Shown: one piece after another, positions 1-64,000 of the stretch
Layout of the letters: each line of letters opens with the position of its first letter
How positions within the stretch are numbered: the stretch's first letter is position 1
NCBI GenBank assembly: GCA_965113315.1
Contig: OZ220364.1
Direction: 5' to 3' (one strand)
Length of the DNA stretch: 64,000 bases
Source: Podarcis vaucheri
Taxonomy: Eukaryota
Program-made: the position numbers and the translations under genes
The notes under the pieces: generated by a model
Seen by the model: only the letters and a program-made list of their open reading frames with translations
Told to the model about the DNA's origin: nothing
Database searches by the model: none

Positions 1-188
1 TAAACACAGCAATTCCTTCTGGCGAAAGGAACCGAGAAGCCCACCAGCTCGGGAGTTCTGTGTACACGTTGGGACATATGTGGAGCTCTATGCTGGACCT
101 CTTTGTTATTTCAGCCGTGACATTTTAAACTGCTCTTTGAAAAATGCTTGAGCGTTAAATGCGTATTTTCTCTGTGTGTTTCCGACAG

Positions 189-319
189 CACTCTAGTGGC
201 TGCCATCCAGTCTGCAGGCCTCACAGAAACGCTGAACAGGCCAAGGTCGTTCACAGTGTTCGCACCAACAAACGAAGCCTTCCGAGCCATGCCACAAGGG
301 GAGCTGAACAAACTTATGG
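189..319 (+). CDS. TGFBI: TGFBI coding exon 12 (FAS1-4 domain)
   Basis: ag|...|gt boundaries, 131 bp; encodes [43 protein letters not shown], matching the TGFBI FAS1-4 H1 motif. Confidence 0.96.
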
Positions 320-1889
320 GTAAATGTCCATAGATCTGGTTGGCTGTGGTGTGAGATACTGAGATTATTTACACTGATTTCCTTGGATAAGTGAGCTTTC
401 CAGCATTCTGTGCTATTAGTGTGATATTCAGCTTCTCTTTTGTTGGCTTGTTGGAGACAATAGGTTACAAAAGTGGTGGCTCTGGTTTTCACTGATGTCA
501 CGAGGAATGATTTGTCCATGAGGTGACAGTGACTTACTGTCTACACCCATGGTGAGACAGTTCAGGCCCTTCAAACTTTGTGTGGGTGGGTGGGTGCACT
601 AGATCCCAACAATTTATCGCAATCAAAAGAAATATTTTGCAGAGTTGCCACCCACTCTGCTGAACTTCCCTCCCCTGCTCATCAGACTGCTGTTATGAGG
701 GCGGCGGGGGGAATGTCCTGTTTTTCTGTATGCTAGCATGTGTGATTGCAAGTTCAGTTGTGTGAGAGAGAAAGAGAAAGAGCTGGTCTCTGTTCTCTCT
801 ATGTGTATGATTATGTATGTGTGAAAGAATGAGTCTGTGAGAGAGAGGCAATGATAGTCTATCTGCCAGTCTCTCTGTCATGTGTGCAGTTGTCCGTGTG
901 TGGGGAAAAGACATAGACAGTCCAGACATCCCTTGTGCCTCAGTCCTTGAAATTTCCTAGTACTTTCATGGAATATTGCAGGGGTAATGAAGGAGTAGAA
1001 AAAAGGCAAAGAAAGAAGAGTATCAGTCAAGATTCAGGGTTGATAAGACGGACAAGCAGTAGTAGTGGTGTGGGCTGTGGTGCATGGGTATTTATATGCT
1101 ACACTCTCTGTTAACAAACAACTAAAAAGAGGCTAACAACCAACATCTAAAAAACTACTACTAATATGTTCCTCAAGCGAGAGAGGGAAACCACGCCTGG
1201 GCTACTGAAGGACCTAAGTAAGAAAAATGTCATGTGTATGTCTAAAAGAGTTGCCACGAATCATAGCAGGGAAGATGGAAATCACAGATGGCCATTAATA
1301 AATGTTGATGAATGTTAGCTGGGCTGGTAAGGACAGGGGTGAGATTTTCATAGGCCCCAGGCCCGGGGGGGGGGGGGAGCTTCAGCTTGGAAGCCCTATA
1401 AGGAAAGGGTATGTGAACTTGTTCAATTATCTTTCATGTAAATATTGAAACATTCTCTTGCCTGATGTGGCTTAGAAAAGAATAGGAGCTGTTCTAGTGC
1501 AATGACTTTTCTCAGTTCATGCCCATCCCATCTGTGACATCATAAGGCAACATCTGCTGATGGGAGCTGGTTATCCTTTTAAGTTCGCAGAGCAGCAGTC
1601 TGCACATTTGCTCTATTGCTTAACGCACAAATAGTTCGTAACTGATTTGTAGCTACCGTAAGTAGCTGTGGAACTGAAACATCCCAGATGTGAACAGTCA
1701 AAATGTTCTGAGGCTTTGTAAGCAAAATATTTAGCTTACTCCTCTGAAAGCAATGAATCACCATTGATGGGAATATATAGCAAAGAGCAACTTGTGTAAG
1801 AGGAAGAAGGGAAGAAGAGCTGTAATTTCTTGTTTGATCAGCTTTATCTCTTGGATGTGTTACTCGTAGCTGCAGCTGGATTTGGGACA

Positions 1890-1998
1890 ATATACAACCT
1901 ACTTCTATATTTGCTCCAAACAATTCAGTAGCAGGGGGTTGTAGTCCAGCCCCCTGCTATTGAATTGTTTGGAGCAAATATAGAAGTAGGTTGTATAT
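1890..1998. repeat. Near-perfect inverted repeat (49-bp arms, 11-nt loop)
   Basis: 1890-1938 is the reverse complement of 1950-1998 with one mismatch. Confidence 0.95.
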
Positions 1999-2036
1999 GA
2001 CTCTTGTGGTCTTTTCCAACTCTATGATTCTATGAT
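1999..2036 (+). mobile_element. CR1-type 3' tail fragment
   Basis: ttccaactctatgattctatga, the typical CR1 (ATTCTATG)n terminus. Confidence 0.7.
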
Positions 2037-3377
2037 GGCAGTATATATTATATAGATGGTATAATGTCTGACTGCATATCATTTCTGCATCTCAGAAATT
2101 TCAATTTTATTCTGGAGCTGAGAAAACCTGGACGATCTGTCCAGAGTTAAGGTCCACACACAAAATCCTGAAATTCATTACCTCCAGTGTTATGCCTTTG
2201 CACATGCTTTGCAAAGTACATATAGAAAAGTACTGAATTCAATACCAAACCAGTCCATAGATGCATGAGATATGAGAGTGAATTTTCAGCAATATAATTG
2301 CAATGCTTCCTTTGAAATTCCAGTACTGTCTTTTAAATGAGGAACTGCTGATTACTTTCTAGCCTAAAACTTTGCCAGAAAGTGTGCATATTTATCTCAT
2401 CCAAGCTGTGATTCCAGGTTCACTGAAGACCAACTGAAACACGAAATCCGTTTTTCATAGTGAGGCCTTGAACCTTTCTTGAATGGATTTATCAATGTTG
2501 TGATAGAGAGCAAATTTAGATGGGTGTTTTGGGGGGTCATGATATTTTCTGTTTTACAAATGTGCCTTTGTTGGTCAAGGCACAGAGGAAAAGATCAGTA
2601 ATGTGTAAAGGCTTATCAAAACAGCTTCAAACATTTTGGCTCAGTTTCACCTGTTTCCAAAAACAGCATCGGGGTTTTCTTTTCCAGTACGTCTTCTGCC
2701 ACTTTTGGAAGCACTTGCCAGATATCAGATTTATAAGCTGCTATGATTCATTGCCAGTATATGTTGGCATCCTCTTCTGCTTATGGAAGAAACAGATAGA
2801 GACAAAGGCATCATAAGCAATGAAGGCACCAGCTGCAGCAGCATAGCAGAAAAATATTGCAAGGAAATGATGTGATGTCAAATGAGCAGTTTTACTATTT
2901 TAAAAAACCCCAGAGCACTACAGGAATCATTGCTGCTGTTAAAGGATAGAGGTTCCAAGTATTTTTCAAGTCCTGTGTCCCCTCCCCCAAATTGCAGATC
3001 ACTCAGATCACACATTCATGCATTTGAAGAGCTAAGTCAAATAACTTCAATACATTCTATGTAATACAGTATAGCTGTTTATACTGCAGCCTTCCTCCTG
3101 CTGCACAAAACACTTTAGCTGCTCAGTACTTGAGAGTTTCTTTGCTGGAAGGAATACTTGCCAGCATACATGAGAATCTGAATATGGGCACTCTAGAGAT
3201 ATATGGCTGCATTCTGACTTCATGGAACAGCTGCATACTGTTAGTGGAAGGCGGAATACTCCTGATATTGTCCTTCGACTGTTTACCTCACTATGTGATA
3301 CTTTGTTTTCTTTCCTAAATACCACGAAACAAGTAAAATGAGCTACAGCACATATCTTGGGTCTCTTTCACCCCCAG

Positions 3378-3502
3378 GTAATGCTAAAGAACTTGCCAGC
3401 ATTCTGAAGTACCACATCGGGGATGAAATATTGGTTAGTGGAGCAGTTGGTGCAGTTGTAAGAATGAAGACCTTGCAGGGTGATAAACTGGAAGTCAGCA
3501 CT
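3378..3502 (+). CDS. TGFBI: TGFBI coding exon 13
   Basis: cag|...|gtaagt, 125 bp, phase-compatible with exon 12; [42 protein letters not shown] (YH motif). Confidence 0.96.
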
Positions 3503-4021
3503 GTAAGTTCAACTCCCCCCCCCCTTTATCTCTTGTTATGAAATTACTGAGTTGTTTATCTACAAATACCTTGAATTTCTGAAAAGCAGACAATGGTTTT
3601 ATTGTTGCATGTCTCATTTCTGTACTTGTATAATATCCTCTTATCCTTCTTCCTTCCCTGCATTTTTGTAAGAAATCATGCAGGATAGTTATAAATACAA
3701 AGACATACTCCTAATATTAACCAGTTAACAATGTTCACACAAAACTTTACCTCCCTGGGATTCTTTTGTGGGAGGCTGGGAGGGGAAGAGAAGATTAGAA
3801 GTGAGCCTCAATTTTGCATGCTCTTTCTCCCTCCTCTCCTCACCATGGAGGAAATGTAGACTTTATCTCACAATGACTGAGTGATCTCATGTTCAAATCT
3901 ATCCCCTATCCATTCATTCACTTCTAGAAGTGAATAGAGTAGTGGAGATAGTTCAAGGTTTGTCCTGACATATAATCTGAATAGGTACAGGGTTGTCATG
4001 GAAGGTTTAGAGGAAACTAGA

Positions 4022-4474
4022 TGTCAGGGGATGATTAGCTGCTTGTGCTTAAAATTGTGCCCCTTCAGAGTTTGTGCGGCCCCACAAACCTCTGTGTGTG
4101 ACAGAGCTCCTCAGACATGTCTGCTCTAGTCACTAGTAGTGTCTGACAGTGGCTGCCTGCGGAAGCGCTTCCAGCAAAGAAGTTCCTTAACGGAAACGCG
4201 TCTCCTGGACTCACGACGTGGCAGCTTCCGGCGAAGCATGGGTCTCCCTGCAGTTGCTTCTGACACCTCCCCGCTATTTTCGCTGGATGTGTCTCTCACC
4301 CCTTTCTCTCCCCTGCTGTTTCCTGCCTGGGCTGCTGCGTCTCTCTCAGCATTACTGAGATCCTCCTCCAGAAACCCCTCGCTCCCCCTCCTTGTCCCTG
4401 CTTTGGCTGCTGACTCTCTCCCAGTCTCTGGGAGCCCTACCAACTCCCTTTCCTCTGATGTCAGTTCCCTGACA
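4022..4474 (-). repeat. 3' LTR of Gypsy element
   Basis: Direct repeat of 9129-9581; preceded on the minus strand by purine tract ggaggggaggtgga. Confidence 0.97.
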
Positions 4475-7400
4475 TCCACCTCCCCTCCAGGGCCCCCTTC
4501 TCCCCCGCCCCTACTCTCTCCTCTGGGCGGTGAGGAGCTGAAACCCCGAAAAGAATCCTCTTCATCTTCAGACGTCTCGAACATTTCCCTCCATCGGTCT
4601 TCGTTCCGACTCGCTGAATCCTCCTCCACCTCGGAATCAGAGAACCCCTCCAACTCTTCTTCTTCGTCGGTGGTGGCGAAGTATTCCCTCCGGAACCTCG
4701 CCACTGGCTGGGGTTTACGAGGGAATCTCTGATGAAAAGTTTCAATCAAAACCTCGTCATCTACATCCTCTGCCCTGACCCAGGTGTTTTCCGACTCCGG
4801 CTCCCCTTCCCACATTACCAAATACTCTACTTGCTCTCCCTTCCACCTGGAATCGAGAATCTCCGCTACATGGTAGCTGTGTTCTTTTTCCTCCATAGCT
4901 GGTCCCCTATTGACCCTCCCCTCTCTGTCCCCTTTATACGGTGACAGCAACGACCTGTGGAACACTGGGTGCAACTTCATGTGGTTCGGTAACCGGAGTC
5001 TGAAAGCCACTGGGTTGACCTGTTGCGTGACTTCAAATGGGCCCAGCCTTTTGGGTCTTAACTTCTTACAACCTCCTTTGAATGGTAACCCTTGGGTGGA
5101 CAGCCACACCTGGTCCCCCACCCTAATGCTTTCCCCTTCCCTTCTGGTTTTGTCTGCCTGCCTCTTATATTCCTCCTTCGCCCTGTTTAAATTAAGTTGG
5201 AGCTGGCGATGGATCGCTTCCATTTCTTCAACGAACTGTTCTGCGGCTGGAACGCTCCAGTTCTCCCCTTCCCCCCCTGGGAAGGCTCGGGGATGACACC
5301 CGTGATTAGCCAAAAAGGGGCTCATCCCCGTGGACACGTTCTCTGCATTGTTGTAGGCAAATTCTGCCAACGCCAGCTTCTCCACCCAATCATTCTCTCT
5401 GTCATTCACATAACACCTCAAATATTGCTGGAGGACACCATTAGCTCTTTCCGCCTGCCCGTTGGTTTCTGGATGACGGGCAGTTGAGAAATTCACCTCT
5501 ACATGCAATAAGCTCATGAGCTTCCTCCAGAACCTGGAAGTAAATTGTTTCCCTCGGTCAGAAACCACCCTCAAGGGGGCGCCATGCAGCCTAAACACAT
5601 TTTCCACAAACAATTTAGCGGTTTCTTCCGCTGTGACCGCATGTGAGCAGGCTATAAAGTGGGCCATCTTGGTTAACAGGTCTACCACAACCATGATGGC
5701 TGTTTTCCCTTTGGACCTGGGCAGATCAGTCATGAAATCTATTGCCACTGCCTCCCATGGCCTTTCCAGCGTGGGTAGTGGTTCTAATAAACCTGCCGGT
5801 GCCCGCCTCTCCCCCTTGGCTCGTTGGCATTGGTCACACCCTCTCACATACTCCCGCACATCTTCCCTGACCTTGGGCCACCAGAATTCCCTGGTAACCA
5901 GCCACATGGTTTTGTGTTGCCCAAAATGCCCTGCTGTGGGGCTATCGTGCAGTTGCTTGAGTACCTTTTCCCTCAATTCCCCTTCAGGTATGTATAACGC
6001 TCCCTTGTAGTACAACGCCCCGTTTCTCTCCTCAAAACCCCCGGGTTTGTCTCCCTCCCTCCTGAGACCCCTGAGTTTGTCCTGGGCGTATTCATCCTGC
6101 ACCGTTCCCTCTACCAGTTCCCTTTGCCCCACCAATGCCGCCCCACACACCCAGCGGTCCTCGGGAATGACATGGGTCTCTTCGGGTGCACCCTCTCCCT
6201 CCAAATATTCAGGTTTGCGTGAGAGAGCGTCCGCCCTAACGTTCTCTGGGCCTGGTACGTAACAAATCTCAAAGTTAAATTTGGAGAACTCCTGGGCCCA
6301 TCTCAACTGCCGTTGGTTGAGCACTCGCGCAGTTCTCCAATACTCTAGATTCTTATGGTCCGTGCACACTTGCACCTTCTGTTGTGCACCAATTAGCAGG
6401 TGCCTCCATCTCCGGAAGGCCTCATGAATCGCAAGAAGTTCCCGGTCGTACACCGTGTAGTTCCTCTCAGATTTGTTCAGCTTTCGCGAAAAGAAGGCAC
6501 ACGGTCGCCACTCTGACCCCTCCTTCCCCGGCTGCAGAAGAAGCACCGCCCCTATGGCTCTGTCAGAAGCGTCTGTTTCGACCCTCAGCTTTTTTTGTAA
6601 ATCCACATGTAGAAGTTGTTCATCAGAGGCGAAGGCCCTTTTCAGTTCCTCAAACGCTCGCTCCGCCTCCCCCGTCCAAACAAACTTCTTTTTACTGCTG
6701 AGACAGTCCGTGATGGGCGCCGTCAGGTGGGCGAAGTTTCGGATGAACTTACGATAAAAGTTTCCAAACCCTAGGAACCTCTGCACATCCTTCTTGGTCT
6801 TGGGTGTTTTCCATTCCAGCACCGCTTGAACCTTGCCGGGGTCCATGGCCAACCCCTTGTCTGACAAGCGGTACCCCAGGAATTCCACCTCCTTGGTATG
6901 AAACTGACACTTCTCCAGTTTCACCCACAGCCTGTTGGCTTGCAGCCTGCTCAACACTTCTCTGACGTCTCTCACATGTTGCTCCTCATTCTCCGAATAC
7001 ACCAACACGTCATCTAAGAAGGCCACACAATTCTTGTAGAGCAAAGGCCCCAGTACGTGGTTCATGAAGGCTTGAAAACACGCGGAGCCTGTTTGTAATC
7101 CAAAAGGCATAACGAGGTATTCAAATGCCCCCAAAGGGGTGAACATGGTGGTCTTCCATTCATCCCCTTTCCTTATACGTATCAGGTTGTACGCCCCCCT
7201 TAGGTCCAGCTTTGTAAAAATCTTTCCTTTCCGCACCCTGGTCAAAATATCATCAATCCTGGGCATAGGAAAAGCCGCCGGCTCTGTCACTGCATTTAAC
7301 CGCCTAAAGTCACATACCAGTCTCGGCTTGTCCGTGTTTTTTTTATCCACAAAAAACACTGGGCTACCCCCCGCTGCCTTGGACTCTCTGATGAAGCCTC

Positions 7401-8130
7401 TCTTCAGGTTCTTGTCAATGAACGCTCGCAACTCCTGCATTTCCCTGTCTGACATGGCATACAACTTGCCTACAGGAAGCTGTGCTCCAGGGAGTAAATT
7501 GATCTGGCAATCAAAGGGCCTATGCGGGGGTAGTTGGTCAGCTTCCTTCTCGCTGAACACGTCGCTGAGATCAGCATACTGTGGTGGCACCTTCCCCTTC
7601 CCCATTACTTCAGTCCCTGCCAGGGTGGCTTGGGCCCCTGCTGACCCCTTTTCCCCCCTGCAGTGTTCTAAGCAATGTGCAGAACCGAAGGAAACCACTC
7701 TTTGATGCCAGCCCACCAGCGGATCATGTAAGGCTAGCCAGCTCATTCCCAAAATAATGGGAGCGCCTCCCAAGGTGGCCACATTAAACGCTATCAGTTC
7801 TGTGTGCCTTGCCACCCTCATTATCATTGGGACGGTCTGCAAGCTAACTCCTCCTCCCAACAGTTCCCTGCCATCGATCGTGGTCACCTGCAGGGGGTTG
7901 CTTAAAGGGATAGTCTGTATCTGATGTTCAGCAGCAAACTCCTTGCTCATAAAATTGCAGGAGCTGCCTGAGTCCAACAGCGCCTTTATTTTTAGGGGGT
8001 GTCCATTTTGCAGCTCTAGCGACACTTCAATCACTAGAGCAGGTCGAGGAGCTTCTGGCACGGGCACTTTCACTGCTCTTTGGCCTGGCTGCAGTGCCCT
8101 GACGGTGGCAACCAGGCGTTGGCTTTTACC
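4126..8130 (-). CDS. Gypsy Pol (PR-RT-RNaseH-IN-chromodomain plus C-terminal extension), probably made by -1 frameshift from gag
   Basis: LLDSGS protease, FLDD RT, TDAS RNaseH, HHCC/DDE integrase, GPF module, chromodomain YHVAEILDSR...YLVMWEG...NTW; frame open from the slippery site at 8130. Confidence 0.96.
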   Translation of the reverse strand, partial: GKSQRLVATVRALQPGQRAVKVPVPEAPRPALVIEVSLELQNGHPLKIKALLDSGSSCNFMSKEFAAEHQIQTIPLSNPLQVTTIDGRELLGGGVSLQTVPMIMRVARHTELIAFNVATLGGAPIILGMSWLALHDPLVGWHQRVVSFGSAHCLEHCRGEKGSAGAQATLAGTEVMGKGKVPPQYADLSDVFSEKEADQLPPHRPFDCQINLLPGAQLPVGKLYAMSDREMQELRAFIDKNLKRGFIRESKAAGGSPVFFVDKKNTDKPRLVCDFRRLNAVTEPAAFPMPRIDDILTRVRKGKIFTKLDLRGAYNLIRIRKGDEWKTTMFTPLGAFEYLVMPFGLQTGSACFQAFMNHVLGPLLYKNCVAFLDDVLVYSENEEQHVRDVREVLSRLQANRLWVKLEKCQFHTKEVEFLGYRLSDKGLAMDPGKVQAVLEWKTPKTKKDVQRFLGFGNFYRKFIRNFAHLTAPITDCLSSKKKFVWTGEAERAFEELKRAFASDEQLLHVDLQKKLRVETDASDRAIGAVLLLQPGKEGSEWRPCAFFSRKLNKSERNYTVYDRELLAIHEAFRRWRHLLIGAQQKVQVCTDHKNLEYWRTARVLNQRQLRWAQEFSKFNFEICYVPGPENVRADALSRKPEYLEGEGAPEETHVIPEDRWVCGAALVGQRELVEGTVQDEYAQDKLRGLRREGDKPGGFEERNGALYYKGALYIPEGELREKVLKQLHDSPTAGHFGQHKTMWLVTREFWWPKVREDVREYVRGCDQCQRAKGERRAPAGLLEPLPTLERPWEAVAIDFMTDLPRSKGKTAIMVVVDLLTKMAHFIACSHAVTAEETAKLFVENVFRLHGAPLRVVSDRGKQFTSRFWRKLMSLLHVEVNFSTARHPETNGQAERANGVLQQYLRCYVNDRENDWVEKLALAEFAYNNAENVSTGMSPFLANHGCHPRAFPGGEGENWSVPAAEQFVEEMEAIHRQLQLNLNRAKEEYKRQADKTRREGESIRVGDQVWLSTQGLPFKGGCKKLRPKRLGPFEVTQQVNPVAFRLRLPNHMKLHPVFHRSLLSPYKGDREGRVNRGPAMEEKEHSYHVAEILDSRWKGEQVEYLVMWEGEPESENTWVRAEDVDDEVLIETFHQRFPRKPQPVARFRREYFATTDEEEELEGFSDSEVEEDSASRNEDRWREMFETSEDEEDSFRGFSSSPPRGESRGGGEGGPGGEVDVRELTSEERELVGLPETGRESAAKAGTRRGSEGFLEEDLSNAERDAAAQAGNSRGEKGVRDTSSENSGEVSEATAGRPMLRRKLPRRESRRRVSVKELLCWKRFRRQPLSDTTSD
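8067..8130 (-). promoter_or_regulatory. -1 ribosomal frameshift signal (G_GUA_AAA plus H-type pseudoknot)
   Basis: Heptamer at 8130-8124, 6-nt spacer, stem gcctggttgc/gcagccaggc, second stem gggcact/agtgccc; pol lies in the -1 frame. Confidence 0.75.
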
Positions 8131-9083
8131 TGCTCCGTTTCTCCCTGCTCTCCCCCCTCAACTGCTCCCACCATCCCTTGCCATTCCTTCCTCTGGGGGC
8201 AGACTCTGGCAAAGTGGCCTGGCTGTTGGCAGAGATAGCATTTCCGGGCTCCCTTTCCCTCCTTCTTCGCCCCCTCACTGGGCTTTGAAACTGCGCGCGC
8301 GCGGGCTGTTCCGATTTCCATCGGCTCTGCCGGCGGGAAAGCTGGCTCAGGAATGTCTGGAATGCGTAACTCCTTCCAACGTTCCCCTCTCCCTTCCCGC
8401 CTCTCCAAGGCTCTTGCCTCCTGGCGCGCTCCAATGGTCAGCGCAGATTTGGTCAGCTGATCCATAGACACCGCCCTGGGGCTCCTGGACAGCTCGTCTT
8501 TCACAGCCGAAGAAAGACCTTCTTCAAATAGCATCTGAATGGGTGCTGCCGATAAATCCCACCCCAATCTGTGAATCAGCATGGTAAATTCAGTCCAGTA
8601 CTCACGGACAGATCTGCTTCCCTGCTTGCAAGCCATTAGCTGTCTGCGCACCACCCCTTCCTCAATATCGCTGGAAAACATGATATCCATTGCACGAAAG
8701 AATTTCATAGTGTCCTTTAGGATATCGTTGTGCGTTGCCATCAGGGGTCGAACCCAGTCCCGCGCCCCCTTCTCAAGATGCCCAATTACGAAAGCAACTC
8801 GCGATTCCTCATCAGGGAACTCATCAAACTGCACATTCAGGGCATATTGCATCTCGGTCCTAAAGGCATGGTAATCCTTGGGGTCCCCCCCAAACTTCTG
8901 CACCAATCCTGGTACCTTTCTGGGGAACTGAGTGGTTCTCCCCTTTTTGTCAGCATCCTGAGCCCTTCTCTCCTCGAGCCTCGCCGTCTGCAGCGCAAGT
9001 TGGACCTCCAGAGCTTGATACCTTTCTTCCAAGCTTGGACCAGCTCCAACCCCTGCGTCTCCGGTTCCGACTGGGTTGCTCAT
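8070..9083 (-). CDS. Gypsy Gag (capsid plus CCHC nucleocapsid)
   Basis: First ATG at 9083 (MSNPVG); QGSRSVREY capsid motif; CYLCQQPGHFARVC zinc knuckle. Confidence 0.95.
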   Translation of the reverse strand: MSNPVGTGDAGVGAGPSLEERYQALEVQLALQTARLEERRAQDADKKGRTTQFPRKVPGLVQKFGGDPKDYHAFRTEMQYALNVQFDEFPDEESRVAFVIGHLEKGARDWVRPLMATHNDILKDTMKFFRAMDIMFSSDIEEGVVRRQLMACKQGSRSVREYWTEFTMLIHRLGWDLSAAPIQMLFEEGLSSAVKDELSRSPRAVSMDQLTKSALTIGARQEARALERREGRGERWKELRIPDIPEPAFPPAEPMEIGTARARAVSKPSEGAKKEGKGARKCYLCQQPGHFARVCPQRKEWQGMVGAVEGGEQGETEQVKANAWLPPSGHCSQAKEQ

Positions 9084-9128
9084 GATGCTATCTCCTGCAC
9101 AGGCAGCGTACAAAGACTGTCAGACTGC

Positions 9129-9581
9129 TGTCAGGGGATGATTAGCTGCTTGTGCTTAAAATTGTGCCCCTTCAGAGTTTGTGCGGCCCCACAAACCTCT
9201 GTGTGTGACAGAGCTCCTCAGACATGTCTGCTCTAGTCACTAGTAGTGTCTGACAGTGGCTGCCTGCGGAAGCGCTTCCAGCAAAGAAGTTCCTTAACGG
9301 AAACGCGTCTCCTGGACTCACGACGTGGCAGCTTCCGGCGAAGCATGGGTCTCCCTGCAGTTGCTTCTGACACCTCCCCGCTATTTTCGCTGGATGTGTC
9401 TCTCACCCCTTTCTCTCCCCTGCTGTTTCCTGCCTGGGCTGCTGCGTCTCTCTCAGCATTACTGAGATCCTCCTCCAGAAACCCCTCGCTCCCCCTCCTT
9501 GTCCCTGCTTTGGCTGCTGACTCTCTCCCAGTCTCTGGGAGCCCTACCAACTCCCTTTCCTCTGATGTCAGTTCCCTGACA
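9129..9581 (-). repeat. 5' LTR of Gypsy element
   Basis: No differences seen from 4022-4474. Confidence 0.97.
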
Positions 9582-10323
9582 CTAGACAATGATGTTTATC
9601 ATGTCTCTTAAACAAGAACAGGAACCTTCAGACTTCAAACCTGGACACAACTATGGTAAGTCCAGTGCCATCTGTGACAAAGCTACATAATGACACTATC
9701 CACAGAGGAAGATAGGCTGGAAGAGAAAGTCCAGTTGTGTGTGGTTAGCAACTACCAACAAAATACACACACTGTCTAGACACTTGCACTGTTACATAAT
9801 AACGTTATCTCATTTTAATAACCTTCTTTTCACTTGTCAAAAACACATGCAGTGCTGTTAGCAATCATGGCACGAACAGCTTCGCAATGAGCTTTTACTG
9901 ATACCGTAATTGTGATAGTTTATGCAGCAGATGCATTCCTTGATCCATGGCAGTGTTTTGGGGATTAAGCACAGCCTAGTGCCCCTCAAGACTTATGCTG
10001 GCCTAGCAGAGCAGGGGACAGCCTGCAGGAAAATAGGAGTCTGTTTGTGGCTGCCTGCAAGGGAGGAACCACAAAAAGCAATCTTACATTTGTTTAACAT
10101 AGTCTGCATCCACATTCTTACTTATTGGAATCCCAGGCCTCTGAACACAAAAGTTTGCTCAAACAAACAAACTGCTTGGGTGCAGCAGATTTCAGTGCAA
10201 TATGCTGCTGGGTCTTTTGGAGAAGATTAAAAAAAACACCTTCTGCATATTTTCTCCTCTAGAATTATTTCTCCTAGCATATGTTTCTGATGACTTATCT
10301 CTGCTTCTTTTTTTTCTCTTAAG

Positions 10324-10426
10324 AAAAACCACATCATAAATGTCAACAAGGAACCTGTGGCCGAAGCTGATATTATGGCCACTAATGGTGTGATTTATGC
10401 TGTGAATACCGTTTTACAACCATCAG
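10324..10426 (+). CDS. TGFBI: TGFBI coding exon 14
   Basis: aag|...|gtagg, 103 bp; [34 protein letters not shown] (FAS1 H2 motif). Confidence 0.96.
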
Positions 10427-10954
10427 GTAGGTCACGTTAGGTTCAGGAATAAAAGAGATCTCCACCCCCTCCCTCAGGTTTGCTTCTCTTTCCTAAGGAG
10501 TTAAGGTCACATTATTATTGCTGTGGAGCAGCAGCGAAATGCACATTTCCTGTGCAGCAGGAAACAAGTGGGTAATTCTCATCTTCCTGAGAAACATTAT
10601 ATTTTCAGTCTCCAAAGCCCTCATTCACTTCAACAGGAGGGCGCACATGAAGCGTTAGGAAAACTGCATGTGCCATATACGTGATTGGAAACATTGGGAG
10701 GGAAGAAGGGAAAGTGATTTTGCAGGACTGTGAATCATAATTTCCTTTGACAATTTAACAAAAAACATACTGGACACAATATTTTTGGGTGGGTGGGAGT
10801 CAGCTTACAAGCAGGCTGCTCCTGGTGAGCCAGCTCAAAGGACTCCTTTGAGAACAAACAGGATGTTTGCCTGCCTACTCATCCATGAGAATGATGGTAG
10901 TGGTGTTGATTTGAGCTCCAGGCCTCTTTACTTAATATGGAAGTGCTGAAGACA

Positions 10955-11077
10955 GCAGAGTTGGAAGAGAGGCCCCAGGATCACCTAGTCCAGCCCCCTG
11001 CAATGCAGGAATATGCAGCTGTCCCATATGGGAATCAAACCTGCAACCTTGGCGTTATCAGCACCACACTCTTAACT
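10955..11077 (-). mobile_element. tRNA-derived SINE with CR1-type tail
   Basis: Minus strand: tRNA-like head (gtggtgctgataacgccaaggttgcaggtttgattccc), then gcattgcagggggctggactag...ttccaactct. Confidence 0.7.
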
Positions 11078-11639
11078 ACTACTTCTATCATCCCTAGCCA
11101 TTTCCCATGCTTGCTGGGACTAGTGGGAGTTGTAGTTCTGCAAAATCTGGAAGGCTAAAGGTTCCCCACATCCCAACCTATGTTCTTAATTGTGGTCTAC
11201 CCGAAAGTCTACCAGTTTTGGTGGATGGAGGGCAATGATAGGAGCAGTGGACAACTCCTAAAAATACAATGTACAATCCAGCTGTAGTATTTTCCCTTTC
11301 CTGCATATGGCAACAAAGCATTTCTCTTAAGGAAGTATCTAGGATAGTATGTGGAATTTTATGGGTTTGCGCACAGAGCAGCAATGTTTGGTTTCTTGGA
11401 CAGACTGACAGCAGAGTTCGAAGCACTGGTATAGAGTTGTTTCCATTGCATTTAGTTCCTTCCATAAATTTGTGTCCTGCCTGTTCATTTGATGCTTAAG
11501 GTAGCTCAAGAAACGAAACACCAACCCAAAATAAAAGCATTACAACAGAACGCTGTAATTTGGTCTTCTAAATTAATGGAAGCAGAAAACATCCACAAGT
11601 GTATTTGAATGTTGTTTGAATGTTGTTTGTGTCTTTTAG

Positions 11640-11719
11640 CTTACAGGCCTAACGAAAGAAGCGATGAGCCTGCAGATCCGGCACTGGAAATCTTCAAGCA
11701 AGCCTCTGCATTATCCAAG
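11640..11719 (+). CDS. TGFBI: TGFBI coding exon 15
   Basis: tttag|...|gtaagc, 80 bp; AYRPNERSDEPADPALEIFKQASALSK. Confidence 0.95.
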
Positions 11720-12793
11720 GTAAGCATAATGCTCAAGCAGCATATAGAGACATTTCTGATGTCCCTGTATTTGGACATGGACAACATAGATCATATCACT
11801 GGAAACTACATTCAGATTAAATTATTATAATTTATTTACTTGTTCCACTTTTAAACTGTCCTCTTCAATTAAGATCCTGGGGCAGCTTGTAAAATATCTA
11901 GTTGAAACTATAATAAAACCACTAAACCCTTAACCACTAATTTTATAATCATCATCATCATATTCAGGCTCCCAAAATCAAGACAGCAGAGGGCAATGTA
12001 ATCACAACAGACCTTGAAGACATCAATCTCCTGCAAAGGCCAGGGTAGACAGATGTGTCTTAAGCTGCTATCTTCCAGATCAGTTATACTCACATGTTGT
12101 GAAGAGGGCAGGGAGAGGAGAGCCCATGTGAGTTAAGGACTTGGCCCACTGACTTTATGTCACCACACATAGAGGCTTGCAACAGGAGGTACTCTTTGAA
12201 CATATCCAAAAATGTGCTTGCTTGGAAAGATCTCCCACTGATTACAGTGAAATTTGCCTGTCTGCAGCCCCCTCCTAAAATCACAATCCCAAGTATGTAG
12301 TGAACCATACAGAACCAATGGAACTGGTATCCATGGATCAGATGTGAAATACTTTGTACCAGCTCCCTAAATCATGCTATGCAATCTCTCATTTGGCCAT
12401 ATTTGAATGGCCTCCAAAGTAATGGCTGTGGTGCAAATGGCCTCCCCCAGGCACAGCCTGCTTCTCCCAGTTTTCTTTCCATCTTTACAGAGGCTTACGG
12501 TGGTAGCAGCCGAGGGCTGAAGTTAGACCTACAGCAGCTTTTCAAGTGGTGCAGGGGAAACTGCAGGGCACACCAATACTGTTCTGACACAAGCTTCCTT
12601 CGGATTAGTCCACTGGTCCCTGCCCCCACCCCCACAACACTGCTCTAATACGGGCAAGACCCATGCTTACTAAAGGGGTGTTTTTGTTTGGGGTTTTCAA
12701 TTGCACACCAATTTGCTATAAAATTATATAAATATTATTGATTTGTTTCATCTGTACAAATGTAAACGTTCTCTCTCTTTCCCCCCCTTGCAG

Positions 12794-12818
12794 ATTTCCC
12801 ACAGGAATGTTCGATTAG
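12794..12818 (+). CDS. TGFBI: TGFBI coding exon 16 (25-nt micro-exon)
   Basis: Polypyrimidine-cag|atttcccacaggaatgttcgattag|gtaagc; ISHRNVRL; frame-consistent. Confidence 0.92.
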
Positions 12819-13363
12819 GTAAGCAAAATTTACATGCCACATAACTTAAATGGTTCCTCTGTTGTGTGACAGCTACCAGGATTTGTAGTAGCATCCCTTG
12901 CCTCACCCATGAGAACCATTTGTGTTCTCTCAGAACATGGGCATGTTTAATCCACTCACAGGGACCTCCATATATTCCAGGCATCTTCACTTGAAATCCT
13001 ATGAGTGCTGTGTGGGTGCTTGCCAATGGAAACATTTTTAGCCACACTCTCAGTGGGGCTCATGTATACTCTGGACCCCCTCTGAATTTGCCTGCTGTTG
13101 TACCCTTCTGGGAAGCAATGCCATTCCCTCCTTTCTTACTGAGGCTTTCCTTCTCTTTGTTACTTGTAGGCTCTTCAAGGGCAATTCGCTAAGGCTGAGT
13201 TGAACTATCAGCTATGAAAAAATGTTTTGGATAACAAGGAATGTGAAATGCCCCAGTCAAAATACAAACATGTGTTGGAAGTAGGGAGATATGCTCAGCC
13301 ATATTTCCCTGTCTCCCACTGCTCCTTTCAGGGAGACAGACCACTGGTCCATTTAGGTCAATA

Positions 13364-13741
13364 GGGATGCAGGTGGCATTGTGGTCTAAACCACTGAGCC
13401 CCTTGGACTTGTTGATTGGAAGGTCGGCGGTTCGAATCCGCGTGACGGTGGTGAGCTCCTGTTGTTCTGTCCTAGCTCCTGCCAACCTAGCAGTTCGAAA
13501 GCATGCCAGTGCAAGTCGATAAATAGATGCCACTGCCGCAGGAAGGTAAATGGCATTTCTGTGCACTCTGGTTTCCGTTGCGGTGTCCTGTTGCACCAGA
13601 AGCAGTTTTGTCATGCTGGCCACATGACCCAGAAAGCCGTCTATGGACAAACGGTGGCTCCCTTGGCCTGAAGCAAGATGAGCACCACACCCCAGTCGCC
13701 TTTGACTGGACTTAACTGTCCAGGGTTCTTTACCTTTTACC
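13364..13741 (+). mobile_element. Sauria SINE
   Basis: tRNA-like head, ctcctgccaacctagcagttcgaaagca core, (ACCTTT) tail, degenerate TSD atttaggtcaata/atctaggtcagta. Confidence 0.9.
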
Positions 13742-14686
13742 ATCTAGGTCAGTACTGCCCACACAGGACAGCAGCTGCTCTCTAGGGTTTCAGTCAGGGT
13801 TTCTTCCCAGCCCTACCTGGAGATAGGGAACATTGCTTGGCTGCTTAGGCAATGTGAGGGACAGGTTTCCTTTCCCTTGCATAGTAGGCAAACAATCCCT
13901 CTCCTCTTGTCCTGCCTGGTCTAGACATGCAACAGAGTGAGGTGATAAAATCCTGAGGCAACAGAGTGGTCTATGCCATTGCAGCCTGCAGATGGTAGAT
14001 TATATTTTTTGAACACTTCCCCACATTTTAAAAAACACCTCCTTTTAAATAAAAGCTAGGTTCTGGCTCAGTCTATTCCCTGCTCTGTGACAAGGGAGGG
14101 CTTGTGGGGTGTTGTTTTAACAGAGGGACATATTTTATAAATGTAATTCCCCCACCTGGAATCTGAAGTGGTACTCTTCATTCTTCCATCTCAGGATGTT
14201 GCCACCAAATTCACAACAAATTATGCTGTGTATGTAAATATAATGTATTGGTCAGGAGACACCTAGATGTCTCAGTGCATACTCAGTCAAGGGAATACTA
14301 TACCCCACTGTGAAGGGGATAGTATACTATTATATCATATCACCTCATTCTTGCAAATTGCCATGTGTATGCCAGAGCACTGTGGCATAGGCATCCAACT
14401 TCGTTTAATGAAGCTTAGCAAATCCAGTGGAATTAAGTATCTGGGAATGAGTGCCCGATTGCAGTCAATGTTCAAAACAAACACTGTAGGCACATTCTAA
14501 AGCATCTTTCAAGCAATTCAGTTTTCATTTGGCTGTGAACAGCTTTAGAGAGGAACAAAATAACATAGTGGTAGTAAATGGTTTACTGATTTTAATTTGA
14601 GAAGACCTCTGACTGTCTTTTTGATGCAGCCATAGATGATTAATGCAGTTGTGCTTATGACAGCGTCTCCTTCTCTCCTTTTTCAG

Positions 14687-14727
14687 CTCCTGTGTATTCC
14701 AGATTGTTAGCCAGAATGAAACACTAA
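14687..14727 (+). CDS. TGFBI: TGFBI terminal coding exon 17
   Basis: tttcag|ctcctgtgtattcc...cactaa; APVYSRLLARMKH* resembles the TGFBI C-terminus. Confidence 0.95.
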
Positions 14728-16397
14728 AGCAACAGCCATTATGTATATGTAAAGCACAACCACGGATTCAACTAGCTTTTGCCATTGGGTTGCTGAAAAG
14801 AAGGACTTTGTTTTCTACAAAACAACAACACCAACACCCACACATACACACATGCCACCATGTATTACACAAAGGTTATGTTTTTTTCAACTGAAATGAA
14901 GGAGAGAAAATAAAAGCCATATATATTTAAACCATTGTTTGATAAGCCTAATTTTGTTACAGTTGGTAGTTGAGAATTCAGGAAGCCTCAGGTATGTGTG
15001 TCTACTCCAAAATTATTTAGGCCCAGCCTCCAGTTGTGCAAGAGCTAAAAATGACTTCGATTGCAAGACACGCTAAAATCAATCCCTCTCTGGTTAGTAT
15101 TTAATAAAAATGTTTAAGGTTTGCATGCGCTGTCAAGAACTGCACACACTGCCTTATGCTCAGAATCCTATTGAATATCTGAGGCTTTGGCTTTAGAAAA
15201 GGGAGTTATTCAGAAATGCAGCCTGGCTTTCAATTGCTACAGTCTGTCTACATGGTTTTGAGTGCAGGTACGTAGACTGATCCTGCACTTTTGCACACCG
15301 ACACTGCTAAAACCAAGATTCGTGAAGCTCATTTGTCCAAATTGGCCCTTCGCATTCTTGAGGGTCAGTGAGATTAATGGTCCGTTTTCTATAAGGTGCT
15401 AACAGTAGTATTTTCCTACTTAACAGAGTTTTGTCGTGAAATATTTTAGAAGATAGCCACAGAAGCATTTATTATTCATTTCTATATGTATATTGGTAGG
15501 TACGGATGGATCATGAGTGGTCTCTGTACTGTGGTGCTTTTCTTTTTCTTTAAAAAAAACAACAGAGTTTTTAAAAGAGTCTTGCTTTAGAATAATAATC
15601 CAACTTTGTGACTTTTCCATAGTTTATGGCTTGAGGCTTGCAAACTTACAGATAGGATATTCTGATTTGGTCTCTCATTGTTAATGGGGTTGGTTGGGGC
15701 TTTCAGCTACATTTTGAAAATGAAGGCAACAAGCTTCATAGCAATTACATAAAATCTTAATACGTACCTGTTTTCAGAGCACACATGACTTAGACTTAAA
15801 TTTGTATGTGGACATTTTAAAGGATGTAAAAGTACAGCTTGTGCCTTCAATTAAAACTGGCTATTTAGGTCACAATACAGGTGCTACAGAACTAGCTGCC
15901 TACATGCTGTGGAAGCTTTCTCATTCATCCACCCCTAATAGAGAACAAAACCTGTCAGAAATTCAGGAGATTTTCTTTTAAAAGGGGGGAGTTTCGATGT
16001 AACGTTCACTTACAAAAAGCTGCCTGTGTGTGGACAAACTATCACACATTCTAACACAAGCTCTCTGAATTGCGGCCTATAGTCTTAAGAGACTTTGCTA
16101 GGCACTCTCTGAACAATGCCAGTTGTGTACTTCAGCAAGAACATGTGGTTTTTATTTTCTTCCCTCCTGTGCTTTGAAAATGTTCCACACAATTCTGTGT
16201 CTTGGCTTTTTTTTTTTTTAAGCCTCATTGATGATATTAGGGAATTTGCATGATATAAGCTATGGTTTGATCAGTGCTGTCAATTAGCTTTTGTTTACAC
16301 ATATGGTTCTAACTTTAATATCTTTTTTCCTTCCTGAGCCTGACAATACATCCTCTCTGTAATGTGGTCATAGAGCAATCCCTCATCAAAACCTTCA

Positions 16398-16403
16398 AAT
16401 AAA
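16398..16403 (+). terminator. Candidate TGFBI polyadenylation signal (alternatives near 14909 and 15103)
   Basis: AATAAA followed by a T/GT-rich tract (ttgggttttctttt). Confidence 0.4.
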
Positions 16404-17890
16404 CAATTCATTTGTGATAAAACTTGGGTTTTCTTTTAAATATATAAATTGACTGTGTCAGTAATATTACAAGTGACATCAGCATACTTTGTTTAGGGAC
16501 ACAGTTTTACCTCAGATAGCTTTTAAGAAATCTCTTGAGTACCACCCCAAAATACTGCAAAGTCTTTCTGCAGATTTTACACATTGTGAAGCTTTTCTTT
16601 CAGCCATTTACCTCAGAGTATTACCTCACACTATCCTGGCAGTGAGGAAGTAGGACACTGCCATCTCAGTTTGCACATGGTAACTTATTTGTTTGACAGT
16701 ATCTCCATGTGAAAATCATACCCATTTCTCTTTTTTAGAAAGAAGGTTCAAAAAGCAACTTTCCTTGATATGGCAAGTTTTGATACAAAGCAGTCATTTT
16801 CAAATGTGGGCACTTTCAAGCATTCAGATTCAGATATGGGATGGCACAGAGGCCTGGCAGAATTGGCAGGGCTGGGGGGGGGGAGAGAGAGAGAGAGAGA
16901 GAGATTGAAAGTGTTGCATAAATATTTTACAATATTCTTTGTTTAATTTCTTGGACATATTCATGAGATAGCTTAAAGACGCCCTTCACCCACTATTTAT
17001 TTATTTGTAACTATTTGGACTAATTAATTATTTATAACTCAAAACAACTACAAAAATGTGATTAAGAAAGTTTTTTTGAAAAATAAATAAAAATAAAGTA
17101 GCACGTGGTTGGCAAAGCCAGGCTTTCAGCAATTATCAAGAGCTTTGTGAACATGAAACATAGTTGGAGAACAAATATTTTGTTCCCGGTGTTTTGTTAT
17201 CTGTGCATCAAACTATTCTGTTGATTGCGTAGGTGCCATATTCATGAACATGCTATGGTAATGCTATCAGCTGGCACCGTTAAGAGCTCATTTGCCAGGT
17301 ACCCCAGTAAATGCCTACTTCTCCCAATGACACTTAGTTCAAAGGACTTTTTGTGCATTTGTAGTCCTTCCAAGAACCCAGTAAAGTAGGGCACTATTAA
17401 CATCCCTGCAAAGCCGGGCACTATCAATTAGTAATCCTTGCAATAACCCTGGGAAGTAGGGCACTGTTAATCAATACCAGCTTACCCAAGATTGCCCAGC
17501 CAGCCAGTCAGTGCTCCAGCAAAAGTCTGATTCTCTTCCTTGCCTAATTCATCAGTCATTACGGTGTAGCACCACCTCTAGATTTCCACATTTAATGATG
17601 GTGCTGGATTTCTCAGTGACACATGTCCCTTCCTATGTATAATTTATTGACAGAACCTGTGGCCTTTGAGCTGCTGTTCGACTCCACTGATTATGCTTCT
17701 GGGGCAGATGGGAGTCAAAGTCCAGCAACATCTGAAGGGCCACAGGTCCCCCACCCCGTTTTAAAGCATTCTGGTGTGCACAAGAATTGGAATCAAAGGA
17801 AAATATTCAGAATCCTATATAGAACTAAGCACTTCAAACAGGAGTCTGCAAGCCACATCCCAATGCCTCCCTTGCCATTGCTCATGCTAA

Positions 17891-18432
17891 TGAGGAGATT
17901 TCACCCCTCCCATACCCAAGAATCTCCTGATGATCTCCTGATGGTCTCTGCTGACTCTCCAGAGAGGAGGAGGAGTGTCCTGCCTATCTACTTATTCTGC
18001 CCAACAACATATCTGTGTGTGTGAGAGAGAGTCAGTCAGTCAATGTATCGGAGAAAGTGAGAGTGTTGGAGATCCTAGAGATAAGATTGCTGCTAAGTGC
18101 AGCTGCAGACTCTCAGTGTAGCATTGATTTATGCTTAGAATATTCAGCTCTGTATATAGTTTTGTATCATAGTTGTAGTTATAGAATAAAAGGAAGATAT
18201 TCTACAGAGCTGCTCTCCGAGTGGTTTATACTCTGCAAAACTCTGCTGCGCAACGACTGTATTATTGAGACAGTGAATCCGGTGCTCTCAGCTCTAAGCT
18301 GTGAGTCCACAGCACTGTGACCTGTTCCTGCGAGAAAGGAGGTCTCTGGCAGTGCTACCCAGCTCGCCCAACCCAGTCGGGGTTGAGGTGCATGAGTCCA
18401 GTTGGCGCACTGGCTCTAGGGCGATGCTGACA
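17891..18432 (+). mobile_element. Solo LTR
   Basis: TG...CA ends, 5-bp TSD GCTAA (17886-17890 and 18433-18437), internal AATAAA near 18185. Confidence 0.75.
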
Positions 18433-18566
18433 GCTAAGCCCTGGGAATCTTGCCCTTTTCCATACCCAGCGGAACTATTTGCTACGACACAGTTTGAGTT
18501 AGTATTACGCATCCTATTCAAGGGACTCCCGTGCTCTTTTTCAATATAAGATGCAGGTTTGTCCAA

Positions 18567-18806
18567 TCATAGAAGCATAAGAACAGCATGCTGGACCAGG
18601 GCAATTTCTAGTCCAGCATCCTATTCTCACAGCGGCCAAAGAGATACTTGTGGGAAACCTGTAAGCAGGACCTGGGCACAAACACACTCCCCTCCTGTGG
18701 TTTCCAGCAACTAGTATTCAAGAGCATTGTTACCTCTGGCTGAAGAGGCAGAACATAGTTCTTGATAGCCTTATCCTCCACAAATCTGTCCAATCCTCTT
18801 TTAAAG
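18567..18806 (-). mobile_element. CR1-like LINE 3' fragment
   Basis: Similar to 57998-58272; minus-strand tail ttcttatgcttctatgatt. Confidence 0.6.
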
Positions 18807-19775
18807 GATCCTCTTTTAATTCAACAACAGTTGAACAGGGTCAAGTGGTGATGCCTTCCAAGAATTTCCATTTCTGGGGTGGTGAAGGTGACTTTCAAAT
18901 TGTGGTCTTACTCAAAGGGAAGGGAAACCCTTCCCCCCTACCATAAACTAGGAGAGGAGGGAGTGTCACAGAGTAGGCCAGGCTGTTGTTTTTCTTCCAC
19001 AGGGGAATATTCAAATATAAATGACCTCGTCTGAAGCCTGAGTGGCACCACTTGGTTCTTCTCACTGTATAAGCAGACCTAATGTTTACACAGGAGAAGT
19101 TGAAGCATTTCCTTCAAGAGAATACTTCTGACCTCTTAGAGCTACTTCTTTTCCTCATATCCCCAAGAATGGGGATAATAGCATGTGCAATACTGTGGTT
19201 TGGAACAAAAAGCAATGGTGCACTGAAGCACAGCACTATTAAGTGCTAGAGGGATTCCGATAAACAATGGGCGTGAAAGAAAATGCTTCAATGGCTTAAA
19301 ATAAGAACCGAGTGCTTCCGAAGAAAAACAAGCATCCCAAATTCTCACAGGAGAAATATACATTTAAGAGCAGAAGAACTATGCCAGAACAGCATAGTTT
19401 GACAGAGAGGGCTGCTCTCCAAAAGGAGAATTCTCAAAGTCTTCAGTGTTCTGTGCTCTGGATCAGGGGTGAATGGAGACAAGGTCCAGCCAGACTTCAC
19501 AAACAAAAATCAAGCGCAGCACAGCAAAACCAAGCTCACAGATGTTCTAAAGGCAAACAAGGAAATGAAAGAGGAACTTTTGAAAAAGGAAGGATTATTC
19601 ACATATTTCAAAACTAGTCTTAGACATCTATTGTACTGCCAGCTCAGGAGAAAGCAACCTTAAATTATTACAGTGAAATATCAAATCCTATTTGGTTCTA
19701 AGCAAGTGAGTCACAAATCTGAAAGTCATTTTTACTCACCTGCAATAAACTGACAAGACAATCCTATGCAAGTCT

Positions 19776-20062
19776 AGGTAAAGGGATCCCTGACCATTAG
19801 GTCCAGTCGTGGCTGACTCTGGGGTTGTGGCGCTCATCTCGCTTTATTGGTCGAGGGAGCTGGTGTACAGCTTCTGGGTCATGTGGCCAGCATGACCAAG
19901 CCACTTCTTGCAAACCAGAGCAGCATACGGAAACACCGTTTACCTTCCCGCCGGAGCGGTACCTATTTATCTACTTGCACTTGACGTGCTTTCAAACTGC
20001 TAGGTGGGCAGGAGCAGGGGCTGAGCAACGGGAACTCACCCCATTGCAGGGATTCAAACCGC
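19776..20062 (-). mobile_element. Sauria SINE, 5'-truncated
   Basis: Reverse complement of the SINE body and tail seen at 34997-35345. Confidence 0.9.
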
Positions 20063-21574
20063 AAATTCCACTAAGTTCAATAGGACTTACTCCAAGGTAT
20101 AGGATTACAGCCTAACCTGTCAGGCCTATTCAGAGTGCCACTATTATGTCTGTGGCTCATTGCCTACATATATTAACAAACTCCATTATGGGACCTGGCA
20201 GTTTTGTATAAGCATCACATTTGTGACTTGTGTCCATTTGGCACACTGGAAGAACTCTGTTTTTTACTTCCATTTTGTATCCATGCTTATGAGCTTCCTT
20301 ACTCTATGAGGCATCAGCAGCTGATAGCATCTCCACTTTTGGTTCACGTAGAATTTGTTATGATCAAATTCACGGGTGATAAAATTCATGCTCCCTAAAA
20401 TGGCAAAACCCTCTGGGTCAACACTGTTGCCTTTTTAACTATACTTCTTACCACTCATCTTAACCCTGATGTGTGAGGATATTCATCTTACCACTTAGGA
20501 GGATAATACAGGGGCCATATTCACTCCCATCCACAGCAGTATGGAAGTGGATCCTCTGCCTTCTTGCTAAATTATTATTGGGTGGACATGACCCATGTGA
20601 CCATCCTATCCACTGACATTCACCTGAGTGGTTACATCATTTGCATGGTAGAGTGCAGTTGTCATCTTCTTTGGCGATCACTCATAGCTGAGTAAGAGTA
20701 GCAGTCACACCCTTTTAGAACCACCACATAGATAATGCTATCTATGGCACTAGAAGTCCACCTAGATACACAGTTGTGAAAATCTCAAATTGTGCATTTT
20801 TGCAATTTTAAATTTTTTAAGAAAACCAAAACAAGTGTAAATAAATTATGCAAATCTTCTGGCCGTGCGCAGTGCTTCCCACATGACATTGTTTACATAG
20901 CAGAGAGGAGCAAAGAAACATGGTAAAGACGGGTGGCACCTAAGAATGCACCACCTCATCCTATGTTAATGTACCACAGAGCAGGACTGCACTGCCCTTC
21001 TGACCTCCATCTGGTTGAGTCACAGCAGCATACCGGGATCCAGGACTGCAGTGGTGGTGAGATTGTTGTGGTACAAACACACCTGTGCCCTGCACTGGCT
21101 TTGCCATGGCTCTGCCCTTCTCCTCTCCTCTCATCTCTGTTTAGCGTTCTCCTTTCTTTATGTGATGGACTCTCCACCAACATTCATTATAAGCCGTCTG
21201 TCGAAAGCCAGGAGGAAGCTCCATTTGTTTAAAGCATTGACCAACAGGGGAAAAAATGTAATTCACTCAGATCAAAACAGCTTCTGCTATTGTGTTCTCT
21301 ATGAGAGGATTCCAGAGATTTATTGAGGATCATTCCTTGCCAAGTTCAGCACTACCCCAGGCTCCATGCCTGTGAAATACTTTGTTCTTGGCACAGGCAC
21401 CTCCATCAGGGAAAAAAATAGCTGGAAACCTTTATGCTCTCAAGAGGAGCACAAAATGTCAACTGTTGCTAAAGTGGACTTCAGTGAAGCAATCTCCCCA
21501 CCCACCCACTTTTTCCTAACAAGAGACTAGATTTGTCCAGAGACATTTGTGAGTCTGGGCTACTGACTCCTAAC

Positions 21575-21960
21575 TGCACCTAGGCAGAACCATTCGTAAC
21601 TTGCACCCTGACCAGTAGCTCCAAGCCTGACTCTCTGAACCAGGTGAAAAGGGGTCAGCAGGCAGCAGCAGAGCAAGCTGACTGGGGGCCTGGGACCAGC
21701 CGGGGCAGGATGCTCCGTGGGGCCTCCAAGGAGTCTGTCTGCCTCCTCCCACTCAGACCCCCTACAGCTGAAGGGGAGGCAGCGAGCGGACCGTTTGGGG
21801 CAGTGTGGAGCCTGCGAGCGCCCAAGCCGCCTTGTCACTCCCAGGAGAGATGCGTGGCACGCTGCAGGCCCCGTGGTGAGTGCCGCCCAGCATTTTGTCA
21901 CCCCTTCAGTGGTGACACATGGTGCGGACCGCCCCCACTGCCCCCCTTCCTCCGCCCCTG
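21575..21960 (-). mobile_element. GC-rich non-autonomous element (possibly hAT-type); same family as about 62000-62350
   Basis: Shared end sequence caggggyg...ggggtgacaaaatg in the opposite orientation; boundaries approximate. Confidence 0.4.
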
Positions 21961-23595
21961 TCAGTGGGACCAGCTGCCCCAGAGGCAGAGATGCTGGATA
22001 CTCAGACCTCAACATCACGCTTAAGGCATATTCTGGAGCCCGTTAGCTGGATGCATCAACACTTGAACCTCTCCTTCTGCAGAACTGGCCTCTTGCACAC
22101 ATTCTAATACCTGTCTATTAATGCAGGTAATAAGCTTGCAGGGAATTAACAAGAGAGAAGATGCCTTGATAATCCCTGACATCTTGGCTTCAGCCATGTT
22201 TCTCTCCACACACCCCATGCCACTCTCTTATAACCTCGTTTGCTGTTTTGTAGCTCTTTCAGTTAGCCCCCTGACAGCATCCCCAGGGGTCCTACTGCCC
22301 TGTAAATGGAAATTTAGTAAAATCCATGAATGCTGACCCACTCCTACCTATTTTCTTTCACAGTTCCTCTCCATTGCAGCTTTTATTTTTTCAGATTTTT
22401 TGTGTGGTACTAATATAATGATAATATAATTATCATTCTTGTTTAAAGCAACCCTAGATCAGGAGTGGCCCTTCAGATGTTGTTGAACTCCAACTCCCAT
22501 CAGCCCCAGCCACCTTGGCCATTAAGTTCCTTATCCCTGATTTGGATGTTCCTGGGAACTGGAATCATTCTGAGTGTCACTCATTGCAGGAGATTGCTGG
22601 GGCTGCTGCCTTATCATCTCTGCAACATAATAATTGGCATGGTTTAAATGCCGAATGGAAAAGTTCATATTTCAAAGTGTTAAAAATTAGAATAAGTTCA
22701 AAGAAGTGAGAATTTTGAAAAATGGCTGTATTGTGGTTCACATATTGTTTCAGAAAGGTGTGAATTAGGTATGTTTGCCTTTAAATGCAAACTGAAGTGA
22801 ATTTCTCCTCCATCCCTATCAGTGACATTATGTGCCCACTGCTATATCTAATGTATATGTTTTAATATGCGATTTTCAGCCAGTACATCAGGATCCAATG
22901 GTGGATCATCAGTTATCAGAATATTGTTACCAGAGGTAAGGACGAGGGGTGGGTGGGGGGCAATATGTAGGATCTCTAGGCTACTGAATGGGATAGTTGA
23001 AAGGGCTATCAAAAGGGAACATTTCCAACAATGAGCTTTCTTAGTAAAAAAAACACAAAACGATCTAGAAACAACCATCTTTAAAACAGCATTAAATGAA
23101 CTCTTTTTATTACAGATGCTCTCCTCCCTTAAACTTTTCACTGCTGCTCTGCAAATGAATTTAAATACAGGGAAAGAAACTCGCACAGTGTCCTGTTCCA
23201 AGAGAAATTCCATACATAGGGGACTTCGATTGTAAAGTGTGCGTTTTCTCAGCCGTGTGGAAAAAGTGGAACATTGTTTTCCTAGTTTACAAAGAGGGCT
23301 TGGAGTTGATTTGACCCATGGGCTGATGTTTGGGTGGTCGGCCGAAGGAAACCGCGCAGCAACCTCTCTAGCAGATGCACTATTGACATGTGCGTGCATC
23401 TCATTAGGAGGCTTCTCAACACTTTGCTGTTGAATGTGTAACAGTGGGAGCATTCATTTGTATTTGGAGGCCACCCAGGGTAAAATAGTCAGCAGTAGGA
23501 AAAAGAAAAGGAAGGGCCACAACAGAGGCACAACTCCCGAGATCTTTCAAACAGACAATGAGAAAGGCAAAGGTGAAACCACCCACATGCTATTA

Positions 23596-23834
23596 CAGTG
23601 GTACCTCTGGTTATGAACTTAATTCATTCTGGAGGTCCGTTCTTAACCTGAAACCATTCTTAACCTGAGGGTACCACTTTAGCTAACGGGGCCTCCCGCT
23701 GCCACTGCCACTGCCACCGCGCCACCGCCACACAATTTCTGTTCTCATCCTGAGGTAAAGTTCTTAACCTGAGGTACTACTTCCGGGTTAGAGGAGTCTG
23801 TAACCTGAAGTGTTTGTAACCCAAGGTACCACTG
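23596..23834 (+). mobile_element. Tigger/pogo-like MITE
   Basis: TA|CAGTGGTACC...GGTACCACTG|TA terminal inverted repeats with TA TSD. Confidence 0.9.
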
Positions 23835-26800
23835 TACTGAGAAACATCATGTCACATATATCACACACAGAGACAAGCAACAGTCATTATTATGTAGTTG
23901 CTATAAATGACCAATCATATCATCGTATAAATGACTGGAGGCGTGTACCTTTTAGGTTGGACAGCAAAGTGGGGATGGTGGTGTGAAAATGGGAGAAGGC
24001 TAAGAAGGCGGCTGAACCAACAGTATAGCGTTTCAGTTCATGCAAACAACGAGCACTGTGGTGTTTAGCTGTCACACAGTCGCTAGCCTTTGTCCCATTT
24101 TCCACTGGGAACAGGAAAATGGCTTGCAGAATAGATTCCTAGAGAGAAAATAAGTATGAAGTCACTTCTAGTACTGTTGGTTGAAAGGCAGGACATAAAA
24201 AGGGAACATAAATAACTGGCATGAGATTGTGTTGGTTTTAAACAATATTGTAAGATGCGATGTGATCAAGGGGTGGGGCGATATGGGTGATGTGCTGGTA
24301 GGTCTCTGGATGATTCGCACTGGATCAGGAAGGATTTTTGTTTTACAATAGCTGCAACAAAATTGCTTCCTGAGGCCTTAAATTATACTGTTCAGATGAA
24401 GGGATAACCAGGAGTGGGGTTTTCTGTGGAAAGATGGTGAGTTCTGTTCAGTTCCATTAAAGATTCCAGAGTCCAAATGAGACAGGACTAGTTAAATTTC
24501 TCGGTACATTTAATGAGCACATTTCCACCCCTGCTATGTTTCAAATGACAATAGCTGGTCTGAATCTGCTATTTAGATTGGGATGAAATCTCCCTTGGTG
24601 TCATTTAGAGGGATTCGAAGTCACATCTAGCTTGGGCCTAAGGGAAGATTGTGAAATAAAGTCTGTGGTTTTCCGTAGAAGTTGATTCATCCCATGCTCG
24701 TAACAAGGGGTCACTCCCATAGTCACTGTGCTTAGGGGTGCTGATCTCAGTGGCTAGACATATCTTTAAACACCACAGCTACAATCCTTATTTTGTTGCT
24801 CATTGAGACTCAGGTTACAAATTCAGCAAAACTGGAAAGCTTTTCCTGGATCATGCTACAGCTGGCTGCAAGTAATAGTTGGTGGTAGTGGTGACTGAAC
24901 CCATACGAGAGCTTCTCCATTGGGTAGGGCATATGAAACTCCAGCTTCTTGCACGTCACACGTGTGACATCATGCACACGACATTGCCCCCCCCCAACTG
25001 CCTTCGCAAGCTGGTGCCTCTGGGGCCAGGAGTATGAGGTTGGGGGGGGGATTCCTCCATCTCCTCACCTCCCATTAAAGCTATTGCAAGGGGCAATAGA
25101 GTAAGCAGCTCTCTTTTCCAGGCCAATTTCCTCCCCCACTGCAAAACCACCCTAAGATAATAATAAAAAAGAAATAGTATGCTGAATTATGCACACAATT
25201 GACAGCACACTGTGAGCTGAACTTGAAGTAAAGGAAACAAATATGGAAAATCAACATCAGAGTTCCTGGCGTGACTATAGTTCTCTTTATTGTAGCTGGA
25301 TAGATTGGAATTGTTAGTCATCACGCAGCATTTATATTAGGTGCTATATTCCCTTGGCAGCGGCAGAGTAAACTGATGATGAACTGGTTGTGTTCCCTCA
25401 AATTTCCTTACGCTAATGAGAGCCTCTTAGCATTGTCTTGGATTTTCTTTTATCATAATGACATTTTCCATGATTTGTGAGATGTTTCCAATATGAACAA
25501 TTCAGCAACTTAGAAAGCAGCTGGCAGGAACTCCTGCTCCCACCCACCTGCCTGGGAATAGGATTGGCTTTTCCCTTTCAGGAAATAGATGGATGGCTGG
25601 TGCCTCTACACAGCCCTGGAGCATGGCCTGAACCACATGGGATGCCCTAGCCAATGACAAGGATCCATTTCTCCTACTTCTGAGCTTCCTGGTACATGAG
25701 CTTTTTGCCACTGCAAAACCATATTTTGGCCCTGGAACATAGCTTGAAGACTGGCTAAATTCAAAATATATTGACAAAGCATTTGAGAATTCATCTTGCA
25801 AACAACCCCTCCTACACAACTGCCTGGCTATCTATTTTCAGAATGGACAGTAGCATTTTATTGTACAGACATGCATTTCTTTAAGACACCGTTGCTGAAA
25901 GATATATTGTGCAGAACACTTAGTGCCTGCAAAATATTATGAGTCTCCAGTTGGATCAGGAGATTTTCCAAAACAAAGAACACATTGCTAATAACAAAGA
26001 GCTGTGAAAAATAAAACAGAATTTTTTTAGTGCCTTTAAAAAACAGTTTGATGTATTTGTTTGGAACAGAGGCATATTTAAATAACACCTAAAGGCATAA
26101 GGCTAGGTGAAATGGCTTAGATATGGAATTGCACCAGCATATTTGTGGGTTTCACCTTTGGGGAGATGACAGGAAGATGATCCTTGGAAATGACAGAAGC
26201 TTAAGTTATTGCCAAAGGTTCCACAAATTATAGAAGTTGCTGCAGCCATGTACTTGGACCTATCTCACTCTGACAAAGCATACTTCTCTTTTGCAGTAGC
26301 CAACTGTTGATGAAGTACCAGAATGGCTGTTTTGTTAAGCAATTGCCTGATGATGTTGTCTTTTCCCTGAAGGCCATCTTGTCCTCCTGGGAGCCTGTCC
26401 CTTCAAGAGCCTGCCTTTCCCAATCCACAAAGCCCAATGTGAATAGCCTCTAGTGTTTAACTGAAAGTGTTTTATTGCCAAATAGTTTAGACCTTTCAGT
26501 CACTACCCAAGATTCCCTGAGATCCAAATACATGGAGCTGTGTCTATGTCATAGAGTCAGACCCATTGAAAATAATGAATTTAAATTGCTCACGTCCAAG
26601 GATTTCAGTGGGTCTATTCAGATAGATCCAACCCACTGCTCTTCCACTGTGCTTTCAGCACTGCTGGGCACAGGAATCACCTCAGTATCTTCAGGTGGGA
26701 GACAAAGACATTTGTATGCAAATGAAGGATCGAAAGTGATCTTCAGTGATTGGATAGTTTTAGAAAGTTGCTACAGTTATGTTGTTCTGGAGCTCTATAT

Positions 26801-28299
26801 AAGCAGGCTGACGGAGCTCTTCAGTTCAGTTCTGTTGTGGCCTCTGAATAAAGAAGAGCTGTTTGATAAATCGCTGTGTCATCTGATATGTTTACCCACA
26901 ACTTAACATTTACCATGTTCTTTTAAAGATCCAGTTAGCTTGATATCTACCCAAGATTAGACATTTGAAAACTACCCTGGAGTTTAAAGCTAGGAACAAC
27001 AGTATAACGGTGTCGATATGCTTCTAGGAAGCAACAATATTTAGAGGGCATTTGAATCACAGCCTTGTACAAATCGCTATGGTCCAACAAGCTATGATTC
27101 CCTAGGTTGCATACAGTGCCAAGGAAGAGGTTGTGGTTTGTTGCTCCTATTCACACTGAGGGAGGAGCAAAATGGCAAACCATTAAACATAACATGCAAT
27201 TTCAACCTATGTGTTTTCATATTGTCATTTACTTAAGCCACAGGAGTAATTCTATTGCCTTCATTCGTAAAGGCCTGGCAAGCGAATTCTGATGTTCCCC
27301 ATTATGGGTATTGATCTATGTCTCATGCACTCTGCGCCTTTATAAGTTAGCACTCTTTTCTTTTCTTTTTTTACAGTGGAAGAGTTATTTTAAATAAATA
27401 CATTTCTCCTAAACCCAAATGATTGATGAACTTGGGATCTCGCAAAGTTTATTGTTGCAGCAGAAAGACAGAGTGGAAAGTTTATTCACAGCCCCTGCTA
27501 CCCTCCTGCATGGAATCTTGATGGTTGGACGTGAAGAGTAACAGATCAGATTAGTTGCTGCCTGGTGATTTATTAATGAGGAGTGCATGATGAATGGAAG
27601 CCAGGATTTATACCTAGTATAAGAGTAACAAGCAATATTTATAGCGGCTTATGGCAGATTCCATCTCTGCATCAGGCCGGATGCTGATGATGTCTTTCAC
27701 AAATCATGTGTCTGCTGTACAGAATCATGTGAGCTTAACGTTATAAAATCTTTAACCATCAAAATAATGTGAACTGGGTTTTTTTTTTAATTTAAAAATC
27801 TAACCTCCCCAACTCATTGATAAATCACATTATGAGTTCTTTGAACTGAATGCTTTTCTAGCCACCTCAAAGTCATGAGCGCCAAAACAGAAATTGTACT
27901 TTCAGCACCAGGCGTGGGTGGTGGCAAAACTTTGAATATGGTCTTGAGCAATTTCTTTTGGCGAAGCTTCTCTTTCTGCATAATATACGGACTTTAGCAG
28001 TTGTGTCTTAACTTAAATTCTGCCAATTTCAAGCTCTCTCCACCCCCTACTCTGCCCCAATCACATCCTGAAAACTACTTTGAAAGTTGGCAAACACGCA
28101 GGCCTTAGATGCTGCATTCAAAATTTGATTAGATGGTAAGGTTTGATTGAATCTGGCAGGTGTTCTGAAGTTTTGTTCTGAAGTAACAGTGTGCAGAAAA
28201 AGAATTTTAAAAAATCATTCTAGGTTTCTGGATGCCACTGTTTCATGATATGCTCAGTGCTTGTTTTGTTTCCATTCATCTACTTGCTGATTTTATGGG

Positions 28300-28692
28300 T
28301 TGTTGTTGGCATCCGTTTGTCTTGAGAGACAATGGAGTGTGCCTCCAGGGGTGAAGTCAAACCATGGAGAATCAGAGTGCCTGCAGAGACCAGTAACTTG
28401 CAGCTGCTGCTTCCTGTGTTGTTTTTGCTGCATTAGCAGCACAAAAGTGACCTTCCTGGGGCACAAACCTGGGGAGTGTGTATGGAGCCCCTGGGCTGCC
28501 CAGACAACAAGACACCCTTCTTGGCCTCTCTGATGTGGTCCAAAGGAAAGCAGAGCAATACATTTGGCACCAGCTTGGCTGCAGGAGCTGCCAGAAGGAG
28601 GTGTACAAGATGCCATCCAACAGTCTTACATTTCTGTAGGGTTTACTCCTTAGCCTTTTTTTCTCCTGAAGGTGTCCCACAAGACAGTGGTT
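28300..28692 (-). mobile_element. RTE-tailed non-autonomous retroposon
   Basis: Minus-strand 3' end ccattgtctctcaagacaaacggatgccaacaacaa resembles an RTE tail; boundaries approximate. Confidence 0.45.
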
Positions 28693-29701
28693 AACTTATA
28701 ATGTTTCTTTCAACAGCCTTGGAAGGCATACCAGTATTGCCATCTCAGTATTATGAAAGCCAGTGTGTTGCAGGAGGGAAAATGTTAGGTGTGCACTTGG
28801 TTCAAATCCTCCCTCAGCCATGAAGCTTTTGGTGTGACCATGGGACAATCACTATCTATAACCTAACTAATTCACAGGTTTGCTGTGAGGATAGAATTCG
28901 GGTCACTAATATAAGCAATGGCTAGGGCTCAGTGGCTGCAACTTTCATGTCCTATCTTTCCGTTCCCCTCCTAAATTCTTCAGTCAAAAAACCTCTCCAG
29001 AGGGTCAGTGGGCATCATGAGCAGCATGAATCTGCAGTATCAAGGGGGGATTGGGCTTCCACAGAGCAGCACTCAGTTGGCACAAGATCCCTTCACTGGA
29101 TCTCAGGCTAATCCTTTCTCACAATGCAGGTCCACTTGGACAGCTGCTGCATGCGATGTTGCATGATGCAGTGGGAGAGTTGAAGCCAAGAGATAGGAGC
29201 TGTTTGATGTCTTCCTCGTGACAGGCAAGAGCCAGTCTAATGCCAACCACGGGGTGGGTTTATCTCTCCACACAGTGTGATGGGCTGCAGTGTCTCCCCT
29301 ACTCCACATCTTTTGGATCATGCACAAAAGGAATTGGTAATACTCAAGCACATAATGGATTGCTGCAGGAATTCCGAATTCTGCCTGAGGTTTTGGCAGA
29401 ATGAAATCATTTTGGAGAGGAGTATAATGTTTCTGCTCATACATCCTTTCTCTTCTGCTGCTCATAGTCCACCATTTCTACCAATCTACTGCCTCAGAAA
29501 AGAGTCTCAAGAGACTGAGTCACACAGCAGGAAGCCCCCCCAACTAACTATTGTTGCTGTCAGGGACTCAGTAGGTGACCTTAGACAAGCCACCGTCTCT
29601 TGGCTTCAGCTCTCCATCTGTGCCATGTAGCATCGCATGTATGGTGCTAGAACTAAGTACCAGCAAGTTCCAGCTGAAAAAGAAGCCCTATGACCTTACA
29701 T

Positions 29702-30025
29702 AGAGCCTAGGGTTTGCCGATCAGAAGGTTGGCAGTTCGAATCTCTGCAACAGGGTGAGCTCCCGTTGATCGGTCCCAGCTCCTGCCAACCTAGCAGTTC
29801 GAAAGCATGTCAAAGTGCAAGTAGATAAATAGGTACCGCTCTGGTGGGAAGCTAAACGGTGTTTCCGTGGGCTGCTCTGGTTTGCCAGAAGCGGCTTAGT
29901 CATGCTGGCCACATGACCCGGAAGCTGTATGCCGGCTCCCTCGGCCAATAAAGCGAGATGAGCACCACAACCCCAGAGTCGTTCGCAACTGGACTTAATT
30001 GTCAGGGGTCACTTTACCTTTACCT
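29702..30025 (+). mobile_element. Sauria SINE
   Basis: Same body and tttacctttacct tail as the other copies. Confidence 0.9.
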
Positions 30026-32849
30026 AAACATAGAAGAAGAGATATGATTTAGCTATAAACTTTAAATTACTCAGTTTAAAGAATATACCTTATTGTATGA
30101 AGCCCAAGAACCACCAGTTAATTGGCTGGCTGTAATATTTATTATAAGTGGCTTTTTGCTTCCTCCACCCAGCCCGTGGCAGATTAGATCTGAGCCTCCT
30201 AGCAATTTCATAAATAATTTCCTCCCGTTTACTGCAAATCAAATATTTCATTCTCTTGTAGGTTTTCCTTTTCAGGCAATTCCCATCTGCAGAGTGTATT
30301 AAATGTGGTTGCTATTCCTTGGATCTATTATTTCCTCAACAAGGAATGTTTCACATTAAGCCAGAAAAAAGAGAGAGACTCAGTTGAGCACTGTAGTTAT
30401 AAAATTGACAAAGCCTCCATCCAGAAGCTGTCAACTCCATCTCACCCCTTCTTTTTGGGAGTCATGTCCATTATTTTTACTCAAGAAACAAATAGAAGCT
30501 GTTGTTTCAGTGATGTCGCTTGACATTCAGTCAGTTCCGAGAAACCATTTTTTCCACTGTAAGCTAGTTCACAAAATGCCAGTAGCTCCTGTTTTCTTTT
30601 CTTTTATTACTGGAAGAAAGCCATGTGTGGTGAGAGAACTGGGAATCAAGGCTTTCTGAGTTCTAGACTAGCTCCAGCATGAACTCTGGGTGCCTTTATT
30701 TTTGCAAAATGATCAGGAAATGTCCTGATCAATTTGCAAAAATAAAGGCACCATATTTGGGTCCTAGATTTGCATCCTGCCATTCCTTCGAGAATGGTGC
30801 ACGACAGTGGTGTAGCGTGGGTTGCCAGCATCTGGGGTCGTGTGGGGTGGGGGTGAGATAGAAGAAAACAGATATGCACGAGTATTCAACTGCCTAATGG
30901 CATCCGTGCACCCAGGAGATTGCAGCTGCAGAGATAAGCAAAGGAGAGTTGTTCCGTTGTAAGGAGAGGTCACTTCCTGGTTCACATGGAGAAGCTGTTT
31001 TCAGTGGAGCCCAGCAATGAAAGCACACAGGTGTATTGAGGCAGCACCAGGTGTTGAAATGTTGAACCTCTAAAAAATTTGCACCTGGGGCACCCGCCCC
31101 TTGCCTCTGCCAGGCTACACCAGTGGTACACATTAGGTTAATGCATTTTATCCTCACAACAACTCTGTGAGGTAGGTCAGGTTACAAGAGAATGATTGGC
31201 CCAAAGTCACTCAGTAAGCTCCATGGCTTAGCTGGAAGTTTAGTCCCATTTCTCCTTGGATCAAGTATTTATCCACAACGCTCTGCATGGCCTTTCGATA
31301 CTGAAGTGGCAGTGTTTCTGAAGTACTCCTCTGTGTGCGCACAACAGTTTATTGAGTGAAATTGCACAGAAAATGAAAGCAGTAAGAAAGGATCCATGTG
31401 CAAAGGCAACTCAGGCAGGGGGCGTTAGTTGTCCTGTCTTCTGTAGGCCTCAGACATACTGTATAGGCATCTAATGCTTTTCTTTTTTATAGTAATGGCT
31501 CTTCCCCCCCTAGCTGAGAAATTATAATTGGTTCAGCAGCAGTGCCATATTCCTTCCACAGCTGAATGCCTTGATAGCCCTTGAGCTGAAGGAAGGAACT
31601 AGTACAACCACATAAAGCTCTTTGCCTTCTACTTCCCAGCAGGCATTAGTTCAATGAGAGAGCTGAGTTGTGGGAGAGGGGAAATGATGATTAGCCCATG
31701 TGGGCTGTCAATATTGTATTAGATAACGCTATGCATTCTGTGAAATCTAAACGAATAATCCTCTAGTAATGTTGGCAGTTGATGACTTCACAGGGCCTGA
31801 GCACTTAGGCTGACAAAATTAATGGAAGCATGTTAATTTTGTGCATGGAATCACTCTGGCTGTGTTGCCAATATGGTTGATGGTGTTTGTAAATAGGTAT
31901 CATTTTCCATCACGAATAATTTTTCCTCTATTCTCATTTGTTTGGAACTGAAGAAAGCTAAAAGCTTTCTTATCATTCACTTTGAGTCAGTGTTATTTTT
32001 GTTCTATAAGCTACATTCCAAATGAAGGCCAGATTTCACGATGCCATCAGAGCTGAAGCAGCAATAATTCCACTGGAGACTAAACAGATTTTCCTAATGT
32101 CAGTGTGATTTTCCCATCACAGAGGAAATCTGAACAGACAGGAGGCCTTTAATAAAATGTGGTGTATTGCAAGTTGTGTAATGGATGCTGAAGCCCTCTG
32201 AACACGATACACAGAGCAAAGAGTATGGGCATTATCAGAAAAAGGACATTTATACACAAATCAGGGATAACCTCAGCCCCTACATTTACCGACAAAGAAG
32301 TTTCAGGATTTAAATGTTTTGAGTAAGTCAGAAATGTGTTTTAATTAAGTAATCTGAAAATTTCCCCAAACTAGTTAAGCCAGAGCATTTTGATCTTTAG
32401 GTCTTTAGGGGCATTTCTTGCCTAAGGTCGAGGGGAGCTGAGCCAGATCAGATACGAGCAGCTCAGAGCATGTTCACACAGTGAGGTGTTAAAATGAGAC
32501 CTTGGAAGTCTTTCCCACTGACCGTGCCATATGCAAAGGTTGTTAATGTTGGATAGAGTTTGGGAGACACATCGGCCATGCTTTGTGGCAAAGGTAGGGT
32601 TCAACATTATGGAGCAATTTAAGAAAAACTCAATTGAAACCTGACATGTGAAAACACTCTGGGGTGTCTCTAACTAGGTTCTACTCAGAGTAGACCCACT
32701 GAAATTAATGGACCTAATTTTTCATGTCCATTCATTTTAATGGACTTGCTCTGACTATGACTAAAGTTGGATGCACCCACTTCAGTCGAACTAGCTCTGT
32801 TTTTTAGCCTTTCCAGTAGTGACACAAGCCTTATCCCGATGTCCTGAAA

Positions 32850-33800
32850 ATAATAATTTAATAATAATAATAATTTATTATTTATACCCCGCCCATCTGG
32901 CTGGGTTTCCCCAGCCACTCTGGGCGGCTTCCAAAAGAATATTAAAATACTGTGATACATCAAACATTAAAAGCTTCCCTAAACAGGGCTGCCTTCAGAT
33001 GTCTTCTAAAAGTCTGGTAGTTGTTGTTCTCTTTGACATCTGGTGGGAGGGCGTTCCACAGGGAGGGCGCCACTACCGAGAAGGCCCTCTGCCTGGTTCC
33101 CTGTAACTTGGCTTCTCGCAGTGAGGGAACCGCCAGAAGGCCCTCGGTGCTGGACCTCAGTGTCCGGGTAGAACGATGGAGGTGGAGACGCTCCTTCAGG
33201 TATACTGGACCGAGGCCGTTTAGGGCTTTAAAGGTCAGCACCAACACTTTGAATTGTGCTCGGAAACGTACTGGGAGCCAATGTAGGTCTTTCAAGACCG
33301 GTGTTATATGGTCTCAGTCACCAGTCTGGCTGCTGCATTCTGGATTAGTTGTAGTTTCCGGGTCACCTTCAAAGGTAGCCCCACGTAGAGCGCATTGCAG
33401 TAGTCCAAGCGGAAGATAACCAGAGCATGCACCACTCTGGCGAGGCAGTCCGCGGGCAGATAGGGTCTCAGCCTACGTACCAGATGGAGCTGGTACACAG
33501 CTGCCCTGCACACGGATTTAACCTGTGCCTCCATGGACAGCTGTGAGTCCAAAATGACTCCCAGGCTGCGCACCTGGTCCTTCAGGGGCACAGTTACCCC
33601 ATTCAGGACCAGGGAATCCTCCACACCTACCCGCCTCCTGTCCCCCAGAAACAGTACTTCTGTCTTGTCAGGATTCAGTCTCAATCTGTTTGCCACCATC
33701 CATCCTCCAACCGCCTCCAGACACTCACACAGGACCTTCACCGCCTTCACTGGTTCTGATTTGAAAGAGAGGTAGAGCTGGGTATCATCCGCATACTGAT
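32850..33800 (-). mobile_element. L2 LINE 3' fragment (ORF2 C-terminus, small internal deletion near 33315)
   Basis: HQYADDTQLYLSF, RLDYCNALYVGLP, LQLIQNAAARL, LHWLPVRFRAQFK, RAFSVVAPSLWNALP; simple-repeat tail. Confidence 0.93.
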
Positions 33801-34996
33801 GTAGTAGTAGAATCAATATGAGAAGGGTAATCAGGATCATTCTCATTGTCCAACCACCACTCTCAACATCCATGGGATGATGCACACAGATTGCATGTGT
33901 GTGCAATTTGTAGATGCTGCCACGAAACCATTGAAATGCAGATTTATTGACTGCATGGCAAGCTTATGCATGCCCAAGTTGTATGTGCATATGCTCTCTA
34001 CAGAAGGCAAAAGCAGAGGGTGAAATCCAAATCTGGCACACATGGATTCTACCTGTATATAAACTCTAGGTATGGGGAGGAATTTGATTCAGTTCACATT
34101 TAAATGCAAACCTACCTAATTTGCACTTTCTGAAACAACACACCAACTGAAACATAGCCATCCTTGGAAATTTGTACTTCTCTGAATTTTGCAGCGTACT
34201 TATCCATGCACAGAATTGTATATCTTAAGGTAAAGTGTGCATAAAAATAATACATTCATGAAACTGGCATACAAAATTGCATCATATTAGGGAAAGCAGG
34301 CTTTGTGAAAATGAGTATTAAGAGAAATTTGTACTCAAAAACCAGGGGGTCTTCATTTTTTATCATTATTTAGCAAAATGTATATACTGCCTGACTCTAA
34401 TTAGAACCTCTAAGTGGTTCATGAGTATTTTTTTTTTTGAATCACAAACAGATGTGGAAATGTGGAAAACTGAAAATGAGAAATGTGGAGAACAGGGGAA
34501 TGAGAAATGGAGAGAAAATGAAACGGACAGATTTGCACCCATCACACCAACACACGAAAGGAGGGAGAGTAGGGGATTCATTCTGTCTGCCATCTTGTGC
34601 CTTCCACCCAGTAGTGCTAGCATTTGTGTGAGTTCCATCTCACACATGCCATGTTGTTGCTTCCCAAGTTAATAACATCTTGAGTTATAGTCTTGCAGTC
34701 CATCAAAAGTTTCTCAGTATCTCTCGCCTGAGGAAACTGAGAGATGTTTGTTTCTCCTCTAACATCTATATTTACAGGGCTGGCTTTGAGGGTAGCCAGT
34801 TTGTTCCCAAGACAATTATCTTAAACTGGTAATTGCTTCCTTCTCCTAAACTAGTAATTTTGTCTTGTTTCTCCTCTCAGATTTACACCAATTGGGGAGG
34901 TGTCTTTTCAGCCACACTTCCTTCTTCATGAAGTCATTCATGTGTTGACATCAGTCTTCCCTGCCATCTTTTTTACTAAAATATATCCTAAGGCGT

Positions 34997-35345
34997 GGGA
35001 CGCGGGTGGCTGTGGGTTAAACCACAGAGCCTAGGACTTGCTGATCAGAAGGTCAGCGTTTCAAATCCCTGCCACAGGGTGAGCTCCCGTTGCTCAGTCC
35101 CTGCTCCTGCTAACCTAGCAGTTCAAAAGCACGTCAGAGTGAAAGTAGATAAATAGGTACCGCTCCGGTGGGAAAGTAAACGGCGTTTCCATGCGCTGCT
35201 CTAGTTCGCCAGAAGCAGCTTTGTCATGCTGGCCACATGACCCGGAAGCTGTACACCGGCTCCCTCGGCCAATAAAGCGAGGTGAGCGCCGCAACCCCAG
35301 AGTCGGCCATGACTGTACCTAATGGTCAGGGGTCCCTTTACCTTT
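34997..35345 (+). mobile_element. Sauria SINE, full length
   Basis: gggacgcgggtggc head, ccctttacctttt tail, TSD tatcctaaggc; inserted at the edge of a short palindromic MITE (about 35356-35490). Confidence 0.93.
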
Positions 35346-36875
35346 TATCCTAAGGCAGTGGTGGAACCTTTGGGTCTCTAGATGTTCTTGGATGCCAACT
35401 CTCATCAGCTCCAGCTAACATGGTCAGTGATAAAGGATGAGAAGAGCAAAAGTCCAGCATCATCAGGAGGGCCGCAGGTTGCCCAGTCCTATCCTGAAGG
35501 CTGCATACTAGGGCTGTACACACAACCCAAGTAATACCCATCTGGATTTTGAAAAGACCCAGAAACACAATTCAACTTGGCTCATGAAATCTGAGGAAGG
35601 CTGAAGTTAAGGTGGTCCAAGGGGTTTTTCCAGAAGCTTACTTGATAGGGTGACCTAAAGAACAGCCAAGGAGGTTAGGTCTTTGGTAACTTCAACAGCT
35701 GGGTATAAGAGGGATTTGGACAAATATAGCTGAGTCATGGAAAGATGAAAAGATGCACTTGCATAACAGTTATTGTTACAGTCAACTTGCTTTTCCCATC
35801 TCATCATCCTGTCTTTTCAGATGGCTTGATGTTGAAAATGAAGGTGACTTAGAAGCCACAGATGGGGAGTCTGTTATAAACAGAGGGAGCCATAGAGATT
35901 CTGGTACAAAGATCAAAGTGGAAAAAGAAGAATATGGGATCTGATAGCAAATATATCTTTTAGAGTTTGTTCAGCCAAACACTGCATCTGTAGCCTTGAT
36001 TTTTGACATAGTCCTACCATAGTTTAAAAACATCAAACTATGACATCTGGGGACTTTGCTGGTAGGGTAGAATTGTCAACTTCTCATTGATAACTGCTGT
36101 AGGAAACAAAATAGCCTGCTTCCTGTAAAGTCAGATACCTGGGAAACCAAGCACAGCACACTCTTCATCAGCACTCCTTGGCTGCTAGGGCTCCTTTTCA
36201 CCTGCTGTGTCTTAATAGCCTGGTTAAACACCATGAGTTTACCATGCCACAGGAAAGCTCTGAAGAGGTTGAGAGGAGTCTGCAGGCTTTGACCTCTCTC
36301 TTCACAGCAGAGCCAGAAAATAAACAGAGAGGCCAACCCTGCTTGCTTTTGGAGGTGGAAGTGGGATCCCCCATGTCAGGAAGCCAAAAGCCACTGTTTT
36401 AAGTGCCAGAGTTGGCCAACTGGGCGATAGTGTGCCCTGACTTAGTGAGTGTGCCTGAGACAAGCCTCTCTTCATTTAGACATGTGTGTGTCCCTGCCTA
36501 CCCCATTGTACTGTGCAATGAGATCTATGATAATAACAGTGCCAGTCATAGTGTCAGGATACGCGAGGTGCAGAATGTACTATGGTGTCTTGTTAGTGTA
36601 AAACAAGCTCTGCAAATAGCAAGCTGTCGTTGCTCCACTGCAAAGTGCAATGGAGGAGCTTGAGAGCCTGGAGATTGCTGTCAGACAAGCTGAACCAGCG
36701 TGCAGCCATGTGCACAGCAGCCCTTGTCCAGACAGCAATGTACATGCAAGAAAGAACCACACACCAAAACTTAACAGTGTATCTAATATTATTGTAGCTT
36801 AATGTCACTACGAGATGCTGAGGTTCGTTTTCTGGAAAGGAAAAGGAAACACAAAAAGTTTTGATCCTAAACTTA

Positions 36876-37237
36876 AAGGTAAAGGACCCCTGACAGTTAG
36901 GTCCAGCCGTGAACAACTCTGGGGTTGCGGCACTCATCTTGCTTTACTAGCCGAGGGAGCCAATGTTTGTCCGCAGACAGTTTTTCCAGGTCATGTGGCC
37001 AGCAGGACTAAGCCGCTTCTGGCAAAACCAGAGCAGCACACGGAATCGCCATTTACCTTCCCGCCAGAGTGGTACCTGTTTATCTACTTGCACTTTGACG
37101 TGCTTTCAAATTGCTAGGCTGGCAAGAGCTGGGACCGAGCAATGGGAGCTCACCCCGTCGTGGAGATTCGAACCGCCAACCTTCCGATTGGCAAGTCCTA
37201 GGCTCTGTGGTTTAGACCACAGCGCCACCAGCATCCC
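36876..37237 (-). mobile_element. Sauria SINE, full length
   Basis: 13-bp TSD gatcctaaactta (36863-36875 and 37238-37250). Confidence 0.93.
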
Positions 37238-38659
37238 GATCCTAAACTTACTGTGATGTTAAAATCAAAACCAAAAGTCACCTTTTGGTCTACACACCCA
37301 TCACACACCCAGCTACCTACATCCTGAATGATCAAATCGCCCATATAGGACCTCTCACACACCGGAGGAATATCCTTGTCAAGAAATGATAACTGCTTGT
37401 ATCCAAAGGATGGGGTTCCTTTTAAGAGGACCCCAGAGTGACATCCTGATATATCTGATCTGGTGTGAGGGGCTACAGAAGGCAGATTTAATCAAATAAA
37501 TTCATATGCTCGCACAGGCACACTTTCAAGTACCCACATTGTTGTTTTTTTAAGATTCCAGCCTAGTTATTTATTTGTCTCCACTGTTGGCTTTCAGTCC
37601 ATTTCTTATCTAGTTTCACCTATGTGCCAGAGAAAGAGGAAAAAAAATCAGATTGAACATGAAGCCATCCAAAAAAAATAACACAACCAGGCGTTTTTGT
37701 TTTTTTAGTAAAGAAATATTTAGAATTCTATTACATCCCATTGACTCAGTCAATATAAAGTTAAGCACTTTTCAAACCCATTTATTTCAATGGGAGAAAG
37801 TTCTGTTACGGTACTATGTCCCTTAGGAACGGAAGTCCTTTAACAATCTCAAGGCAACTGACAAGGATCAATTAAAAATGAAAACCACAATTATTTAAAA
37901 GCGAGATAATACAAAAAAGATGAAAAGGCTTGAAAACAAAAAGACAGCCTCCAGCGATTAAAATTTCTACTAGTACAGCTTCCACAGCCCTAAGCAAGGG
38001 AGCCCTCTAGTGGACAACTATAATCATGGTAATCCGTTCCCTTAAATTTAGACCAAGGGATTGCTGTGCATGAGGCCCAACTAATCACATATTATATGTG
38101 GCATATAGATTCCATCTCATAATTAATTCCCTGTAAGAGTCAAAAACTTACAATGACAGGGGCAGGACGAAGTCTGAAAATAAGCCTAGTCCTGCCAATG
38201 GCGCTTCTATCTTATTGCCTGTTGTTTATTTTACTGTAGATTATGGGAATTTAATTTGGGACTTCTTACAAAGCATGAGCTGTCAGCCGTGGTTGCGTAC
38301 TGCATTTCCCGATTTAATAAATCATTTTAGAAACCATGAAGCACTTTTGACCTGCACTATTCAGGTCTTGCTAGTTCAGCACGACCTAATACTAAGACTC
38401 TTGCAATGTGCTGTACATTGGGTTGCCTTCAGTAATGGTTTGGAAAGTGGAGAATGCCATGTAAAATGCAACAGCTTTTTAAACGTGTCTGTGGGATGGG
38501 GATGATTGGTTTCTTCTGCTTTTGTTTTATAATGTATTTTGTGTTTCCATTTTGTATTTTTATGTTGCAAACTGCTCTGCGATGAGCGGTATACAAATTC
38601 GATAAATAATCAAATAAAAAGCTAGACTGGAACAAGGAAGCATGAACATGGAACAGTGG

Positions 38660-39015
38660 TTCCAGCTCGGCAGCACTGGCTACCAGTTATTTCCTGGGCC
38701 CAATGCAAAGGGTTGTTTTTCACTTTTAAAGCATTATGTGACTCGGGACTTCTGTCCCTAGAAGTCGACCTTTCCCCCATATGAACCTCCCTGAAACCCT
38801 GTTATTGTCCTCTGGCGCCCTTCACTGTGTCCCACCATCAAGCGGGGTCTGGAGTGTGGCCATGAGAAAACAGGCCTTTTATCTCTCCCCCCGCCACCCC
38901 CAATTCTCCCTCAGCTTCTTCTCACAGAAGCTCTCTCTCCAGACAGGCCTGCCTGGTACCAGCCTTGTCATTGTTTCAATGCCAGACAAAGACATTTTTC
39001 TCTCACCAGGCATTT
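38660..39015 (+). mobile_element. Old L2 LINE fragment
   Basis: Degenerate HWLPV..AQ.K..TFKAL coding remnant. Confidence 0.55.
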
Positions 39016-39343
39016 GGGCAGCACTGGTGATTGGATGTTTTTATACTATGCTTTTAAAACGTTCTCTGCATTTTTCTTGTTGAATTTCACCCTCGTGGTA
39101 AGCAACAGACATTTTGTGATGGAGAAGCAATTCATAAATTCAGTAAACCAAACCTAACATCACTGAATGCAAACTAGTGTCAGCCTAAGATGAAGTTTGG
39201 AGAGCAAACTTGAAATCCCTACTCTCTCACTCTAATTTACCTCACAGGATTGTTGTGAAGAGAAAATGGGTGGTGGGAGGCTGTCGAGGAGCAGGCTATA
39301 AATGTAACGTGTAAATGTAACACACACATGCAATTACCTAATG

Positions 39344-40043
39344 CAATCAAACCTCGGTTGTCAAACGTAATCAGTTCCGGAAGCCCGTTCAGCTTCCAAA
39401 ACGTTCGACAACCGAATCACAGCTTCCAATTGGTTGCAAGAGCTTCCTGCACTCAGCAGAAGCCACATTGGACGTTCAGCTTCTGAAAAACGTTTGAAAA
39501 CCGGAGCATTTATGTAGGGGTGATCGCTGGGTCCAGAGCAAACTCCCCACCTGCAGGCAGCCTCAGCCTGCCTGCACGCATGACCTTGGGGTGCAGGGCA
39601 CACTCTCCCTCACAGATAAAGCCACAGCTGTCTGAACATCATGCCCTCTGTCTAACCTTTTGCGATCTCAGTAGTCTGCAGTGTCCTGTCTGTGACCTTT
39701 GACTCTGAGATCTTTTGTCTCCTTCGTCATACACTGTGCAAGGGGAAAATGACGCGGTGGAAACAGGTGCTAAAATAACTTTGTACCACCCCACGATCTC
39801 GGGACTGGAAGATGTGTAAAGGTTACAGCCCAAAATGTATCTGCCTGGGTTTGCATATTTGGGTCAATAAAAGGAGGCTCCACAGAGCTGGCTGGCGGCT
39901 TGCCTGCAACTCACCTGTGTGCAGCTCACCTGCATTATCAACTCCTGCCTCATGTCCTTCACTTCACATTTACTTCCAGGGTTTCGGCATTCGGGAGCTG
40001 AATCATTCGAAAACGGAGCCGTTCAGGAGCTGAGGTATGACTG
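39344..40043. mobile_element. Tigger-like MITE interrupted by a solo LTR
   Basis: Ends caatcaaacctc...gaggtatgactg|ta; MITE-like sequence on both sides of 39513-39968. Confidence 0.7.
39513..39968. mobile_element. Solo LTR (456 bp)
   Basis: TG...CA ends with 4-bp TSD TTTA (39509-39512 and 39969-39972). Confidence 0.65.
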
Positions 40044-41233
40044 TATCACATTCTGTTATCAGCATCCTTCATAAGATTAATTGTGCACCATTTGTCCCCT
40101 TCTCTTGCATATCCAGAGTAAAACGGTGGGGTGGAGGGGGTGGACAAAAGAGAGATGCAAAGCACTGGTTGCTAACATAAGACTGGCCGCAAATCCACTT
40201 TGCCTGGCCTCAACCTCCTCAAAACGGCATTTGAAAAGTAGAAAAATAAATCCATAATCAGGAAATGGATTCAACCGGAGTTATAGGACATACATACAGC
40301 ATTTATATGATTGCTTCTTAAAACAATAGTGATAAGAAAAGCAAGGAAAACGAAAGATTTGCAGAACAGAAGAGGCCAACGGGGAAGGAAACCCAAATGT
40401 GCTTGCTTCAAAACACACAAACTGCTTGTGTTGCCGTAACTCCCTGCCTTTGTTTATGCTTTCTTCTGATGTCTCCACCCTGAGTGCTACATCTTGGCAA
40501 CCTCCACTGGGGAAGCCAGCCCCAGGCTGTTGGGTGGGTATCTGATACTCCGAGGCAATGAAAGCGCTGGCCGGTCCAAACATCTGTAGTTTTCCAAGGT
40601 CAGCTATTGTTCAACATATTATAAATAGCCTGATGCTGGCAATAACCCCCACCCCACCCCACCATTGATTTTCCTTTCTAAATGAGAAAACAGTTGTTAT
40701 TCTCCTGAGGTAAGAAACGTGAAAAAAAAGAGACAGATGAGCCTGCCAGCCTGCCTGCCCACAGTGTCCTGTATCCTAAAGGCAAGACCCACCACCATTT
40801 TGTGTTGTCTACAGTGAATCCAAGTGAGCTGTGGAGTTGCCAGGTATAGAAATTTGTGACTTAAAGGCCTATGATGAGGAAGCCTCTGGTACATGAAATA
40901 TGTTCGTACCCAGTTTCAGTCATATTTTTTGAGAGCCTCTCAGGTACCACAAAGGGCCCTGAGTATAGAAATAAAATGCTTATTATCATTAACAGTCTGC
41001 AAAGCCTTAGCCACCAGTATGGACTGTCTTTCAGACTTTGCTTGAATGATGAAAGTAGAATGGTTTAACTTTTGTTAAATGGAATTTGGATGATCTTATG
41101 CACTCATTCCGCTTTGCAGTTCTAAAATATTTCCTTCAAATGCCTTATTTTTTGGCATCATCACATATTTTTGCAGCTATTAAGGCAAAACATAATTAAT
41201 TAAAATCGCTCAGTGATTGACAGTGCAATACAA

Positions 41234-41432
41234 AACGTGCTAAGAGGAAGGCACGCTTGGCAAATCCACACCGTGATCGACTCCCGCCCGGAAACCAATG
41301 TCCCCACTGTGGAAGGACGTGTGGATCCAGAATTAGCCTCCACAGTCACTTATGGACTCATTGTTAAAACCGTGTTTATGGAAGACAATCTTACTCGGCT
41401 ACGAGTGATTGCCAAAGAAGAAGAAGTAGTAG
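41234..41432 (+). mobile_element. RTE LINE 3' end
   Basis: Encodes ...CPHCGRTCGSRISLHSHLWTHC* zinc finger, short UTR, (GAA)n tail; a tiny antisense copy of the same tail lies near 20664-20696. Confidence 0.85.
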
Positions 41433-41814
41433 ACTATATCTGTTAACAAGTGTAGTTCTGGCAATATATGTGATTGACAGTGGGCCACTAAGGCTTAAAT
41501 GGATTTCAGAAAAGCCTAAATAAAAATAATGAAGACCACCTATACGATAGCCTTAGGATAAAAGGCCATCTAGATTGAATTTTGAACTTATCAGGTGACA
41601 ACTGAAGTGTAAAAACTGGGTGACATCCAACCATTGTGATTACCAAAAAGAGCACTGATATTGAAAAAGACCAGAATCATACTGCTGCCGTCCTTAACTG
41701 ACACTTAAACTGATTTTCCACTGTCTGTTCTAATGCAAGATATATTGGGTGTTTGCCATACAGATGCCAAGGGAAGGAGCAACCCTGCTCTGTACCAATA
41801 AGAATAATTTATTA

Positions 41815-42099
41815 AAGGTAAAGGTAAAGGGACCCCGGACCATTAGGTCCAGTCGTGGCCGACTCTGGGGTTGCGGCGCTCATCTCGCTTTACTGGCTGA
41901 GGGAGCCGGCGTACAGCTTCCGGGTCATGTGGCCAGCATGACTAAGCCGCTTCTGGCAAACCAGAGCAGCACACGGAAACGTCGTTTACCTTCCCGCCGG
42001 AGCAGTACCTATTTATCTGCTTGCGGGGAGTCGAACTGCCGACCTTCTGATCGGCAAGTCCTAGGCTCTGTGGTTTAACCCACAGCACCACCCACGCCC
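41815..42099 (-). mobile_element. Sauria SINE with internal deletion
   Basis: SINE head and tail; TSD aataatttatta/aatcatttatta. Confidence 0.9.
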
Positions 42100-43398
42100 A
42101 ATCATTTATTAGTTTACTTTAAAACATTTCTGTACCTTTCTACTCAGGAACATTGTACTTGAAGTGGCTTATAATAAAACAATGCCTCTAGCATTGCCAG
42201 TCCTATGCCAGATAGATATCCCTGGAAAGAAATGTACAGATGTTGATTGCAGCCCCAAAGTGTTCTCTTCAGTGGCTACCTGATCAACCTCTGAAGGAGG
42301 GAGCGCCTGAAGAATACCTACTCAATATATTTGCTTTAAAAGAAATAAATGGGTTATAAATGGATTGTACAATTTTGTTTGCATACTCCCTGCTTCATAG
42401 ACCTAAGCAATGTGGAATTAAATCTGAAGGCTTAATTGCCTCATTTCACTGCAGGGAGCATCAGGGCTGAGCAGGGCATTTAATGACTACCCTGCTCGAT
42501 CATGTGCTCCACAAACGTAATAGGTTGTATCCACGATCCAGACTCCTAATTACAATGAAAATGTGTTAAAAGCCCAAACTGCATCAATTAGAGCATTAGC
42601 TGCTACTATAACCTCAGTGTGCAGCGTGGCTCATTGTGGGCCTCTCACAATCTCTCCGACTCACAAGAGATCTATAATTACAGCACATCCTTACCTTTTA
42701 AGCTTCCTGATGAGATATTTTCTGCTTGGAATGAGCGCCTGCCAACACGCCTCTTGAAATTTCCTGAGGAAGTCGTTAAAGGAGCGCGATGGAAATGGGG
42801 CCAATTTGTAAGGCAAAAGAAATTGTGTTCTTGCTTTCAGAAACGCGGTGGCATCAAAGGAAATTTTAAGAGCCGGATCCCCCCAATGTTCTGCCAACAC
42901 AATTCTCAAAAGAGCAAGCAGGGTGGGGCACGTTCTAAATTAGAGGCATCTGTTCCTATGTGCCTGGGTCAGTTGGGGAAGAGAAAGGGATCAGGCACAC
43001 AGGAAGAAAGCATTTCTATAGAAAATACAGCCGTGACATCTCTTTTACGGATAAGAGACTAAGCAGCAGAGCAAGTCCAAGGAATTTTGCAGGCTGAGGG
43101 GAGAAGGTAAGATGATAAGATGCCCATCTCCCCCACAAATTCCATGTACAGAAACTAGCTGGACTGGCAATTCATCCTTACTTCAAAACTGCCAATGGGA
43201 CAGCATGCTCTCCTGTATCTGAGAGGAGCGTATGGATATAAGAAGGCATCATTTTTCATACTGATCCATGTTCAGCACATGCAGCGCTGTTTCCGTTCTG
43301 CTGCAGGTCAGCTTCCAAGAAAAAAAAATACATTATCCGTCTTGCTGTCCACCGTGGCGGAATTTTACGTAAGTAATTACATAATTAAGTACGGAATA

Positions 43399-43638
43399 CA
43401 GTGGTACCTCAAGTTACAAACGCCTCAGTTTACAAACGCTTCAGGTTACAAACTCTGCTAACCTGGAAGAGTTACCTCGACTTGAGAACTTTGCCCAGGA
43501 TGAGAACGGAAATCATGTGCTAGCGGCGCAGCGGCAGCAAGAGGCCCCATTAGCGAAAGCACGCCTCTAGTTAAGAACAGTTTCAGGTTAAGAACGGATC
43601 TCCGGAATGAATTAAGTTCATATCTAGAGGTACCACTG
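43399..43638 (-). mobile_element. Tigger/pogo-like MITE
   Basis: TA|CAGTGGTACCTC...GAGGTACCACTG|TA. Confidence 0.9.
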
Positions 43639-44194
43639 TAATTACGTTGTTCCACAACATTGCTTTCAACGAAAAGCCATTCACTTCAATGCAAAGAAAA
43701 CACAATGCAAATGTGGGGAGAGGACTGAAAACAGCATCCACTGTGAATATTGACCGTGTTCACTGGACTGAATTCCATTGCAGACATGGGACAAATAAGC
43801 CAATGTTGGCAAATTTTGATCCCGTTTCTGTTTCCAGAGGAATTCTCCCAAAACCCATAGAGCAGCAAACTATTTTAAGGAGTACATTGTGTGTGGCACA
43901 TACTGCTCTGTCCTCAACACTGTGCCACTATTCCACAAACACAGCCAGCATCTATAATCCACCAAAGTCATTTATCACATATAACAGCTGCCTCATTCTG
44001 TCTAAAGCCTGAGCCACTGGGCCAGCCCTCCTGAGCAGATGTGATGGTGATGGCAAAGAAGGATCTCTTGAAAAGGCTATAAATGTTCTTTAAACTGTTT
44101 GATTGGATTAGTCATGTCCTAACTACCTCACTGCTTGTAGGAAAGGATGGTCTCAGAAGGTTGTAGACTCTGCTTAAGAACCTCCAGTGAAGAA

Positions 44195-44297
44195 GAGGCT
44201 GGATGGCCATCTGTCATGGATGCTTCAGTTGAGATTCCTGCATTGCAGGGCTTGGATTGGATGACCCTTGGAGACCCTTCCAGCTCTGTGATTCTAG
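44195..44297 (+). mobile_element. CR1 3' end fragment, followed by an old tRNA-derived SINE (about 44296-44480)
   Basis: Matches the CR1 3' UTR at about 57280-57387. Confidence 0.7.
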
Positions 44298-45534
44298 TGG
44301 TTAGAAGATGAGATTAGGACCAGGAAGACAAGAGTTGATATCCCTCCTCAACCATGAATCTCATTGTGTAACCTTGAGCCAATCACCATCCCTCAGCTTA
44401 ATCTACCTCACATGGTGGTTGTGAGGATGAAAGGGGGAGGAAGCATGTCACCTTGAACTCCATGTAGGTGAGTATAAACTTTTACTGATGAAAATTAAAA
44501 TAAAATAATAAAATAAATTCCCCTAAGAAGAAGCTTGATCTCTGGCTAGCTTACCACTCTTCAGCATAATTAAGTCCGTCATGATATTAACACGTATTTT
44601 CGTTTTAGGCAGGCTAAATCATTTTGATTACTGACACAGCACTCCCTGCCGAGAATCCTAGCAAAAGTAAATTTCTGCATAGGTGTACACCACACATTTC
44701 ATTAAAGTGTGCATCCAGGGAATTCCACCCCCCAATATTTATTGAGTACATAATTATGAAAGGACATCATTTTTATTCATCAGACTAATGAAACAAAAGC
44801 TTCACTATTTTTTTTAAATTAACAACCAAACTTTACTTTAAAAATACAAGCTTAAAAAGTGAGACACAAAATACCTTTTCTTTTCTTTTCTTTTCTTTTC
44901 TTTTGCTGCAGTGATAACCAAGAGTATGGAAAGATGCATTAAATTTTCATGATCTTTATTTTTAACCAGATAATGAGCTAACCCAAATTGACCAAAACTC
45001 ATTATGGTTCCTATATCCTCCTGCTCTGAAATATGAGACTTCACTCACCAGGTGTTATGGACTTAAATTCCTCAAGCACATCATTGTAATTAACTGACGA
45101 AGCCAATTCTTGTTCAATGTACAAAATCAAGAGTGAGTTGGGAGGCTGCTGGGACATGGCACTTCTTAGTTTGGTTTTTTACATGTCCTAGCTTTGAAAA
45201 GGCTCTTTCACATGAACGGCCTGCAACAAATAAAACTGCAAAGCACTGAATAGATTTGTAAAAGGCCTGGAATATGGAAGACCAATCTGATTCCTTTTAG
45301 CCAATCCAGCCACACTCTGGTGGTGTTTGTCATGCTACTTTAGGAACAAACCCATCATAACCCCAAAGCAAATACATCACTCTCTTAGTGCATTCTACAC
45401 AATGATGCTATTCTAGTCTAAGTTTATCCAATAACTTTCCCTTTCTTAAACCTTTTATTCTCCTGTTCACTTGGATAGACACCCATGTGCTTAAATTGTT
45501 GTGCCATTCAGCTATGGGAAGAGGAGGAGGAATT

Positions 45535-45749
45535 TGGATTTGATATCCTACTTTATCACTACCCAAAGGAGTCTCAAAGCGGCTAACAATCTCCTTTCCC
45601 TTCCTCCCCCACAACAAACACTCTGTGAGGTGAGTGGGGCTGAAAGACTTCAAAGAAGTGTGACTAGCCCAAGGTCACCCAGCAGCTGCATGTGGAGGAG
45701 CAGAGATTACGAGTCTACCACTCTTAACCACTACACCACACTGGCTCTC
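45535..45749 (-). mobile_element. tRNA-derived SINE with L2-like tail (older relatives near 28757, 31145, 39200)
   Basis: Minus strand gagagccagtgtggtgtagtggttaagagt...ctgggtgaccttgggctagtcac...cacctcacagagtgtttgttgtggggg. Confidence 0.75.
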
Positions 45750-46900
45750 ACACAGGGGAGCAACTAGTTACATCAAGGCGATCATTCCAGGGGTGCTCAA
45801 CTAGATATTTACTGAGACATGAATAAGCATCATTGCTTTGGAAGTGATACATGACAGGAAGCATTTTCTTCAAAGGGACATTTGACCTATAATGAAGCAT
45901 GAAGCAATTTGATGCAAATACAAATAGGAGTAAGAGTTAGACTGCAATGCTAGCCACACTTACCAGGGGTAAGTCTCAATGAAGAGAGTAAGATTCATTT
46001 CCGAATATAAATGCACAGGATTATGCTCCAAGGTTGAACTATATTACAGAGCCCCTATTTGTAAGAATCAATAGGGCCCAGAGAACATTTTCTCCTTCAG
46101 TCTGTTTTGAATCTCTCATCTAGAAAGAGAGCTGGCTTCATAATTGCTCACTGGTTATGTTAATATCCTATATGGTATTTACAATGAGTGTTCCATTATT
46201 AACATTTTAAAGAGTTTGGAAATGCTGTTCTGACAAATTAAATTTGTGCTGGCATTCAATGATTTTTCTAAAGAATCATTAGATACGTTTCACTGCACAT
46301 TTTTAGAGGACTGGGAAAAATAAAATGAAATTTGCAGGAGAAATTAAGACACAATACAGGCTCCTTTATTAAATCACATGGTACCTGGTTTAGGAACTGA
46401 CAACGCTAATTTGTCTAACATTTCTCTTTCGGCTGCCTAATCATTATAGAAACTTTTCAAAGGCTCTATTAGTAGACAGGAATGTCAAGTTCCTTTTTTT
46501 AATTCCTCTAATTTTCTCTTATGAATTTATATTTACCCAGGGAAGAATTTGTAAAGGTTTTTTAACCACTAATCACATGCTCCAATATTTGTGACATTTG
46601 ACTGGCATAATGCATTACTGAAATGCTCTTACTAATATAGGTGGTTGAAGTAGATCAGAGTGCAAGAAAAGGAGGCCTATGGTCCTCCAGAAGTTGTTAG
46701 ACTCCAACTCCCATCATCCCCAAGATGCATGGTCAATGGGCAGAGATGAAGGGAGAACATCTGGTTCTGCAAGCCTGATTAATAAATGGTACCTTCCCCT
46801 TAGAAGGATAACGGGTATTGCTGTTAGCTTACATTTCAGACACAGATTAAGAACTTGCTCACACAATGGCCTGAGCTACAAGTGTGAGAGCATTCTACTA

Positions 46901-47131
46901 CAGTGGTACCTCTGGTTACGTACTTAATTCGTTCTGGGGGTCCGTTCTTAACCTGAAACTGTTCTTAACCTAAAGCACCACTTTAGCTAATGGGGCCTCC
47001 CGCTGCTGCTGCTGTGCCACCGCAGCGCGATTTCTGTTCTCATCCTGAAGCAAAGTTCTATTTCTGGGTTAGCGGAGTCTGTAACCTGAAGCGTATGTAA
47101 CCTGAAGCGTATGTAACCCGAGGTACCACTG
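46901..47131 (+). mobile_element. Tigger/pogo-like MITE
   Basis: CAGTGGTACCTC...GAGGTACCACTG TIRs; same family as 23596-23834. Confidence 0.9.
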
Positions 47132-47803
47132 AACTGACCATTAATACCAGAATGCCTTCCCATTCCAGTCCCATTAACCTCTAACCATAGATTAACCCTT
47201 GTCTTGGCTCGCCTGTCTCTTTCTGCTTCTCAGTGCTGAAAATTATAGGGTTTGGGTTACCGTAATCATTGTATACGTGACTTTGACTTCGGACTGCAGC
47301 AAAACTATTGGGGATATTTTATTTCAACAATCTGTGGAAGTACCATGCACAATTGGGTCTAAACCTTTTTTTTAAAAAAGGGTGTTTGACTTAGTTCTAG
47401 TCCAAGGAGAGTTGGTGTTAAATCTTGGCATCATCTCTGTGCTTTGCCTCCACAAAAGGTCCAAATATGCAGGAAAGCACTGCAACCAAGGTGATTTTCT
47501 AACCCCATCGAGATAATTGCATTTAGTTTTATGTCTTCACTCTTCTTCTGAGAAAGCACAGACCTTCTGACTCTAGAAATTGCAAATAACAAATTTTAAA
47601 AATGAAAGGGCATTAAAGGACAATTCTCCTTTAAGAGACCACATAAGCCCGTGAAGTTCCAAAGGTAATTGTGAAATGTAGTCCAAAGGAACATTCCTAA
47701 TTACACTTGGCATTTCAGATTAGCTGACTCTTGCTAAACAAATGACATAATTTGTGGCAATGGCTGTAAAACGTTGACTGTAAACAAAAGCGCATTATGC
47801 TTT

Positions 47804-48228
47804 TTTGCGTGTTGAGTCCCACAAAGCCACCCTCACCAAAAAAGACACACTTCACGCATAATTTTTGTTTAAGGTTTTTGGCATAATTTTGGCCACAACT
47901 TTATTCAATACAAAATATGTGAGTGGTTGCTTAGGCATTGGTTATGACTATCTGTCCATGCCCAGGGACAGTGCTGACTTCCGGATTCCAGCGGAAGCCA
48001 GCTTGGGAAACAAGTATTGGGTGAGAAAATATGAAGCTGGGTAACAGTCCCTCACTTCTCACCCTCATGTTCCTGTGGGGCTTACCCGGCCCGAGTCCGA
48101 CTCCGGGGACAAGGACGAAAGGATGGTAAGCCCCTGGATTCCTTTACGGAATTCCCATTCCGCACACCATTTGGAGGGGTAGGCACTTACCCCTCCTTCC
48201 ACCAATTTTAACCAATGCCTAACCGCCA
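47804..48228 (-). repeat. Ngaro repeat B2 (425 bp)
   Basis: No differences seen from 48623-49047; minus-strand AATAAA at 47900-47905. Confidence 0.96.
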
Positions 48229-48406
48229 ACCTTACAAGTTGTGACTATTTGCTACGCAGTAGGCGAAACCCAAATGGCACCAGCCAATCCGCCAAATGGT
48301 AAATTCCTACCAGGCCCCCGCACCAAGGCGGACGACCCCTAGACAGGCATAGCAAGGTCAAGCGAACCAGCAGAAACCCCCCCTTCATTAAAGGGAGGGT
48401 GGGCGG

Positions 48407-48625
48407 GTGATCCGTTGCAGAAGCCGAGAGGACGCTCTAGTGCTAGGCATCCTACATTTATAAGCTCGGCTCCCTCCTCCAAATTTTGCAACATCCAAAA
48501 ATCCCCAGCAACCCAAATTAACCCCTTACTGGCTTGGATTCCAAAATCTGCCCAGCAACGACAGGGTGGCTTATATTTTCCCAACCGCAACACGTGCTCT
48601 CATTTTTTAAAGGAGAACACGATTT
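48407..48625 (-). repeat. Ngaro repeat A2 (219 bp)
   Basis: No differences seen from 55073-55291. Confidence 0.96.
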
Positions 48626-49047
48626 GCGTGTTGAGTCCCACAAAGCCACCCTCACCAAAAAAGACACACTTCACGCATAATTTTTGTTTAAGGTTTTTGG
48701 CATAATTTTGGCCACAACTTTATTCAATACAAAATATGTGAGTGGTTGCTTAGGCATTGGTTATGACTATCTGTCCATGCCCAGGGACAGTGCTGACTTC
48801 CGGATTCCAGCGGAAGCCAGCTTGGGAAACAAGTATTGGGTGAGAAAATATGAAGCTGGGTAACAGTCCCTCACTTCTCACCCTCATGTTCCTGTGGGGC
48901 TTACCCGGCCCGAGTCCGACTCCGGGGACAAGGACGAAAGGATGGTAAGCCCCTGGATTCCTTTACGGAATTCCCATTCCGCACACCATTTGGAGGGGTA
49001 GGCACTTACCCCTCCTTCCACCAATTTTAACCAATGCCTAACCGCCA
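48623..49047 (-). repeat. Ngaro repeat B1 (425 bp)
   Basis: Direct repeat of 47804-48228 at offset 819. Confidence 0.96.
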
Positions 49048-49076
49048 TGGAGCCATGAGCTCCCCCGCCAAACCAC

Positions 49077-49691
49077 TCACAATCCCAGCCAAGTCCTTAA
49101 CTTAGCCACCACTGCACCCAGCCACGCCTTGTTCCCTAAGGTCGAAAGGTGCACACCATCATCCCTAAAGAGAGATGCATCCTGAAAACGAATCTCCGGA
49201 TGTGCAATCACATCACCTCCCAGCTCAAAAATCTTTTTGGAGACCGCGGCATTAATCCGCTTTCTGGCTCTTTCTGTGGCACTCGGGCAAAGACTGCCCC
49301 TCCAAACCCGTCGTTGTAAAAACTTAGACCAGAATATCTTTGCTGTCGGCACCATTGCTCTCAGCACCTCCAGGTCGCTCAAAATTGTAGCACGTAAAGA
49401 TAAACAGTCCATGGACACCATGTCGTTCTCACCCAGCTGAATCACAATGGCTGTGGGCGGCCGTTCCACACCCAACTGCCTCCTCATCAGTGGCAGGAAC
49501 TCCGGCCATAACATTCCCCTTCTGGTCAGCCAAGAAACTTGTACGTGTGTAGGCAGACCGAGACCTGGTCCCAGTCCAAACTGCCGAGCCTCAACGCCAG
49601 CCCAATGCACGATGCTGTGCCCCACCATCCAGATGCGGACAGCCGCTAAACCTGAGGTAGATAAACAAACATAAGAGATGTTAACGGACAT
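49077..49691 (-). CDS. SGNH/GDSL hydrolase of the Ngaro element
   Basis: Block I WMVGHS, block II RRGM, block III QLGEND, block V DGVH. Confidence 0.88.
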   Translation of the reverse strand: MSVNISYVCLSTSGLAAVRIWMVGHSIVHWAGVEARQFGLGPGLGLPTHVQVSWLTRRGMLWPEFLPLMRRQLGVERPPTAIVIQLGENDMVSMDCLSLRATILSDLEVLRAMVPTAKIFWSKFLQRRVWRGSLCPSATERARKRINAAVSKKIFELGGDVIAHPEIRFQDASLFRDDGVHLSTLGNKAWLGAVVAKLRTWLGL

Positions 49692-50670
49692 AGCCTCTAA
49701 AGGCGTCAGATTTCCAGCGGCCCAAGTTCTTTATTCTATTGGCTGACAGTCCCCAGTGCGCTGCTGTCGTGGCAGCTCCAATCCTAAAAGAATGTGGGGC
49801 GAAATCATGTGCGGAGCCACCACTAGCCTTAATGGCCTTTCGCATCACCATTGTAAACTGACGTCTGGACAGAGGCAAACCGTTCTCATGCCTCAACAGA
49901 GGACCGTCCCCTGGATTTCGGACGGCAAGGTACCTCCTAACATCCTTGACCGGGCAAGGTCCTGCCTCCCCTGTAGCCGGAAGCCTAATAAGGGCTCCCC
50001 TGCCTTTTTGGTCCGTTTTAGAATTCCTAATTGTAAGTCTCAGCTCCGTCAAAGATAGCTGTACGTCCTGGAGCAACAAACCCCTAGAACGGCCGTCCCT
50101 GTGAGCTTCCAGCACAAGCTCACCAACCCTTAGGGCTCCAAAAAAGGCAATGGAAAAAGCCGCAGAAAAAAGGCGAGCCTCATACCCTGACCAGCAAAGC
50201 TTCCTCAACTCCTTGCGCATCTTACTTAATAGGTCAAAGGAGATCGGGTGCCTAGCGGCTGGTTGAGAAGGACAAATCCTACCCCACCCTTCAAGGGCCT
50301 TGCGCACCACAAACTTCGCGCAAGGATCCTTGTCGAATAGAGATTTACAGAAAAAGGCAATGGCGGCTGCCTGGATCCGTATGGTCTTAGGCGCACGTCC
50401 CAATTGGAACAGGTGCGCCAGATACCTTAGCACCTGTGATGAGGAAGGAGAAGCCCTCATCTCTTTCCCTACCGACTGATATGTAAAGGCCAGAAAATCA
50501 GTCCACGCTTTGGTGTACGACCTGAGGGTAGAAGAGGAAACAGAAGCAGCTACTCCCTGAAAAACTAATTCCTGCCAAGGTTCCAGAGATGATCCGGGAA
50601 ATATTCCGGACGTAACCGAGCCTCTGGAACCAGGAGTCTGAACCGCTCCATCTGAAAACGGGACAGAGCA
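49681..50670 (-). CDS. Tyrosine recombinase (frame open to 50670; first ATG only at 50460)
   Basis: ALRVGEL, SKTDQ, HSFRIG, GRW...Y; upstream in-frame SVSSSTLRSYTKAWTDF looks like the N-terminal binding domain. Confidence 0.95.
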   Translation of the reverse strand, partial: CSVPFSDGAVQTPGSRGSVTSGIFPGSSLEPWQELVFQGVAASVSSSTLRSYTKAWTDFLAFTYQSVGKEMRASPSSSQVLRYLAHLFQLGRAPKTIRIQAAAIAFFCKSLFDKDPCAKFVVRKALEGWGRICPSQPAARHPISFDLLSKMRKELRKLCWSGYEARLFSAAFSIAFFGALRVGELVLEAHRDGRSRGLLLQDVQLSLTELRLTIRNSKTDQKGRGALIRLPATGEAGPCPVKDVRRYLAVRNPGDGPLLRHENGLPLSRRQFTMVMRKAIKASGGSAHDFAPHSFRIGAATTAAHWGLSANRIKNLGRWKSDAFRGYVR

Positions 50671-52295
50671 TCAGCAATTTCGTTAGACACTCCAGGAATG
50701 AAACGTGCAGAAAACACTATATTGTGGCGTAAGCAATGCAATACAAAAGCGCGCAAAAGGGCCGACACCCTAGGAGAGCGGGACGACAGCTTGGCCAGCA
50801 CGTTCACCACCGCCAGGTTATCGGTCCAGAAGCAAACGCGTCGGTCCCTGAACTCATCGACCCACAAGTGTACTGCCACTGCAATAGGAAAGAACTCAAG
50901 AAAAGTTAGATCACGCGTAACGTCTCTCCCTTGCCAATCCAGTGGCCAACGCATGGCGCACCATCTGCCCTTCCAATATAGACCGAAGCCTTGGGAACCT
51001 GCGGCATCCGATTGCACCTGAAAGTCATTATGCAAGTTCAACGTGTCTTGCCATAACGACACTCCATTGAATTCCTCCAAGAATTCAAGCCAAATGCTGA
51101 GATCAGCCCGTACTTCTCTAGATAAACGGACCCGATGATGTGGGGCCTTCAAACCCACGGTAAGCCGGGCCAGACGGGAACAAAAAGGGCGTCCAGGGGC
51201 CACCACCCTGCACGCGAAGTTCAGGTGACCCAAAAGCGATTGGATCTGCCTAAGGGACACCTTCTCCAAAGGGATCACTTCCTCTATGACCGTCTTCAAA
51301 GCAACCAGCTTATCCATTGGCAAGCTGGATGTTTGGGACACCGTATCCAAGAGGATACCCAGGTAAGTAAGTTGGGTTGCCGGACCCTCTGTCTTGTCCG
51401 CTGCCAGCGGAACCCCGAGTTCCTGCGTAAGGTCAGCAAAGGCCTGGAGCAACAACGAACAATTGCCAGATTCAGCATCTGAGGCCAATAAAAAATCATC
51501 CAAATAATGAGTGACCCCGCCCAGCCCGGTTTTTTGCTTGATGGCCCACTCCAAAAAGGTACTGAATGATTCAAAAGCAGCACATGCTATCGAGCAACCC
51601 ATAGGCATGGCCTTGTCAAAATAATATTTCTCCTCGAACCGAAAACCTAGGAGCCAAAAATCCTCCGGGTGAATTGGCAACAATCTAAAAGCCGATTCGA
51701 TATCGCATTTTGCCAATAAAGCAGCCCGTCCAAATTTTCGAATCATCTTAATTGCATAATCAAGGGAGGCATACTTTACTGAGCAAAGTTCCTGAGGAAT
51801 CACGTCATTAACCGAGGAACCCCTAGGATGCGATAGATTATGAATTAAACGAAATTCACCAGGGGCCTTCTTTGGCACAATACCCAAAGGAGAGATGTGC
51901 AAATTATGAAAAGGCGGGGCACAGAATGGGCCCGCCATCCGATGCATGGACACCTCCTTTGCAATCTTTTTCCGGGCGATTTCAGGTAATTCACGGACTG
52001 ACTTTTGATTAGGGGGATTCCGTGCCACGGGAGGCATGGCTACCGGAATCCGAAAACCCACAGAAAAACCATCACTTAAGTAATTTGCGGCGTCCCTATT
52101 GGGGTAAGATTGCAGCCATCGTTTAAGAGCCGGCAATCGTACCGGGGTGTGGGCCAATGATGTCAACACACTATTTTGCTGCTCCTGAGGTTGACGGGAG
52201 GGGGGGGGCTGACTTGGGAGGTTGCTGAGAACCTCCTCTGCCTCCACGAAAGGGCCGCCTACCACTAAAGCAAGAGGAAGCAGGATGCGTTCCAT
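50565..52295 (-). CDS. Reverse transcriptase / RNase H of the Ngaro element
   Basis: KCDIESAFR, MPMG, YLDDF, SDAAG, LEFFPI, TDN, ADALSR. Confidence 0.96.
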   Translation of the reverse strand: MERILLPLALVVGGPFVEAEEVLSNLPSQPPPSRQPQEQQNSVLTSLAHTPVRLPALKRWLQSYPNRDAANYLSDGFSVGFRIPVAMPPVARNPPNQKSVRELPEIARKKIAKEVSMHRMAGPFCAPPFHNLHISPLGIVPKKAPGEFRLIHNLSHPRGSSVNDVIPQELCSVKYASLDYAIKMIRKFGRAALLAKCDIESAFRLLPIHPEDFWLLGFRFEEKYYFDKAMPMGCSIACAAFESFSTFLEWAIKQKTGLGGVTHYLDDFLLASDAESGNCSLLLQAFADLTQELGVPLAADKTEGPATQLTYLGILLDTVSQTSSLPMDKLVALKTVIEEVIPLEKVSLRQIQSLLGHLNFACRVVAPGRPFCSRLARLTVGLKAPHHRVRLSREVRADLSIWLEFLEEFNGVSLWQDTLNLHNDFQVQSDAAGSQGFGLYWKGRWCAMRWPLDWQGRDVTRDLTFLEFFPIAVAVHLWVDEFRDRRVCFWTDNLAVVNVLAKLSSRSPRVSALLRAFVLHCLRHNIVFSARFIPGVSNEIADALSRFQMERFRLLVPEARLRPEYFPDHLWNLGRN

Positions 52296-53697
52296 TACAT
52301 TTATCGCAATTATGTGAAAATCTACAGGCTGGACGCTGGCAAGAACCCTTATTAAAATCCCAGCATAACAAACGACGGCCAGATCTAAAAGCCGAAAACT
52401 TCGGCTTTTGTTGTTCCGGCACTTTCTTATCTATTAGTGGAGCTACATGAGTAGTCCACACATCTAGATCCTTTCGATCCCAGCGGGCTGAAGGGATCTT
52501 GGCAGCACGGCGTCTGAAATTCTCATCATATTTGATCGCCGCCTTCTCTCCGGCCTTGGAAAATGCGGAGCGCACAATGGATAGATATACTAACAGATGG
52601 AGAGACCTCCGTGGATAGGCTGCCACTACTACACCAGCGAAAACCTGAAAACAGTCGAGCCAATGCTCGAAAGACCTGACCACTGCAGAGGCCCCTGTAC
52701 GCTTTTTGGGTGAAAAACTTTCTTTTTCCTGATCCTCAGAAGGTGGGAGCAATTTGAACATATCTACATAGCGGCCATTTAAAATTCTGGACCGCATTTT
52801 TGACGACAAATGCGATCCCGGTATGATGTCTCTAGCAGAGTTGGTTGATACTTTAACGTCGGGAACCAACACACCATCTTTACAATCTAAGACCGCACCA
52901 TATTGTGCCCTATGAGTGTTGGATCTTCGATCCCAAGCCCACCTTGGAAGCCCGGAGACCGATTCACCAAAACCCCAGTAAAGCTGCATATTAGTACCCT
53001 CATCATCGGAGCTAGATGAAGACGTACCGGAATGAGAGGAAGAAGTGTCGTCCCTCTTCCTCTTGGCGCGCTTCCGAGATGACTTCTTTGGGCGACGTTT
53101 TCCTCCCAAAGACTTCCTGGCAGGTACTGGGAGACTGTCTTCAACAGACGACTCAGATTCGAGCTCCAGTTGAGATGGAACTGAAACAGACTGCACAGAG
53201 ACAGCATGTGAGGTGCCAGAACCCGAGGCCACCGCAGCCGGATGGCGAGCTGACCCACGCCTGCGAGTCGACCCTGCCACAGGGGCACTTATTCCTGAGG
53301 CCCTCCTAGAGGAGCGACCAGACCTCCGAAGCTGACCCCGGTCTGCAGGTAAGACAGGAGACTGGGATAACTGGGGGTTCGTGAGCAAACCGCCAGATGA
53401 TGACCCTTCTGCCCCATCTTCACTAGAAGAGGGTGAAGCCGGAGACGATGCCAACGCAGCAGGAAGCTGGCTTCCAGACGTGGACGGCTGGGTGGAGCAA
53501 CGCTGCAGGAAACCATCCATTTCAGCTGCAAAGCGAGAAAGTGCTGCAGGGTCGCCAGCCATGCTCGCCACCAAAGACTGTACCCGCCCTACTGGTTGGC
53601 CTGCAGAAGGTGAGCGGAGCGCCTGGGATGGGCCTCTAATCGGTCGTTTAGCAGCGGTGGCAGGGCTGGAACGATTGACGGCCTTCTTCGGACCCAT
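52171..53697 (-). CDS. Gag-like ORF1 of the Ngaro element
   Basis: ATG at 53697 (MGPKK); Ser/Arg-rich N-half with basic NLS-like KRRPKKSSRKRAKRKR; YDENFRR core; CWDFNKGSC...C..H.C..C...H....C zinc finger. Confidence 0.92.
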   Translation of the reverse strand: MGPKKAVNRSSPATAAKRPIRGPSQALRSPSAGQPVGRVQSLVASMAGDPAALSRFAAEMDGFLQRCSTQPSTSGSQLPAALASSPASPSSSEDGAEGSSSGGLLTNPQLSQSPVLPADRGQLRRSGRSSRRASGISAPVAGSTRRRGSARHPAAVASGSGTSHAVSVQSVSVPSQLELESESSVEDSLPVPARKSLGGKRRPKKSSRKRAKRKRDDTSSSHSGTSSSSSDDEGTNMQLYWGFGESVSGLPRWAWDRRSNTHRAQYGAVLDCKDGVLVPDVKVSTNSARDIIPGSHLSSKMRSRILNGRYVDMFKLLPPSEDQEKESFSPKKRTGASAVVRSFEHWLDCFQVFAGVVVAAYPRRSLHLLVYLSIVRSAFSKAGEKAAIKYDENFRRRAAKIPSARWDRKDLDVWTTHVAPLIDKKVPEQQKPKFSAFRSGRRLLCWDFNKGSCQRPACRFSHNCDKCNGTHPASSCFSGRRPFRGGRGGSQQPPKSAPPLPSTSGAAK

Positions 53698-53817
53698 ACC
53701 TGCTAGCCGGAGAAAGTCAAAACCAATTAAATTTCGCAAATCACTACGACCAATACTAATTTATCAAGCTTCCCAAGCTAAACCTAAGGTCCTATCTCAC
53801 TGTACCAACGAAGTCTC

Positions 53818-53888
53818 TTTTATTTATTTATTTATTTATTTATTTTATTATAATTTATTTATTTATTTATTTATTTATTTTATTTATT
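53818..53888 (+). repeat. (TTTA)n microsatellite inside the Ngaro 5' region
   Basis: Visible tandem repeat. Confidence 0.9.
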
Positions 53889-55072
53889 AAATAATTTTTA
53901 AATTGTGTATTTCAATTTTTCAAAATATTTTCTTATTTATTTGCTTGAAATAAATTTTACAATAAACAATACAGCCTATTCCCTGGTCAAATCAACAATA
54001 ACTTGCAGCAAGCAACAGTCTAGTTAACTAGTGGGTGCAGTAGCCGATTCAGGCCAGCAGGGGTCAGACCAGGCCAATCCACTCAGAAGAGTGGATGCAA
54101 TACAAGGCCAACCACCAGAGGGAGCTCTGTCGTCGAGGCGCAATGACAGGCCTCGGCCACTAGAGGGCCAGTCGCAACGCAGGCAAGCGGCAATCAGCCT
54201 GCAAGCCACCCACGCTGCAGAATGGCGGGCGCAATCGCGCAGCTAGGTTCCTTTTTTTTTCCCTGTCGGCAAGGCCCCAGCCGCACAGGGAAATTCCGGG
54301 CACCCCAGCCGGCCCGCGCACGCCGCCGCCGGGCTGCTCAAGCTGCCGCTAGGCAGGCAGGCCGCGCAGCTACCAACGCGGGCCTGCCGGAGCCCAGGCG
54401 GCAGACGCCACACGACGGCTCCGCGCCTCACGGACTAGGACCCCGACGCCACAAAAGGAAGGACCGGAGGCCTTCGCGAGGGGAGACCGCACCCGCCCGG
54501 GGGAACAGGTAAGCGCTGCCGCGCTTAGCGTAGAAGGATCCCCCCCACGCAGGCGCTCCGCGGCCCCGAGCGCCGATAATACTAAGAGGGGGGGGTGGGA
54601 AGGCCGACGCGGCCCGGGCAAGGGGCCTAGGCCTCACCCGATACGGCAACAGGGCCTCCGGTCCGAGCGCGCGTCGCAGGCTCCGGACCCAGGCCCGTTT
54701 CCGAGAGGGGGGGGGAGGATGGGTCTCAACGGCCGCGGCAAGCGGGCCGAAGAAAGCGCAGCCGCTCCGGCTCCCCGAGATGGGAGCAGCCTTGGGCCGG
54801 GGAAGCTAGGCCTCCCCGGGCTGGGGGGGGGTCCCCACCCTCAGCCAAGCTTTTTTATATATATTAAATATATATATATATTCAGATTAAAACAATAGGG
54901 TATCTAAAAACGTTTAAAGGAATCAATGGAAATAAGAGGGAAGGATGGAGGGAAAAGGGGGAATTGAGGGTAAGATAGAGGAGGGTAAAGGGAGGAGGCT
55001 TAAAGGAGGGAAAATTGAGCTTAAATCTCAGTAATAGCTGAAATACAACCGACTCCCGACTTGAACTGCTCC

Positions 55073-55291
55073 GTGATCCGTTGCAGAAGCCGAGAGGACG
55101 CTCTAGTGCTAGGCATCCTACATTTATAAGCTCGGCTCCCTCCTCCAAATTTTGCAACATCCAAAAATCCCCAGCAACCCAAATTAACCCCTTACTGGCT
55201 TGGATTCCAAAATCTGCCCAGCAACGACAGGGTGGCTTATATTTTCCCAACCGCAACACGTGCTCTCATTTTTTAAAGGAGAACACGATTT
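55073..55291 (-). repeat. Ngaro repeat A1 with candidate TATA box (55128-55123)
   Basis: Direct repeat of 48407-48625; minus strand cttataaatg about 50 nt from the inner edge. Confidence 0.93.
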
Positions 55292-55713
55292 ATCATTCTG
55301 ACCCAATCAAGAAAAGAGAAAGGGGAAGATTTGATGTGACTCAGCATCAAAGTTATGTGGTATATCAAACAAATTATGCTTGGTACTTCCACAGATTGTT
55401 GTTGACATAAAATAGACCCAATAGTTTTGCTGCAGTCCAAAGTCAAAGTCATGTATACAATGATTACAGTAAGGACAAAAGTTCATCTAGTAGAGCATCC
55501 CACTTCCCACTGGAGCTAGCCAGCTGACTTCAGGAAGTCTGAAAGCAATAGTCCTTTTCTGGAAGGCTCCAGATGTGGTCTGAATGCTCAGGTCCCTGAG
55601 TATTCTCGAAATATTTGTTATCTGTATTTGTATGATAAATGTGCTCAGTTTGACAATATCTGAAGCTAGAGAAATGCTACCGAGTGACAGAGAGGAGGTG
55701 GAACTCCTCAATA

Positions 55714-55938
55714 CAGTGGTACCTCGGGTTAAGAACTTAATTCATGCTGGAGGTCCATTCTTAACCTGAAACCGTTCCGAAGCACCACTTTAGCTAATGG
55801 GGCCTCCCGCTGCTGCCACGTGGTTTCTGTTCTCCTCCTGAAGCAAAGTTCTTAACCCGAGGTACTATTTCTGGGTTAGCAGAGTCTGTAACTTGAAGTG
55901 TCTGTAACCTGAAGTGTCTGTAACCCGAGGTACCACTG
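55714..55938 (+). mobile_element. Tigger/pogo-like MITE
   Basis: TA|CAGTGGTACCTCGGGTTA...TAACCCGAGGTACCACTG|TA. Confidence 0.92.
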
Positions 55939-56059
55939 TACCTACTTTGCCTCTGTCTTCACCCAAAAGGAAAGCAATACCCAACCTGGTGATAACAGAA
56001 TAAATGGTGCATGGAATCAGCTGCAACCCAAGATAGTAAAATAGGTGGAAAGGGAACAC

Positions 56060-57387
56060 CTAGATATTTTAAATGAATGCAAATTTCCAGAGCCTGATGA
56101 GATGCACTCAGGGGTACTTAAGGAGCTTACCATAGGAGCCAACTTCTAGGGGCCAAGGTCCCTTTGTGGCCTCCCCCCCCAAAATATTCAAATGGTGCCA
56201 TTCATTGCCATTCAAATGCTTGCAACCAATACCAGGAAAGGGCCTAGCACTGATAATTAAACAGCTGCTCTGTGAGCACTTAGAAAAGGATGCTGTGATT
56301 ATTAGGACTCAGTCTGGGTTTCTCCAGAACAAATCACACCATACAAATCTCATTTCTTTTTTGGGGGAATAGAATTACAAGCTTGGTGGATTGGGGGAGT
56401 GCTGTGGACATATTTTGATTGTGTAAGGCTTTTGACAAAGTCCCCCATGATCTTCTTCCAGAGAAGCTGGTAAAATGTGGGCTGGACGAGGTAAATGTAG
56501 ATTTGTAGCTGGTTGACTGACTGAACTCAGAGTGCTCACTTATGGTTCCTTACCATCCTGGACAAAATAATTTGGATTCAATATGGCTTTAACAAATTGG
56601 AGAATTGGGCCCAAACTAACAATATGAACTTCAACAGAGTCAAATGTAAGGTTCTGCACTTAGGCAGGAAGAACCAGATGCAGAAATATAAGATGGGGGA
56701 TGCCTGGCTTGCCAGTAGCACACGTGAAAAGGATCTAGGTAACTTAATAGACCACAAGCTTAACATGAGTCAACAGTGTGATGCAGCAGCAAAAAAGGCC
56801 AATGTTTTCCAGGCTGCATCAACAGAAGTCTAGTGTCCAGGTCAAGAGAAGTAATAATACTGATTAATTCTGCCTTGGTCAGACCACACCTGGAGTATTG
56901 TGTCCAGTTCTGGGGGCACCACAATTTTAAAAGTTGGAATGTGTGCAGAGGAGGGTGACCCAGATGATCAAGGGTTTGGAAACCAAGCCTTATGAGCAAC
57001 AGTTGAGGGAACTGGGTATGCTTCACCTGGATCAGAGGAGATGGAGAAGAAAAATGATAGCCATTTTCAAATATCCAAGGGCGCCATATGGAAGATACAG
57101 CAAGCTTGTTTTCTCCTGTTCTGGAGGCTAGGACCTGAACCGATGGCTTCCAGTTACAAGAAAGGAGATTCCAACGAAACATCAAGAAAAACTTTCTGGC
57201 AATAGGAGCTGTACAACAGTGAAATGGATTTCCTTGGAAGATGGTGGACTCTCCTTCACTGGAGGTTTTTAAGCAGAAGTTGGATGGCCATCTGTCATGG
57301 ATGCTTTAGCTGAGATTCCTGCAGTGCAGGGGACTAGACCAATGACCCGTGGGGCCCCTTTGAACCCTACAATTCTATGATTCTATG
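56060..57387 (+). mobile_element. Degraded CR1 LINE (ORF2 remnants and 3' UTR)
   Basis: [53 protein letters not shown]; attctatgattctatga tail. Confidence 0.92.
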
Positions 57388-57453
57388 AACACGATATGAT
57401 TAGCCCATGGGGGCACTTTCCATAACTGCTGTTGCTAGGTGAACTTTAAAGTA

Positions 57454-57511
57454 AAGGTAAAGGTAAAGGTACCCCTGCCCGTACGGGCCAGTCTTGACAG
57501 ACTCTGGGGTT
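57454..57511 (-). mobile_element. Very short Sauria-SINE-type 3' end
   Basis: (AAAGGT)n tail; TSD aactttaaagta on both sides. Confidence 0.7.
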
Positions 57512-57997
57512 TAACTTTAAAGTACCTTTCCTTAAATGGCAATCATTATAGCAACAATTCTGGCTCATCTGCCTCCCGAAGATGTAATTGAATGCAATTA
57601 TGGGACTAATATTGAAATCTGAGAAATAGAAAACCATGTTCATTAAACCTGCAAGTTTAACAATTCTAAGCCTTGGATAGACTTCTAACTGGTTGTCAAC
57701 TCACAAAAAGAACAAAGCAAGCTGGGATAACCAATTTCTCTGATTCTACAGATCATAACTTACAGGAGTTAAGGACAACTTGTGCAGTTGTATAATACAG
57801 GTTCCAGTCTTTGTTAGAGATTTTATTTTTCCCCCAGAGTGAGTGTTGATTTCAAGGTTTGCTGATTATTTATTTATTTGCTTATTGCTTATTATTTGCT
57901 TATAGCAGAGGGTATAGGCCCCTTTTCAGCCCGAGCGTCACATTCCTTCCCGGGCAACCTTCCAAGAGCCACATACCAGGAGGTGATGCAACAAATC

Positions 57998-58272
57998 AGA
58001 ACCTAAGAAGAGCCCTGCTGGATCAGGCAATAGGGCCATCTACTTCCAGCATCCTGTTCTCTCCAAAGGCCAGCCAGATGCCTCTGGTTGGCCCCAAAAC
58101 AGGAGCTGAGTCCAACAGCGCTCTCCCCACTTGTGATTCCCCCAACAGATATTCAGAGGCATGCTGCCTCCGACAGTGGAGGAAGGATGTAGTCATTTGG
58201 CTATTAGCCCATGACAGCCTTATTCTCCATGCATTTGTCTTGTTTTTCAAAGCCATCCAAGTTGATGGCCAT
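57998..58272 (-). mobile_element. CR1-like LINE 3' fragment
   Basis: Similar to 18567-18806. Confidence 0.6.
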
Positions 58273-58377
58273 CTTGAGCTTGTTTGGAGGTTCTAGCAGG
58301 GGAGCGCAGCTATCGTATACCCTTGACCGAAGAACGGTACACTCCTTCTATCTGGGATGGTCGTCCTCTTCCACCGA
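58273..58377 (-). pseudogene. RN7SK: 7SK snRNA internal fragment (retrocopy)
   Basis: Reverse complement tcggtggaagaggacgaccatcccagatag...cttcggtcaagggtatacgatagctgcgctcccctgctagaacctccaaacaagctcaag matches the central part of vertebrate 7SK as I recall it. Confidence 0.93.
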
Positions 58378-58756
58378 TTGAGAAATACTGTAAAATTTAT
58401 GAATGTTAAATGGACGTTGGATGGAAAATAAGCGGTGTCGGTAAAAAGATTAATAAGAATATGTAAATATAGATTGATAATGAGGGGAAATGTATTTTTA
58501 ATATAGGTTAAGAGTTTGAGTAAAGTTAAGGATAAAGGGTAAGGATTTGCTGAACTAAATATTTGAACTGGAATACAAAAAGGGAGGTGTGAGGAGGTCA
58601 AGAAACTAGTGATGAAGTATAGGATATGAAAATTCTAATCTTTTTTCTGTTCTGTTTGTTGGTGTTTTTTGTTCTTTTTTCTTATTCTGTTAAATGTTTC
58701 TTTTGTTCTGTATTTTTATTAATTGTTGAATAAATATTACTTTAAAAAAACAACAA
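58378..58756 (+). mobile_element. L1-like LINE 3' end
   Basis: EKYCKIYEC* ORF end, purine-rich then T-rich UTR, AATAAA, A-rich tail; shares a 19-bp TSD with the 7SK piece. Confidence 0.7.
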
Positions 58757-60304
58757 CAAGTTGATGGCCATCTTGGAACATGTGCATGATCAGCCCCGAT
58801 GCTGTCAAAACAGAGCAGTTGAGATCTAACGGATTGGGGATCCAGCAAGTCCTGTGCTGGCTCAGACACTCTCTGGAATATCCATTTTGGGGGTACTCCA
58901 AGGACTGCCACCAGCAGGGACCCTTCTGGCAACCAGGCAGTTAGCAGAAGGGGAAGTTCCACACTGGGCACCTCCACCCAGCCCATCAAGTCTTGAGCCG
59001 GCCTGGTGCCAAGGGGGGGATTGAATTATATCCTAATTTGCAGATACAGTTTGTTTAATTCTTAAAGCTTTATTGATTTTGTTGGATAAAAGTGACAATT
59101 CATAGGGAAACAATCCAAAAAGAACCACCTAACTGGCAAATTTCACACATTTTACTTCTTTCTGCGAAAGAGCAGCAGGCTCTGATACTAGGCTTTCATA
59201 CCACTTTTCCTATAATGGCATCAAAGTGAGCTACGTTATTATTCATGCTTGGTTGTTAATAATTTCACCCTAAGAAATCCCAGCCACCAACACCATTTTC
59301 TGTTGCAGGAGAGGACTAGGTTAAGTGTGCATCTGTTGACAAGCATGAACCAGCCAACTCTGCAAACATTTTTTCCATGTATCTATGATTTTAAGATAAT
59401 TAGGTGGAACTCTATTGCCTAGGGAAAACCAATCCTAGTACATCATTTTCCAGATAGCAGGGCTTCTGTCATCTTCCTTCTTAAAATACCCTTCATTCTC
59501 ACATATTCTGTCATCTGGTTCATAGCTCAATAAATATAGTATTTTTGTGCTTTTGGACTGAATCTGAAGAGAAGAGAATCAGCTCTGTTCTCTAACATGA
59601 TCTGTCACTAAACCCTTGCGGAATGGAATTAGTCATCAACTGGTGTATAAACGTTGTGTGCTGTTTACATCACGGATCCTTCCCCTCCCTTCACCCCACA
59701 TTAATTTCCATTCCAACTTGTCCTCATCACACTCAGTTTCTGTCCATGGTGGTAGAATTTTACATAAGTAGTTGTGTAATTAACAAATTGTGTTATTATG
59801 CTATTCCACATCATTTATTTCAGTGCAAAAGAAACACGGTGGGAATTATGGTGGACTGAGCATATTTGCTGCATTGATTTTCACTCCAAGCGTGGAACGA
59901 ATCAGCAAACATGAGCAATTTCTGCTTCTGTTGGAATTCTCCTGCATCCCCAGCTCCTCATCCCCCAAAGCCTCTGTAAAGAGTCAGGAGCTGTGTCTTA
60001 TGGGCTGCTGTATGACGATAGAGAGGATGGGGAAGTTATGCAAAATCAGGTAGAAGTACCTTGTGTGGATGCAGCTTCGCTTGCTCAAGGTGATTTCTTT
60101 CTCCCCCAGCAGCTCCTGTGTCAGAGGCCACTTTGTTCAGGAGAGGCCATGGGCTATGGTGGTGGTGGGGCAGGAAAAAACGCATTGCACAAATGGCCTT
60201 CTGATAATAACACAACCTTTGGATACCGCCCATTATGCCTAGATGCCTTTTTCAGATTTCCTCCCAGCACAAAATAAAGCCACAGAAAATACAGTTTTAA
60301 ATGG

Positions 60305-60308
<4 letters not shown>

Positions 60309-60343
<35 letters not shown>
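60309..60343 (+). repeat. (TG)n microsatellite
   Basis: Visible tandem repeat. Confidence 0.95.
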
Positions 60344-60345
<2 letters not shown>

Positions 60346-61597
60346 AAAGGAGCTTCTTAACACCTTCATTATGTCACTATATATCAAATGCCCTCCCCCA
60401 AATGCTTTTCATTCTGACAGTGAAAAGATACAGGTATGCAACATGTTTTAAATCCTGCCAACCTGAGATTATGTATCCCATATCTTCTCTCTTGGCAACA
60501 AGAAGAGCACTCAACCTAAGCCCTAAGCATTTTGGAGTGCTGTATCACACATGTTTTGCAGATGAAATAACTTCATTCCAGGACACTTCGTTAAAAAAAG
60601 GGAAAGCAATCATGAAGTAACAAGCAAAGCGAGGAGTTAACAAGAGCAGAGGGTAACTGAATTTGGGCAACTGGGTTAACAAGACATATCCTTCAGGTGA
60701 GGCAGACTCACTGGTGAGAGAAACATAAACAGATGTGGAATCTGGCACTTGAAACCGAAAGGCAGTTTGTAATTAAGTAATGTTGGCACAAAAACCATGG
60801 CTGAGGATGTTGCTTCTGAACATGAAAGAACAACTGTTCTGTTCTGGTGCCACACCCAGTACAGGCCTTAATGAGCCAAGCATCAGAAAAATTCTTCTCA
60901 GGTATTTGTGGTTCCTAAAAAGAATTGTTATTTCTAATATTTATAGGAATAAAAATCTCTTTACCTGCCATATCATATAAATTAATTACACCATCATATC
61001 TGAGCTCTTGAGCACCACCTAAAACCTAGGTTGAGCCACTCAAGATTTCCTGGGCCTTAGTCAATGGCATTTCATAGAGCAGCCGTTGACTCATAAGCCC
61101 TAAAATGGTAGTAATATCGGTTAGGTCCACTGATTTAGAAATATTAATAGCATTTGAAATATTCTCTCCTATTCCAAAGTCCATGATTGCAAATTAGCTT
61201 GTTCAGCAGAGTTGCCCCATAACCAGCCTTTGATAACGTCGACCATCTTCCAGTCTCTAAGGCTATGTACATGTTAGCAGCAAAGGTTGTTCTTTTTCTC
61301 AATTCAGATCAAAGCTGGTTTGAGGGGAAATGCAGCATTTCATAAGAAATGACAGGATAGATATGGGTTGTGGTTAATGTCACGTACACACAGCTTCCCC
61401 AACCAACGATGGGAGTACACCGGGTGCAAAGTAAATGGACATGTGTACCCAGCTGAAGTCTGCAATCCTACAGTATACTTACTTACCTAGGAGTAAGCCG
61501 CATTGAACTCAAGACTTACTGATGAATAAACATGTTTGGGACTGAGGGGTTTTCAACATGACTGGCAGCAAAGTATCCAGGATTTTAGCCCTACCTA

Positions 61598-61936
61598 GAC
61601 GCGGGTGGCACTGTGGGTTAAACCACTGAGCCTCTTGGGCTTGCCAATCAGAAGGTCAGCGGTTCAAATTCCCATGACGGGGTGAGCTCCCTGCTCCTGC
61701 CAACCTGGCAGTTCGAAAGCACATCAAAGTGCAAGTAGATAAATAGGTACCGCTCTGGCGGGAAGGTAAACGTCGTTTCCGAGCGCTGCTCTGGTTCGCC
61801 AGAAGCGGCTTAGTCATGCTGGCCACATGACCCGGAAGCTGTACGCCGGCTCCCTCGGCCAATAAAGCGAGATGAGCGCCACAACCCCAGAGTCGGTCAC
61901 GACTGGACCTAATGGTCAGGGGACCCTTTACCTTTA
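61598..61936 (+). mobile_element. Sauria SINE
   Basis: gacgcgggtggc head, conserved body, ccctttaccttta tail. Confidence 0.92.
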
Positions 61937-62970
61937 GAGACACCAAAAATTAAACCTGGGAGCTTGTGCATGCAAACCACGTGCTCTGTCACTGAGCTCA
62001 GGGGTGTAGGAAGGAGGGTGTGGGGGTGTGGTCAGCCCCCGGGTGTCTTCCTTGAGGGGGGTGACAAAATGGCACACCACAGGGGTGGCACTTTCCGCGG
62101 GGCCTAACCTGCAGTGTGCCCAAGCCATGCTTCTGTCCTGGCAGTGACGCAGTGGCTCAGGGTCCAGCACTTCCCAAAATGACAGCGTGGGGCTTGTGTC
62201 CGCCAGGCAGACTCCGTGGGCAGCTCACCGTGCCGCCTCCCGGGCGCATAACCCCTCCCATATGGGCTGCCCCACTCCTACCACTCTGGGTGCCAGAGCA
62301 GCTAGCTATGCTCCTGAGTTACAGCCTTCATGCCTAAGCAGCAGCGCTGGGGAACAGCAGTGTCCATGGGGGTAGGTAGAGCTGTAGAGAGGAAGAGAAT
62401 ACAACCTTATACCTTGCTGCAGTGTCAACAGCAGACAGGATCTGCGAGGAAATAATAAATATGTTATTAAGATATTTTATAAGCAATTCTTTAAAAGGCC
62501 ATCTTTATGTGACACGTCTACCAGCCTTGAGCAAAGCCCAGAAACAGGCTTGGAGGACGGTATTCTACGCAGTTTGGTGCATCAGCAACATGTAGGAAAA
62601 TCTAATGAGTGTTATTGAGTTCTCTGCATACACACACAACAACAAAATCCAGCATTGCATGTTTGTCTACAAGTACAAACACCCAAACCCCACCCACATT
62701 CCACTCTGGAACTGCTGAAATGGCATGCAGAGAAGTGCTACAATAATTATAGTTTATAACTCTTCTGTATATTAATCTGGCATCTGAGATCTAATCACAT
62801 GGTTTCGAAGGCTATATTTTTCCCAGGGTGTTTGAACATGGTGCAGCATTCCGGAATGAACTCTTGTGTTGGGCCTGCTTGCGGTTTGCAATACTTATGG
62901 GCCAACACAATGCTGTCTTTTTATCAAATCTTTAAGAGCGCCCTACTTCTTCTTCTTCATTTTGGAAATC

Positions 62971-63840
62971 ATTTTTATTTGATTTTGCAAATACAGTGGT
63001 GCCCCGCAAGACGAATGCCTCGCAAGACGGAAAACTCGCTAGACGAAAGAGTTTTCCGTTTTGGAGGTGCTTCGCAAAACGAATTTCCTATGGGCTTGCT
63101 TCGCAAGACGACAATGTCTTGCGAGTTCCTGCTGGTTTTTTTCCTCCCCCCCCTTTTTCTAAGCCGCTAAGCTGCTTATCAGCTGATCCGATCAGCAGAT
63201 AAGCCGCTAAAAGCCTCTAATAGCGCTAATCCACTAATCCGTCAATGGGCTTGCTTCGCAAGACGAAAAAACCGCTAGACGAAGAGAATCACAGAACGGA
63301 TTCTTTTCGTCTTGTGAGGCACCACTGTACAATTTTGTAACAATCCAAATGCATATCCATATATAGAGATTATTCTGAATCTTGAGACACCTCCTCCATC
63401 CCCCTTCATGGATCCTATTGTCAACATTTACAACTGCATATTATTCCATAGTCTATATTTTATATCAATCCATATTGTCCATAATGTTTGTTACATTGCA
63501 AGTGAGATTAAAATCCTGCTGATGCTTTCATCTGCTTGCAGTGGTCTCTTAAATAAATATAAATTTCCCCCCACTCTGTTTTACAGTTTTTGTCCTCTTG
63601 GTCCCTGAGCTTTCCAGTCAGCTTTGCCATCTTGGCATAGTCCATCAGCTTCACTTGCCATTCCTATCTGGTAGGGACTTCTTCTTTCCATCTCTGGGCT
63701 AGTAGTATCTGCGTGGCTGTTGTCACATACATAAAATGTCTTTTCTGCTCCTTTGAATGCTGGTACTTATAATTCCTAATAAAAAAAGCTTCTGGTTTTT
63801 TTTAACAAAAGTTATTTTGAATATTTTTTTCATTTCATTA
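62971..63840 (-). mobile_element. L1 LINE 3' fragment interrupted by MITEs
   Basis: Minus strand encodes LLAQRWKEEVPT..WQVKLMDYAKMAKLTGKLRDQEDK, an L1 ORF2-like C-terminus. Confidence 0.8.
62994..63327. mobile_element. Tigger/pogo-like MITE (second family)
   Basis: TA|CAGTGGTGCC...GGCACCACTG|TA with internal cgcaagacgaa repeats. Confidence 0.88.
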
Positions 63841-64000
63841 CAGTGGTACCTCGGGTTAAGAACTCAATTCGTTCTGGAGGTCCGTTTTTAACCTGAAACT
63901 GTTCTTAACCTGAGGTACCACTTTAGCTAATGGGGCCTCCCACTGCCTCCGCGCCGCCACTGCGCAATTTCTGTTCTCATCCTGAAGAAAGTTCTTAATC
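63841..64000 (+). mobile_element. Tigger/pogo-like MITE cut by the window end
   Basis: TA|CAGTGGTACCTCGGGTTAAG; same family as 55714-55938. Confidence 0.9.

Follow-up and report, generated by a model that had tools for sequence, protein, structure and literature searches.

DIRS-53_XT of Xenopus is a Ngaro tyrosine recombinase (YR) retrotransposon with an SGNH hydrolase ORF (PMC9210276). The element described here resembles it in its A1...B1-A2-B2 repeat layout and in the ORF order gag, RT/RH, YR and SGNH. The accessible text on the Xenopus element contains neither 'splic' nor 'intron' and ascribes no proven function to the hydrolase (PMC9210276), whereas in the present element both YR and SGNH seem to be exons of fusions with the Gag leader. 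In plant Ty1/Copia, host splicing likewise sets the stoichiometry of retrotransposon proteins. According to the accessible part of that report, it produces a Gag-only RNA (PMC5580714), whereas here Gag would come from unspliced RNA and one donor used with at least two acceptors would give enzyme fusions. A 3' accessory ORF, sometimes SGNH, is typically made from a spliced message in LTR retrotransposons (ORF3/env), and in the accessible account the bdelloid elements include a GDSL ORF3 among such messages (PMC5408684). Those elements are of the LTR type with a DDE integrase, whereas here the integration enzyme itself would be spliced to a 223-aa Gag leader. SGNH esterases attached to an N-terminal Gag-like/ORF1 module are found in non-LTR ORF1 proteins such as that of ZfL2-1, for which membrane action has been proposed in the portion of the paper available to us (PMC3905857). 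That fusion is encoded contiguously, whereas here it would come from splicing. In the accessible literature that we searched, we found no explanation of the means by which elements of the DIRS order translate downstream ORFs that overlap and often lack an ATG. A search on DIRS/Ngaro splicing and on Ngaro SGNH found no report of such splicing in the papers that it covered; Repbase entries or supplements may record these splices. Goodwin and Poulter reportedly noted, in 2004, apparent introns in a Rhizopus DIRS element.

The element lies on the minus strand of a 64,000-nt window (the whole stretch of DNA analysed) of Podarcis vaucheri, assembly GCA_965113315.1, contig OZ220364.1. Classed by repeat layout and ORF content, it is an intact Ngaro-type YR retrotransposon. 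Both repeat pairs are identical, A1 to A2 over 219 nt and B1 to B2 over 425 nt:

55073..55291, minus strand: A1 split direct repeat, 219 nt, 100% identical to A2
55128, minus strand: TATA-like TATAAA inside A1
48623..49047, minus strand: B1 repeat, 425 nt, with AATAAA at 48724
48407..48625, minus strand: A2 repeat, overlapping B1 by AAA (circle junction)
47804..48228, minus strand: B2 repeat, 425 nt, end of the element

The gene set is that of Ngaro (order DIRS), with gag, RT/RH and a tyrosine recombinase and with neither protease nor DDE integrase in a Pfam scan of the four ORFs; the YR Pfam match is below the curated cut-off, and catalytic motifs were also used for this assignment. An SGNH hydrolase ORF follows YR, as in a vertebrate Ngaro subgroup, again with a Pfam match below the cut-off and with catalytic motifs present. 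The RT frame closes about 30 codons past ADALSR, and the scan found no Dam methyltransferase domain after RH at E<=0.01.

The comparison was made among 27 lineages from the same genome, 55-100% identical, 21 of them near and 6 far. Counts of codon columns, frameshift motifs and splice-site ranks were taken from 39 intact copies. Of 70 loci, 31 were excluded because a frame was broken or could not be located, among them L030 and L110, in which the TTT_CG site is altered and the frames are broken. L011 was left out of the synonymous-divergence analysis, and acceptors were checked in 42 further loci, counting those where the site could be located. The sequence of positions 55300-47800 holds 18 YAG sites with at least 12 of 16 pyrimidines and 14 donor-like GT sites, so that a scan by sequence alone is indecisive and it is conservation that separates the candidates. 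Only 4 of 140 YAG sites are retained in 27/27 lineages, and the two most pyrimidine-rich of these are those at 50651 and 49651.

The sequence-only reading that preceded this analysis had proposed that a single donor in gag is joined to acceptors at the RT, YR and SGNH frames. All its coordinates, phases and join lengths were reproduced, including the position of the donor after the basic tract, and the three joins made in silico are free of stops, giving 829 (RT), 546 (YR) and 414 aa (SGNH). The features of the gag region are as follows (a slash marks the exon boundary):

52171..53697, minus strand: Gag ORF, 508 aa, ATG at 53697, C-terminal Cys/His finger
53028..53697, minus strand: shared leader exon, 670 nt (223 codons + 1 nt)
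53022..53030, minus strand: 5' splice site CCG/GTACGT, phase 1, last exon base 53028
53700..53725, minus strand: acceptor-like site 5' of the Gag ATG, TAGCAG/GTATG, AG 53701-53700, first exon base 53699

The leader is rich in Ser, Ala, Arg, Gly and Pro, with its basic tract at about 53100-53053; the finger matches zf-CCCH_10 at E 0.0014, below the cut-off. The donor is conserved in position and phase, with G/GT[AG] in phase 1 in 27/27 lineages. Among 269 GT sites it ranks first, level with 50962, which is fixed by Trp-Cys codons. Of 109 conserved degenerate Gag columns in the 27 lineages only two use a single codon, and one of them is the GGT of Gly224 at the donor. Lineage L112 has Glu in place of Thr and carries a perfect CAG/GTGAGT at the donor. 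It counts against the scheme that, in 13 near lineages, 8 of 217 adjacent pairs are invariant, the donor pair on its own being one of these. These sites might be by-products of coding constraint and the joined gene models artefacts of prediction, with no functional splicing and with the downstream ORFs reached via internal ATGs, reinitiation or frameshifts; the conservation of the donor, however, falls on a synonymous base. The acceptor ahead of Gag, which the sequence-only reading had also pointed out, is present and kept in 30/30 near copies and in 20/20 near lineages with a located start; it is found in just 1/6 far lineages, and no matching donor in the 5' UTR is conserved in 16 aligned copies.

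The acceptor proposed for YR overlies coding sequence of the preceding frame:

50652..50690, minus strand: YR 3' splice signal with AG 50653-50652 and a pyrimidine tract, overlying the RNase H ADALSRFQ codons
49681..50651, minus strand: exon of the tyrosine recombinase, with the split codon followed by 322 codons and the first Met of its own at 64

The exon product matches Phage_integrase (E 2.3e-05) and Phage_int_SAM_4 (E 0.0018), neither of which reaches the cut-off, and has the R-K-H-R-W-Y motifs. As predicted, the donor-to-YR junction is conserved, the YAG at 50651 being kept in 27/27 lineages and in 36/36 located among the 42 further loci, and it is matched by database gene models. Branch-like CTAAC (50686) and CTGAT (50674) lie upstream, and such a motif precedes the acceptor in 25/27 lineages. 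Synonymous divergence over the signal is the lowest of 406 RT-frame windows (0.056 against a median of 0.354), and the Gln CAG at the acceptor is a single-codon column. The invariance is in part protein constraint, since the acceptor sits on the conserved RNase H codons FQM. The N-terminal part of YR had been said to have no ATG; indeed none lies above the acceptor in 27/27 lineages, and the first Met varies in position between 16 and 308. A Met at codon 16 of the YR frame in 4/27 lineages counts against the scheme. No slippery heptamer was seen by eye at the RT/YR boundary.

For SGNH the acceptor closes a non-coding spacer:

49652..49680, minus strand: T-rich, non-coding spacer that closes with AG 49653-49652 of the SGNH acceptor
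49077..49651, minus strand: exon of the SGNH/GDSL hydrolase, with the split codon followed by 190 codons

The exon matches Lipase_GDSL_2 at E 0.00068, below the cut-off, with GHS, GEND and DGVH motifs. The spacer varies from 29 to 67 nt with non-triplet indels, and the AG stays exactly 20 nt before a Trp codon, the YAG being at this distance in 33/33 located among the 42 further loci. This position is fixed although the spacer is non-coding and rich in indels, which argues against a by-product of coding. The proposed SGNH acceptor at 49651 is thus borne out, its YAG kept in 27/27 lineages and used as the join in gene models. A branch-like motif precedes it in 14/27 lineages. An ATG above the acceptor in 7/27 lineages (the window copy and 6 others) counts against the scheme. 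Both the predicted YR and the predicted SGNH introns have the features of U2-type introns, namely GT...AG, a pyrimidine tract, a branch-like motif and conserved position and phase. The YAG at 49783 was considered as an SGNH entry and rejected, as it lies in the YR HSFR codons.

External support consists of predicted gene models, whose records do not display read support for each model. Leader-YR joins are found in database models from lizards, frogs and a sea urchin. By our judgement 26 of 118 YR matches carry a foreign leader, including the 544-aa Podarcis model P0262 with an SS/DG junction. Among 23 long SGNH matches, 17 are the Gag leader plus SGNH at the predicted junction (Podarcis, Zootoca; P0002 has 414 aa) and 4 have host-gene exons joined at the identical position. 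Three leaders are joined to both YR and SGNH, each with 98-99.5% identity between its YR model and its SGNH record (P0033/P0324, P0105/P0391 and P0090/P0456), and at one locus, LOC142310334, isoforms X1 and X2 part at the donor. Gag-RT joins in the database vary in position, a sign that the predictor bridges frames, and coding constraint does yield invariant YAGs (49783, 51561, 49614), both of which favor a reading without functional splicing. The Logan ORF calls P0310-P0312 are unspliced, and no contiguous spliced ORF was found among them or among the 17 YR-side Logan/ENA calls viewed. In contrast to the scattered Gag-RT joins, those of the leader to YR and to SGNH fall at one and the same position in different loci and species. 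The NCBI pipeline, as far as the accessible text describes it, requires multi-isoform genes to be fully backed by a long alignment or by one-sample RNA-seq (PMC5737279), which also weighs against an artefact. Two-motif genome patterns found no processed junction copies (YR 0, SGNH 0, RT 0; unspliced control 55); as these patterns cover the near families alone, the zeros are no argument against splicing. On sequence evidence, splicing from the Gag donor very probably occurs, and its complete absence is highly improbable.

The entry to RT appears to be of another kind. The features in question are:

50565..52247, minus strand: frame of RT/RNase H, in +1 relative to Gag and open from 52430, with 560 codons downstream of the candidate shift site
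52384..52400, minus strand: proposed RT acceptor, AG 52386-52385, weak and at most a minor site
52293..52295, minus strand: first RT-frame ATG, from Gag Asn-Gly codons, rival RT start
52246..52254, minus strand: candidate +1 frameshift site CCC_TTT_CGT, Gag Phe483 being 52251-52249
52217..52236, minus strand: weakly supported 7-bp hairpin, 12 nt downstream of the candidate shift site

The RT frame matches RVT_1 at E 3.8e-13 and has YLDD and RNase H motifs. If the donor were also spliced to 52384, as the sequence-only reading proposed, the 829-aa leader-RT would be the main RT source. This join is in frame, with 30 codons up to the first RT-frame ATG (52295) as claimed, and its YAG is found in 28/30 near copies and is retained by 19/21 near lineages even though the amino acid before the Arg codon changes. 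The same level, at least 19/21 near lineages, is reached by 26 of 140 YAG sites, so that the conservation of 52384, which ranks 30 of 140, is that of the background. The site is found in 0/6 far lineages and is lost in the intact pair L014/L015; with a mean of 9.0/16 pyrimidines it is not among the 18 pyrimidine-rich YAGs. In L078, L069 and L106 the RT frame opens just 6, 14 and 15 codons above the shift site and is still closed where the acceptor would lie. Constraint on Gag synonymous sites 52383-52297 is not significant (p=0.11). None of 120 RT matches is a gene model joined at 52384; in one Zootoca family two loci carry a leader-RT model (P0146/P0290), with the join deeper inside RT. We regard this route to RT as unlikely. 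Two other sites were rejected as well: the invariant YAG at 52184 as an RT entry, since its phase relative to the RT frame is 0, and an AG at -68 in the far clade, which has poor tracts, is GAG in two loci and arises from Arg-Gly codons.

Influenza A PA-X and plant amalgaviruses use +1 shift sites of the form UCC_UUU_CGU or UUU_CGN, with UUU in the P site, CGN next and a second ORF in +1. To our knowledge such sites have not been described in YR retrotransposons. In the Gag/RT overlap NCC_TTT_C (52254-52248) is present in 39/39 intact copies, with CGN next in 38/39; one family carries TCC_TTT_CGN (4/39 copies), which resembles the viral sites in sequence. The sequence features of UUU_CGN shifting are all found, with frame-0 UUU followed by a C-starting codon and a second ORF in +1 that is open below the site. 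The TTT of Phe483, in 27/27 lineages, is the other single-codon column, whereas codon use is mixed at the remaining four conserved Phe positions of Gag. Neither L069 nor L078 contains an ATG or a phase-1 YAG upstream of the shift site. In the hairpin 91.8% of cells are paired, 2/7 pairs are changed on both sides, and the RNAalifold covariation term is -0.03. The TTT_C could instead reflect constraint on Pro-Phe in the RT frame; among 46 RT N-termini taken from other sources just 12 have PF, against a shuffled mean of 5.5, and kinship among the sequences inflates the figure.

Synonymous constraint in the Gag overlap begins already near ATG 52295 (0.254 vs 0.433, p=2e-4), which counts against the frameshift. 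It would suit a reading in which YR and SGNH are spliced and RT starts at this ATG, either by reinitiation or from an RNA with its own splicing or initiation. The ATG has G at -3 and +4 in 12/14 near lineages, RefSeq models P0142 and P0289 begin at it, and 30-70 residues precede the TP motif in 39 of 120 RT matches. Yet an ATG above the shift site is missing in 7/27 intact lineages, 5 of which are without any ATG before the TP motif, and NAT-G codon pairs in Gag passively generate ATGs in the +1 frame. A start at 52295 seems to us quite improbable. The frameshift-like NCC_TTT_C site explains RT better than the 52384 acceptor, and comparison of the copies suggests that RT is probably reached by a +1 shift at the predicted site rather than by splicing.

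In the scheme that we propose, a single promoter in A1 would drive four proteins. Unspliced RNA would give Gag (508 aa) and, by a +1 shift at CCC_UUU_CGU, a minor Gag-RT/RH fusion of 1043 aa. The phase-1 donor past the Gag basic tract would be joined to the YR acceptor for a leader-YR of 546 aa, and to the SGNH acceptor for a leader-SGNH of 414 aa. Leader splicing would thus provide YR and SGNH with a start codon and a basic, low-complexity N-terminus, a putative targeting signal for the particle or nucleus. We lean, by a small degree, towards the whole scheme, with splicing to YR and SGNH and frameshifting to RT. A complex-retrovirus-like programme across Ngaro, from lizards to frogs and sea urchins, with a PA-X-like frameshift, a YR acceptor concealed in the C-terminal RNase H motif and two spliced enzymes bearing a targeting leader from Gag, is a more tentative extension with somewhat less than an even chance.

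The exact predicted junctions and the candidate frameshift site are now open to test. The real YR and SGNH proteins would have to be regarded as fusions to a long leader that is basic and disordered, a point of relevance for expressing and studying these recombinases. Many RefSeq genes named 'uncharacterized' or 'xerD homolog' would be retrotransposon splice products, and the SGNH acceptor appears to have been captured by host genes. If RT is made solely from unspliced RNA, this would account for the absence of spliced copies in the genome. The scheme would explain how the genes of YR retrotransposons that lack start codons are expressed.

A single intact Ngaro-type element lies on the minus strand of the window, where split direct repeats, identical within each pair (A1=A2, 219 nt; B1=B2, 425 nt), flank its four frames. 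The features that concern us are:

55291-47804, minus strand: the element, with frames in the order Gag, RT/RH (+1), YR (0), SGNH (+1)
53699, minus strand: proposed acceptor before Gag
53028, minus strand: donor CCG/GTACGT, ending a leader of the first 223 codons plus 1 nt of Gag
52384, 50651 and 49651, minus strand: proposed acceptors for RT, YR and SGNH

This layout matches the Ngaro plan with an extra hydrolase ORF, as described in PMC9210276, and the nearest named database proteins are from Podarcis (92% identity over SGNH), which points to a lacertid lizard as the probable host. The 1.4-kb 5' region (53760-55070, minus strand) is almost without ATGs and GC-rich in its middle; it carries the conserved blocks CTTACCT, CCGCCATT and CCCCCTRGTGG, and towards the 3' end there is a simple repeat that varies. 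Host repeats are alike on both flanks of the element (46899-47330 and 55372-55941; direct D3, D4, D8; inverted I1, I2). Elsewhere in the window are a Ty3/Gypsy retrotransposon (4126-9119, minus strand), which has a chromodomain and whose gag (349 aa) and pol (1343 aa) are both open, and an RT fragment (33304-33963). Contig C41 of G000 (41 Mb; e.g. loci L031-L033, L061, L062) holds 36 of 81 scored YR matches, several degenerate, and is possibly a sex-limited or heterochromatic chromosome.

The coordinates and phases of the sequence-only reading were all reproduced, as were the predicted product lengths (829, 546 and 414 aa). Sites and in-frame joins are by themselves not unusual: 18 YAGs in the element region have 12 or more pyrimidines in 16, and the proposed RT site falls outside this set. 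Conservation was measured on 70 loci that cover the element wholly or for the greater part. All four frames are intact in 39 of them, which group at 95% identity into 27 lineages that share 55-100% identity with the window copy; the lineages are related, so that their counts are not independent events. Among 109 conserved degenerate Gag columns, just two keep a single codon across all 27 lineages: one is Gly224 (GGT), the donor itself, and the other is Phe483 (TTT). The donor is in phase 1 in 27/27; at locus L112 the protein is altered there and the site becomes CAG/GTGAGT. In a blind ranking of 140 YAGs, four were present in every lineage, and the best tracts of these belonged to 50651 and 49651. 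The 12 codons upstream of the YR acceptor show the lowest variability of 406 RT-frame windows, although the RNase H motif ADALSRFQ is encoded there too. The SGNH acceptor ends a non-coding spacer of 29-67 nt, yet stays 20 nt ahead of a Trp codon. Upstream of the YR acceptor the YR frame holds no ATG (0/27 lineages), its first Met varying from codon 16 to 308; an ATG precedes the SGNH acceptor in 7/27, the window copy included.

Database gene models, themselves predictions, contain the same joins. Of 23 long SGNH homologues, 17 carry the Gag leader joined at the predicted junction, two are YR fragments, and in four, from Zootoca, exons of host genes meet SGNH at that very position. The Zootoca vivipara models P0017, P0018, P0019 and P0022 are zinc-finger/SR-like host genes ending in a Ngaro SGNH exon, a possible hydrolase exonisation. 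Among 118 YR matches considered from the best 120 of 385, 33 reach at least 25 aa past the acceptor; four of these are RT-fused, three read through it and, by manual reading, 26 have a foreign leader (Podarcis, Zootoca, Anolis, geckos, Hemicordylus, a snake, a caecilian, several frogs including Xenopus, and Lytechinus). In unspliced partners the junction is followed by G-T or G-E, as a phase-1 G/GTAC or G/GTGA donor demands. In the best 150 of 1425 SGNH matches, 61 have a long N-terminus; eight matched a leader in the set, three of them sharing 98-99.5% identity with the leaders on YR models from Zootoca, Ascaphus and Eleutherodactylus. Several leader-join models are isoforms, and PMC5737279 states that the NCBI pipeline (2014 release) requires full alignment or RNA-seq support for multi-isoform genes. 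The predicted junctions already sit, unrecognised, in RefSeq models. The predicted joins from 53028 to 50651 and to 49651, with a YAG in 27/27 lineages each, are well supported.

The third acceptor is not supported. Site 52384 is present in 19/21 near lineages, a level reached by 26 of the 140 YAGs, and in 0/6 far lineages; the intact pair L014/L015 lacks it, and the best 120 of 383 RT matches include no join at this site. In one Zootoca family the leader meets RT further downstream, and join points in Gag-RT models are scattered. Another route is suggested by Phe483 TTT, the other single-codon column. There NCC_TTT_C occurs in 39/39 intact copies, the codon after TTT being CGN in 38/39, while in the remaining four conserved Phe columns of Gag both TTT and TTC are used. 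The site fits the UCC_UUU_CG +1 frameshift motif of influenza PA-X and amalgaviruses. RT lies in the +1 frame, which opens as close as 6 codons upstream of the site, and in L069 and L078 the RT frame has neither an ATG nor a phase-1 YAG upstream of it. RT is probably reached by a +1 frameshift, giving a predicted 1043-aa Gag-RT, although a Pro-Phe constraint in the RT frame would leave a similar conservation of TTT_C. Also against frameshifting, constraint in the near clade starts close to ATG 52295, the hairpin downstream of the shift site is weak, and beyond lacertids support is thin (12/46 RT N-termini).

In loci L016 and L108 a homopolymer-run indel downstream of the candidate shift site joins Gag and RT in one frame of 1043-1044 aa, which matches the size expected of the predicted frameshift protein. 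At 52184 (minus strand) a YAG behind a C-rich tract is invariant in 14 near lineages; splicing to it from 53028 would yield a product of roughly 227 aa made up of the leader only. In the far-clade Gag C-terminus (L061-L076), donor-like G/GTAAGA (K-x-G-K) occurs in 8/15 aligned loci and T/GTAAGT (C-K-Y) in 14/15; both are found repeatedly ahead of the zinc finger and within it, and model P0152 apparently uses G/GTAAGA.

The proposed acceptor before Gag, 53699, is kept in 20/20 near lineages but in 1/6 far ones, and no partner donor was found in the aligned 5' regions. The lacertid leader is of low complexity with a basic tract, which several non-lacertid leaders lack beside the junction; it may be a candidate NLS. 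Junction-pattern searches of the genome, covering the near families and run beside an unspliced control with 55 hits, found no spliced genomic copies. Splicing is established for other retrotransposons (PMC5580714 and PMC5408684). The portions searched of PMC7192593, PMC9341512, PMC9210276, PMC6681497, PMC8547959, PMC3783388, PMC3266345, PMC4495291, PMC12477816, PMC9940879 and PMC6431247 report no shared-leader programme in Ngaro/DIRS, and no published account was found in the literature searched, outside which the two main reviews lie.

Most likely, unspliced RNA would give Gag and a small amount of Gag-RT, while splicing from 53028 to 50651 would give leader-YR and to 49651 leader-SGNH, probably with an upstream intron ending at 53699 in near clades. 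The comparison of copies and models partly supports the switchboard of one donor and three acceptors: it points to one donor serving two firm acceptors, for YR and SGNH, with RT probably expressed by +1 frameshifting.

Follow-up and report, generated by a model that had tools for sequence, protein, structure and literature searches.

The 64,000 nucleotides of Podarcis vaucheri DNA analysed here (the window; C10:63984001-64048000 of a 1.61-Gb genome) contain a dead retrocopy, with no expected function, in which an internal fragment of 7SK snRNA is joined in antisense orientation to a 5'-truncated L1 within one target site duplication (TSD; Table 1). It most likely arose by a single, young, L1-driven insertion involving twin priming in trans, or 'dual priming', and it belongs to a class spread over the genome, in which insertions of L1, non-L1 LINEs and mRNA carry captured 7SK at their far end. 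Both the mechanism and the antisense 7SK/L1 structure have already been described, and the locus is a real by-product of retrotransposition; what is added here is the high frequency of such chimeras in the P. vaucheri genome, a break site common to human, and partners other than L1.

Table 1. Parts of the antisense 7SK/L1 insertion and its target (window coordinates)
Feature	Position	Strand	Remarks
Left TSD copy, 19 bp	58258-58276	+	19/19 identical to right copy; mostly the end of the old host repeat
Right TSD copy, 19 bp	58757-58775	+	19/19 identical to left copy
7SK snRNA nt 136-240, antisense to L1	58273-58377	-	105/105 against host gene L010; Rfam match
Overlap of TSD end and 7SK nt 237-240, 4 nt	58273-58276	+	Putative priming site on 7SK
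Three extra bases at the internal junction	58378-58380	+	Neither 7SK nor L1; same as the last 3 TSD bases
5'-truncated L1 3' end, 376 nt	58381-58756	+	Sister-copy alignment; family ORF2 C-terminus
Last ORF2 codons, stop	58407-58409	+	Within the L1 part
AATAAA in the L1 part	58729-58734	+	
A/C tail of the L1 part, short	58744-58756	+	
Old high-copy repeat, insertion target	58000-58272	-	3051 candidates in genome search

The first-pass annotation had placed both parts within one 19-bp TSD, and a repeat search bears this out: an exact direct 19-nt repeat encloses the 7SK part, the three extra bases and the L1 part, and a simple calculation puts the number of exact 19-mer repeats in 2 kb of random sequence at about 7e-6. 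Its description of about 105 nt of internal 7SK in reverse orientation, the first 4 nt of which also belong to the left TSD copy, is equally accurate. 7SK is the sole Rfam family matched in the whole window (RF00100, minus strand, 35.6 bits versus a gathering score of 35); as reported, that match reaches out to 58152 and 58411, but there the alignment overshoots, as the host gene matches over the interval in Table 1 only. The apparent host gene, L010, comes from an own-genome search in which the best 40 of 250 candidates were scored; it is 332 nt long, has a TATA box upstream and ends in a T-run. The window piece is truncated at both ends and is without the 5' and 3' hairpins. Moreover, the sense L1 3' end and its tail had been recognised correctly, but the start assigned to it, 58378, was not: 36 of the 39 other copies scored begin at query base 4, so that the L1 part starts at 58381, and the three preceding bases are unlike both L1 and 7SK in the 19 sister copies inspected. 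The L1 part spans the last ORF2 codons, the 3' UTR, the poly(A) signal and the tail, and has 39 other copies at 89-96% identity among the best 40 of 1965 candidates; C-interrupted tails are present in sister copies too. Two further elements were noticed in the window, a Ty3/gypsy chromovirus-type LTR retrotransposon at 4126-9119 (minus strand), whose gag (349 aa) and pol (1343 aa, including a chromodomain) frames are open, and, at 49681-53760 (minus strand), a set of three long frames that overlap, one of them encoding an RT domain, for which no match to L1 or non-L1 ORF2 queries was found at E 1e-6.

The partner is assigned to L1 because longer sister copies encode an ORF2 C-terminus with 85% identity to the ORF2 of a full-length element elsewhere in the genome (L133); the L133 ORF2 (1274 aa) carries endonuclease and RT domains and aligns with human L1 ORF2p over its whole length (residues 32-1240, E 6e-177). 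Pfam searches gave no match for three ORF2 C-terminal pieces and, for two ORF1s, no match beyond a weak coiled-coil. The insertion target is an old repeat, presumably a CR1/L2-type LINE 3' end, whose best full-length paralogues in the genome search are at most 76% identical. These paralogues carry the motif that forms most of the TSD; the TSD therefore represents duplicated target sequence, and the old repeat and the young 7SK piece did not arrive together. The pre-insertion target would also have contained a 6-bp inverted repeat with an 11-nt spacer (58256-58261 and 58772-58777), with both nicks at equivalent positions of its arms, which may be due to chance. As for the age of the two parts, comparison with the majority base in 19 sister copies shows the L1 part to be changed at 7 sites in 255 nt, or to carry 3 private substitutions in 340 nt, and the 7SK part has no change in 105 nt relative to the host gene. 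The Poisson chance of 0/105 is 0.056 at the first rate and 0.40 at the second; the ages of the two parts are compatible, the difference not being significant.

These features would be accounted for as follows. The L1 ORF2p would nick the bottom strand, and reverse transcription of the L1 RNA, begun at its tail, would cover about 376 nt. A nick in the top strand at a distance of 19 nt would leave a 3' end whose last 4 bases could pair with 7SK nt 237-240, in the distal loop region of stem-loop 3, and reverse transcription would then run along 7SK as far as nt 136. The two cDNAs would finally be end-joined without microhomology, the three extra bases possibly being copied from the target end. 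By the Rfam consensus the 7SK break lies in the apical loop of stem-loop 3, and a ViennaRNA single-sequence fold gives unpaired probabilities of 0.19-0.29 at nt 240-242 versus 0.81-0.99 at nt 237-239; the predicted loop position of the break is thus partly supported by the two models. Both nick sites read alike at the window locus, and the site is not of the mammalian TTTT/AA type. At the class level, the 17 L1 chimeras have more pyrimidines at the LINE-side nick (66/85) than on the side of 7SK (46/85; p=0.002), in a test weakened by the ambiguity between TSD end and T-tail, which suggests that the LINE is primed at the endonuclease site.

The first-pass annotation had proposed a genome scan for further inverted snRNA-LINE chimeras, and such a scan for 7SK shows that the window locus is far from isolated. 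Loci were drawn from the genome search (30 loci), an exact pattern (64 matches), an anchor at 7SK nt 1-70 (30 of 40 listed) and 20 wider stretches of 10 kb; together they yielded 83 distinct 7SK hits (two with identical flanks were merged), or 79 non-redundant loci once the gene and three duplicates were removed. A locus was counted under a strict rule, which combined a TSD score of at least 12, an inverted tail with a poly(A) signal directly past the distal TSD, and inverted homology to a LINE close to the 5' end of 7SK. In this sample, which is no census, since it favours young copies and most loci were selected for containing nt 210-234, 27 of the 79 are antisense 7SK/LINE chimeras within one TSD, 17 with L1 and 10 with a non-L1 LINE; the upstream context of 1.4-2.5 kb at most loci means that long partners were missed. 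When the anchors were shifted downstream as a control, a TSD with a tail was found in 1 of 308 trials. The 27 chimeras vary in partner family, partner length (52-6002 nt) and breakpoint, and the 7SK break lies at nt 230-246 in 24 of them. The 7SK copy reaches back to nt 1-3 in 19/27, which is what reverse transcription begun at the target end and continued off the 5' terminus of the RNA would give; the window copy stopped at nt 136. Overlap between 7SK and the TSD averages 2.04 nt, as against 0.65 +/- 0.18 nt under a two-sided null that did not reach this value in any of 2000 draws. A general tendency of the internal junction to repeat the TSD end was considered and rejected, as it does so by 3 or more bases in only 2/27, the one other than the window being an A-run.

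The sample anchored at nt 1-70 involves no selection on the 7SK 3' end. Here, 11 of 30 loci are chimeras by the strict rule (8 of them visible within 1.5 kb), inverted LINE homology lies within 100 nt in 16/30, and of the 27 3'-truncated copies, 16 have their end at nt 234-246. The same region (nt 235-241 in 6/8) is where plain tailless 7SK copies with tight TSDs stop, and target priming there is therefore independently common. A matching U6 sample contains no antisense chimera among 30 loci; seven rows, representing six events, are co-oriented with L1 homology, in agreement with the first-pass statement that U6-L1 chimeras are normally co-oriented. The difference between the two RNAs (8 versus 0) gives a Fisher p=0.005, with the U6 sample diluted by several probable genes. 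The window insertion is no chimera of the co-oriented U6/L1 type, its 7SK part being opposite to L1 and truncated at both ends.

A few loci of the two samples are recorded for their structure. One (L017, G000:C29:32141120-32144225) is the sole co-oriented 7SK(9-240)-LINE chimera among the 83 hits; it has a 17-bp TSD and breaks at the same hotspot. Another (L013, G000:C10:68675357-68678476) is an independent inverted 7SK/L1 chimera inserted into the same old repeat family as that of the window and almost at the same point of the repeat, with an imperfect TSD of about 11 bp that leaves it outside the strict set. At L005 and L030, 7SK copies are flanked on both sides by inverted L1-like sequence with no clear TSD, and may represent three-part events or insertions into L1. 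Among the U6 loci, L229 (G000:C1:88810256-88813315) consists of a full-length U6 followed by a sense 364-nt element, which we take to be SINE-like, within a 13-bp TSD.

The partner elements extend the class from L1 fragments to complete elements and to other LINEs. L133 (G000:C25:16372400-16382399) is a 6.0-kb full-length L1 with open ORF1 (367 aa) and ORF2, capped at its 5' end, head to head, by antisense 7SK 1-246 within an 18-bp TSD, and L134 resembles it (4.4 kb, 19-bp TSD). At L135 (G000:C37:39716700-39726699), a full-length non-L1 LINE with two open ORFs stands head to head with 7SK 1-186; its TSD score of 10 places it outside the strict set. The family of this element is very young (37 of 40 scored 3' ends are at 98-100%), and its ORF2 is like that of L1 in the RT region only (28% to L133; E 7e-31 to human ORF2p). 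The non-L1 partners are APE-RT LINEs distant from L1, presumably RTEX. In 15/15 plain copies inspected, the L135 family lacks poly(A) and terminates in a short motif that shows slippage repeats, and the same motif ends 4 of the 5 strict chimeras of the family, the fifth having poly(A). TSDs average 17.5 nt in chimeras with L1 versus 13.8 nt in those with non-L1 partners (p 2.4e-4), a contrast that holds only among chimeras, since plain L1 copies, scored by a looser method, give a noisy mean of 14.6. Among plain copies of the non-L1 family one TSD was found in 15, 12 of which extend past the 1-kb stretches. Because of the family-type ends lacking poly(A) and the different TSD length, these observations suggest that the non-L1 LINE chimeras were inserted by their own enzyme. 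Finally, L139 (G000:C18:32041501-32051500) joins antisense 7SK 1-172 to an intronless copy of glycyl-tRNA synthetase (GlyRS) mRNA, a processed copy of 1.56 kb with an open frame of 462 codons and a 12-bp TSD.

Four other scenarios may be weighed against twin priming in trans. In the first, a single event also takes place, but the 7SK part is a free cDNA, made by a jump of the L1 RT or added as a repair patch, and then joined to the target by microhomology. The geometry would be the same, as the 3' end of the cDNA corresponds to the 5' side of 7SK, and truncated LINEs commonly show overlaps of 1-4 nt where their 5' junction is of the ordinary kind; indeed, target priming and the joining of a pre-made 7SK cDNA are inseparable from DNA alone. 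This route needs, however, a pool of free cDNAs starting at nt 230-246, and the plain tailless 7SK copies end at the same place, which target priming covers with no further assumption. Work on tailless retropseudogenes also argues for internal priming (PMC5322556). We therefore regard the joining of a free cDNA as unlikely.

In a second scenario two insertions took place in sequence, L1 arriving first with its 19-bp TSD and a 7SK cDNA later, at the L1 5' junction, with a duplication of 3-5 bp. It is because the three extra bases repeat the end of the TSD, so that 7SK lies between very short direct repeats, that we keep this scenario at all, and slightly more differences are found in the L1 part than in the 7SK part. 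Yet the two parts do not differ significantly in age, the TSDs of plain 7SK copies measure 13-19 bp, and the same placement at 27/79 loci cannot arise by independent landing; sequential insertion is accordingly very unlikely. A pre-formed chimeric RNA, whether from read-through of a source locus or from a SINE-like family headed by antisense 7SK, would account for the single TSD by ordinary TPRT, but the window alone spans the junction among the best 40 of 163 candidates, where a second full copy would rank top. By the same result the fusion is no multi-copy SINE-like or snRNA-headed SINE family, an outcome that the first-pass annotation had named as one that would refute its reading. Moreover, ligation to 7SK RNA would yield the sense orientation, and the 27 chimeras differ from one another in partner and breakpoint, which makes a pre-formed RNA highly improbable. 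Last, 7SK on the minus strand is followed at once by the 3' end of the old repeat in sense orientation, and L013 shows a similar junction in the same repeat family, but a co-oriented 7SK/old-repeat chimera made by template switching on the minus strand, with the L1 incidental, is ruled out for practical purposes by the contrast in age (a repeat at least 24% diverged from its best full-length paralogues next to a 7SK identical to the gene) and by the 19 bp of target duplicated beyond the L1 tail.

Twin priming in trans thus remains the best explanation of the locus, as the first-pass annotation had concluded, but it is not a new proposal. 'Dual priming' was put forward for insertions with two poly(A) tails, and left unvalidated in that paper (Meyer et al., 2010; PMC2837659); as there, two different RNAs would be primed at the two nicks of one site, but the second RNA here would be primed internally. 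Seven inverted chimeras of U5, U1, U2 or U6 with L1 have been modelled by twin priming (Doucet et al., 2015; PMC4476161). They likewise join a 3'-truncated small RNA, opposite in orientation, to a 5'-truncated L1 with complementarity at the junction, theirs being truncated in a loop; the RNAs are other ones, and 7SK is absent from the main text of that study, which ascribes Anolis U6 chimeras with L1, L2 and RTEX to template switching. The closest precedent is a human catalogue (Cell Genomics 2026; PMC13174262), the supplement of which lists four 7SK/L1 rows, three of them antisense (7SK 15-238, 10-235 and 12-238), and which invokes twin priming for antisense chimeras. In both species 7SK lies antisense to a 5'-truncated L1 within one TSD, with 7SK ends at 235-238 in human and at 240 here. 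In contrast to the four human rows as tabulated, at least 27 loci are found here; the human TSDs are of 7-9 bp as compared with 19 bp in the window, the window 7SK is also 5'-truncated (nt 136), its L1 is non-mammalian, and this genome has non-L1 partners as well.

Tailless retropseudogenes show 3' truncation at single-stranded regions, attributed to internal priming, and include 139 human cases derived from 7SK; lizards have tailless copies too (PMC5322556; PMC2912911). Such copies stand alone between their TSDs, whereas here the other end is a LINE. The region of the break is reported to exchange between two states in human 7SK (PMC10810284). Within the literature searched, chiefly papers that need no subscription, no reptile or non-L1 class of antisense 7SK chimeras was found, and the supplements of other papers may list cases.

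The mechanism given in the first-pass annotation is probably right, but its further inference, that 7SK was present at the L1 RNP, cannot be drawn from the locus and is too narrow. Pull-downs of human L1 RNPs did contain 7SK, HEXIM1, MEPCE and CCNT1, and among two-hybrid partners of the human ORF2p endonuclease domain HEXIM1 was the strongest (PMC3753637). The same capture is seen, however, with non-L1 LINEs (10/27) and with an mRNA retrocopy; therefore, it is not restricted to the L1 RNP, and proximity of 7SK to an open insertion site is enough.

The class offers at least 27 independent cases, compared with three in human, enough to measure the priming hotspot, the overlap length and the TSD length by partner. 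Antisense capture is thereby extended to non-L1 LINEs, and the priming and joining of the second end of LINE insertions, a long-open question, becomes directly testable. We tentatively put forward, as a possibility rather than an expectation, that 7SK capture at the second DNA end is routine in this genome and independent of LINE clade, and that retrotransposon integration intermediates across amniotes recruit the 7SK RNP or are enriched in it. If so, at least a third of young 7SK retrocopies would be antisense 5' caps, found on L1, on non-L1 LINEs that seem to use their own enzyme, on intact elements of full length and on an mRNA copy; priming would in every case fall within the stem-loop-3 region used in human, and recruitment would perhaps occur via HEXIM1 or chromatin and repair complexes, 7SK not being a chance passenger of the L1 RNP. 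Were 7SK specifically present at insertion sites, the 7SK/HEXIM1 complex would be linked to integration.
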